From Octopus sinensis (Eukaryota): 64,000 nucleotides of DNA. Position 1 is the stretch's first letter. Each line of letters opens with the position of its first letter. The stretch lies in NCBI RefSeq assembly GCF_006345805.1, contig NC_043000.1:72230001-72294000 (forward strand), written 5' to 3'. Positions 1 to 64,000 of this stretch are shown here, in pieces. The notes beneath the pieces are model-generated. The model made no database searches, was not told the origin of the DNA, and saw nothing but the letters and a program-made list of their open reading frames with translations. The position numbers and the translations under genes were made by a program.

Positions 1-300
1 TTGCGGCGGCGGAGGTGGCGAAGGGCAATCGATTCAGCCCGAGTGAGGTTGTCTCGGAGGGGTCTTTGTTCAAAGTTGAACTAGTGGACCAACGCGTTGC
101 AGTCATGCACAAACAAATCTAGGCTACTGAATAGGCCTGAGGGCGGCCTCCAGTTGGATGGACGGCGCCCCAGCTCCAAAAGGCAATCCTGATTGTTGTG
201 ACGCTGCGGGGACGCGTGGAAGAATGCGCAAAATTTGAGGCGGCGCAGGAACAGGTTGACGTCAGTCCGAGTCTCGAACTCATCACAGTGGCGCGTGAGA
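1..300 (-). mobile_element. Penelope-like element, N-terminal ORF fragment
   Basis: DVNLFLRRLKFCAFF...SNWRPPSGLFSSLDLFV resembles the region upstream of the PLE RT domain. Abuts a (TA)n tract. Confidence 0.55.
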
Positions 301-1208
301 GGCGTATATATATATATATATATACAATGAATGAGGGAATCTAAACGAAGTTCACGAGAATCTTTATTCATTACAAAAATCGTTTTGAGCCATCGGTCCC
401 TTGCGGATGGAATACTGTATAACTGGTGGTGTTGTACCCTTCGTTGTAGATGTATATCGTCAGGTGTCTTGTTTTAAAAAAGATACCTCGCTCAATAAAC
501 TCAGTTACTCAATATACTCGATCCACTCAGATCGATTATACAGTATGTTGTTGCTAGTAGGTTGTTGGCAATAACAACAGGGGACGGATACAATTTTCGG
601 GCTCACTATGGGTCACAGTGAATACATGACAGATTGAAATAACAAAAAAATTAAAAAAAGATAAAAGATAAGAAGTAATAGATAAAATGTAGAAAGATAA
701 TTGTACACGAGTAGATACAAACCCATACAGACGGACACTCCCCTCCCATACCCACGCTCATGCTGTTAAGAAGGTGTTGCATACGGTTATAAAGAACTAA
801 GATGTTCTTATCAGAGGCAAAAAGACCAGTGCGGACAGTTTACAGTCGGTTACAGATGACTAGGTCGGGGTGTCTGGCGACGGTTTGATGTACTTATACA
901 AACTGCCCTGTCACCATAGTCGTATTGTTATAAAGTTTTATGCGTGTATATATATATACATATACATGCTTACACACACACACACACACACACCACACAC
1001 ACACACACAAACATATTTCAGACAAGTACTCATTTATTTATATCTGTGTACTGGCACACGCGCGCACATGCGTGTGCCAGTACACATATCTCTACGTATA
1101 CACACACACACTTATATATACATACATACATACATACATATATATATATATATGTGTGTGTGTGGGGGGTGTATATATATAAATATATATATGTGTGTGA
1201 GGGGGATG

Positions 1209-1244
<36 letters not shown>

Positions 1245-1338
1245 ATCTATATATATATATATATATATACTAGCTGAAGGTGACCCGCTCTACGCGCGGG
1301 TAAGAGTGTGGTTGTTACTTTCTGTTGCTTCCTTTCAC

Positions 1339-1640
1339 CACGTAAAAAGCACCATCCGAACGTGGCCGATTGCAGCGACGCCTTGACTGGCTTCTGTGCC
1401 GGTGGCACGTAAAAAGCACTAACCGATCGTGGCCGCTGCCAGCCCCCCTGGCACCTGTGCTGGCGGCACGAAAAAAGCACCCACTACGCTCACAGAGTGG
1501 TTGGCGTTAGGAAGGGCATCCACCTGTAGAAACACTTCCAGATCAGACTGGAGCCTGGTGCAGCCTCCTGGCTTCCCAGACCCCAGTCGAACCGTCCAAC
1601 CCATGCTAGCACGGAAAACGGACGTTAAACGATGATGATG
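1339..1640 (+). mobile_element. SINE-like repeat, 3' portion
   Basis: Repeated GGCACGTAAAAAGCAC units, a GGAAGGGCATCC motif and a (GAT)n tail. Confidence 0.55.
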
Positions 1641-2196
1641 CTGATGATTGTCCCTCTTTGTTTCTCACTCCTTTCTCTCTCACCTTCCCACTCTCTTACT
1701 TTTCTTTCTCTCGGACTCTCCCTCGCTTTTTCTTACTCTCTATCTTTCTCTATCTCTCTCCCATTTATAAACAACAAAATATCTTGAGTAAGTTCAGAAA
1801 TAAAATATTTAGAAAGATCAATCATAAATATCAGGCAGTGGCAACGGAAAGGTCTGCTTCAAGGCAGACAGCAAAACGCTAACATTTAAAAGGGACAGAC
1901 GAACTTGCGAGCTGAATAAAAATAATAAAATATTGGAAACCAAAGTTTGAAGGGATAGAATGTGAGGATAGTAAAGTTACCATGGCTGGCATTTCTTAAC
2001 GACGGACAGCAACGTATTGACAGTTTAACGGCTGGCGTAAAATGTTGAACTTGATGTAAAAGAAAATTCGTAAACACCAAGTTTTGAAGTGATTCTTTCT
2101 CACGACAGTAGACTCACCATGGCAAGCATTCAAAACTTCTTCATCATGGACGGCAACACATTGACGATTAAAAGGCTGGTGCAAATTTTTTAGCTT

Positions 2197-2495
2197 GATG
2201 TAACAGAGAATTCCTAAACACTCGCTCCTTTAAATTTTAATCCCCTTCCAGCCCCATTTAGACTCCTTTTCACATTTTGGTTAATATAACCCGATTTAAT
2301 TCGGGTCTACTGGGGCCACATTTTATAAGATGAGGAATTTTGTCCTAGAGGTCACGCGTTTCATTTGAGGAAAAAAATAGTTGTCATGCAAACTTGCTAG
2401 CATTTTAACATAGGTATGCATATTTTCAGCTGAACCGACCGACCACATAATGCACACATTATATATATATATATGTGTGTGTGTGTATATATATA

Positions 2496-2526
<31 letters not shown>

Positions 2527-3100
2527 GCATGCATTATATATATATATATGTATAAGATAGAATCACTAATAGGCAAATCAAACAGTGAAAAACCAAAAGC
2601 ATAAAAATAAAAATATAATATAGAAAATATATAAAATATAAAATTTTAAAATTTTAATTATTTAAATTAAAAAAAAATTATTAAATTATATTTATAATTT
2701 GTTTAAATATATATATAACTATCAAAAAGTATTAAAAAATTTAATATACATAAATACAGATATATACACTTTGTATAAATACATTATATATACGTATTTA
2801 AATATAGAATACACACACACATATATAAATGAACGCATTGATGTAACAGAGAATTCATAAACACCCGCTCTTTTAAATTTTAATCCCCTTCCAGCCCCAT
2901 TTAGACCCCTTTTCACATTTTGGTTAATATAACCCGATTTCATTCGATGTACTGGGGCCGCATTTTATAAGATGAGGAATTTTGTCCTAGAGGTCACGCC
3001 TTTCATTTTAGGAAAAAAAAATAGTTGTCATGCAAACTTGCGAGCACTTTTAACATAGGTATGCATATTTTCAGCTGAACCGACCCGACATAATGCACAC

Positions 3101-3110
<10 letters not shown>
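2197..3110 (+). repeat. About 270-bp direct duplication (2197-2465 and 2839-3105)
   Basis: Near-identical text from tgatgtaacagagaattc to cacataatgcacacattata in both copies. Confidence 0.85.
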
Positions 3111-3154
<44 letters not shown>

Positions 3155-3193
3155 TATATAGTATATATATAATGTGTGTGTGTGTATGTGTTG

Positions 3194-3256
<63 letters not shown>

Positions 3257-3407
3257 GGAGTGTCTCTCATACGTGAGCGTTGACGCTGAATTCGACTGGT
3301 AAGCAGGTAACCTTGTCTTTGCTGAAATAGTTGTGAGCTGCTGGAGTTATTTCTCTGACGGGTAATAGGAATTTCCATATTCTCCGAGGAAACGAACTGT
3401 TGACCCA

Positions 3408-4277
3408 GACTGTCATGCTATTAGCAGTCAGAAGTGAAAGTACGTCAACTTCGTGTATTTACGTCAGGTTTATACCTTCGTTAATTTACACCGTTTATTT
3501 ACGTACCACCACGCTGTTAGGTTTATAAAACAATTGAAGTTCAGTTTAAAGTTTATAAATAAATACATTTAATTCCCCATTATAGTAATATTTGTCTGTT
3601 GAAATCCGTTTTAATTCGGTCAATAGTTTAATTAAAGATGTGTCTATACATGTATATATATATATATATATATAATATATATATACATATGTATATATAC
3701 ATGTGTATACATATATATATATATATACATGTGTATATATACATGTGTATACATATATATATATACATGTGTAATGTATACACATGTATATATACACATG
3801 TATATATATATATATACATGTATAGACACATCTTTAATTAAACTATTGACCGCCTTAAAACGGATTTCAACAGACAAATATTACTATAATGGATAATATA
3901 AGCATATAACTACTTATACACACATACAATAAATACAGACACACACACATTAGTCAGACATATAGCCACATATACACACACATGTGTATGATTGGTGTAT
4001 GTGATCGCGGTGGTGGTGGTCATTTGTGCAGATTTGGTGTGATTTCTTTTTTAAAAACAATAATGAATAATGCAAGAATATATTTATTTATAAAGTTTAA
4101 ACAGAACATGGAATGAAATGTATTTATTTATAAACTTTAAACTGAACTTCAATTGTTTTATTAACCTAACAGCGTGGTGGTACATAAATAAACGGTGTAA
4201 ATTAACGAAGGTATAAACCTGACGTAAATACACGAAGTTGACGTACTTTCACTTCTGACAGCTAATAGCATGACAGT
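3408..4277. repeat. Split inverted repeat around a (TA/CA)n tract
   Basis: 3578-3660 is the reverse complement of 3815-3892, and 3409-3571 is the reverse complement of 4117-4277. Confidence 0.85.
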
Positions 4278-5236
4278 GCCTTAATTTTAATAAAAGCATC
4301 AATTTAAGAAAAAATAATAAAGTAGTAAAAAATGAAAATTTAGCACGAAAAATTTGCAGGGTTCTAAATAAATGTTAAAATGTAGTATATGTATAAATTA
4401 AATTAGAGATAAAACCACTAATAGGCAAATGAAACAGTAAAAAACCAAAAACAAAAATATAAAAATAAAAATATATTATAGAAAATATATAAAATTGAAA
4501 AATTTAAATTATTTAAATTTAAAATGGAAATTATTAAATTATATTCATAATTTGTTTAAAAATATATATAACTATTAAAAAGTATTAAAAAGTTTAATAT
4601 ACATAAATACAGATATATACACTTTGTATATATACATTATATATACATATTTATATATCGAGCACACACACACACACACATATATAAATGAACGCAATGA
4701 ATATCTGATTCATAATATTTGTTCTCATGATTGTGTGTTTGTGGTGGCGTGTGGCGATGATAATTCTCCCTATGAATGCAGACAGATACATCAAAGAACA
4801 CCGTCTGACGAACTTTACATTAAATAACGGGAGTAGACTTGTCAAAGTTATACATGAAGGGGAGTTAGAGGGGAATGGAGGAAATAGCGTGAGTGAGGAA
4901 GATGGCCCCTAGCAACCACACCTTTTAAGATAGGGATTTCTAAGGTAGCCCACGGGCATCGTCACCTCATTCTACATGTCCCTGTAAATTTTGGAGCGAA
5001 TCGGACGGGATGTAGTGGCATTGAAAGCGAGCCAAGCGGTAAAAACGCATTTCAGTTTTATATAGAGAGATAAGATATATATATATATATATATATAAAT
5101 AGGTGAATGAATTATTCTATGTTTATCGTCAGCATGGAAGATTCGTTGAACCGAAATCAGGGTAGCAAATTAACGTCAGAAACACGGTTGTCCAAGGGTA
5201 GAAACTCCGGGTTCATGTGCAGAAATTTGTGTGTTG

Positions 5237-5422
5237 TATATGAATAAATGAAAGAATGGAGTCGAACGAAGATGTTAACAAAATTCCTTTACTCTTGACA
5301 TATGTTTCGAAGACAACATGGTTTCATTCCAAAGGATTGAGACCATGTTGTCTTCGAAACATATGTCGAGAGTAAAGGAATTTTGTTAACATCTTCTTTC
5401 GACTCCATTCTTTCATTTATTC

Positions 5423-5427
<5 letters not shown>
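5237..5427. repeat. About 190-bp palindrome made of two HHR 3' halves
   Basis: Arms are near-perfect reverse complements. Each strand carries GAAAC-ATAT-GTC next to the central hairpin. Confidence 0.85.
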
Positions 5428-5459
<32 letters not shown>

Positions 5460-5461
5460 AT

Positions 5462-5557
<96 letters not shown>

Positions 5558-6199
5558 GTATGTATATTCGTACATTTACAGATATATCCAAATATCTGTT
5601 CTTCCATACATACATATTTACAAATACATGTACATATCTATATCTCCGTACATACACACGCTAATACTTGTTCGAAAAGGCACATATGTACTTTGTAGTA
5701 CTCAGACTCCCATGCAGTTAAGTCAGACACACAGACACTCTCCGAGGTTAAATAGATAATTAAACACTAATTTCAATAAATATCGTATAAGTTCGAGTCA
5801 AATAGTTAGTTCGTATAGCTTGGCTAAACAATTTGTAATTGTATAGTCCGTCTATACTACTTAATGGAATACATCAGTCTATGATTTATAACATATAACA
5901 TATACCGTATAACATATAACATATATCACATAAAATACACTATAACCTTACTGACTTGAATCCAATGTTACTGTGCGTACATTGGCATATTTTCGTCGCT
6001 CCGAAAGTAATATTCTGGGACAAACACACGTGTAGCGGCACAAGCAGTCAGTGCCCTACTGGATGAGATCTCGCGGCAGCTATTGCTATCTCCGAGACTG
6101 GAGCGAGACCTCACCTGCATCCATTTGCTATGCACGAGATCACAATGAGACTCGCAATGACAAACTGTATATAAGTGGCAAAACAGATTGAGATTCTTC

Positions 6200-6520
6200 C
6201 TCTCTCTTTGCCGTATATTCGGACATTTCATCGTACATTTCATCCGTCAAAACCTCGTGGAATATTTCCAATGGCGATCTTCCATGTTCAAAGTTTGCTT
6301 TTAAGCCAGGCGTACCAGTAAAACCATGCTAACGGACGAAATTGTCTCTCGCTTCCCACACGACATTCTATGGTCCAGGGACACTCATTGCTGCCCGCCT
6401 GTACCTTTGATTCACCGGAATATCATCATCACTATCGGAATGATCTGATACTGAACTTGGAAAATACTCACAATCCGAATCATCGTTCGAATGGGGAGAA
6501 ACAACTGGTGAGGTGGTAGA
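6200..6520 (-). mobile_element. piggyBac-like transposase N-terminal remnant
   Basis: Minus-strand reading HGFTGTPGLKANFEHGRSPLEIFHEVLTDEMYDEM, preceded by an acidic S/D-rich stretch. Contains stops. Confidence 0.6.
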
Positions 6521-7624
6521 GTTTGGTGTAGCTTGGCACGACGACCATTAATTCGACGGAACAGGACGCGACGACAAAGTTGAAGGAGCCGGAGTGGTAA
6601 GACGCGACGACGGTAAGTTCGACGAAACAGGATGCGACGACGAAGTTGACAGAGCCGGAGTAGCAGGACCAGCCTATCAGGTTGTATATATTTACATGAA
6701 ATGTTTAATCAGCCAGGTGGACCGGTGTTGACTCAGGTGACAGGTTCTAAGTCAGGCGGCATCTGTAAATTTACGTCAACCGTTTTAAAAAGTTTATCTT
6801 GCCCATAAATAGTACAGCATCATTTAATTTACTGCATCAAATCCCAAGATTGTGAAGAAATATATGTGGGTCAAACTGGAAGTGCACTATCAGAACATTC
6901 ACGTGTGCACCAACAGCAAATTAGAGACCCAAATGTTTGTCAAATACCTTTGAGTAACCATCAAGCAACATGTAGTCGGAAAATATCTTATTTCCATTCG
7001 ACAAACTACACAGTCTAAGTGAAATCGTGAGAAAACTCAGAAAAAAGAACATTATTGATAAATTCCAACTCGAGTTAAATAAACAATAATAATAATACTT
7101 AGAGCTACTAATTCTACTGCTACGACCACTACCACTAACATCAACAATGACAATACTAAAGGTTCTCATGATGACGATAGCAGAAAAATACTCGCTAAGA
7201 GAAAAGTCAGTAAAAATAATCATATTTAGGGTTTAAAGTTCTATTACCACAGCTACTCCTACCACCACCACCACCACCACCACCACCAATGACAACAATA
7301 ATAAAGGTGATGATAATGATGATGATCATAATTGAAACATAAAAATCCCTGGGGAATATTGTTTACAACATTTCCAAAAATAGTCAAACTATTACTGCTT
7401 TGGCCAGGGTCAAAATACAGGTCTCTTGACATGTTCAACAAACTGTGACGCCTAAACCAGACACCAATCAACTTAAGTAATTTAGTAAAGCCACACACGT
7501 TTTGGTCAGAATACAGTTTGCAAAACTTAACATTCTGGAGCTTATACAAATGTATTTAAGGTACACATTGTAACCATCCCACTACAGTTGTAAATTGTAA
7601 AGCATAGCTGTCATCACTACTATA

Positions 7625-7669
7625 TGCACCTGAAGATTGCATAGTTTAATACATGAAAGTACTAGTTCA
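7625..7669 (+). ncRNA. Type I hammerhead ribozyme motif, slightly degenerate
   Basis: TGCAC-CTGAAGA-stem II-GAAAG-TA-CTA-GTTCA, with palindromic AGTACT stem III. Confidence 0.6.
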
Positions 7670-7970
7670 ACCAGAATGGACATTTAATATTCTATCATTT
7701 CTTTGTTATACTATCTTTATACTATATGATTGTAAATAAAATATGAAAATAAGACAAAATTGGAATCTCTTTGAGTAGTACATTCTTCAATACACAATCA
7801 TACACACCCGTGTATATATATATATATGAATATATTTATATGTATATTTCTATGATTGTATATATGCATGCAAGAAAATATGTATGTGTGTGTATGTGCA
7901 TGTATGTATGTATGTATGTATGTATGTATGTATGTATGTATGTATGTATGTATGTATGTATGTATGTATG

Positions 7971-8004
<34 letters not shown>

Positions 8005-8014
8005 TGTATATATA

Positions 8015-8092
<78 letters not shown>

Positions 8093-9190
8093 GTGAGCGA
8101 GCGAGAGAGAGAGAGGTTCAGTTCGGTGGTGCAAACAGGAAAATAGAACTTAAAATATATGTAAATATATGTAAAATATATGTAAGCAATTACAAATCAC
8201 GCGGATAATTCATATTATTCAGATAGTTTGCTCGTTATGCCTTTCAGTAAGTAGATTCACAAATAAATAAAGGAAAATGTCTGCATACATACACATACGC
8301 ATACACATAGAAGCCACTGTTGGTTGATATAAATACATTATATATATATATATATATGCATACATACAGATGTGTATTTATATAGATCCACACTCGAACA
8401 TAAGGATATGCGTAAATCACATACACATGCACATATAAACATTTCAATAGATGTATCTATACAATGAATCAAAGCATGTATACACAAAGACGCATAAAGG
8501 CGTCTAATTACGCATACACACACATGCGCACCCCACTGCACGCGCGCACATGCATACATACACATATGAGTGAAGACGCTATGGTAATCACCTATCTTCC
8601 CGTTACATGAACAAAAGTAAAGTTGGCTAACCACATATGGTGCTTGAAGACCAATTCTACACCAATACAATCAAGTGCAAAATTGTAGAAAAGTGCATGC
8701 CATATGTTAATGGATTTTAAAAAATGTAAGTTATGCGCAGCCGAAAGATTGCATATCTTTTTTAGATCTAAAAATTTCACCGCTCTACTGAATTACAGAT
8801 CTGAAACTATTAGCAATTGCAAACATATGAGCAAATTTCTTTTGACCAATCGGAGAACACAACTCTCTCCTGATTGAGCAGCTGTATGGCACACTTTAGA
8901 CCCCTTCTACATCAACTAGTTTTATGAATTTAAAGTCAAACGAGACATAGCTCTAATTTTCTATGCTTTTGTTTCTTTCACCCTTCTTTTTGCATCCACC
9001 TTCCTCTCGTTTTTTTGTGATTTCTTTTGTTCTATTGTCCTAATTTATAAGTAGTACAGGCCATGTTCTCAGAGCTTGGATATTACATGAAGATACTAGG
9101 TGTGTTGCTAAAACTTGTCAGAAATATCTTTAATGTATGAAACTATTAATAGCTTATAACTATATACTGTGTACATTAAACAGTATATAT

Positions 9191-9419
9191 ATTTCTTTAC
9201 TGCCCACAAGGGGCTAAACATAGAGGGACAAACAAGGACAGACAAACGGATTAAGTCGATTACATCGACCCCAGTGCGAAACTGGTACTTTATTTATCGA
9301 CCCCAAAAGGATGAAAGGCAAAGTCGACCTCGGCGGAATTTGAACTCAGAACGTAACGACAGACGAAATACGGCTACGCATTTCGCCCGGCACGCTAACG
9401 TTTCTGCCAGCTCGCCGCC
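9191..9419 (-). mobile_element. SINE-like repeat
   Basis: Minus-strand head GGCGGCGAGCTGGCAG with a B-box-like GAGTTCAAATTCC. Confidence 0.65.
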
Positions 9420-9482
9420 ATCATTAAACAGTATATATCTGTGTGCGTGCATGTGTGTGGTGTAAATATATACAATACTTAG

Positions 9483-9545
<63 letters not shown>

Positions 9546-9548
<3 letters not shown>

Positions 9549-10460
9549 CAACAATTGAGGGTAAAATTAATTAATTATTAATCAATTTCACCAAGTATTC
9601 AGTATGTAAAGGGACCATTATAGGCGAATTCAAAATATTACATTATATATAAGGGCTTAGTAAAATAAATTACTTTGCCACATACTGAACTCATTAGAAA
9701 TAGCAGCTAAAGAAATTTCTTCAGCTATTTCCAATACTTAAAGAAGATCTCTCTCAGATAGTGTTTGCCTAAACTAACTCACAAAAGTATGGGGGAAAAA
9801 ACATTAAAAAATCAAGTGCAAAGGTTATTTGAGAACGTACGTTTCTAGATTAGTCAATTCGACATTTCTTTCTTCAGCTCAGAATTCCTTGAATCGGATT
9901 TGGGAACACTGAAAGTCGGGAGCATAACCTTTCGGCTTCTAATCACCTCTAGAATTCTGCTCGAACTAAAAGTGCTATCAAATTCGAATATGCAAGCGAA
10001 GAATTTCTGCTCTCCCCTTTCCACCAGCGTGGGTTAAAATTGACAAACACCATGTATTAACGGTGAAAACCGCAGAATTTAGCAGAGAGAGATGAATTAT
10101 AATTTCAACAATTGAGGGTAAAATTAATTAATTATTAATCAATTTCACCAAGTATTCAGTATGTAAAGGGACCATTATAGGCGAATTCAAAATATTACAT
10201 TATATATAAGGGCTTAGTAAAATAAATTACTTTGCCACATACTGAACTCATTAGAAATAGCAGCTAAAGAAATTTCTTCAGCTATTTCCAATACTTAAAG
10301 AAGATCTCTCTCAGATAGTGTTTGCCTAAACTAACTCACAAAAGTTAGATCTCTGAGAGAGATCTTCTTTAAGTATTGGAAATAGCTGAAGAAATTTCTT
10401 TAGCTGCTATTTCTAATGAGTTCAGTATGTGGCAAAGTAATTTATTTTACTAAGCCCTTA
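9546..10460. mobile_element. PLE-type terminal repeats, tandem plus inverted
   Basis: 9546-9785 is repeated at 10103-10345 and partly inverted at 10347-10460. Flanked by (TA)n and contains an HHR. Confidence 0.75.
9830..9881 (-). ncRNA. Type I hammerhead ribozyme motif
   Basis: TGAG-CTGAAGA-interrupted stem II-GAAAC-GTAC-GTT-CTCA, with palindromic ACGTACGT. Confidence 0.75.
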
Positions 10461-10481
10461 TATATATATAATATAATATAT

Positions 10482-10554
10482 ATAAATAATGAGAGCAGAG
10501 AAAATGATAAACAAAAGAAATGGATATAAAACAGGCATATATATGTATATATAC

Positions 10555-10605
<51 letters not shown>

Positions 10606-10618
10606 CGTGTATATATAT

Positions 10619-10663
<45 letters not shown>

Positions 10664-10837
10664 TGAGAGCAGAGAAAATGATAAACAAAAGAAATGGATA
10701 TAAAACAGGCATATATATGTATATATACGTTATATATATATATATAATATATATATAATATATATAAATAATGAGACCAGAGAAAATGATAAAGAAAAGA
10801 AATGGATATAAAACAGGCATATATATGTATATATACG

Positions 10838-10840
<3 letters not shown>
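10482..10840. repeat. Three copies of a ~75-bp unit separated by (TA)n
   Basis: ataaataatgagagcagagaaaatg...aaacaggcatatatatgtatatatacgt occurs three times. Confidence 0.85.
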
Positions 10841-10870
<30 letters not shown>

Positions 10871-11308
10871 TATATATATATATATATATATATAAGTTAA
10901 AAATGTATAGTAAATGCACAAATGAAAAACAGTCTCAAAATGGCAAGTTAAAAATGTAAGAAGCAAAAATTTGATACGAGGAGGGAGTAAATTGAACTAA
11001 CAAATGGGATCTGAAAACTGATAAATTAGCTAAATTAAGATGTGATTTACAATGAACTGTCTCTTATTGTCAGATGGGATGTTGACTCAGATAAAGGTGT
11101 ATGTGTAAGCCATGACACACATGCGCGTGCGCGCGTACACACACACACGTACATGGATGCAGTTAAATAATTTATTCCGTGTTCATTGCATTGGTAATCG
11201 AAAGTAAAATATAAATTTAAGATAACTATCTTAGTAATTTTTACTGAGATAAGCATTTCAGCGTCTGATCGTATACTAATGGTGATATAACTTTCTTTCT
11301 CTTTGCAG

Positions 11309-11333
11309 AACTTCCAGACATCTATATGTGAAG
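11309..11333 (+). CDS. 25-nt microexon of the multi-VWA gene (NFQTSICE+G)
   Basis: Polypyrimidine tract ctttctttctctttgcag before and gtaaaag after. Phase 0 to 1 reads NFQTSICE, like the end of a VWA domain, and joins in frame to the phase-1 exon at 19588. Confidence 0.6.
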
Positions 11334-11918
11334 GTAAAAGTCAAAATTATTTGTTTTTTTGTTTTTTCGCCGGCACCTACATGTTCGTTATGCAAAGGTA
11401 ATCGCTATTTTATGAGCATTATCAATGGAGATCGTAACAAAGTTAAAATTGCTCAATAATATTTAAAGCTAACAAATGAAATTCATTTAAATATTTCTCA
11501 GACATCGTTTAACTTCATAGTGACTCAATAATTTTTTTCACATGACAGAAATGCTTCTAAATATGAAATGGAAATCAAGTGGCTGAAGTTAACTGTAACC
11601 TGCCTGTATATCAAATAACAGATGCCAGCTAGTCTTCTTCAGTTTTATGCAGCATAACAGTGATAAGAAAAACAGCAATTGATTGGGTAATAAAGACAAC
11701 AATTGATTGGGTGATAAAGAATAAATGTCATAACTTAACATAGATCGAGAGTCCCAGGTTTTAACATATTTTAACAATTAAATCTTTCCGGTAAACCTAT
11801 AATATTAAGTGAACACAAAGTAGTCTGTTCAATAAATACTCTTCAAAATATAGGTAATTTGGGATCGTAAAAATCCAAAATTTGAGGAAACCAGTCATTT
11901 TATACACACACACACAGA

Positions 11919-11967
<49 letters not shown>

Positions 11968-12682
11968 AGTAAAAGGAGGAAAAATTACATCAAAAAATCA
12001 CAGAACATACACGTCCATAATGTAAATAATATTGTATTGATATATATATAAAGTATGATTATTTAAAAAGGTTTGAGATATCTTACGATCGTTTCATGAA
12101 TATATTACCCTTCGAAATGAAATCCAAAATTGATAATATTTATAAGTTAATACATCCACTCCTTATCGTAGTTTGCCACCACACAATGGTATCGCCATGG
12201 TAATCCGGAATATCCTGTCGTATTTACTTCGATTGTATTGTCCCATGAGTCTATCTCATCGTAAAGTTCTTGATTTGTTTTGTTATATATTACAACGTGT
12301 TTTTCTCACAAGGCGGAGGAGGGGCGGTTTTGGGACTCCTGTGTGCTTGCGTTTTTCTTTGAACCAGTGGGCTGTGGAGAGGGCTGGTGTCTGTAGGGGA
12401 AGGATGAGGCAGAGAGGGTGTGGTTGGGAGTCGGGTTGGTGTGGATTGGGGGTCAACATTCACAGTGTGTGCCTTTTTTCCCTTTTCTCATTTATTCCCT
12501 TCGTTGTTCACCTCCTCTTCTTCTTCGGCACTTGTCTTTCGTCAGCACAGTATGTGTGTATAAGTAAGATTCAGTTGAATTAGGTGCTTAAGTTGATCGG
12601 AATAATATACATATACAACATTATTATGCAATTATCAACTTAGGTAAAAAAAAAGTGTAGAAGTTGATTGTAAAGACCATGT

Positions 12683-12769
12683 ATTCATCTGAAGAAAACG
12701 GTTTCTTTATAAAGATATAATGTACTCATTAATCCATTAAAGGAGTCGTTAGAAACGGCCGTAATGAAT
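12683..12769 (+). ncRNA. Type I hammerhead ribozyme motif, intact
   Basis: ATTCAT-CTGAAGA-A-AACGGTTTCTTTA...TAAAGGAGTCGTT-A-GAAAC-GGCC-GTA-ATGAAT. 6-bp stem I, long stem II, palindromic ACGGCCGT, GUA triplet. Confidence 0.88.
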
Positions 12770-12817
12770 TGACACCTGTCCTTCAATTGTTATATATGTA
12801 TGTGTATATATATATAT

Positions 12818-12848
<31 letters not shown>

Positions 12849-13577
12849 CACACACACACGCACGCATACACACGCAGGCACATGCACATGCACACGCACG
12901 CACACACCTACACACACACACACACACCACACACACCACACACACACACACACACATACATATACATACAAACAGGGCTTATAAGCGGGTGTTCAACCTG
13001 TATATGGGTGTTCCATGGCCCGGTGAGCGAACAAACAGGACTCATTATTATCTGATGTAGTTCTCTCTCACTTTGAATTTAATTTCGAGATTTGGGGAAC
13101 CGAAAGTAGTCTCTTTGCAACATTCACCCCACCCTCACTCTCTCTCTCACTTTCTCTCTCTTGGTGCGTGTGTGATTGTGTAAAGATGGATAGATATAGA
13201 TATAATAAAACGCAGAAAATGTAATTGTTATTTTTAAGCTTTAATATACGTACTTTTCCGTATATATTAAATAATTACTATAAGATATGCGGTGCATGTC
13301 TTTATATACCTCAATCATGCATATTATATGTAAGGAAATGGCTATAACAAAATCATTTATTTAATGCTTCGGAGTATTTACGTACATGATTTAAACGTGC
13401 ATCCCAGCACACTGCGCGCGCGCCTATAGTATGTGATGTGTTCGTGTGTAGTGTAGTATGTGTGCGAATGTTTATGCATGTATATATGTACGTATGCATG
13501 CATGTATGTATGTATAAATATATCTATGTAGTTATGTCAATATATATACTGTAAGTATATATACGTGAAGTTATAAA

Positions 13578-13902
13578 TAAAACAATTGCAGCGTGGAAGG
13601 TGTTTATAAGCCATTTATGAAACACACAAAATCCGTTAGATTCACTTCAACATTTAAATTTAATTTGTCAAACTATTTTCGTCGTTTTGAGGCCGTGCTG
13701 CATCACGGAATTTGTCAGTGAACAGGTCGCGGTCTCAAAGCGACGAAAATATTTTGACAAATTAAATTTAAATGTTGAATTGAATCTAACGGATTTTGTG
13801 TGTTTCTTAAATGGTTTATAAACACCTTCCACGCTGCAATTGTTTTCGTTCCAGCACATGATCTCAGATCAGGTCACTTGCTATGCAAGTACATCTCCGT
13901 AA
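13578..13902. mobile_element. Fold-back repeat carrying a variant HHR
   Basis: 13578-13695 is the reverse complement of about 13729-13846. A related copy lies on minus at 34563-34770. Confidence 0.8.
13709..13763 (+). ncRNA. Type I hammerhead motif with G3-C8 variant core
   Basis: AATTTGTCA-GTGAACA-G-GTCGC-loop-GCGAC-GAAA-ATAT-TT-TGACAAATT. 9-bp stem I, 5-bp stem II. Confidence 0.7.
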
Positions 13903-14087
13903 TAAATATAACAATTTTACATCAATCTGAGGAGTACAAATTTATTATTCTTGTACGGTGAATTCAAAGTTTCGGCTGGCTAACCCGCTATTAGACGATA
14001 GCTTAGCTGGCCGAAACTTCGAAGTAACTGTCAATAGTATTCTTTATTCTTGTTTGATGATTATATATATATATATATATATATATA

Positions 14088-14139
<52 letters not shown>

Positions 14140-14179
14140 GATAAATCTCAGAGCGAGTTATAAACAGTACCGGTAACAC

Positions 14180-14425
14180 ATCGTGATGCATATTTGCCAT
14201 TTGAATATGGCTAACCATAAGGGTGGATGCTACTGTAGTCTGTAGCCCCAGGAAGATATCTCCTCCAGCTGGCTATAGACACACTATCTGTGCCCTGTCA
14301 CAGATACTGACAGGACACAGATAGTGTGTCTATAGCCAGCTGGAGGAGATATCTTCCTGGGGCTACAAACTACAGTAGCATCCACCCTTATGGGTTAGCC
14401 ATATTCAAATGGCAAATATTCATCA

Positions 14426-14429
<4 letters not shown>
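14180..14429. repeat. About 250-bp near-perfect palindrome abutting (TA)n
   Basis: Arms of about 120 bp around the loop ctgtca-cagatac-tgacag. Confidence 0.9.
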
Positions 14430-14513
<84 letters not shown>

Positions 14514-14673
14514 GATGGTTGCCAACTTAATGTGGCAGTCCCAGCAAAGGGAAGAATGCTACTGCTATTTAGTTCCAGGAAACACCGTTTCCAGTTGGCT
14601 ATGTGACACAAGTGGACTGTGTCCTTAAGTTTTCAAACAGGGGAGATAAGTACCTCCATCCAGCAAACCAACA

Positions 14674-14716
14674 TCCAGAAACTAGTTTCAGTGTCATTGC
14701 TCTTCATCAGTCTGGA
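14674..14716 (-). ncRNA. Type I hammerhead ribozyme motif
   Basis: TCCAGA-CTGATGA-AGAG-caatga-CACT-GAAAC-TA-GTT-TCTGGA. Confidence 0.8.
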
Positions 14717-15085
14717 GTAGCTTGGCTTGCTGGCTGTCAATGCTTATTCACCTTTGAAAGCATATAAATTTTCAAGTGAAATAAATTCACTGATCTATAA
14801 AATTAGAAATATTGTATTTCTAAATCTCCCAGCAAAGAGAAGAATGCTGCTGTTATTTAGCCCCAAGAAATACCGTTTCCAGTTGGCATTGTGACACAAG
14901 CATACTGTGTCCTTAAATTGGCAACAAACAATCAATTTATCATGCTGCTACTGTATAAGTCTCTCTGAGAGATTTAGAAATGTAGTATTTCTAATTTTGT
15001 ACATTAGTGAATTTATTTCACTTGAAATTGTATATGGGTTCAAATGTGAATAGGCATCGACAGCTACCAAACCAATCTAAGCTAC

Positions 15086-15128
15086 TCCAGACTAATGAAG
15101 AACAATGACTCTCAAACTAGTCTCTGGA
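15086..15128 (+). ncRNA. Hammerhead motif, sister copy with mutated core
   Basis: TCCAGA-CTAATGA-AGAA-caatga-CTCT-CAAAC-TA-GTC-TCTGGA. The consensus with 14674-14716 is canonical. Confidence 0.65.
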
Positions 15129-15579
15129 TGCTGGCTTTGCTGGGTGAAGGTGCTTATCTCCCCTGTTCTAAAACATAAGGATACAGAATGCTTGTGTCAC
15201 ATAGCCAACTGGAAATGGTGTTTCCTGGGTCTAAATAGCAGTAGCAATCTTCCCTTTTTCTGGGACTGCCACATTAAGTTGGCAACAAACCATCACTTTA
15301 TCGCGCTGCTACTGTATAAGTCTCTCTGAGAGATTTAGAAATACAATATTTCTAATTATATATATATATTAAGATCCACAAAGACCAAAACTTAACTGCA
15401 GCTCTTGGTGGTCCAAATCGGATGTGCAATCTATGTGGGTGTCTTTCCAAAACATTGTCTGGTTTAAAAAAAAAACCCCACATCAGAAGCCATGATGGCT
15501 CTAAGGTGTAAGTACAGGAAGTAGTCAAACGCCACATAAAGAGTAGACAACCACACACACACACACACACATATATATA

Positions 15580-16250
15580 CAGGGTGCGTAAGATATTTGA
15601 GGACAAATTTATGTTCATAAAAGGACAGCTATATAATAACAGATAAAGACTTTAGTCATAAAAAAATGCAATGAGGATAAAAATAAACCTTTTCTATAAT
15701 GTTATTCAATAAACCCACCTTCAGCTTCAACAACTGCTTCTATATGAGATCTAAATGCTCTACATGATCGTATCAAGTGGTCCTGGTTCATTTTGGACAT
15801 TCTTTGACTATGGCAGCTTTCAAAGAATCTTTTCAGTTTGTTTAAGAGCCTTTTAGACCTGATGTAGTGGTTTTCTTTTGTATTTTCTGACAAGTTGACC
15901 TTTCCTCATCATATAAGACTTATATTTGATATCTTCGTGGACTACATTTCTGACTGTTCCTTCTGACACATGGAGACCTTTTGCAATTGACTTCATGGAC
16001 TTGTTGAACTTGATGGATAAATTCAAGTGTGTTGATGATTTCAGAGCGATTAGGATGCTTTTTATGCTTTGATACTGGTGATACGTTTCCATCTTCAGTC
16101 TATAACTCCTTACAAACTTTGTAGACGAAAGATTTGGCAACTTTTAAAAATCGAGATGTTTCTAAATTGCTATGCTCAACCTTTATAACCACAATAATAG
16201 CATATCTTTTCATTTCTTGAGTAAGCTGAGGTCTGTCATTATTATTTTCT
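15580..16250 (-). mobile_element. Degraded Tc1/mariner-superfamily transposon
   Basis: TA|CAGGGTG end. Fragments KSMKSIAKGLHVSEGTVRNVVHEDIKYKSY and SCRAFRSHIEAVVEAEGGFIE. Confidence 0.75.
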
Positions 16251-16274
16251 TACATATATCTAAATATAAATATA

Positions 16275-16354
<80 letters not shown>

Positions 16355-16378
16355 GGTATGTATGTATATGTATGTGTA

Positions 16379-16764
16379 GGCGTAGGAGCGACTGTGTGGT
16401 AAGAAGCTTGCTTCTCAATCACATGGTTCTGGGTTAAGTCCCACTGCATGGCACCTTGGGCAAGTGTTTTCTACTATAGCCCTGGGCTGACCAAAGCCTT
16501 GTGAGTGGATTTGGTAGACAGAAACTGAAATATATTCATGTATATATTTGTCTGTGTGTGTCGGTGTTTATCCCCCCGCTATCCCTTGACAACCGATGCT
16601 GGTGTGTTTATGTCCCTGTAATCTTGTGGTTCGGCAAAAGGAACCGATAGAATAAGTCCTTGGCTTCCATAGAATCAGTCCTGGGGTTGATTTCTTCGAC
16701 TACAACCCTTTAAGGCGGTGCTCCACCATGGTCGCAGTCAAATAACTGAAATAAGTTAAAGAAT
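16379..16764 (+). mobile_element. tRNA-derived SINE (family A)
   Basis: A/B-box-like head GGCGTAGGAGCGACTGTGTGGTAAG...GGGTTAAGTCCC and tail GGCGGTGCTCC...ACTGAAA. Homologous to other copies in the window. Confidence 0.85.
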
Positions 16765-16789
16765 ATTTTACGTATATATATCATATATA

Positions 16790-19248
<2,459 letters not shown>

Positions 19249-19587
19249 TATTATGAAGTTGGCTGGATATCATTTGAGAGATTTAGATGCTAATTCTAAA
19301 GGTTCTAGTGACTACAGAGAGGCTGGCATCTGTATATGTCAGTTCATTTATACCAGTTTAAAACGATGTGTAGAGTCGTGTTCCTTACATCTTGAGCCAA
19401 GCCATTTTACTTAGGTTGATGGAATTAGTACGAAGCTTAAAGTTGGGCAAAACTAGAGGGGCAGTTTCATGAAATATCTATCTAAATGTCTATGAAAACA
19501 AGATCTGCAAAAGATTGCGTAACAAAATTAATGAAATAATTTTATCAGAATATCATTAATGTATAACAAAATAATGTTATCTTACAG

Positions 19588-19739
19588 AGCATATTCCTCT
19601 GAAATGCTACGGCACCCCTGCTGATCTGGTATTTGTTGTGGATTCCTCATCAAGTATCTGGCCCAGTAATTTCACGAAACAATTGGAATTTATACAGTAC
19701 ATGATTGACAGATTAGATGTCGGTATGAACAAATTACAG
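19588..19739 (+). CDS. VWA-domain protein exon, N-terminal part of a VWA domain
   Basis: cttacag acceptor and gtaact donor. Translates HIPLKCYGTPADLVFVVDSSSSIWPSNFTKQLEFIQYMIDRLDVGMNKLQ with the MIDAS DxSxS motif. Confidence 0.9.
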
Positions 19740-20171
19740 GTAACTAATTTTAATACTTATCAGCTAACTTAAAACTATTACATAACTAATTATACTGATT
19801 TAACAATATAATTAAATTACAGTTACAAAGATATGACACCGTTTCTTCTTAAAACAAGAATAAATATCACAAGCTCAATAAAAATATTTTACTTAGTTTC
19901 ATGACGATTGTTTCGGCCGCCGTTTTCCCCAACAGAAAACAGAATTTCATGGAAGCACGCTGTTTCTTCGTTTCAGCCTTCGTAAAAGTCAAGGAGTAGG
20001 GGAGAAGAACTGCAAAACAAAGACGCAGTTCGTGGTAATACGACTTGACCAGACGGCGTCGGTCGGCAGACTGATATGCTTTAAGGTAGCCTGAACTACA
20101 ACGAGCTTGTCCTACAGGGAATGTTTCAGGTTACTTTTGGGTACACCCTCGTGATGTGTATGTTTATATGA

Positions 20172-20230
<59 letters not shown>

Positions 20231-20306
20231 GAATTTAAAATAAGGTTTAGAAAGTAGGCGTTAAATCTAGTATACAAACCTTGTTTCAGGGTAAGTCCCA
20301 GGTAAT

Positions 20307-20404
20307 GTGCCTGAAGAGGACGTTCCCTTCTTATGCCAACAAGGCGTCATCGGCGATAGTGTGTGTTTGTCGTTGGAATGTACGTCCGGAATTCCGAGGG
20401 GCAC
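20307..20404 (+). ncRNA. Degenerate hammerhead motif with long stem II
   Basis: GTGC-CTGAAGA-GGACGT...ACGTCC-GGAATTCCGAGGG-GCAC. Stems I and II are intact, GAAA and the triplet have decayed. Confidence 0.5.
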
Positions 20405-20975
20405 GTAGGGATTATTTTAAAAGATTAATACGGAAGACGGTGTGTAACGAGAAGCATTTATTAGCACAACAATCGTTTCGGCATCATTCTGCACTGCTCC
20501 TTAGGGGGCGTGGAATGATGTAATAACACCAGATGCAACCTACAGTACAACAGAGTCTCGTCAGGCGATGTATGATGCTTCATAAGTTCTCAGATTTACC
20601 TTTTAATTTCGATTCAAGTTATATGCTCATGGTGTGATTCTAGCAGTTCAGACACACTTCATAAAGTGAGAAAGAAGTGGCCAGAAAGAAAATAAAAGAA
20701 TAAAAACACATAGCATTCAATATGAATAGGGATGGGGTGTTAATATTAGTGATCAAGAAGTCGTTGCTAAAAAATGATGATAATAAAATCTATTGTAAAC
20801 AGGGGATGTTTATTGCATCAGATTGAACGGCTTTAGCGTGCGTAAGTGTTTGATGGCTGGAGCAGTCAAGCACAACACCAACAATCTGGTTTATAAAATA
20901 TTACTTGAAACAAAATATAATAAAATACTTCGATAATTTAATGAAACAAAATCTTTTCATGCTTTTGTCGTTTAG

Positions 20976-21414
20976 GTGAGAGTTGGAATTGTGACTTTTA
21001 GTGACTGGGCTATGGTCAATGCCTACCTTATGCAGTCCAGAGATAAGTCGGTGTTGAAATGGAAAATTGGTTTGATTAAACAGATCCAAGGTAGAACTAA
21101 CATTGCAAACGCACTAAATACTCTGGTTAGCCGAGTATATAAAGCAGAAAATGGAGCCAGACTCGGAGTGAAAAGGATTGCAATTTTATTAACAGATGGA
21201 ATATCTCAGACACATAAAACGGCGGCATTAGTAGCAAAACGCTGTCGAAAAGAAAACATAGAAATATTTGCTATTGGGATCGGAAACCGTATCAGATACG
21301 ACGAATTAAGTGAGCTTGTTAGTAGACCTAGGTGGAAATACTTGATCCATGCCCCAAGTTATGAGGATCTTAATAGGATCAAAAATGTCATCATTCGTAA
21401 AACATGCCGAAACC
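20976..21414 (+). CDS. VWA-domain protein exon, C-terminal part of the same VWA domain
   Basis: tttag acceptor and gtaagt donor. VRVGIVTFSD...GRTNIANAL...IAILLTDGIS...IFAIGIG...KTC, in phase 0 with the previous exon. Confidence 0.92.
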
Positions 21415-21751
21415 GTAAGTAATTTCCCTTTTTCTTATCCATTTTTCTTCTGTTACTCCTTGTTTTGACCATCAACCTGCATTAACTTATCACCGATATT
21501 CATTAAAACATAGCTATGTGTGTGTGTGTGTTCGCGTGCGCGCTCGCACACATAGGAAAGGCAGCCAGACGGAGGAAATATCTTCCTTTATTTCGAAGAT
21601 CAAAAATAAAATCACAGATGACAAAAAGAAAAACAAACACGCAATCCAGCAAGAAAAGTATTTAAAATAGCCGTTAACAGATATGGATCTATAAACGCCC
21701 TCGGGCAAGCTGCATAGCGCGAGTACACACGCTCACACACACAAACACACA

Positions 21752-21785
<34 letters not shown>

Positions 21786-22556
21786 ACACACATAAATGGA
21801 GTTAAACGCAGGTATTGTTTAAATCTTTTTACTTCCGGCATATGTTCCGAAGACAACATTGCTATTATTCTAGAAGTAAAACAATGCAATCTTCTCATCA
21901 AGGAAAGAAAGAAACCAAACATATCAATAAGACATTTTAATAGAATGTGATGACTGCGTATATGATGAAGGGAACGCTATCAAGTTTTTTTTTTTAAAAC
22001 CCGTTTGCAGATACAACGTCAAGGTAGTTTATAGAAAGAGGAGGAGAAAGAAAGAAATTAGCAGAAAACTAATAGTGGAGATGGAAGTAGATATATTTTG
22101 TGGAAGTGAAATGTAAGACAGTCAAAGGTCGAAGTTTAGAGAATGATAGAAATCACTTATAGGAACTAAAGGTATGTTTCTGCCAATGTTTGCAACGATA
22201 AACACGCTCTATAAGCGTGTTTACAAGAGGATTCTTTGAGAACAGGATAAAGTACATCTCACTGTTACAAAGCAGACAAAAAGATTTACCTTTATCAAAT
22301 GGAAAAGATACAAAGAGAATATCCCGTTCCAAATCAAATTGTTTATTATGATCCTTTAGATAAAGGTAAATCTTTTTGATATATTATTCAAAAATATTTC
22401 ACCTAAACCTGGAATTTCTACCATTATAAGCAGACTGTTACATCCTTGGTATGCATGTGAATTTTTGCTACCCTGGTAAGTATTTATTTATTTTTTCCGT
22501 GTTATTTGAAACACTTAAAAACACACATGCATATATATATATATATATATATTATA

Positions 22557-22602
<46 letters not shown>

Positions 22603-22633
22603 TGTGTTATATATATATATATATATATATATA

Positions 22634-22965
22634 GGCGCGTGGCTCAGTGGTTAGAGCGTCGAGCTTACGATCGTGAGGTTGTGAGCTCGAATCCCGGACC
22701 GGGCTGCGTGTTGTGTTCTTGAGCAAGACACTTTATTTCACGTTGCTCCAGTTTACTCAGCTGTAGAAATGAGTTGCGATGTCACAGGTGCCAAGCTGTA
22801 TCGGCCCTTGCCTTTCCCTTGGACAACATCGGTGACGTGGAGAGGGGAGGCCGGTATGCATGGGCGACTGCTGGTCTTCCATAAAACAACCATGCCCAGA
22901 CTTGTGCCTGAGAGGGTAACTCTCTAGATGCAAACCCATGGTCAGTGTCTGACCGAAGGGGGTCA
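22634..22965 (+). mobile_element. tRNA-derived SINE (family B)
   Basis: TGGCTCAGTGG A box and GAGCTCGAATCCC B box, followed by a non-tRNA body. Confidence 0.8.
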
Positions 22966-22982
22966 CCACCATATATATTATC

Positions 22983-23022
<40 letters not shown>

Positions 23023-23055
23023 CACACACACAAACCACACACACACACACACACA

Positions 23056-23097
<42 letters not shown>

Positions 23098-23327
23098 ATA
23101 TTAGGGAATATCCAAACTTACAGGGAAAAATTAGATTTAGGATTAAATCCAATTTTATAGTATAAATATATTATATTATATTATATTAAATTAGAGATAA
23201 AACCACTATTAGGAAACCAAACAGTGAAAAACATAAGCCAATACATAAAATTAATTTAAAAATATAAAAGTTAAAAATAAAAAATTATTTAAATAATTAA
23301 AACTTATAAATTTATATATATATATAT

Positions 23328-23377
<50 letters not shown>

Positions 23378-23485
23378 AATATTTTTATATTTATATTTAT
23401 ATATTATTTAATTAATTAATTAATTAATTAATTTTTTTTAAATATCAAAAGTATTAAAAGTTTAATAAAAGATAAAGAGTAAAAC

Positions 23486-23576
23486 ACTACGATCGTTTCA
23501 TGGCTGTACCAATTCGAATAACAATAATTTAACTTCAATTAATAATTCGAGTTATGGTTACAGTCAATCATCAGGT
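23486..23576 (-). ncRNA. Hammerhead motif, extended stem II, weak stem I
   Basis: AC-CTGATGA-long hairpin-GAAAC-GATC-GTA-GT. Confidence 0.6.
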
Positions 23577-24041
23577 TAATTGAAATATTTTAAAAATAAT
23601 CAGAAATATATAAATATATATATATATGTTTGTTTGTATTTTTGAAATTAGCTATTTCATCTTTAAATATGAAAAATTAATTTATTAGGTCTTTATTATA
23701 TGTGCATATGTATTTATTTATAGAGTTTATTTTAGATCTTAATTATAATATTTATATACATTTATATATTTTCATTGATAATTTATATATAATAGTCATT
23801 TTTTAAAAAATATTTATGTAATTAGATATAGACTATTACAGATATTAGATTATTGGTGGGTTTCTTACCTTATAATTAAAATTAATATTTAACATTATAA
23901 TCGATTTTGATATAATTATAATTGTTAAGTTTTAAGTTTCTAGTTTGATAATGGAGTTTATTATAAGTAAAATTATTATATTATTTATATCTTAAAAATA
24001 TTGTTTAAATATTTCTGATTATTTTAAAAATATCTCAAGTA

Positions 24042-24132
24042 ACCTGAAGATTGACTGTAACCATAACTCGAATTATTAATTGAATTTACATTATTGTTAT
24101 TCGAATTGGTACAGCCATGAAACGATCGTAGT
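24042..24132 (+). ncRNA. Hammerhead motif, extended stem II, weak stem I
   Basis: AC-CTGAAGA-TTGACTGTAACC...GGTACAGCCAT-GAAAC-GATC-GTA-GT. Confidence 0.6.
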
Positions 24133-24489
24133 GTTTTACTCTTTATCTTTTATTAAACTTTTAATACTTTTGATATTTAAAAAAAAAATAAATAAATAAA
24201 TAAATTAATTAATAAATAAAATAATATATAAATATAAATATAAAAATATTATACATACATATATATATATATATATTTGTATATATATATATTTGTATAT
24301 ATATATATTAAATTATTTAAATATTTTTTTATTTTTAACTTTTATATTTTTAAATTAATTTTATGTATTGGCTTATGTTTTTCACTGTTTGGTTTGCCTA
24401 ATAGTGGTTTTATCTCTAATTTAATATAATATATATATTATATGTAGAAAAATACAAACTGGGACAAGAACGTAAAACATTTAGAAAAC

Positions 24490-25626
24490 GATTTCTGGAC
24501 CCCCGAACTTGGATGATCATAACTTTCAGAAAAATGGATTTTTTAATGAAATTTTCTATGAGTATGTGTTATATCATGTAGATTCCGAATATACAAAACT
24601 TTTGGAGGAAAGTGTTTTAGGGGCGGGGAGATTTCGGAAAATTCACCGGGGTCCACTTCAATTCGTCTTAACTTTCAAGAAAATGGGTTTTATTTTTAAT
24701 GAAATCCTCTACGAATATACCTCGGACTATGTAAATTCTGAGAACATAGGAATTTTGGGGGAAAACAACTGGGGTTATTTTTGAGGACCGTTCCCCACTC
24801 GAGGGTTGTTTCGGAACAAGTGGTCCATATTTATTTCATTTTCTCCACTTAGTGCGTTTATGCATACGTAGATTTCTATTGAAGCAACAAACGGGCAATG
24901 AAGGCAAATGAAGCCCTCACCAGAATACGCGTTATGCTAAAAATAACAGCTACAGGTCTGGTACACAGAAATATGTTATTAAGACGACTTATCTGTTGCA
25001 TACATTCTCTTTTTCACTTTAAGCAAATCCCAAGGTAAATGTTTCTAATAAAAAGGTAGAAGACACCAGAAACAAAACTTAATAATATACACGCACAGTT
25101 AAATATAAAAGTGTAGAGTATAATTTGTTACATAATCTCTATAGTAAGCAAGAAATTGAATCTAATAATTCCCTGTTTTAACTTTTTTAATTACATATAT
25201 ATGTGTATGTGTGTGTGTGCGTGTGTGAGTGAGCGGTAGAAATCTACGGATGCACAAACACACAAAACGGAAAAAATGAAACAAATATGGACGACTTCTC
25301 CCGAAACACCCTCGAGTGGGGAACGGTTCTCAAAAATAATCCCCAGTTGTTTTCCCCCCAAATTCCTATGTTCACGGAATCTACATAGTCCGAGATATAA
25401 GTGTAGAGAATTTCGTTAAAAAACATCCATTTTCTTGAAAGTTAAAACGAATTGAAGTGGACTCCGGTGAATTTTCCACAATTCCCCACCCTGCCCCTCC
25501 TAAGACACTTTTCCCCAAAGGTTTTGTATATTCTACATGATATAACACATAGTCATACACAATTTCATTAGAAAGTATCCATTTTTCTGAAAGTTACGAT
25601 CATCTTAAGTCGGTGGGGCAGAAATC
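24490..25626. mobile_element. Foldback/MITE-like element with ~390-bp inverted arms
   Basis: 24490-24878 is a diverged reverse complement of 25237-25626. Spacer is non-coding. Confidence 0.75.
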
Positions 25627-26126
25627 TGTAGTTAAGCCAATATATATATATATCACGTGATCACGTGACCGACCAGACCATCAGATGTTGTTACACATCG
25701 CCGGTCACAATGCGTTCGCATTGTTTTAGCCTTCGAATGACGCCACCCCGCTGGCTAAGCGAGCAGGCCAAGAGAAGAAAGAGTGGGAGAAAGAGTGGTG
25801 AAAGCGTACAGCAGGGGTCACCACCCCCTATATATATATATAACAAGCCTTAGCAAACATATTCTGTGTTTTGCTAGAAAGAGGTAGAAACTGATATCAG
25901 TCCGAGATGTAAAGTTATCAGTAAATGTTTTTGATTTTCACTCTCGATAAATTTATCCCCTTTTTGTGTTCCCAGCACTTGGCATCCTTATTTAGGAGCC
26001 CTTAATTATATTTCTACATGAATAATATTTTTCTATATGAATAATATTTTGTCTAATGACTAATTCGTCTTTTGTGCTGAGCCACTGGTAGTAATCTATA
26101 TTATTACCCTTTTGTTTATATATATA

Positions 26127-26250
26127 CTAGCAGCATAGCCCGGCGTTGCCCGGGTATGTAAGAGCCCCTAGTAGGCAACGACTAATCCCAATCTAGTCAT
26201 TTCCTCTGGGGAACGAAGGCGCATGTGTAGGTTGCAATGTTTCTCTTCAC
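26127..26250 (-). mobile_element. Helitron 3' end fragment
   Basis: Minus-strand CCCGGGCAACGCCGGG hairpin followed by CTAG|T in a (TA)n tract. Confidence 0.65.
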
Positions 26251-26253
26251 TCA

Positions 26254-26293
<40 letters not shown>

Positions 26294-26307
26294 TATATAT
26301 ATATACA

Positions 26308-27550
26308 CAGGGGTTAGGCAAAATATGGAAAACACATTAAAATTTCAAACAAATTTATTCTAATATGTAGTAGGACCGCCTTTAGCAGTAATTATAGTTT
26401 GAATTCTACGAGGTTTGGACTCGTACAAAGTTTGAATTGTTTCCAAAGGAATTTTTGTCCATTCTTCAGCTAAAACAGTCTGCAGTTCTTGCAGTGATGT
26501 TGGTGGAGGACATCGACTCCTTACTTGCTTTTCCAAAATGCACCATAAATGTTCGATAATATTGAGATCTGGCGACTTTGGAGGCCAAAAAACTGTTCAA
26601 TTTCACTGGAATGTTCCTCATGCCGTTCAGTAACAATTTTAGCTGTGTGAATTGGTGCATTATCATCCTGAAAGATTGCGTTTTCCTCCGGAAAATGTTC
26701 CGCGTCCATATGATGAATTTGATCAGATAAAATGCTTAAATAGTCTTGACTATTAATTCTACCATGAAGGGAAATCAATGGGCCGGCGGATTTCCAAGAT
26801 ATAGCCCCCTACCAGATTATCACAGAACCTCCTCTATGCTTTACAGTTGGAAAAAGACAGTCTGGGTCAAATGCTTCCGGCTGGTGGTCGGAAATATGGT
26901 AAAGGATGACTCGTCCCAGAAAAAAAATCTTCCACTGCTCTAGGGACCAAATCTGTAGGTTTTTACTCCACTCTAAACGCTTTACAACATTTGCTTTTGA
27001 AACTAGTGGTTTTCTGATGGCACCCCTCCCGTGAAATCCGGCTTTGTACAGCTCCCGGCGAACAGGTCTTGTGGAAACTGGGTTCTCAAGGTGGTCATTA
27101 AACTCTGCAGTAATTTTGGGAGCTGTAATTTTGTGATCTTTTCTAATAATTCGCAGAGACCGACGGTCCCTATCTGAAAGTTTTGGTTTTATTCCGGAGT
27201 TTTTTTCGACGAGGAGGTTTCTACCTCTTCTCAAGGGCTCTCATTACTTTCAAAACAGTACTTCTTGATACACCAAACATTTCGGCTGCTTTCGTTACGC
27301 TACCGCCTGCCATACGAGCACCAACAATTTGATCTCTTTGAAAGTCCGACAAATCTGTCATTTTAATGAATTTTAATAACCTCTTTCTGATGATATCTGA
27401 AAGACATAACAGCAATTTTAGCAAAACATATTAAGCAACACTAATAATAAATGAAAAACATAAAAATAAAAAAGCTTTTGACGGTTCTATAGATATTTCA
27501 AATTATGATGCTATGATGCTAGGTGTTTTCTTTATTTTGTCAAGCCCCTG
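26308..27550 (-). mobile_element. Tc1-family transposon with frameshifted transposase
   Basis: CAGGGG...CCCCTG TIRs. MTDLSDFQRDQIVGARMAG, PTVKHRGGSVIIW and IFQDDNAPIHTA occur in different frames. Confidence 0.9.
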
Positions 27551-27573
27551 GATATATATATATAATATAATAT

Positions 27574-27673
27574 NNNNNNNNNNNNNNNNNNNNNNNNNNN
27601 NNNNNNNNNNNNNNNNNNNNNNNNNNNNNNNNNNNNNNNNNNNNNNNNNNNNNNNNNNNNNNNNNNNNNNNNN
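27574..27673. other. Assembly gap
   Basis: 100 N. Confidence 1.
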
Positions 27674-27689
27674 GAGTCAAAATCATTTC

Positions 27690-28330
27690 AAAAATCAAAA
27701 ATACAAAATATATACTCTATCCATATGGTATATTTATATTCGACATTTTAAATTTAGCCGCGTGCCTACATAAGTTAATTAGCTCACTTCTTTGATTCAA
27801 AGAATTATTGTCTTTGAATAAGATGTACATTTTTTCTAATAGACAAAGTTTGCACTTGAAATTATTTTTTGTAAGCTCCATGCCTGTATGGTGCCGCCCT
27901 GTCCAGAATGCTCCATGTCACGTTGAAAGGTGGGGCTTCCTTTTCTTTTAGTTCCAGACATATTTTGCTAGGCTGGTCCTCTTCCTATCTCTGGGTATTT
28001 AAATAAATTTTTATGAGAATAAAATCTTGTTTAAATGAATTTTCTGAAGCCCTGTGTATGTCTTGTATTCTGATGAGCCTTCCACTTGCACCTTGGCTCT
28101 ATAAACTACTCCTTTCACTAGACATTTCCCTTCTAACGGACAGGAGCTTTCGTTTTTGAAATTGCATTTCTTAATGGGCTCGGCACCATGTCAAATCTCA
28201 ATTAGCTTCCTATTATGTTGGCTAATGTAAGAGGCGAAATTTCTAGGGTTCTTCTATTAAAAATCCTATAGAATTTATGACCCTGCTTAAAATGCTTAGA
28301 GACTAATCTCAAAAGGTCCTTACCTAATTA
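27690..28330 (-). mobile_element. Degraded Penelope GIY-YIG endonuclease region
   Basis: Minus-strand reading FNVTWSILDRAAPYRHG, typical of the PLE endonuclease C-terminus. Frameshifted. Confidence 0.6.
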
Positions 28331-29090
28331 GTTCAAAAATTCCTTACCTAAGTATGTGTATAGCCGAGGATATGTATTTGTAAGCATGCGTATCTGTGTA
28401 TGTGTAAGTGAGAGTATGTTTGTGCTTAAGCACACATATACACGACTGTATGTATGTATCCATACGAACTTGTTTGTATACTTGTCCCCATATATGCCAA
28501 TAACGCCGTTACACAGATTGTATACATAATTTTTTCTTATTTCGTTTTTTTCCCCACCCCTCCTTCGTTCCTTTTTCTCTCTCTTCCTTTCTTTCGTTCG
28601 CCCCCCCCCCTTACTCAGTATATGAGAATCGCTACATACATGATTTTTAACTTGCGTGCGAGATGGTTTTACGTGAATATATGTACACATGCATTTATGT
28701 GTATATTTAGATTTATATTCATACGTCTGTATATGTATGGCGTTGGCGCGCATCTTTTTTGTGTATGTTGATATATATATGCACATTTTAATAAAAATAT
28801 GTATTGCAGTGTAATATTTATAACAGGTTTAATTCCTATGAATTAATTTATACTTTCTTCATTAATGTCAATATGTATTTTATTCAATGTAAGGTTTTTC
28901 CTCGGATTTTATAATTTTTATAAGCTTTTTTATATATATATACATATATTTTTGACCTTTTTGTTTATCGCTCGAAGATTGACCGTTTTTTTCTAAAGGG
29001 GTCCAATCGAACAAGTCCATTTCTTTTTAAAGGTGTAGCGTTTGTAAGAGTCTAGATTGAATTGATATATCGATTCCATTCTAGCAAAAA

Positions 29091-29128
29091 CTGTCTGATG
29101 AACGGCAACGAGAAACTCAGAGTAACAG
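29091..29128 (+). ncRNA. Minimal type I hammerhead motif
   Basis: CTGT-CTGATGA-A-CG-GCAA-CG-A-GAAAC-TCAGA-GTA-ACAG. Confidence 0.72.
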
Positions 29129-29238
29129 ATTTTGTTGAATTTTCTGCTGCTTAAAATAAAGCATATTACTCTACCACTGGTATTTGAGTACTCTTTTTTC
29201 CACCTTGTTTCACATTTATGTGTTTACTCCGGTATATA

Positions 29239-29290
<52 letters not shown>

Positions 29291-29293
<3 letters not shown>

Positions 29294-29571
29294 CGGGCCG
29301 ACCAATGCCTTGTGAGTGGATTTGGTAGACGGAAACTGAAAGAAGCCTGTCGTATATATGTGTGTGTTTGTGTGTCTGTGTTTGTCCCCCTAGCATTGCT
29401 TGACAACCGATGCTGGTGTGTTTACGTCACTTAGCGGTTCGGCAAAAGAGACCGATAGAATAAGTACTGGGCTTACAAAGAATAAGTTCCGGGGTCGATT
29501 TGCTCGACTAAAGGCGGTGCTCCGGCATGGCCGCAGTCAAATGACTGAAAAAAGTAAAAGAGTAAAAGAGT
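29291..29571 (+). mobile_element. tRNA-derived SINE family A, 5'-truncated
   Basis: Body and (AAAGAGTA)n tail match the copies at 35243 and 51921. Confidence 0.85.
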
Positions 29572-31134
29572 AATATCCGCTAGCACACGCATACACAAAC
29601 AGATATATGCACATATTTGCATGCACGCATGTAACTATTCACGCATACTCACACAAATAGTTGTGACAGCTTGTATATCGGTGGTAAAATGGTAATTCTG
29701 GGATCGTTATTAATTCTTCCATACTACATTGCCCATTACACACACACATACGTACACACACACACAATTCTCTCCCTCTCTTTCTCACACACACATACAT
29801 GCACACACACTCATATACACACACAAACATATCTGTCTATATAATCATACACATGTGCATAACTATGTCCCTGTGCATTCAGACACAGGTATAAATATAT
29901 ATCTGAACACATCCGCACACATACGCGTGCACGCGCGCGCACACACTCACACACAGAAATACGCGCGCGCACACACATACACACGCATATACAAGTGCAC
30001 AATTACAATAACGTCCACATACTTGCGCTAAAAACACATGTACTTATATTGAGGAGGGGAAATTTATGACCGGTATGGCTGTTACAATTTCCTTCAGGCT
30101 TCTTGCAATCTTTTTCCTGGTACGTACATAGCTTGTTCAGCTGGTGGATTTTTCGGTATTATATTTGCTATTTTCAGCACACTGACATATTTATCATTTG
30201 CATGTTGGAAAATTCCGATATAGTTTTTTTTTATCCTTATATACACTTGCCTGTGTTCCACTATTCTTTGAGCTCTGCCGCGAGTGGTTTAACATAAATG
30301 TTTGGATAGATTTGTTGCAGTTGACCTTCATAGTTACACGTTTTCTTTTAGAATTCATTTTGCATTCTATATAGGTTATCCTGTCAAGGGGGCATGTCAT
30401 ATCTGGATATGATGTAATGGAAATGTCTGATTTTTAGTTACTTTAATCTTTAGTTCTGTGTCGATTACTGCTTTTCTTAATTTATGGGCTTCTTCACCTT
30501 AAAACATTACTCTCTGGAAATTGTCACTATCATACTACGGACCTGCCTTACCACCTGTGTTATTCTTTCTAACCTAATTTACTGTAGTTACCGTGGAGAA
30601 AAATTGTTCTCTTTTATGGTAAACGCTGTAAAAAACACCATATCTGACCAGTGCTGCTGCCTATCGGATTCTCTATGATAACTGCAGTGTGTTTGCCTTT
30701 AGAATTTGAAATGCTACAAATGTATTTTAACTAACCTAATGTTCGTTTATGCCTAAACATTGCTTGGCACTGATACTGCCAAATTTCTTCTGACCAGACG
30801 GTCCCATGGCGTAACTCAGTGCTGTTGACAGTGCTTTAGTTACAGCTACGTTTAAAAATCTTCCCCAGAATTACTTCTCTTTCGTATTTCGCATCGATGA
30901 CGGCTAAAGAGCTAGAAACGCATCTGGGAATCCGATAAAGCGCAGCTATGGTGTTTTTACACCTTTAACGGATAAAAAGAGAATTTCTTCGCGATAATTG
31001 CAATGAATTTGCCTTGAGTAGTTGAAATGTGTCATAAATATATTTTAATTCACCAAAAGTTCGCATTTATAAATATACACATGCACACAAGGTGTCTGGA
31101 CTAAATTCGACAGTTTGCATAAAAGGGAAAAGTA

Positions 31135-33210
31135 ATACAGTTCTATATTTAAAAGATGAGGAATTATGTACATTATATACATTCGACGGATATTTGTCCT
31201 CATCTTGTTTGTTGTTAATACAACGTTTCGGCTGATATACCCTCCAGCCTTCTTCAGGTGTCTTGGGGAAATTTCGAACCTGGGTTCTCATTTCTAAGGC
31301 ATTTTTCGATGTTGTTGTTTTTATTATTATCATTATTCAGGTCACTGCTAGGAATCGAACTCGGAATTATAAGCCCGCGCTCTTAACCACTACGCCATAT
31401 GCCCGTGGGCAATTATAAAGTGAATTTTAGGGCTTATAAATCTAATAATTTTCTATCCTTCCTTAATACTGGTCCCCATATGCTGCTCATATCTGCACTC
31501 GGTCTGCTTAGGAGGTTGTTGTGTCCTAGCATATGTGCTGCTTCTTTTAGTTTTCGTACTTTCCAGTGGTGTTCTCTGTCTATTATTTTAATACAGGGCG
31601 AGGTGGTCTCCATTCAAAGGAAGGATAGAAAAATATTAGATTTATAAGCCCTAAAATTCACTCTATAATTACCCACGGGAATATGGCATAGTGGTTGAGA
31701 GCGTGGGCTACTAACCCCAAGATTCCGAGTTCAATTCCAAGCAGATACCTGAATAATATTAATAATAATGATAATATTAATAATAATAATAATAATAATA
31801 ATATCAACAACAACAACAACAACAACATCGAAAAATACCCAGGTTCGATATTTCACCAAGACACCTGAAGAAGACTGGAGGGTATACAAGATGACATATC
31901 CATCGAATGTAAATAAAAATCTATTAACTAGAATATACCTGCGAGACAACAGCTTCCACTACGGCCTCAAGATAGCTACAGAACCTGGCGCATGCGTTCC
32001 TCACTGTGCCCCTGGGAAGATCTTCGAACACTTTTCCAGAGGTATGGCAAGGAGCCGTATACTGCTGCCACATGTTTGACTTTCCAGCAGCAAGCCTCTC
32101 CAGCTAGGGTTTGATCACAGTCTCCAACACATAGCCGTCTGAATTGAAGAATTCCACCTACTTCACAGAATTGACCAAGGACACCCCCATTGGTAAGTCA
32201 GATGGTAAGTCTAGATGTGATAAGTCTGTTCACCAAAGTCCCCTGTTCACCAAAGTCCCAACAAGAAAAACTAGTGACAGGCACCTATCAAAAAGATCGC
32301 ACAAGTATACCAATACGAAATTTGATGGAAATGTTGACCTTCTGTTTAGAAATTATATATATCGACAAGATGACGGTTTAGCTATGGGTTGGCCATAATA
32401 GCCAATATATACATGGAACACTTTGAGAATCTGGCTTTAGGATCAACACCACTAAGGCCAACCCTATGGCTTCGATATGTTGGTGACACCATTATACTCT
32501 GCCCCCTCCCAGGAAGATATCCAAGTACTGCTAGATCATGTGAACTCAATAAAGCCATCCATACAGTTCACAGTGGAAAAGGAAAAAGACAAACAGCTAG
32601 CATTCCTGGATGTATCAATAATACGCACTAAGCATGGGTTCAGGACATCCATATACCGCAAGCCATCACTGGATACCTCAAAAGGAGAGGGATTGCTCAG
32701 TGCCTAAAGCATCGAGCAAAGAATATAAGTAGCAATCGTGATACACACCACGAAGAAATGATCAAGCTAAGTAACAATCTATTAAGCAACATAATAGACT
32801 GAGAACACCACTGGAAAATACGAAAACTAAAAGAAGCAGCACATATGCTAGGACACAATAACCTCCTAAGCAGACCAAGTGCAGATATGAGTAGAATATG
32901 GGAACCGGTATTAAGGAAGGATAAAAAGTATTAGGTTTATAAGCGCTAAAATTCTCTCCATAATTGCCCACGGGTATATAGCGTAAAGGTTAAGAGCATG
33001 AGTTATTAATTCAGAGTTCAATTCCTGGCAGTTCAGTTCCAGGCCTTGAATAAATAATAATAATAATAACATCAGCAAAAATTACTTTTTGAACCCAGGG
33101 TTGGATTCAAAATTCTACCTGGACACATTCAACAACAAGCAAAAGATGAGGACACATATTCGTCCAATATAAATAATGTACAGGATTCCGTATCTCTAAA
33201 ATATAGAACA
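31135..33210 (+). mobile_element. Penelope-like element: inverted pLTR, pLTR, degraded RT, pLTR
   Basis: RT fragments YRQDDGLAMG, IANIYMEHFE, WLRYVGD and SIQFTVEKEKDKQLAFLDV at about 32350-32670. Repeats at 31135-31470 (-), 31617-31920 (+) and 32915-33210 (+). Confidence 0.85.
31217..31262 (-). ncRNA. Hammerhead motif with loop-less palindromic stem III
   Basis: GACAC-CTGAAGA-A-GGCTG-loop-CAGCC-GAAAC-GTT-GTATT. Confidence 0.72.
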
Positions 33211-33351
33211 ATATATATATATATATCATGTGTAGAAAACATAAATCCGGAGAAGCACAATCTAAGATGTAGATAATAATCCTCTTGTTTACATGCGTAA
33301 CGAGGGCTTTCTCCCTCCATATTTTGAAGAATTCTTAGGCCAACAGATTTT

Positions 33352-33412
33352 GGGGTCTGACGATATGCCATAAAGTTAAACCCTTTATGGACGGGAAACA
33401 CAGGGTAATCCC
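33352..33412 (+). ncRNA. Type I hammerhead ribozyme motif
   Basis: GGGGT-CTGACGA-TATG-CCATAAAG-loop-CTTTATGG-ACGG-GAAAC-ACAGG-GTA-ATCCC. Confidence 0.68.
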
Positions 33413-33551
33413 TTAAACCAGTCTTTCCCAGTAAACTATATTTATACAAATCTATGTGTGTATATATATACGTGTGTGTATGTATGTATGTATGTATGTA
33501 TTTATATATATATATATATGTGTGTGTGTGTATGTTTATATATGTATGAAT

Positions 33552-33600
<49 letters not shown>

Positions 33601-34367
33601 AATAAATATAAGATACATCAAGTACAGGACATCACCAACGAGTGAAAATTACGTAGACACACGAGCAAAAAGTACAGGAAAAATTACCAAAAAGTACACA
33701 ATAAGAACAGGACATCAACAACGAGTGAAAAATACGTAAACACCTAATATGAGACAAGTAGGGGACAAATTATCAAAAGAGTCTAACCTCTCCTCAGTTT
33801 TCGACTGTAAAGTACTACCCATTTCAAGCTTTCAACGACAATATAGGAAAACGTCAATGGCAGCAGCTTCCAAAAATTGTAAAAGTACAAAATTTGTGGT
33901 GAGTCAGAGCTTCGAACGAACAAACAACGACAGAGTGAACGTACAGAGTAAACAATCGACGAAGACAAACATTAAGGGCCGTTAGGCCAAGACACCTTGT
34001 AATGGGTAACGCCTGGGAGAAATTTTGAAAGGATATAGAATAACTGCGAGAGAAGAAAAATAGAAGAGAAAAAAGGGAAAATTGTCTGGAGGCGATAGAA
34101 AGTTATGTCCAGCTAAGTACGCATCGCATCAAGAAATTACAGAGGTGAGAAAAAAAAAGGGCTGTGGTTACATGGGAACAAACAGGCAGAGGAGAAGGGA
34201 GGCAAGTGTGAGGATGGGGGAAAGAAACAAAGGGAGTGAGATGGGAGAAGAAACGAAAGATACGAAGAAACGAAGGCAGAAGAAATGAAGAGGGGTGGAA
34301 GAAAGATAGACTGGGGACAGCAATGAAGGAGTGGAGAGACGGAAAATAAAGTGGATTGTAAAGGGGT

Positions 34368-34408
<41 letters not shown>

Positions 34409-34699
34409 AAGAAAAAGAAAGAAGAAAGAAAGAAAGAAAGAAAGGGGGCAGAGAGTAGAGTCGCAGAAATTATAACTAAAAGTAAAAACTTACTGTGGAG
34501 AAGGCTGCGTGGCGTTCGATTATAAATAAATAAATATAAAATACATCAAGTACAGATATATACTACGGAGATGTATTTGCATAGCAAGTGACTTGATCTG
34601 AGATCGTGTGCTGAAACAAAAACAATTGAAAGGTGTTTGTAAGTGATTCAAGAACACACAAAAACCGTAAGTTTCACTTCAACATTTAAATTTTATTTG

Positions 34700-34746
34700 T
34701 GTCAAAATATTTTCGTCGCTTTGAAACGGCGACATGTTCAATGACA
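34700..34746 (-). ncRNA. Second copy of the C8-variant hammerhead
   Basis: TGTCA-TTGAACA-T-GTCGC-loop-GCGAC-GAAA-ATAT-TT-TGACA. Confidence 0.55.
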
Positions 34747-34803
34747 AAACTTCGTGCTGCATCTGAGAAAGTAACAGTTAGTTCATGTTATATATATATA
34801 TAC

Positions 34804-34892
<89 letters not shown>

Positions 34893-34895
<3 letters not shown>

Positions 34896-35692
34896 CAATT
34901 TAATAAATAAAACATATGCATACATACATATATGTACATACCTACATCTATATGTATATATACATGCATATATGAGTACAGGACACCACAAATAAACGTA
35001 GAACACAACGAGAAACGAAAACATAAAATCAAACAAGGAAACGGACGCATTGAGTCGAAACAGGGGCAGTTGATGAAGGGGAATATTCCTTGTATTGTTT
35101 GTCTTGTACTCCGTTTTTTCGTTGTTAAAAAAAGTCCGTTTCCTTGTTTGATTTTATGTTTTCGTTTCTCGTTGTGGTCTACGTTTATTTGTGGTGTCCT
35201 GTACTCATATATGCATGTATATATACATATAGATGTAGGTATCTCTCTTTTCTCTTTTACTTGTTTCAGTCATTTGACTGCGGCCATGCTGGAGCACCGC
35301 CTTTAGTCGAGCAAATCGACCCCGGAACTTATTCTTTGTAAGCCCAGTACTTATTCTATCGGTCTCTTATGCCGAACCGCTAAGTGACGGGGACGTAAAC
35401 ACACCAGCATCGGTTGTCAAGCAATGCTAGGGGGACAAACACAGACACACAAACACCCCCCCCTGCATACATATATACGACGGGCTTCTTTCAGTTTCCG
35501 TCTACCAAATCCACTCACAAGGCATTGGTCGGCCCGGGTCTATAGCAGAAGACACTTGCCCAAGATGCCACGCAGTGGGACTGAACCCGGAACCATGTGG
35601 TTGGTTAGCAGGCTACTTACCACACAGCCACTCCTGCGCCTATGTACATATATGTATGTATGTATGCATATATTTTATTTATTAAATTGTTA
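34893..35692. repeat. Inverted repeat whose right arm is split by a SINE
   Basis: 34938-35046 pairs with 35134-35242, and 34893-34938 pairs with 35641-35692. Confidence 0.85.
35243..35640 (-). mobile_element. tRNA-derived SINE family A, full length
   Basis: Minus-strand head GGCGCAGGAGTGGCTGTGTGGTAAG...GGTTCAGTCCC and A-rich tail. Confidence 0.9.
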
Positions 35693-35735
35693 TTATATGA
35701 TTGAACGCCACGCGTCGTTTCTTCTTCTCCAAGTA

Positions 35736-35794
<59 letters not shown>

Positions 35795-36899
35795 TATATA
35801 TATCTGAACAGAGAGAGACATACAGACAGACAGGCAGAGTGAGAGGAGGATGAGGAGGAGAGAGAGAGGAATATAGAGAAAGAGAGAGAGAGGGGGAGAA
35901 ACAGACGTACAGAAAGTGACAAAGAGCTTTCGAAAGTGTTTCACTGGTAATTAAAGCTGTAGGTATTTATCGGAGCCTGTATAAGATTTGGTTTATGACT
36001 ATAACAATTTTTATTAACATTTCTACTTTCTTCTCTGCATGAATGTCAAATTATTTATGCTTCGCTTTTCACATACACATTTCTTTAAACATTAATTCGA
36101 CAAAAGACATAAAAATATAGGAATGGCATACAATTTTATATTATATTCCCGAATTATCAAACGAAAGTAATTACTGAACCGAGAATTGCATATTAATATA
36201 ACTTGAAAGTTACCTCAAGTGAACAAATAACTATTTTTGTAATAATATTTTTCTTTTATCATAGTTGTGTTTTGAAACATTTTAAAACTAATGCTTCCAG
36301 ACGGTGACATTCATAGTACAATAGCATAGTACTAATATAACTATTACAAACTTTCTAAGCACACCTTTAAACTTAAGGATTAGTAAATATCACCTATACA
36401 CGCAACAAAAATATTGGATTTAAATGCGCCATTTAATAACGATCAAGACTTTCCATAAATCCCTGAGAAAAATAATATCAAAGTTTTATCACAGACAAGG
36501 TTACCGAAGCAATGAGAATCAAAAAACAGAAATTCCACACACACATAAAAATTATCCGAACACACCAAGTTAATGTAATTTCAGTATCATCATACCCAAC
36601 AAAGACGCTTGTTTATAAATGATGTTGAGCACTGGGAGAAACTATATCAGTTTGCAAAATTTTCTCCAAATCATACTTTACCGTCTTAAGTCAAAGCAAG
36701 TCACGTTGAGTAATATAATTCATATTTGTAAGTATGATGAGATGGTCACAGCTGAAATGATTTTAATCACATGTCTGCACAATCAGAGCTTATCTAGTGT
36801 TATATAACAAAACAACAACCTAATATAAAATTATGTTGAGTTACCAATACATTCTACCTTCCTTCCACAACTGTAGAAAATTAGTGACCTCAAACATCA

Positions 36900-38265
36900 T
36901 CAGATGAAGAAAACTTTAGTAGCCATTGCACAATATTACAATGATGTGTTAAACATTGCATTTAAGAATTTGTTTCTTTACCCATCAAACCCTTTTATCT
37001 CTCACTCTACAGAGATATACCATGATATTTGGAAACATGCCTCAGTGTGCCCCTCTCCAAAGAAATGCAACACCTCTGACCCATCCAACTATTATCATTT
37101 ACTCTCACTTCCAACAACTTCAAGGTAATGACGACAGTATTAACAATATCTATCATTTTCTATCATTTTCTACTCCTGATAACCTACTCTTTTATGTTAC
37201 ACATCAATGTGATCTCACTTGAGAGGAGTTTATAAAAAATTACGTTTTTACCTTAGACATCAGCAATTCATTCGATTGTGTTTTGTATGCAAATCTATCA
37301 AACTTCCCACTTATATGCTCCATCCATTTCTCATCTCTTCGATTGATAGTTTTCCATCAGATTGCACTACTGCTGCATGTGTTGGTGGAGTTCTTTCTGC
37401 TTTAGTCTCAATCAACTTAGGTGTTCCCACTGTCCAATTTTGTCCGCTACCCTTCTCCTTCAGCACATCAATTCCTTACTTTTAGTCACTTCCTAAAATA
37501 CCCTTTTTTATGCTGGTAGTACGATCCTTCATTCTTCCTTAAATTCCCCTATCCCTGTATCATCCACAAGCAACCTAGACACCATACGCCAAATCTGCAC
37601 TGATTCCGTAAACAGAGACCTGATCTTGAACGCATCCTCCAGAGGAATCAGGTCAACTTTAAACACTACTCATATCAAGAAAGCGACTACCACATTTCCC
37701 TCTGTATTTATGGTACTCAATCACAGCCTTCACAATCGCCCCAAATGCTGGGCCTTACTATCACTGATGATCTCTCCTGGCGAATGCGCATTCTTAGCTT
37801 AGCTAGGACTAGCATTCCTCTTTAGGGTCAGAAGATATTTCAGCCCCCAACAGTTGAGCAAGGTTGAAGCGAAGCCCATAGTCGAATACTGTTCCAACAT
37901 CTGGGACATTACTGCTGCCATGCATGCCAATCTTCTGGAAGGCCCTTCGCTGGATGCAACTAATAGGTACTCTATTACTAACGGGTACAGTGTAACCTTG
38001 TGCTGTCTCCGCAATCTGTTTTAAAGAAAATACTACCGGTATTATAGTGGCCTCTATTCCTCGGAACCGACCGTTCTCACGTCTACCACTCATGCAGCCC
38101 GGCCCACCGTTTTCTACGCCTATCAACAAGCTTAATATGTAAGGCTCTCTTAACCCCACGATATCCACTATTCTCAGTCCTTCATTCTCAGAATATAGGT
38201 ATTTTGGAATTTCATCCCCATTCATAATTTTCTTGTAGGTGTTGACTTCCAACAGTTAAAACAGA
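36900..38265 (+). mobile_element. Degraded LINE, RT and 3' region
   Basis: IWKHASVCPSPKKCNTSDPSNY, SINLGVP and EYCSNIWD-like motifs in broken frames. Confidence 0.65.
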
Positions 38266-38269
38266 ACGT

Positions 38270-38800
38270 TAACAGTATCAATCTGTTCATGGGCCCTACC
38301 CCATTCTACAAACTCAGCAAATCGAAAAAGGAGATTTAAATAAAAATAAAATATATCCAGAACCAGGGAATTATTTTGCCCCACCGTGACGCTATAGAAT
38401 TTAAATGTATCATCCAGTAAATCCATAAATATCATATGCGAGCATTTCCCACACAATCATATTTAGTGCCGCAAAACTACCATTTGGTTTTCCACCCCCT
38501 TCTCCCTTACCACAATAACACTTGTAGGTAGACTTTTCTTTAAATTAATAGACAAGCATTTCACTAGCTCCCATAGGTACGGACCCATTTTCAACAGGCA
38601 CAACGTTTGAGTCTCGTCTAGCTGCTCCCCCAATTTTAAGAGCCTCCAAGTTATCACTCCTAGGTCATAGGAAGAGGCAGGTTGTTCATGCAGGGACCGC
38701 AACAGTTGCCCGGTAAGGTGCCACTGCGAAAGCAAAGAGTTCGTCTATCAAGCCGAAGTATTAGCGAGCCCTGGCAATACCACCGGCAGGAGCAATAACG
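38270..38800 (-). mobile_element. Degraded LINE fragment
   Basis: Fragmentary RT C-terminal-like text, including LLKMGPYLWELVKC. Confidence 0.35.
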
Positions 38801-39107
38801 ACTGTAGACACGAGAGCGGAGCCAACAACACCGCCAGCATCGCTGCTTCGTCTCCCATCAACACACACATCACACCCCATCACACAGCACAATTACTCCG
38901 TTGATGACTTTTAAGAGCAGGGTTTAAAACACAAGTGACTGATATTATTCATGTTTCGTCTATATCTTTGCGCCTTGGAATCTGATTCCGAAGGAATGTT
39001 TTTTGTGTACTAGTATATGGCTTTGAAGGCCAGATATTTCTTACAAGATTTGTGACATATGGCACAAGTCGTTAGAGGTGGTTGGTATCCATGATTATTA
39101 CCTACGC

Positions 39108-39600
39108 TAGCCAAAATAAGTTTAAGATCGTTAATTTATTTTTAACAAAACTGTATAAAATTATTTTACTTTTCACAGTTTATGTAGAATTTTTTTTCTC
39201 TTTCGTATGATATAGGTTGTATGTATCTTTCTGCAATTTGAAAATTTTTAATGCGCAATTAATTCAAATGATCAAAAATCGTCGGCAAAATTTTGTTTAA
39301 GACCGTACTAAGATTATGCTATGGAACTAGATACGAATAATAAATTTTTGTTCGTTGATCATTTGTGCTGTAAATGTTCAATTTAAACAAAATAATGTTA
39401 GTATGGTCTTAAACATATTTTGCCGACAATTTTTAATCATTTGAATTAATTGCGTATTAAAATTATTCAAATTGTAGAAAGATATATACAACCTATATCA
39501 TAGGAAAGAGAAAAAAAATTCTACATAAACTGTGAAAAGTAAAATAATTTTATACAGTTTTGTTGAAAATAAATTAACGATCTTAAACTTATTTTGGCTA
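39108..39600. mobile_element. MITE-like foldback element
   Basis: About 210-bp arms TAGCCAAAATAAG...CTTATTTTGGCTA with a short spacer. Confidence 0.8.
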
Positions 39601-39662
39601 TATATATATAGGCGCAGATGAAACTGTGTGACTGTGTGACAAGAGGTTTGCTTATATTATAA

Positions 39663-39732
<70 letters not shown>

Positions 39733-40049
39733 AACCATGTCTGTGTTTGTCCCCCAGCACCACTTGACAACCAGTGATGGTTTGTTTACGTTCCCATAAC
39801 TTAGCAGTTCAACAAAAGATATGATAGGATAAATACTGGGATTGATTCATTCGAATAAACAATTTTCTAGGTGGTACCCCAGCGTGGCTGCAGTATATTG
39901 ACTGAAACAAGATAAAATGGTAAACAGATATACCCTGAGTTTCTGCCTTATTATGGAATGCCTGGTTTGGGGTTGAGAATGCAGTGCTCCTCTCTCTCTC
40001 TTTAGATTCCAATGAATAAAGCAATTCCAACACATTTCCAGTTTAAGTC

Positions 40050-42300
40050 AACTATTTCTCATCGAAATTTGTCATTTTTTCCTATGGTTAATTTTATCAA
40101 TTTCTGTCTTTATCCATTTCAGGATTCTAGAACTTAAGCTTATCACAAATACGGTTCCAGCGATCTTAACGGAAATCAAATTCCTTCCATAAAATTTGGA
40201 CTTTGGGAAAAGTTTTTAACCAGTGTAGTTTTTTTGTGCAATTTCTCGATGATGTATTGCCTTGCAATATATCATCTAACTTCAGGATTCCTCAATGCTT
40301 GTAGTCATCATCACTTATGTCATTCAATCGTTCTCTAAATCACAATTCGATGCAAGTTACGTGGAATATTTTCTCTCGTTTCATATTAACTCCCATAAAC
40401 TGTCTCGGCGATTCTTGTGGTTCAGACTTTGCAAACAATTTCATATGGTCCATAAGCTACAGATAGTTTGAGGATGAGTTTGGAGTATCTTTGCCTGACC
40501 CTACTTTCACCTTTCTCAGAACTAGTGATATTGATATGAGAGTGGTGATAAAAAGTAATAGGGAAAAAAAGTCGACAGATCGACCTGAAAATGCTTCTCT
40601 TCGTGTCCCCATTGCCTAGTGATTTGTTACATGAGAACAGATTAGCGTGTCAATTATCCATTCTACATCTTACCAATTTCATTAAATTATTTGCAACACC
40701 AAACAACTTCATAGATTCATGAATCCACGAATGAGGCACCATATGAATTTTTTTAATCGGATTCCATCATATTGAAGACTTTCTGAACTTTACAGACTTT
40801 CAGAAGAAGCTAGTACTGCTTATCAAACGCTTAATATCTACACCCTGTACACAATACTTCTTATGAGCTTGCATTTTGTTATGTCTTCTCAGAAAGTATA
40901 CCAGTGAGGCGCTTCTAAAGCACGCTTAAACAAGGAGAAGGTTTGTAATTTCCCAGCTACAAAATATTTCGTGGAGTCCTACAGAGTAAGAGTGAACTGC
41001 CCTTCAGCCATCCAACTTGGTGTCTTCACTCCAATCAACGAATTAAGATATTCACAAAAATAGTATTGATTGAGTTAAAATTAATAACCCGTAATCCTGG
41101 ATATCGTCTGAATCTGAACCTTTCCAGTTGGTAATTTTTTAACCGGGATACTGGTACTACTTTGAAATATTATCAAACCACTAAGTGCTTACAATGAGAT
41201 TCAGAATAGTTTCCTACAAGTCGTCCTAGAAGGTCAATGCTTTGTACGGTAGATGGCAAATGTTTAACGTCAAACTCTGGAAAAATATCTTCTTTCGATT
41301 ACTATTAGTCATTTCTGTTAAAAATGTATTCTCTCTGTGTTATTTGAGATTCGTATTCTTTGTAATTAATTTGCCGTTTCAGCTCTTCCATAGTAGTAGG
41401 TCAAATTTCTAAGCCGCTATTTTTTGTCCAGGCTCTCTTTTTCATCTTCTCTTTTTCTTTATTCCTCTATGCCAACTATCGATTCTCTTAAAACTTTGCT
41501 TTCTATCCTTCGCATCAACTATAACTCTATAATGTTATTGTCTTTCCAATACTTTATAATCAGTTCTCTCATCTATGATGACTTCTAATGAACATGATTA
41601 GCAGTTATGGTTTCTTTCCACAGTTTGTACCCTTCGACAGTATTGAGATTGTGCAACATAATTATGGTCTGTTTTATGCTTGCCGTTCGATGTTATTAAT
41701 TCCTCCCCATCTAAATTATTTAAACCTGCTTTTCTTCTTACTCTTCAGTATCTCTTTTTCATACCAACCTGCACGAAATTGTAGGTCTCTCATAAACGTA
41801 TCCACTTAAACATGAATTCCTTTCATGGATTTGATTGTCTATTTGATAGAACTAATCTGTACATTTCAAGCAGTTTTAGGATAATTACTGTGTTCATCGT
41901 ACGTGGCAATGAGAAATCTGCCGGGTTTCATCATTGGTTCTAACTTTATTCATACCACTGTAGAATAAATTATCTTTTGATGCTTTCACTCTTCAGAAGC
42001 TCATGAGTTTAAAGTTACACAACCACCGGTGTTTTTTTATTGATTCATTATATCTGGAGGATTGCCAGCTAAGGTTTAAGAAGCTCTCTCTTGGTGAGAC
42101 GGTACGTCATAATCTCAGGGTAGTTATTATCTATTATCTAAGGGCGGCGAGTCCGTTGTTTTGTCTGACTTGGTCACTCTGCCACTCATTTAACTGGATA
42201 ACCGTGTCGAGAAATTCGTTTCCAGCGGAAGTTTTAATGGTTCCATAATTTTCCACAGAGTTACAATGTCATGTATTTCGTAGAGTAACGTATAAGTCAA
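40050..42300 (-). mobile_element. Highly degraded non-LTR retrotransposon (RTE-like)
   Basis: Scattered endonuclease/RT-like peptide patches on minus, with no open frame. Confidence 0.4.
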
Positions 42301-42590
42301 GGAAGAAGATGGAAATATCAATATAGCAAAAGTTTAATATCGAACCACATTATATAGAAATGATTGTGTGTGATTAATTACACAACCCATATTGAATAGG
42401 GAGGAGTGACACCTCATCACATACTTACCAGCCTGTTCTATTATACATGACGTTTATGAAATCTAAAATTGTATAGGCATGTTAATGAAAAGCACTAAGT
42501 TCAAATTATTACATAATTTACCCTCGTATTATATTATTTTTATGCTTAACTTGAAATTATATAACGTATAATTACTGCCTTCTCTTACAG

Positions 42591-43184
42591 TATGTCGAAA
42601 TATTATGGCTGATGTCTATTTTCTAATGGATTCTTCTTCGAGCATTCGAAAAACTGATTTCAGAAAGCAACTGCATATTTTAAGAAAAGTTATATCCAAA
42701 TTTCAGCTAGGATCTAACAAAACACGTGTTGCCGTATCATTTTTTACTCACCAATTCCTTCCTGTATGGAAACTGAACGACTTACAAGATAAATCAGCGA
42801 TTCTAAGACGTATTAAATCCCTAAAGTACCTGGAAGGCGCCACAAAAACTGGTTATGCTCTTTACAAAGTAAGAACACAAGGCTTTATATGGCAAAATCA
42901 GCAAAATGCTGATCAAATTTTAATTGTATTTACCGACGGTCAGTCGAGTGATTACAAACGGACGAGATACGAGGCAAAATTATTGAAGCGAAGAGGAGTT
43001 AAGATATTCGTCGTTGGAATTGGTCCCTACGTTGATAAGGAAGAGCTGAATAGCATCGCAAGTACACCGTCCATAGAATATGTGCATACTTTTGATAGTT
43101 TTAACTCTTTATCAATGACCAGCGGAATTCTGAATGTAAAAGCATGTTCAGCAGTGAAACAGATGTTTTTTAATGACCAAAATG
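42591..43184 (+). CDS. VWA-domain protein exon, one complete VWA domain (phase 1-1)
   Basis: cttacag acceptor and gtaagt donor. CRNIMADVYFLMDSSSSI...TRVAVSFF...GATKTGYAL...LIVFTDGQS...IFVVGIG...LNVKAC. Matrilin/collagen VI-like architecture. Confidence 0.92.
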
Positions 43185-44804
43185 GTAAGTTTTTGCTTAA
43201 ATGCATTTAATGAAATTTTTGTTTTGCAATATAATGAATATAATGTATGTATCATGTATGATAGGAATGAAATTTGTACTTTTATTGTGACGGGTCATAT
43301 TTATATCTTGTAATTTCTTTTGAAACTCTGCAAAACAAATTCATTGAAATTTATCAGTGAATATATATGTACTGAATGAACGAGAACTGTTTTGTGCATT
43401 CAGTATGAATTGTTTAGGAGTTAGAATTTACGGAGTATTCTAGATTGCCGAATTTTAAACCGGCGTAATTAGATTCAAATCATATCCTTGTTTCTTTTCT
43501 TAATTGGTAGAAAAAGACTGATATAACATGTTTGTTGACTGCTAGTCACTAGCTGTTAATGATTATTACCTAACTAAATGCTTAATGATACACCACCAGG
43601 TCTGAGAATCAAACTCACGGCCATATAATCGTGAATCCAACACCTTAACCACCTGACCCCGTACCTTCATATATATCCTCTAGGTCGGGTTAGGCCAGGT
43701 ATGGGAATATGTGCAATTGCAGAGCTTTGCTGCATTCACTATTTGTCGGTATATTCCTGGGTCCTCTCAGGCGACCCGTTGAGTAGAGTCCCAGGCAATC
43801 CCTATCTCCACAAGATACCTCCTTATCTGTCGCGACCATGTGTCAAGTGGTCGACCAACGCGAGACGCCAACCCAACCTGATCCTCAATAGTTCCTCCAA
43901 TACCCTCAAACAATAAACCACGAAGTCTTCCATTTCTCACCTTTTTATATGCAGAAACATATCTCGAATTTTTAAAACACACTACATTATGCTCCATTTC
44001 GAAGAAAGGTAATCTGAAGTGTCTAGGTTGCATTTAAGCGATGCTTGTCCTGGTGGCCATACCAAAGGTATATAAGCACCACAATATGTAAACACCATTA
44101 GGTATAAACTCAATAGGACATATATCATTGTTCTATTGGATGGGTAGTAAAGATCATGCACTGTGGTCAAGATAAATTCGTCAAATTTAGAAAACAGAAC
44201 ATTTATGGAGAACTAATAAAAAACAGCTCTTATTCACTATATTGATTTTTATTTGTACGTATTATCATAGGTGCATTGAGCTATGTAACAATACATTTGC
44301 ATAAACGAACAAAGCCAACTGATTTCCAATCTCCAAATACATTCGGTTAGAGTAGTGAAAACATTTCAGGTAGCGCTAGAACTTAACTTCTCAGAGGGAA
44401 ACGGTAAAGATTTGTAGAGATCACCTAAATATGGAAAGTCTTTGAAGAGCATTTACCAAACTTCGGTATCCATAGCTATACTATATTTCAAACTGTCATC
44501 ATTGAATAGATCCAAAGGACTCCATCAAATGTTAGGACAAAACTTTTCAATATATTATCTATGAAACTAATAAATCTACATGGAGTGGATTTAAATGAAT
44601 TTAAGAAGCACCTGGATACTCTATTACCTACGATTCCAAACGAACCAGTGCCAGACAAGAAATGTGCAACTAAGCGGCATCAGACTCCTTTATTTACCAA
44701 AAGCTACAGTCCTTCCTGAAAGTTAAAAGTACTGTAGAAATAGTACAAGATCCACTCTAGCTTAGCTGTAGTCATCAAGCTGAATTGAAACTAATAAAAT
44801 AATA

Positions 44805-44892
<88 letters not shown>

Positions 44893-44967
44893 TAGTTGAA
44901 ACATTCTACTAAAAATTATTCAAGGCGGTGCCACAGCATGGCCGCAGCTAAATGACTGAAACAAGTA

Positions 44968-45010
<43 letters not shown>

Positions 45011-45768
45011 GCACACATTTAAAACTGTGTTTCTTTTGGACATGTACAGACATGCAACTTTGCTCTTTGATCAGAATTTAGATTCGGAATGCATACCAAT
45101 TTTAAGAAGAAAAGAAATTAAGCTTAGATAATTTCTTTTCTTCTTTATTTTGTATTTTGCCTAGTTTGGAGAAATAGAATGCCAGTCAAACTGCGAAATG
45201 AGTCTGCATAGAGTCAACTACTAATCAAACAACAATTCACGGTGACAAAAATACTCGTGCTGGCGATTTGCCGAACTGTAAGGCTGCTTGTCCTAGCACC
45301 GCAGTACATCATATCTATCAACTTGTATTATCCAGCATCGAACTATTTCCTGAGGAACAGAACAAGATAACCAGTTTTATCCATTCTGGTCTCTCACAGT
45401 TCTTTGATAGGTGCTTGGTACCATATGCAGACTTGACTGGTTGGAAGAATATAGCCACACATTAGGCAGCAGAGGATTATCTTAATAGCATTTTCTTTGA
45501 CCTCGGTAGTTAGAAGAATTAGGTGGAATCCTCTGTGCCCGAGCAGTCTGATACTGAAGATATTCTTAAGATATGAATAAAATATTTCTCAGACATTTTT
45601 CACAATCTACCAGCAACAGATGAGAATGTTATAGAAGACTTGCCGCAACTCTATGCAATTGAAAAAACGTGGATAATAATCTGTATACAGAGGAAGTAAA
45701 AAATGAGAATAAACAGAACAACTAAAGAAGACCAATCGGGAGGTGATGTTATACGAATGCACAAAGAT

Positions 45769-45891
45769 GGAAGCCCTTAACAATTATCAAGCCTATCACA
45801 TAGCGCATCGATGTTCGTCTCCATTTTGGATTAAAATGGAGACGATCACCGATGTTCCATGAGATAGGCTTGATAATTGTTAAAGGCTTCC
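45769..45891. repeat. About 120-bp isolated hairpin
   Basis: GGAAGCCCTTAACAATTATCAAGCCTATC...CGTCTCCATTTT-ggatt-AAAATGGAGACG...GATAGGCTTGATAATTGTTAAAGGCTTCC. Confidence 0.85.
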
Positions 45892-45949
45892 TTAACATGA
45901 CACTAATGATAGCCTTAATCCACAAATAATCTTTATCCAACAATGTAGT

Positions 45950-47900
45950 GTTTTAGCTTTTTAGCTCTTATTTCTAGTAATGTAGGTATTCTAACACCCT
46001 AGACACATTTAGTGTCAATTATAGTTTTCCTTTTTGGTAAAACATTGCACACGGCTGTCTGTATTAAGTTTCAAGTCAAGCTTATGAAGAGATAAACCTG
46101 GATAATTTACTACTTGTAATTGGTCAACAACAGTGTCAATAGATCTATATGAAGGTACATTAACAGATCAAAGTTTATTGCATTCACTGTTATATTTTTC
46201 GGGGCTAGAATTGCTCTTTCACTCAACCATTTGCGATCCTTATGTTGTGCACTGAGATTTGGAAAAACTTTGTTTATAAGTTTTTTTTCTGATTTTACCA
46301 TTGGATTTATTGCACCGTCATTGTCTACAAGTACTCTTCCTTCTCTCAGTCTTGAGCAAACTGCTCAGATAATCTATCACCTTGGAGATATGCTCGCATA
46401 TTTGTTTCAAGCTTCAGTACTTTCACGCAGTACCAGATGCGTGAAGATTTAAAGCATGCACGAATTTCCTCAGATTTCGTTCCCTTTGGAATAATTGGAA
46501 GGGTTCGTCCAAAATCACCAGGTAGAACAACTGTCACACCTCACATTGGAGCATCACTATTTCGAATATCTCGCAATAACCTATCAACAGCTTCAACGGC
46601 TCTCCTCCTGGGGTATCTAGAAAGAATATTCCACCTTTCCGTGCCTAATGTTGTCAACAACTGCTTCGTATGCCTCTCTTTGATTTGGCAGTAGCTTTCA
46701 TAATTTGCAAAATTATCAATGTTGTGATTTGTTTCTCTGGGCACTTCAGATGTTAGTCTGTTTTCATTGCCATGAGTAACTTTAGGAAGCCCGTAATTCT
46801 GGAGCACTTCTCCAATAGCCAGGAATTTGCCTTCTATGTTAATCAATACACTATTGTACTCAAAGCAATGTCAGGTAATCTCTGTGCACTTGATGCATAT
46901 CATTTTCAGACAGTTCATCTTTATACTTTACCCATAAGCTGTTTGAATAACCAATTTCATAGTTTCTTTTTAATATAATAGCAAACAAGGAGCTAAGACT
47001 ACTTGCAATATGAGATACGAAACCCTCAGAAAGTTCCATGTCCCATTGAGAGTCATCTTCCAGTAATCCAAGCTGAGGGTCAGCTTCACGATAGGTTTGA
47101 CAGGTAGTATCATTAACAGTCCTTAAAGCATCGAAGGTTGTTGAACTCTTTCTTGTATGAAACAGCATCCTTAAGTAGACACATTCATGTTGATTAGGGT
47201 GAACTGTATAAACTCTTCCAAGAGCACCGTCAAATCTGATATCGGGATGATTTTCAACAAGAGCTCCTCTTTTTCGCCTCTTTCATTGCTTATCATCCAA
47301 TGTGTAGCAAAATGGTAGCTAGTATCAATAAATTGTCCTTGCAAATAGATCATCACGGCAAAGTTTGAAATAAGCTGTTTGAGTAGTTTCTTTAGGAACC
47401 AATGATTGTCGAGCGGCAACTGTTGACTCGGTGGATAATGTTCATGTATTGGAAATCCAAATATTCTCCAAAATGCTTCATTGCTGATGATGTATCTGCC
47501 TTGTTGATATATACTCACTTCATCTTACAGATCTGTCTTTGTAGATTTTGAGCTGCTCTATTTCTCTCCATTTGTTGTCTTGATGATTTTCGTACAGCTG
47601 ATTCCTGTTGACGAATAGTTGCTGTTATTATCCTATCATCAGCATGTCTTTTTGCTCTTAGTTTTTTCTGATTCATTTTTGTCCTTTTTCTTTCTTTTTA
47701 GAGTATTTCTTGTTGCTACTTTTCACTTTCATTCTCACTTTGTAGCTGCATTGTCCTAGCTTCATGAGACTTTCTTCCAAATGAAGGCCTTTTCTTCGGT
47801 GGCATTTTCTGCTTGAAGCTTCAAATGTCACGATTTACAAATCTAAACTGCTTTTATACAAACCTTCAACTCATAAAATAAAAATATGATTGCTTCACGG
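45950..47900 (-). mobile_element. Degraded Helitron RepHel
   Basis: GRYIISNEAFWRIFGFPIHE, LRTVND...LGLLEDDSQW, GDFGRTLPIIPKG and ERAILAPKN in broken frames. Confidence 0.85.
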
Positions 47901-48069
47901 CATAGCAATGTAGCACTTCTGTATCAAACTTCACAAAACAAAAGTAATATTACTTCGATGCACTCAAAAACCAGTTAACTAATAATGTTCAAACTTACCA
48001 GGAAAGGTCCTTAGACTGCCGTACCAACTGCTGTATCAACTGCCCGACACCAACTGACTTCTATGTGTT

Positions 48070-49200
48070 CACTCAATACTAACATGTGAAGTAGCGAGTT
48101 CCGCCCTTCGTTGCCGCCCTCCTTTGTGCTTACTGCTGCGATGTGGATTCATCCGGTATTGCAGATAAAAATCTGTGTAGACGTTTTTTAAAGACTTCCA
48201 TGTCTATACCTTGCAGATCCCTGATGTTCTGTGTTAGGGCATTAAAAAGTTGTGGTCCCTTGAATCCCGAGCTGTTACAATATTAGGTTCGTATCCTTGC
48301 TGGAGAAGATGGGACCTTTGGTACTGAGTAGTGCCGACCACTTCGAGGATTGTTGTAGATTTCTACTCTGAAATTTGGAGCTAGATCCTTCATTATTTTC
48401 CATATGTATAGCACTGCATATCTCTCATGTCTCCTCCCAAGGGAGTAGAGTCCCAGTTCGTTCAACCTCTCCCAGTAGCCCATGTGTTTTACTAAGTCTA
48501 TTTTCTTTGTGTAGTGGTGTTGAATCGCCTCTAGTTTCGCGATTTACTTTATACTCTCTGGGGACCACAGCTAGGAGTCCAGACGACTGAGGAAAAGGTT
48601 CTCCAAAGCATTGTGTCTCTGTTCCTGGTCCTGAAGAATCTACGGGTCCAACCAGCCACACGCCTGCATAGTGTTGCCATCTGAGCAATGTGCACATGGA
48701 TAGTTGTGTCGTTGCTCATGTGGATTCCCAGATCACGCACGGACTCTAACTCTGGGGTTATATTGCCTGCTGCCCCCGTGTTCTTCAGCTGTAGTTTGTT
48801 TGTGGGCTGATAGCGGAGTGCTTGAAATTTTGCGCTATAGAACTGCATATTATTCTCATCAGCCCATTTATATATTGCGTTCAGGTCACTCTGCAGTCTT
48901 ACGATGTCAGTAGGATATTAGAGCGCCTGCGATACATTTGTATCATCGATGTAGCTAGTGAATGTGGTTAACACTATAGCTGAGGGAATGTCCGAGAGAG
49001 CAATCATAAACACTGGTGGTTTTACCACTATTCCCTGGGGGACTCCACTGAGGATTGGTGTCGCTTCAGAGAGAGCACCATTTGCTGTGTCAGTCTGACG
49101 TCTGCTCTTCAGGAAATCATGTAGCCACTCTCCCAGTCTACCAGCGATACCGAGGTCATGCAATTTGTGGCATATCATCCCATGGTCGACTCTGTCAAAT
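48070..49200 (-). mobile_element. CR1-type LINE RT 3' fragment
   Basis: LSGVPQGIVVKP...SYIDDT, VRDLGIHMS and YWERLNELGLYSLGRR. Confidence 0.8.
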
Positions 49201-49899
49201 AATATCTAGAAATATATATAATATATATTTAGATATCTGTATCTATAAAAGGCAGGATGTATGTGAGTGTGTGTGTACGTGAATGTAATTTATGCACATC
49301 CACAAATTAGCACGCACGTCGCTCCAATTTTAGGAGGACATTCGTCACCATCATACCTGGGTTTTGTCAACTTATTATTTTCCCGAGGCACCAGCGGATA
49401 GCGGTAAAAATCTATTTTCAACCATAACGTTTAGCAATTTTGAAGTTTACTAACATGAGTTAAGTCCCTTCTTGCCATAGCCAAAATGTGTGTATGAGGG
49501 AGGGAGAGAGAGAGAAGTTGTGTGTTGATGTATGCGTATGTGTGTGTGTGTGTGAAGAAGAGAGAGTGTTTCACAGCGTCTAACAAAAAAAGTAAAGAAA
49601 AAGTATGTGTAAGGGAGAGGGGGAGAGGGTTTGACAGCGTCTAACAAAAAGGATAAAGAAAAAGTGGGAGAGAGAGGGAGAGTAAGTGCATAAAAATATA
49701 AAAATGTAAAATGTTTTTTTTTAAACACGAGATATAGTCTTCAAATTTTGGATGTTTTTGAAAGACAATATTTTATAATCAGATTATATATACTTTCTTA
49801 CACAATTAAACTATATTTATTTTAAGTCGTTTATTTATTTTAGATCGTTCATTATTTTCCTACCATTCACACACACACATTAATTTGTACGCCATAGAG

Positions 49900-50532
49900 C
49901 AGGGGTGGGCAAACTACGGCCCGCGGGCCGCATGCGGCCCGCCATGGGTTTTCATGCGGCCCGCCAAGATCTTTTATGAATCCCAACTTCTATGCAGATA
50001 CTTCGTAACTGTTTCAGTTGTACGGTAATTCACAATAGTTTGCATTTTATTTCAGTTCACTGTTTCGTGCCTTCACAAAATTGTCCGCTGTTTGTTTGTT
50101 TCAGCTACTGTGAAGCGAAGAAAAATTTCGAGAAATATTCCCATGATATCATAATAAAATACATTTCCGGGTGAAGATATGGTTGTCCATAATATTAAGA
50201 TGTGGTTGTCCACAATTAGTGCAGATTTTACTAGGAAAATTCCGTTCCTGGCAATTTGTAAGCAATAACAGGCTGTCCAAAATAACCGAGGTTCCTGTAA
50301 TAATTTCAACTATAGGAGCAAATAACCGAAAAACATGAACCCGATACTCTAAAAAATAAATTAAATCACTTAAACCAGGAATATTTCACAAAATTTCCTT
50401 TCAATCAATTGTGTGTTTATAGGTCTATAACCGCCTTTAAAAATATTTTCACTTGATTTTTATAAATGAGGCCCGCCAAGGTTCCAAAAACGCACTGTGC
50501 GGCCCGCGATCAAAAAAGTTCGCCCACCCCTG
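49900..50532. mobile_element. hAT-family MITE with 8-bp TSD
   Basis: TIRs CAGGGGTGGGCAAACT and AGTTCGCCCACCCCTG, subterminal CGGCCCGC repeats, TSD CCATAGAG at 49892-49899 and 50533-50540. Confidence 0.93.
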
Positions 50533-51000
50533 CCATAGAGTTTTGTTTTGATTTTACACCGAAGAAAAAAGTGTTTTGTTGAGAATCCATTTACTTAACA
50601 ACGAAGAAATAAAGAGACAGGTAATAATTTGTCAGTGAATTACACAATATAAATGGGTACAATTTCCGAGGCTTCCACCACACTCAGCCTGTTTTTCGGA
50701 CCACAAAAAGGGTTTTGTAGCATATTAGGAGGCCAGAGTAGTTGATTCCATGCAAAAAAAAAAAAACGATTTTGTTTTCTTAGTGAAAATCGTGCGAGTG
50801 TTAATCTATAAACTTACCAACATTTTCCCCATTCATTTCTGTTTATGAACATGTATACGAGCAAAACAACATATATGCAATTGATGTACGTACGTGTATG
50901 TGTGTTGCCCATATATATTTATATTATATATATATTATATTTCTGTAACCTGGGCATGTATATATATATACATATATATATATATATCTATATATATATA

Positions 51001-51157
51001 TACGACGGGCTTCTTTCAGTTTCCGTCTACTAAATGCACTCACAAGACTTTGGTCGGCCCGAGGCTATAGTAGAAGACACCTGTAAAAGGTGCCACGCAG
51101 TGAGACTGAACCCGGAAACATGTGGTTGGGAAGCAAGCTTCTTACCACACAGCCACT
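51001..51157 (-). mobile_element. SINE family A, head half
   Basis: Homologous to 35475-35632. Confidence 0.8.
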
Positions 51158-51180
51158 GTAAGCGTCTAGTGTGAGGCGCT

Positions 51181-51292
51181 CATTTCAACTAGGTTTCCGA
51201 AACTGTCACCCATCTAAGTACTCACTAGGCTCGACGTTGCTTAACTTCGATGATAAGACAAGATCCGGTGCATTCAATGTGAAATGGCCGTG
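51181..51292 (-). pseudogene. Degenerate 5S rRNA-derived sequence
   Basis: Minus strand CGGCCATTTCACATTGAATGCACCGGATCTTGTC...CGAAGTTAAGCAACGTCGAGCC...AGTACTTAGATGGGTGAC follows the animal 5S layout with many substitutions. Confidence 0.75.
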
Positions 51293-51428
<136 letters not shown>

Positions 51429-51476
51429 ATTCTAAAGGGTCGAAACAAACCCGAGCAACGCCGGGCAATACTGCTA

Positions 51477-51520
<44 letters not shown>

Positions 51521-51850
51521 TAGTTTGTTTCGACCCTTTAGAATTGGAATTTTTGAAAAGTAAAAATTTTGCATTATGTAGATTTCAGTGAACATTTTTC
51601 TAGTTGAAATACACCGAAAAATGGCAACACAGCAGTCAAAAAATCGTAAAAAATAGGGATTTTCATAGAAAAAAAGCACATTTTTGATGTAAATAATTTT
51701 TGGCGTTAACATGGTCCGATTTGAATTTTTTCTTCTATGGAATGAAGAGCAAGCCTTCTTCTAGCATACTCTCAATTTTAGTCAACTAGTGCTGCAGGTT
51801 CTCGGATAGTGTTCGTTACCAAGCCTGCCACACACAGACAACTTCTGCTT
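51429..51850. mobile_element. Two tail-to-tail Helitron-type 3' ends
   Basis: + strand CCCGAGCAACGCCGGG...CTAG|T ending near 51478, and a minus-strand element ending in CTAG at about 51520. They share an inverted 23-bp segment. Confidence 0.6.
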
Positions 51851-51851
51851 C

Positions 51852-51910
<59 letters not shown>

Positions 51911-51920
51911 TTTTTTTTTA

Positions 51921-52120
51921 TCTTTTACTTGTTTCAGTCATTTGACTGCGGCCATGCTAGAGCACCGCCTTTAGTCGAGCAAATCGACCCCGGGACTTAT
52001 TCTTTGTAAGCCCAGTACTTATTCTATCGGTCTCTTTTACCGAACCGCTAAGTGACGGGGACGTAAACACACCAGCATCGGTTGTCAAGCAATGCTAGGG
52101 GGACAAACACAGACACACAA

Positions 52121-52153
<33 letters not shown>

Positions 52154-52314
52154 CGACAGGCTTCTTTCAGTTTCCGTCTACCAAATCCACTCACAAGGCA
52201 CTGGTCGGCCCGGGGCTATAGCAGAAGACACTTGCCCAAGATGCCACGCAGTGGGACTAAATCCGGAACCATGTGGCTGGTTAGCAAGCTACTTACCACA
52301 CAGCCACTCCTGCG

Positions 52315-52316
<2 letters not shown>
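51921..52316 (-). mobile_element. tRNA-derived SINE family A, full length
   Basis: Near-identical to 35243-35640. Confidence 0.9.
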
Positions 52317-52376
<60 letters not shown>

Positions 52377-53685
52377 ATTTTTCTAATTCATATATATATA
52401 TTTCATGCAATTTACGCATGCTTGCACGCGTGGTGAACACAGTTCACGTCAAACAGCTGACTGAGTAAAGTTCATTATTCAATGCATGGGACAAGGCCTA
52501 AACAAACACATTATCGATTTTTGCACTTGCGTGATGAATTTCGGAACAGAAATAGCGCAGTTCAATTTTCATTCATCTAAACTTTAAGTGACCCATTTTT
52601 GGAGGTTCTACGATTTGTTGGCTAGGAGGAGATGTGCCGGGAAGTTAAACACACAGACACACACACACAGATACACACACAGATACACAAGTTGAGTTTC
52701 ATATATATAGATATATAACAACTTTTCTCTTTTATCTAAAGGTATTGATATAAAAAATGTTTAAAGCAACTAACAAAAAGATGTTGTTTATTTACTTAGC
52801 TTATCGGAGGAAGAATTCCGTAATAAATATGAAGAGAAACTTAGAACTACAATAACTACAACCTATATAGCCCCATAAATATAGAGTTAGGCTATAATAA
52901 TGGATATCTATTACTAGTTTTTCAGAGATAACCAAATATGAAGTTACTAAAATAAGGATTATTCGCAGTAACTAACACGTAGATGTCCCTATATACGTAT
53001 ATTATGGAAGGAAGATCTCAGTAAATAAAATAGGATAAGCAAAAACAAGAGTTGAGTATCTACCCACCATAAGATGTAGTCAATATTATTTTTTTTAGAT
53101 AAAGGACTATAAATAGTATATATACAAACCTAGACTTAACTTTGACATCTCATTAAACCTTAAATCCGGATTATACTATCCCTACAGGAAACTAAATGAA
53201 ATCACTAAATATGTTAGCAAATTCTCCAATCACCCCACCTCCTCCGTTAGCAATTCTTTAGCTAAAAGTATTCCATGTAGAATTACGCAACTCTCGATGA
53301 ATGAAGATATTTTCAATTCATACTCTCATTTTTACAATTCAGCTCTTTCTAACGCAAGATATAAACCGTAAGTTGTATATGAAATCTCTGCTGCCACTGG
53401 CTCATATATTAGCAATGACATGTGTAGTGGGGTGCAGATGGTGATAGTAATGTAGTGGCACGTGGCCGTCTAAGTAAGAGAAATCTAGATGACGTTATCA
53501 CTCCGACTTCTATAAATTCTGGCAGAAATATAGGCCTAAATAAATCACCCATAATTAACAATGAATCACTTAGAAAAAGCATGGTTATTGATGATATTAA
53601 CCATTCAAATGGGGATACTGGTATAAAAAAATTCGGTAAAAATAAAGGCAGTAAAAGTAAAAATCTAAATAAAAATGATAAAAAT

Positions 53686-53721
<36 letters not shown>

Positions 53722-53734
53722 AATAATACATTAC

Positions 53735-55267
53735 TTACATTATTTATATTTGACGGATATTCGTCCTCATCTTGTTTGTTGTTAACACATTTTCGGCTGA
53801 CATACGAGGGGCGTTCAATAAGTAATGCCCCTGATCCACTTCCCATAGAAGTAGAGCAACGAAACTTGGCACAGTTATTAGTCTTTTTCTACATAGAAAC
53901 CAACCAGAGTTACGCATTTCTACCATCGTTTGATGCAGCTCTGGAGACCGTTTTTGTAGAAGACCCCAGCTTGGTCCTCCAACCACGACGTGACGTCAGA
54001 AATCAAGGCTGCATCATCTGGGAAACGCTTTCCTTTCAAAAACAACTTCATGGCTGGGAAGAGGTGAAAATCCGAGGGTGCAAGGTCAAGAGAGTAGGGG
54101 CATGGGGGAGGAGTTCATAGCCGCACGCCTGTGCTTCTGATCTGGCGACCATCGAGTTGTGGACCGGAGCGTTGTCCTGCAGGAGGAGGATGCCTTTGCT
54201 GATCTTGCCCCGCCTCTTGATTTTGATAGCTTCTCTTAATTTCCTCAAAAGTGAAGCATAATAGGCTCCTGTAATTGTGGTACCCTTTGCCAGGAAATCT
54301 GTCATCACTACTCCGTCCTGGTCCCAGAAGACTATGAGCATGACCTTGCTAGTGGGGGGCTGCACCCTTGCCTTCTTTGGAGGAGGTAAGTCACGGTGCT
54401 TCCACTGCATTGACTGGGCTTTTGTCTCTGGATCATAGTGATGGACCCAGGTTTCATCCTGTGTAATCAGTCTTTTGAAAAATGTTGACTCATCTTCTTG
54501 GCACATCTCCAAATTCATCCTCGAGCACTCGACGCATTCTTGCTTCCGGAAAGGTGTGAGCAGCCTGGGAATCCATCTGGCAGACACCTTTTGCATATGC
54601 AAATGGTCATGAATGATTGGTTTCCACAGACCTGGTACTAATCTTGACCTCGTGGGCTATTTGCCGAATAGTTATGTGTCGATCTTCCAAAATGGCAGCC
54701 TCAACTTGATGGACAGATGCCTCATCAATAGCACTAGGGGGCGACCAGATCTGGGAGCTGTTTCCACAGAGTTCCGACCATGTTTGAATTCACAATGCCA
54801 GCGTTTTACAAGGTCATATGATGGGGCATCCTCACCATAAGTTACTTTTATTTCATCAAAAGTCTCCCGTGGTGTGCATCCTTTCAAATATAAAAAGCGG
54901 ATCACTGCCCGACACTCAACAGGCTCCATTTCACACTTGACTCAGTTCAAACACCTGTAAATCAGAAACCACAATTAGTTCAGAGCTGTAATTTACTACT
55001 TAATCTATAGAGATATAGATAATTGCACATGCAAAATTTCAGCTAGATCAAACAATTGCAAGTGGGTCAGAGGCATTACTTATTGAACGCCCCTCGTACC
55101 CTCCAGCCTTCATCAGGTGTCTTGGGGAAATTTTGAACCTGGGTTCTTATTCCTAAGGTATTTTTTGATGTTGCTAATATTATTAAAGTCACTGCCTGGA
55201 ATAGAACTCGGAATCTTCGGGTTAGTAGCCCGCGCTCTTAACCACTACGCCATATGCTCGTGGGCAT
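53735..55267 (-). mobile_element. Solo tRNA-head/HHR unit, interrupted by mariner
   Basis: 53735-53804 plus 55097-55267 is colinear with 31175-31410. Confidence 0.8.
53805..55096 (-). mobile_element. Full-length mariner element with frameshifted transposase
   Basis: TA TSD, TIR CGAGGGGCGTTCAATAAGTAATGCC, and motifs WIPRLL, ITQDETWVHHYDPE and LLQDNAPVH. Confidence 0.95.
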
Positions 55268-57761
55268 ATTTAGGGAATTTACTTGAATAGTATGCATTTA
55301 TATCAAATTGAAGGAACGAGAACGTCTATTCTGTAATGATGTAAACCAGGATAGGACTTCCTTAGTGTTAGACCATAAATTAACGTCAATTTTTGGAGTA
55401 AATTTAGGTATGATCTTATCTAGGATAGACTTACTAAGCCGGCCGATATCCGATCTAGTGGGGCATATGAGTCCAACGGCAACAACACAAATGAAAATCG
55501 AAATAAAAACAAAAGTTCTTCATACAAACCCCAAACTAATTATAAGAATAAGAAGCGTAGCGTACACAAAGGTAAAAACGGGAATAAATGTGGCGTAACA
55601 TGGTATAACCCACCCCCTTCAATTACATAATAATATTAATATATGTAGAAAATTATTTAGTATACTAAAGCGCAATTTCCCTCCTTCACACAAATATTAC
55701 CGTTTATTCTCCCGCAGAAATGTTAAGGTATCCTACTCAACTCTCCCAAATCTAGGTACAATTATAGCTGGCCTGAATAAAAAGCACATATCCGTGGCCG
55801 GATATTAAGAATAATACTCCTAACAGCACCGCTCTTAATAAAAATTGCAGTAAGAATAACCATGGTAATAATGTTAATATTCGTCGTATTACAACAATCT
55901 CAATCGACACTAATACTGTACACACCAATACGAACAGCGAGCAAGCCCTACTAATTAGTAGATATTATATTGGCATCAGTCAGCCTGCCATACAAGGGAT
56001 AGTAGCAGTAATAACTCTGCCACAACAACTCATGGTAGTAGGAGTACTGATTCTACCAGATTAATCTAACACCATACCACTCCCTACAATCCTAAAACTC
56101 TCTCCGCTAGCTGTAAGGACCACCCATCTACTTCCATTCATGTTGTCAATATGCTCAACGCACAGAACATTAACACTTGTGCTGAAAAATTTTCCGTTAT
56201 ATCGCCCACCCTTGTCTCTCTAGTGTCACTATCTGGAAGCGAAATCTCTTATTACAATGCTCAGTACCAACATTCTGCGACCCTGGGCACGGTAACTAAT
56301 TATAATGGTATTGATATTAGTAATATAAACCCCGGTAACAACCATGCGAACACCAGTAACTCCCGCGAGCTTGAACTATTACACCATAATAACGTAGGAT
56401 CGCGTACCCGTAATAACAAGTTTCATGTCTTAGAAAATATTGGGTGCAATCGTTTAGACACAATGTCAAGTGTGGTGTACAAGTGTAATGTTGTGACGGA
56501 AACCGATACTTATATTTATATCGGTTGCTCCATAAATCTCAAGGAGCGCTTACGTAAACATTATTCTTCATTTAAATTAAGACATGGGGCAGGCAGGAAT
56601 TCTCTAGTCACGAAGATTTTGGAGCTTAAGGATGACAATGTTAAATTTGATTTGAGTTGGGACATCATTAGGGTCGCTAAAGTGCACTCGAACAACAGAT
56701 ACGGGTGCAGGCTTTGCTGCATGGAGCTGTTTGAAATTCTAATAAATAACCAATGAGACCGTCGTCTTTCCTGTATACATAAGGCTACCCGCACCTTTAA
56801 ATATTTTAAGAACACTAAACAACTTCTATAATAGCTCCTAACCCAGGACCAGTCAAATTTTATTCCCACTATTATTGATTCAAAAGTCGATTGACCTGCT
56901 TAATTGTTTTAAGTCCTACTTTCGTTCTCTACCTTACTTCCTAACCACTCTTATTATACTTGTATGGTATGCTATATTGAAGGAACTAACCATTCTATCT
57001 GTGGTGAACTCAGTATTATGCAATAGCGATAGCAAACTAGAAGTAGCAGCTGCACATCCTTGCCAGTTCTACTAAGATACCAAGATACAGTTATTTGTAT
57101 TGCGCTTGTTAAATAATTGATGGAACACACTCTCCAAACATCTTAGCCACGATTGTTGTCCGGAGTTGTATGGCCTCATTTGCACAGTGGTGATTATACT
57201 ATCTAATTAAATAATATCAACGTCACCTATATAACATTCGATGTCATTAATCATTAGACTACTTTCTACTGCTGACTTTCTCAGATATCCCATTTAATTT
57301 TTTTCTCTAACGCCGTTGGGTTATTATATAACGCCACATTTCTTTGAATGCCTAAATGATAAGTAGTACTCTACTATTACTCCCAGGGTTTTCCTCTCCA
57401 AGCAAACATGTCCTAATATTATAAGTGGTCCTCACTAACCCACATAACATATTCGTATCTAAAACAACACCCTATAACTTTCCACTTTACCAGATAAATC
57501 ATAAAACCTTATTAGTCGATTGCCTTCGTACCTTCCCCCAACTTTCAACCTTTATCCACAGAATACTTCTAAATTCTGTGTATCTCCACCCGCCTCCCTT
57601 TCTTCTTTAGCCTTAGCTAGCGAACCCTAAACTCCGACCCTATGTCTATGCATTTATTTTTCTTTACTAGGTCTTCTATTAAAAAATGAGTAAGAAACAG
57701 CTGTAATGAACTGACAATTATCCATCGTCTGTCAGTATTAATTTAATTATATATATATATA

Positions 57762-60700
57762 CTAGCAGAATTGCCCGGCGTTGCTCGGGGCTGAATTGCT
57801 TGAAAGTACTGTTAATGATTGCACTGAATTATGATGATTATTCAGGCAAATATTGATATAAGTTTACGGCGAATGAATGTATTTGTAAGTGTATAGAAAG
57901 CCGTGTAAAGGTGTTCCTACCCCCTCGTAGAATGGTGTAAGAATTGAATGCGAGGTTGCCTTGAAAAGAGCCATGTTATTGTTCTCATAATTGTAAGAAT
58001 TTGATAGTCGTGGAAGGTGATGTAGAACGTTCGCAGGTGAATAGGGTCTCTTCGTTTTGCACGAACGGCAGCGGATGTGCTGTTACAAAACTTGATGCTG
58101 TGTTAAAAGAGAGTGGATTTCATATGTAGCAAGAGAGGAATGAAGCATGGGTAAGTAAATATGTGTAATTTATAAAATATAGAACAATAGCATCTACTCA
58201 CCATATGTCAGACCGGCAAGACTGTAGTGGTGCTGATTAGGTGAATCACAATACAATGGTGGAGATGTTTTCATTGATGGGCGTTTTGATTAAATTTGTT
58301 GTTGTATAAAATGATCTGTTGATTAGTTTCGAAAGTGTATGTTGCGATCGTGTTGTCGCTCATGTAAACTTTAACAGTGAGAGTGTAGATGTAGGGGGTA
58401 GATGTGTCATGTACGTTGGATATAGAAGATGAGGCTGGTGGTTTGATGATGAATGGATAGAAATAGAGTTGAGCGAAGGACAGGTGTTGGTTAAGTGTGA
58501 GTTAATGTTATGAAACGCCTAGAAATGTAAATGCCGTCATAAAAGAGAGTCGTATGTAAGAGAAATACTAACGTGTTTGAAAATGATGAAACGTAGTAAT
58601 CCTATAAAACCTCCTTGTACACAATGTTTTTTGTTTTTCGTTGTGGAAGGAATGCGAAAGCATCACTGTTGCTGCCGACACGCGAGCAGCCAACGTAAAG
58701 CTGACCATGAGAGAAACATGGCTCTCCCAAATGTATTCCTGCCACAGACAGTGTTTAATCCTGCACTTTGTTAATTGACATTGCGAAACATGACCTTACT
58801 GGGAACTGGGACCTCTGAAATATGAAAGATAGGTCTGCTCCTGATGGGAAAAGATGCATCCTAGGTATGAGCACAACGTTGCCTCGACCGCACCCTGTGA
58901 TAATGGTGGCCTCAATCAGATTGGGAGATAAGGACTTAACGATCAAACGTGTGCCATTACATTGTTTTGGGGAACCAAATTTCTAATGAGCATTATAGGG
59001 GCACCAACTTTAAGTTTGAGAATGTGTGGTGGTAGTCCGGGGGGGGGGGCTCAAAGGAATTGAGTACCTCTATTGGATAATTGATGACGTCGTCTGGGTC
59101 AGGAGTTGTATCGATAGACTTATATACATAGACATCCCCAGGAATGAGTTTTAGCATTTCATCATTAATATGGTGAACAGTTTTATTCCTCGGGGCCAGA
59201 ATAGCCCTTTGGCCAATCCAATCCATATTCTGATAATTAGCTTGTAGATCTGGGAATACTGCATCTCTGAGATCAGAAGGCGTGTTAACAATGGTACAAA
59301 TGGAATTGATGGCAATATTACCATTTTCATCCCCTGGTATTTTGCCTTCGCCAAGTGCAAGGAGGGTGTGAGAAAATGCTGCTGATGTGATATCACGTTG
59401 CATATGAGCACGCATATTGGTGTGAAGTTTGAGAGTCTTCACCAGTGGCCACAATGTGGATGACTTAAGACACGCACTTACAGCATCAGCTCTAGTCCCT
59501 TTGGGAATAACGGGAAGTGTTTGTCGGAAGTCCCCTGAAAGAAGAAGTGTTATGCCTCCCATGAGAGCTGAAGAGTGTTTGATGTCTCTGAGAGATCTAT
59601 CTAGTGCCTCAAGAGCACCTCTGTGGGCCATCGTGCATTCATCCCAAACGATAAGCTTGCATCGTCTGAAGACTTCTGCCTGATCGGAGCTGTTACTGAT
59701 GTTGCAAGTTGGTGTCTCAGTCTTCGCTAAGTCAAGTGGGAGTTTGAAAGTAGAGTGAGCTGTCCTGCCACCTGGCAACAAAGTAGCCGCAATTCCAGAT
59801 GATGCCACAGCTAGGGCAATGCCTTGTGTTCGCCTAATCTCAGCCAATATTAATTTGTTGACAAAAGTTTTCCCAGTGCCCCCAGGAGCGTCCAGGAAAA
59901 AAATGTCCCCAGCTTTGGCCCGGACTGAATTAACAACGGAGTTGTAAGCGAACTTCTGTTCTGGAATGAGCTTTGGCTCATTGTCGGCTATGTACTCGGC
60001 AAGCTCGTCAACATTAAAACATGTCTCACGCAGCAAATGTGAAGACAGAGTGTTTGTGAAGACAGAGTGTTTGTTGAAGGTAGGCCATAGACCGGCAAGG
60101 CACTACCGCCCATATCGAGTACAGTATCTTCGATTTCAAGCAGCGCCCTGTTGTAAATGAGGTCAGTGTACCCCACCTCCATTGATGGATGTAGCGATTG
60201 AGCGTGACGTAGGAAATCTTCAGACATATCATCTTTGTAGGTAAACCATAAAGAGGCGGGATTAGCCAAGTCACACCATAGTAATAGAATAGCGAAAAGC
60301 GATCTGATTTTTTTAGGAGATTTTAATGAAACACCTTCTGCCATAGTGGCGCCCCATTGTGAATCATCCTCCAAAAGTCGACGCCGAAAACAGGCTTCAC
60401 GGAAAGTATCACATAATACACCATCAACAGTTCTGATGTCTTGAAAACTTTGTGGGCCTAAAACCTCATGGAGGAGAAGGCGCAGGTGAAAACAGTCATG
60501 TTGGTTTGGAGGTACAGTGTAGACTCTTCCTAGACAACTGTTAAACTTGACACCAGGATGTCCTTCAACATCCTGACCCGACTTCCTACGCACCCAATTG
60601 TTGTTTGACCACACGTAGTAGGACGGGACCTGAGGGTATAAAAGTGTTTTAGCAAATGTGCCAAGTTGGCAAAGCCTAAAGAAACCGGTCAAAGTTGTTT

Positions 60701-62648
60701 GTTTTGGATTTGCCGCCAAATCAGCTGCAGTCTGTTCAGTAAAGTAAGTTCGTTGGCCATTTTCCAAATGAACCGCTAGTTGTATGATGGCGGGGTGCCT
60801 TTGGTGAAGTGGAAACCCGAATATCCGCCAAAAAGCTTCACCACTGCTTATGTACCGACCTGCCATGTACTGTGACACCTCGTCCATGCTATTGTCCTTT
60901 TGAAGGCCAAACATGGCAGCGTCAGAACCCTTGTTAACATATTTACATATATACTTTATAGACTTGACTGAATGACAGAACTCCACATTTATGTGAGCGT
61001 TAAAAGTTTTCATCAGAAATGGACAGTACGGCACTACCCACCTATTATCCACTTGATGACCCCGTAACGTTATAGTGAATCCACCATTGTCAGGGTGCCT
61101 TCTTCTGTACAGTGGGTATCCGTCGCGGCCGGTCTGGGTCTCGTCCACGAACCTCTTTGGGTACCGTTTAGTGCACACGTGGTCTTTGTGGCATGAGGAG
61201 AACTTTTGAAAACCAGGAGCGCACGGACCGTGTACCATGTGTGCCTTCACAATGTCGTACAGCTGCCGGTTAACAGTTGGCTCCGGAATTTCTGCTGCAA
61301 TGAGATCATCAAGAACTGTTGGGTCTATTTTGTTGACCAACCAAAGCAAAATGTGCGCGTGTGGCAACCCTCTTTTCTGCCACTCAACAGTATACATGTG
61401 GCAGTTAACAGGCCGAAAAACCTGTTTTTTTTTATTAAAAGAATGAGCTTAGCCAGTTTCTGCCTGAAAACCCTTGCAATAATATCATGGCGATGATAGT
61501 ACTGCTGCCCTGGGAAAAGTTCTCGCGTTACCTCAACCCACTTTGGGTTACATGTAAAGGTAATGAATAAATCGGGTCGCCCATAATGCCGAACGTAAGT
61601 AATAGCGTCTTGTGTTCGCTCGTGCATGTACCGTGGGCCCCCTATATAGGTTGAGGGGAGAATGCACATTTTGCCGATATTGCGGGCGTCAGTGTCATTC
61701 TTGGTGAATGAAATGTGGAAAATTGTAAACCGTGGAAGGAAAAGAAATAAATATTAGCAGCTGAAAGAAATTTTTTATGCAAGTATAGCGACAGAGTGTG
61801 TAAAATGTATAGAAATTTGAATTAAAAGCCAGAAAAGAAAGTTAGATTTGCAAGAAAGGAAGTAGTTTACGTACATGTTCGAAATGTGAAGTGCTGTTTA
61901 ATCAAATATTTGCGTAAAGTGTATAGAAACGTAACTTGAAAAAGATAATGAATTGAAATTTTTAAGAAAGGAATTTGTTTACATACATGTGTGAAATGGC
62001 AAATGTTTGTGCAGTTGTCCGAAATGGAACCAGGGTAAATGTGTGGAACTGATGTATTATAATGAATAGTCCTTCTTGAACTGAAAACCAGTGGTGTAGC
62101 ATATAAGAGCATAAGAGATCTTCTTCTAGCCAAAATGGATGACCAGTCTGAATGGCTCACCCCTGTCACACACACACACACACACACACACAACACACAC
62201 ACACACACACACACTCACACAGACACACACACACACACCACTCACACAGACACGCACACACACACACACACACACACGTTAGCTTACAATGTCTGTCAAC
62301 AATTGACACTGTCGTATATATTAGCGTATCTATGTGTCTAAAGAGGAAGTGGGAGTAATAGGCAGAGTAAAGGCTTCAAAGTAAAAGAGTTAAATGTTAA
62401 AATATTGAGTTTTCTCGAATTTTGTCTTAAGTGGGGGTGAAATTGAAAGAAATTTTGTATGGCATGACCGAATGGAAGTACTTGTAAAAATCATAGGTAA
62501 ACTGTAATTGAAGAAGTTGTGTGAGGAGTAAATCGTTATGTATTTATTTGTTTCTGTTTGCTGTTTTTTTTTGAGTAGTGTTGTAAGGTACACTTGCAAA
62601 GAGAAAGTAGTAGAAATTAGGGTGATAGCATGAGTGAAGCAGTTCGCT

Positions 62649-62685
<37 letters not shown>

Positions 62686-62904
62686 AGCACACACTAAGAA
62701 AAGCACTTCACTTACACACCACAATGCGAGTTTTCTCAAAATGTTGCTTAATTGGTGGTGAAATTTGAAAAACTGTACCTGGCACGACCCGATGTATTCT
62801 ACTCTTAATAATGCTAGGTAAATTGTAATTGAAGAAATCCTATATTGTAGATTTCTATAAGAGACAAAGGGAGGCAGATAAAATCTGCCTTTTATAATAA
62901 GAGA
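57762..62904 (-). mobile_element. Near full-length Helitron with disrupted RepHel
   Basis: Rep motifs PDLFITFTCNP, VEWQKRGLPHAHILLW and KYICKYVNKG. Helicase motifs LDAPGGTGKT, VWDECTM, GDFRQTLPV and FAMSINK. 5' TC at 62904, 3' hairpin plus CTAG at 57762, both ends in (TA)n. Confidence 0.93.
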
Positions 62905-63479
62905 TATATATATATATAACAATAATGGAGGATAAAACTTTAAAAAAAAATTATCAGCATATAAAAGGAAACCGAATAAGCTGAAATTATATGTATAATT
63001 ATAAGGGCTCCGAAAGAAATTTTTTAGCCTATATGCTGGAAAATAGACGCTAAATCGTTTCACCACTCAAAGAATTCACAAACACATGTGCTGAATTTGA
63101 CGCAACAAGCCAACGGAAATTATTAATAAAATAGATAGCCCTGTATCAGCTAATTTCTGGATCTGCCCAATGGATCTTCCGTCTTCAGCAGGACATGCTT
63201 AAGAAATAAAAAAAATATTTATTTATACTTACAGGAAAGCAAAACCCCAAATACATATAAAAACTCCAGATACCTTAGGAATGAATTTCGTAGCTTGCCT
63301 CAACAATATGTCTATTCGGTCGCCATAGCAGTTAGGTAGCTATGCTGTCCCGAAGTGAAGAAATTTTTCAATTACAATAATAGGGGATAAAACTTTTTAA
63401 AAAAGTTTGTGACTTCTTTGAGTGGTGAGACATATAGACTAGAAAATTTCTTTTTAAGTCCTTATTATAATTATACATA

Positions 63480-63597
63480 TAATTGTATGTGTGTATATAT
63501 ACATATATATATACATACATATATATATATATACATACATATATATATATACATATATATATATACTATATATATATATATATAGATATATATATAC

Positions 63598-63648
<51 letters not shown>

Positions 63649-63649
63649 C

Positions 63650-63684
<35 letters not shown>

Positions 63685-63869
63685 ATATATATATATATAT
63701 ATTATATATATATATATATTATATACATATATATATAGATATATATATATATATATATATAATATATAATATATATATATACATATATACATATATATAC
63801 ATATACAATATATATATATATATATATATACATATATTATATATATATATATAATACATATATATATAT

Positions 63870-63914
<45 letters not shown>

Positions 63915-63924
63915 ATATATATAT

Positions 63925-63966
<42 letters not shown>

Positions 63967-63993
63967 TATATACATATATATATATATATCATA
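63480..63993. repeat. Long (TA)n-type microsatellite
   Basis: About 500 bp of TA/TACA repeats, one of dozens of such tracts in the window. Confidence 0.95.
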
Positions 63994-64000
63994 TAATTAA

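What the first reader, a model, noticed from the sequence alone, without database searches (positions are those of the whole stretch)
31135..33210. Penelope terminal repeat that joins a tRNA-like Pol III head to a hammerhead
Seen: each repeat reads TGGCGTAGTGG (A box)...GAGTTCGATTCC (B box), then (AAT/AAC)n, then HHR, then a conserved tail. Three copies bracket a decayed PLE RT, one inverted and two direct, and a solo copy lies at 53735-55267. Inference: a SINE/PLE hybrid in which Pol III starts a short RNA that the ribozyme trims, i.e. a SINE mobilised by Penelope rather than a LINE.
Basis: partly seen in the sequence, partly recalled or inferred. Interest (0 to 1): 0.74.

Follow-up and report, generated by a model that had tools for sequence, protein, structure and literature searches.

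The report
Penelope retrotransposon with tRNA-derived promoter
These repeats are dead copies of the end-repeat of an abundant Penelope-type jumping gene that begins with a tRNA-like sequence, which likely lets the cell's small-RNA polymerase (Pol III) start, and possibly read through, a protein-coding mobile element.

Summary
The four repeats are real, but only one is complete. They belong to an abundant, apparently extinct Penelope/Poseidon-type family. Its terminal repeat runs: ORF stop, 29 nt, tRNA-like A/B-box head, (AAT)n, AUG, hammerhead. The hammerhead and the 'tail' are the first codons of the ORF.

5' ends pile up at the head: 20 of 36 copies that reach it stop there, against 5-7% expected. 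There is no pile-up at the ribozyme cut. Short copies carry Penelope-style inverted partners, two 3' ends and target-site duplications (23 of 58). They share alleles and age with ORF-linked copies, so this is not a separate SINE family.

New control: the 2.65-kb majority unit has no TTTT (Pol III terminator) on its sense strand. Other retroelements of the genome are not depleted, and 16 of 17 related PLEs have TTTT in their repeat. One headless relative also has a TTTT-free ORF.

Best reading: a captured Pol III promoter starts the element's RNA, and short copies are its 5' end, copied by internal reverse transcription. Pol III use is inferred, not shown. This scan noted the same family before on other DNA (unreviewed AI notes).

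The parts
31133..31614 (-). Inverted 5'-truncated copy: last ~60 codons of the ORF, stop, then a nearly complete terminal repeat
   Evidence: 90% to family majority
31336..31404 (-). tRNA-like head of copy 1; first G at 31404 is position 0 in this report; 8-nt deletion in the anticodon-like arm
31387..31397 (-). A-box-like motif
   Evidence: sequence
31351..31362 (-). B-box-like motif
   Evidence: sequence
31289..31291 (-). AUG at +123, first Met of the ORF reading frame in the tandem arrangement (inferred start codon)
   Evidence: relative P0003 begins with a matching N-terminus
31217..31262 (-). Minimal type I hammerhead (helix I 5 bp, unpaired A, stem II 6 bp, palindromic 4-nt helix III); predicted cut between 31222 and 31221; overlaps the ORF start
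   Evidence: layout as in PMC4209133
31434..31436 (-). ORF stop codon, 29 nt before the head
31617..31940 (+). Direct copy from about -59; head at 31677, expanded (AAT/AAC)n, 3' half of the hammerhead deleted
31936..32145 (+). Fragments of an unrelated, unidentified repeat
32145..32791 (+). Decayed RT segment of the family (frameshifts and stops; N-terminal 1.35 kb missing)
32788..33209 (+). End of endonuclease region, stop and 3' terminal repeat (head at 32972; A box damaged, hammerhead deleted)
53730..55280 (-). Solo copy starting at the head (55259) with a short fold-back; lies between Naiad-type PLE fragments
53805..55096 (-). Mariner-like DNA transposon with TA duplication, inserted in the hammerhead loop of the solo copy
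   Evidence: family name from recalled motifs

Best explanation
[quoted passage not shown] Shown: the layout, the pile-up of 5' ends at the head, two 3' ends inside the ORF start, inverted partners, target-site duplications and the lack of sense-strand TTTT. Inferred: Pol III initiates at about -2 to 0. The element's protein binds the repeat-ORF junction and starts reverse transcription internally at about +251 and +280, as shown in vitro for the anole element PAc. At the 3' repeat this gives ORF-linked, variably truncated copies. At the 5' repeat it runs off the RNA start and gives the 250-280 nt solo unit, which brings its promoter along. The ribozyme is not needed to make these copies. How an uncapped RNA would be translated is unexplained; protein may come from a minority of Pol II read-through RNAs.
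For: 5' ends: 20 of 36 tail-anchored copies that reach +4 stop at -8..+4, against 4.8-6.6% expected (p about 1e-14 or less). 57 of 90 head-anchored copies start at -8..+2 and 41 of 90 at -4..+2. Head aligns in register to tRNA genes of the genome (z up to 8.2) but is no tRNA (0 calls in 38 loci). Only 29 nt separate stop and head. 3' ends: 53 of 90 at +232..258 and 37 of 90 at +273..282, like the two RT start sites of PAc (PMC11167929). Duplications of 8 nt or more in 23 of 58 head-start insertions, control mean 1.7. No diagnostic allele between 87 head-start and 35 ORF-linked copies; divergence 6.3% (n=76) vs 7.5% (n=29), p=0.55. Both allele lineages hold both classes. TTTT: 0 in the 2652-nt majority vs 30 AAAA; coding part 0 vs 4.9 expected, P 0.004-0.008; 42 real open frames 17 vs 73.5. 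Same-genome comparators O/E 0.80-1.11 (8 Neptune-like copies of one family), 0.89-1.59 (11 Naiad frames), 0.99 (13 RLE frames). Related PLEs elsewhere: median O/E 1.14 in 77 loci; 16 of 17 have TTTT between stop and hammerhead, 0 of 17 a B box.
Against: No transcript evidence. RNA-seq reads lie equally on both strands, 71-89% run into unlike flanks, and no molecule starts pile up. TTTT depletion is weaker under stricter nulls: P=0.034 with own codon usage and 0.085 with a dinucleotide model, and the copies descend from few masters, so it is about one data point. The best-scoring metagenome relative (L457, 47% identity) has 0 TTTT in 1980 coding nt with no head seen and 6 TTTT runs in its repeat; 7 of 77 loci have O/E of 0.27 or less. 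One RTE-like frame had O/E 0.37. A native palindrome at -7..+5 can cause fold-back and probably explains the -7, -14 and -17 calls. Of 30 copies with the ORF start, only 3 clearly reach the head without a break (2 stop there, 1 runs to -56). ORF-start copies are rare (293 vs 3938 first-look candidates), so few templates would have to give thousands of solos. SINE-length limits for Pol III elements are 100-1300 bp in PMC10886601.
Confidence: 0.55

Rival explanations
1. SINE-like parasite in trans: Pol III makes only short RNAs from any repeat (3' repeats or solo units), the Penelope protein copies them, and the ORF is transcribed by Pol II from tandem or host promoters.
For: Same 5' pile-up and insertion marks. 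Unit copies vastly outnumber ORF-start copies. 39 of 93 full heads keep both boxes. The A161 allele is commoner in head-start copies (23 of 75 vs 3 of 28, p=0.13). It avoids the problem of translating an uncapped RNA.
Against: No solo-specific subfamily; pairs share few derived alleles in any class. It does not explain TTTT absence across the ORF. In PAc the minimal template needs 172 nt of ORF, beyond the RT start; solos here end 128-158 nt after the AUG, so by analogy they would be poor templates.
Confidence: 0.22
2. The head is a relic of an old SINE insertion, and the 5' pile-up comes from a Pol II start at the same place, from RNA processing, or from cDNA fold-back at the palindrome spanning -7..+5.
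For: D. virilis Penelope uses an internal TATA-less promoter in its repeat (PMC2377424). Fold-back junctions are visible. A headless relative also has a TTTT-free ORF. Boxes are only slightly better kept than the rest of the head (A 6.5%, B 4.2%, rest 7.7% substitutions).
Against: 41 of 90 copies start at -4..+2, many joined to inverted pieces from elsewhere in the unit or to plain flank. The head does not fold as a cloverleaf, which argues against RNase P. The T-rich stretch seen before the hammerhead in 16 of 17 relatives is absent here.
Confidence: 0.18
3. One reading: the hammerhead trims the Pol III RNA and defines the mobile unit, as proposed for schistosome Sm-alpha.
For: Hammerhead core intact in 52 of 86 copies, helices 87-96% paired. 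Sm-alpha is a precedent (review PMC6765202).
Against: Starts near the cut are at background (3 of 90). All 90 tail-anchored copies end 40-90 nt past the cut (these were selected on the tail). The motif is of the dimer-requiring minimal type, and no tandem arrays of solo units were noticed. In PAc, cleavage is not needed for insertion. No compensatory pair changes were seen.
Confidence: 0.05

Closest known systems
Penelope/Poseidon PLEs, e.g. PAc of Anolis carolinensis (PMC11167929, parts 1-2 of 4 read; PMC8557442, passages; PMC4209133, part 1 of 4)
   Same: One ORF with RT then a GIY-YIG-type endonuclease. Repeat made by partial tandem, hammerhead overlapping the ORF start, two 3' ends about 30 nt apart, inverted truncated partner.
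   Different: The repeat starts with a tRNA-like A/B-box head and has no TTTT. D. virilis Penelope has a TATA-less, LINE-like promoter and an intron (PMC2377424, abstract and Discussion read).
Schistosome Sm-alpha / Sj-alpha SINE-like elements (PMC6765202 and PMC2770079, passages; the 1998 primary paper was not held)
   Same: tRNA-related Pol III promoter followed by a hammerhead.
   Different: Non-coding, often tandem, depends on cleavage of multimers. Here the unit is part of a coding element and copies keep promoter and ribozyme uncut.
TRIMp3 elements Helenus, Ajax, Cassandra (PMC10886601, passages and section 4.1)
   Same: Small-RNA-derived Pol III promoter placed inside a terminal repeat; boxes kept, cloverleaf lost.
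   Different: Those are non-autonomous LTR elements of 0.3-1.3 kb; this is a PLE with its own RT and endonuclease.
Animal non-LTR retrozymes (bioRxiv 10.64898/2026.07.22.740005, parts 1-3 of 5 read; supplements closed)
   Same: Short hammerhead-bearing derivatives of PLE terminal repeats.
   Different: Tandem arrays, no tRNA head mentioned in the parts read; here dispersed monomers and head-to-head pairs.

Membership tests
EN+ PLE, Penelope/Poseidon type | Single ORF, RT followed by C-terminal GIY-YIG endonuclease, no Zn-finger linker | tested here: met
   Relatives at 53-68% identity hit RVT_1. GIY-YIG-like and Cys/His motifs read by eye in real copy L111 and in P0003, with no Cys linker (motif knowledge recalled). 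The family's own pieces gave no Pfam hit.
EN+ PLE, Penelope/Poseidon type | Pseudo-LTR from partial tandem, inverted truncated partner, optional 30-40 nt tail | tested here: met
   (inverted partner in 48 of 90; two 3' ends)
EN+ PLE, Penelope/Poseidon type | Minimal hammerhead in the repeat | tested here: met
   Structure and conservation; no Rfam hit; cleavage not assayed
EN+ PLE, Penelope/Poseidon type | Placement in the clade against named reference elements | tested here: inconclusive
   Tree of 16 proteins separates it from same-genome Naiads but holds no named Poseidon reference
tRNA-derived SINE (SINE2) | tRNA-related head with A and B boxes | tested here: met
   parent tRNA unresolved among 10 isotypes (43 genes) sampled
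tRNA-derived SINE (SINE2) | 5' ends at the head | tested here: met
tRNA-derived SINE (SINE2) | Non-autonomous lineage with its own source copies, distinct from the partner element | tested here: not met
   Shared alleles and age, no solo-only clade in 100-122 copies
tRNA-derived SINE (SINE2) | Transcribed by Pol III | not testable with these tools
   Indirect only (TTTT absence); RNA-seq uninformative
Non-LTR retrozyme / Sm-alpha type | Tandem arrays cut to monomers by the hammerhead | tested here: not met
   Copies seen are monomers or head-to-head pairs; no starts at the cut; only the first 30-90 matches per anchor on contig C1 were examined

The most novel reading that the evidence does not exclude
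An autonomous, protein-coding retrotransposon whose full 3-kb transposition RNA is made by RNA polymerase III from a captured tRNA promoter, with the whole element purged of Pol III terminators. Internal initiation of reverse transcription would make the ragged Pol III 3' end harmless and would shed promoter-carrying SINE-like copies from the RNA's 5' end.
Probability: 0.4. Interest if true: 0.85.

Novelty: new variant of a known kind. Interest (0 to 1): 0.62.

Why it matters
Pol III promoters in mobile DNA are known from non-coding parasites (SINEs, Cassandra-type TRIMs). A coding element that adopted one would break that division. It would raise a testable question: how is a retrotransposon protein made from, or alongside, an uncapped RNA? 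It also offers a route for SINE birth, a tRNA head joined to the recognition end of an RT partner, caught while still part of the autonomous element. The pile-up of solo 5' ends maps the RNA start of a PLE from genome sequence alone. Practical point: such copies are likely to be misannotated as SINEs.

Tried and rejected
Rfam and ARAGORN: no tRNA or hammerhead call in the window or in 38 head-bearing loci. Parent tRNA: the best scores (Arg, Cys, Thr, Ala; z 7.3-8.2) are too close, and only 10 isotypes were sampled.

Sequencing runs: no RNA holder listed. Three raw RNA-seq runs under a same-species label and contig runs gave only the pattern expected from copies inside host transcripts; no intron or molecule end was seen.

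A DNA search with 31930-32230 mostly returned another repeat. A Pfam family search for the PLE domain was not possible because the family is not in the library. A protein search found no intact copy among 150 scored (longest open frame 551 aa). The first tail-anchored run failed on a wrong offset and was repeated. The majority sequence keeps two frame changes that are alignment artefacts.

Rows dropped: 20 of 90 tail-anchored copies start in the (AAT)n tract with no same-strand head within 1.5 kb and were not counted as reaching the head (several abut other elements). 2 of 79 metagenome loci had under 800 nt matched. 19 of 36 with an ORF end had no hammerhead found by my pattern. 1 of 20 comparator loci had no long frame. 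5 of 18 RLE frames were duplicates or unsure.

Literature: searches (listings) showed no PLE with a tRNA-derived or Pol III promoter. Repbase and Dfam were not available, the O. vulgaris repeat paper was read only in passages (PMC13282606; PMC4758252 likewise), and no supplements were read, so a database entry may exist.

Full report
Observation. The window lies in a 2.72-Gb animal genome; its repeats look octopus-like, which is recalled, not tested. Four related repeats lie at 31133-31614 (-), 31617-31940 (+), 32788-33209 (+) and 53730-55280 (-). Only the first is nearly complete, and the solo copy is split by a mariner. Exact words of head, B box, hammerhead and tail occur 1547, 4704, 3223 and 5743 times, against 0 for reversed controls. 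With about 7% divergence the true numbers are probably several times higher (inference). Runs under five organism labels hold at least half of the sampled words (20 rows, 12 studies).

Anatomy. From copies that hold the ORF start and the ORF end, the unit is 2.65 kb. A relative at 56% identity has a matching N-terminus, and PAc has the same overlap. The head aligns in register with this genome's tRNA genes (z up to 8.2) but forms no cloverleaf. The family looks extinct here: no intact ORF among 150 scored hits.

Where copies begin and end. I used the first matches on contig C1 for each anchor. Of 90 tail-anchored copies, 36 reach +4 and 20 of these stop at -8..+4, against 4.8-6.6% expected from truncation rates on either side. 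Of 90 head-anchored copies, 57 start at -8..+2, 10 at -20..-9 (mostly fold-backs of a native palindrome) and 23 run on towards the ORF. Three of 90 start within 7 nt of the ribozyme cut, which is background. 3' ends form two groups, 53 near +251 and 37 near +280, matching the two internal RT start sites shown for PAc. 48 of 90 have an inverted partner. 23 of 58 head-start insertions have flanking duplications of 8 nt or more, against a control mean of 1.7. So the short copies are independent insertions made by Penelope-type machinery from an RNA that most likely began at the head.

Not a separate SINE. 28 of 30 B-box-anchored copies have the hammerhead part downstream, so no independent SINE with this head showed up. 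87 head-start and 35 ORF-linked copies show no diagnostic site (best p=0.017 among about 240 sites) and equal divergence. Two allele lineages each gave both kinds, and derived alleles are rarely shared.

Terminator test. The majority unit has no run of four T on the sense strand but 30 runs of four A. For the coding part the expectation is 4.9 (P 0.004-0.008) or 2.75 with its own codon usage (P 0.034); for the whole unit a dinucleotide model gives 2.4 (P 0.085). Real open frames give 17 against 73.5. A Neptune-like family, Naiads and RLE-type LINEs of the same genome are not depleted (O/E 0.8-1.6; family labels from recalled motifs). In 77 related PLE loci from metagenomes the median O/E is 1.14. 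Of 17 with a detectable hammerhead, 16 have TTTT between stop and ribozyme and none has a B box. Against: the best-scoring relative, L457, has a TTTT-free coding stretch of 1980 nt with no head seen, and 7 of 77 have O/E of 0.27 or less. Coding depletion alone is therefore not diagnostic; the TTTT-free ORF plus repeat is what none of the 17 shares.

Mechanism. Most likely (0.55) the head is a Pol III promoter for the element's own RNA. Internal initiation at the 3' repeat yields ORF-linked copies, and at the 5' repeat it yields solo units. The SINE-in-trans rival (0.22) fits the ends and the excess of solos but not the ORF-wide lack of terminators. A Pol II start, processing or fold-back (0.18) cannot be excluded. 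Ribozyme-defined units (0.05) are contradicted by the ends. RNA-seq did not discriminate. Translation is unexplained.

Novelty. Seven literature searches listed no PLE with a tRNA-derived promoter. The nearest described cases are Sm-alpha, TRIMp3 and animal retrozymes. Repeat databases were not checked. Eight earlier AI notes of this scan describe the same or a similar family, two in this genome and six in at least one other; none lies near this window. My reading was written down before I saw them, and they are not independent support. The comparator tests for terminator depletion, including the contrary case L457, were done here. Verdict: real feature, new variant of a known kind, interest 0.62.

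Noticed in passing
L047, L049, L051, L060, L068, L073, L076, L098 and others: The (AAT)n linker is a frequent landing site for AAT-targeting LINEs (RLE/Dong-R4-like, label recalled) and for a conserved short element of about 570 bp, sometimes in tandem.
   Followed up: partly
window 53120-53365 (+), 55253-55495 (-), 56469-56810 (+): Naiad-type PLE fragments in both orientations surround the solo copy.
   Followed up: partly
window 51177-51295 (-): 5S rRNA-like sequence above the Rfam gathering score (42 bits), next to a common short repeat; possibly a 5S pseudogene or SINE3 head.
   Followed up: no
window 6734-7086 (+); L427-L434: Fragment related to a young Neptune-like PLE family with near-identical, intact 775-aa frames elsewhere in the genome; Naiads with intact frames up to 960 aa also exist.
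   Followed up: partly
P0006 cluster: The closest named protein relatives (53% identity) are from a barnacle; close likeness across phyla may mean horizontal transfer, untested.
   Followed up: no
L528:2968-3035: A tRNA-like hit about 470 nt upstream of a truncated PLE match in a metagenome contig; probably an unrelated SINE or tRNA.
   Followed up: no
window 31936-32145; L152-L175: Pieces of an abundant unidentified repeat (1749 first-look candidates) sit between copy 2 and the RT.
   Followed up: partly
window 58996-61753 (-): Long open frames (369 and 486 aa) that read like a Helitron Rep/helicase (label recalled).
   Followed up: no
window 42572-43207 (+): 212-aa open frame that reads like a von Willebrand A domain exon (label recalled).
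   Followed up: no
G000:C1 pairs such as 21688780/21688874: Many B-box matches come as opposite-strand pairs 79-101 nt apart, which implies near-perfect head-to-head palindromes centred on the RNA start.
   Followed up: partly
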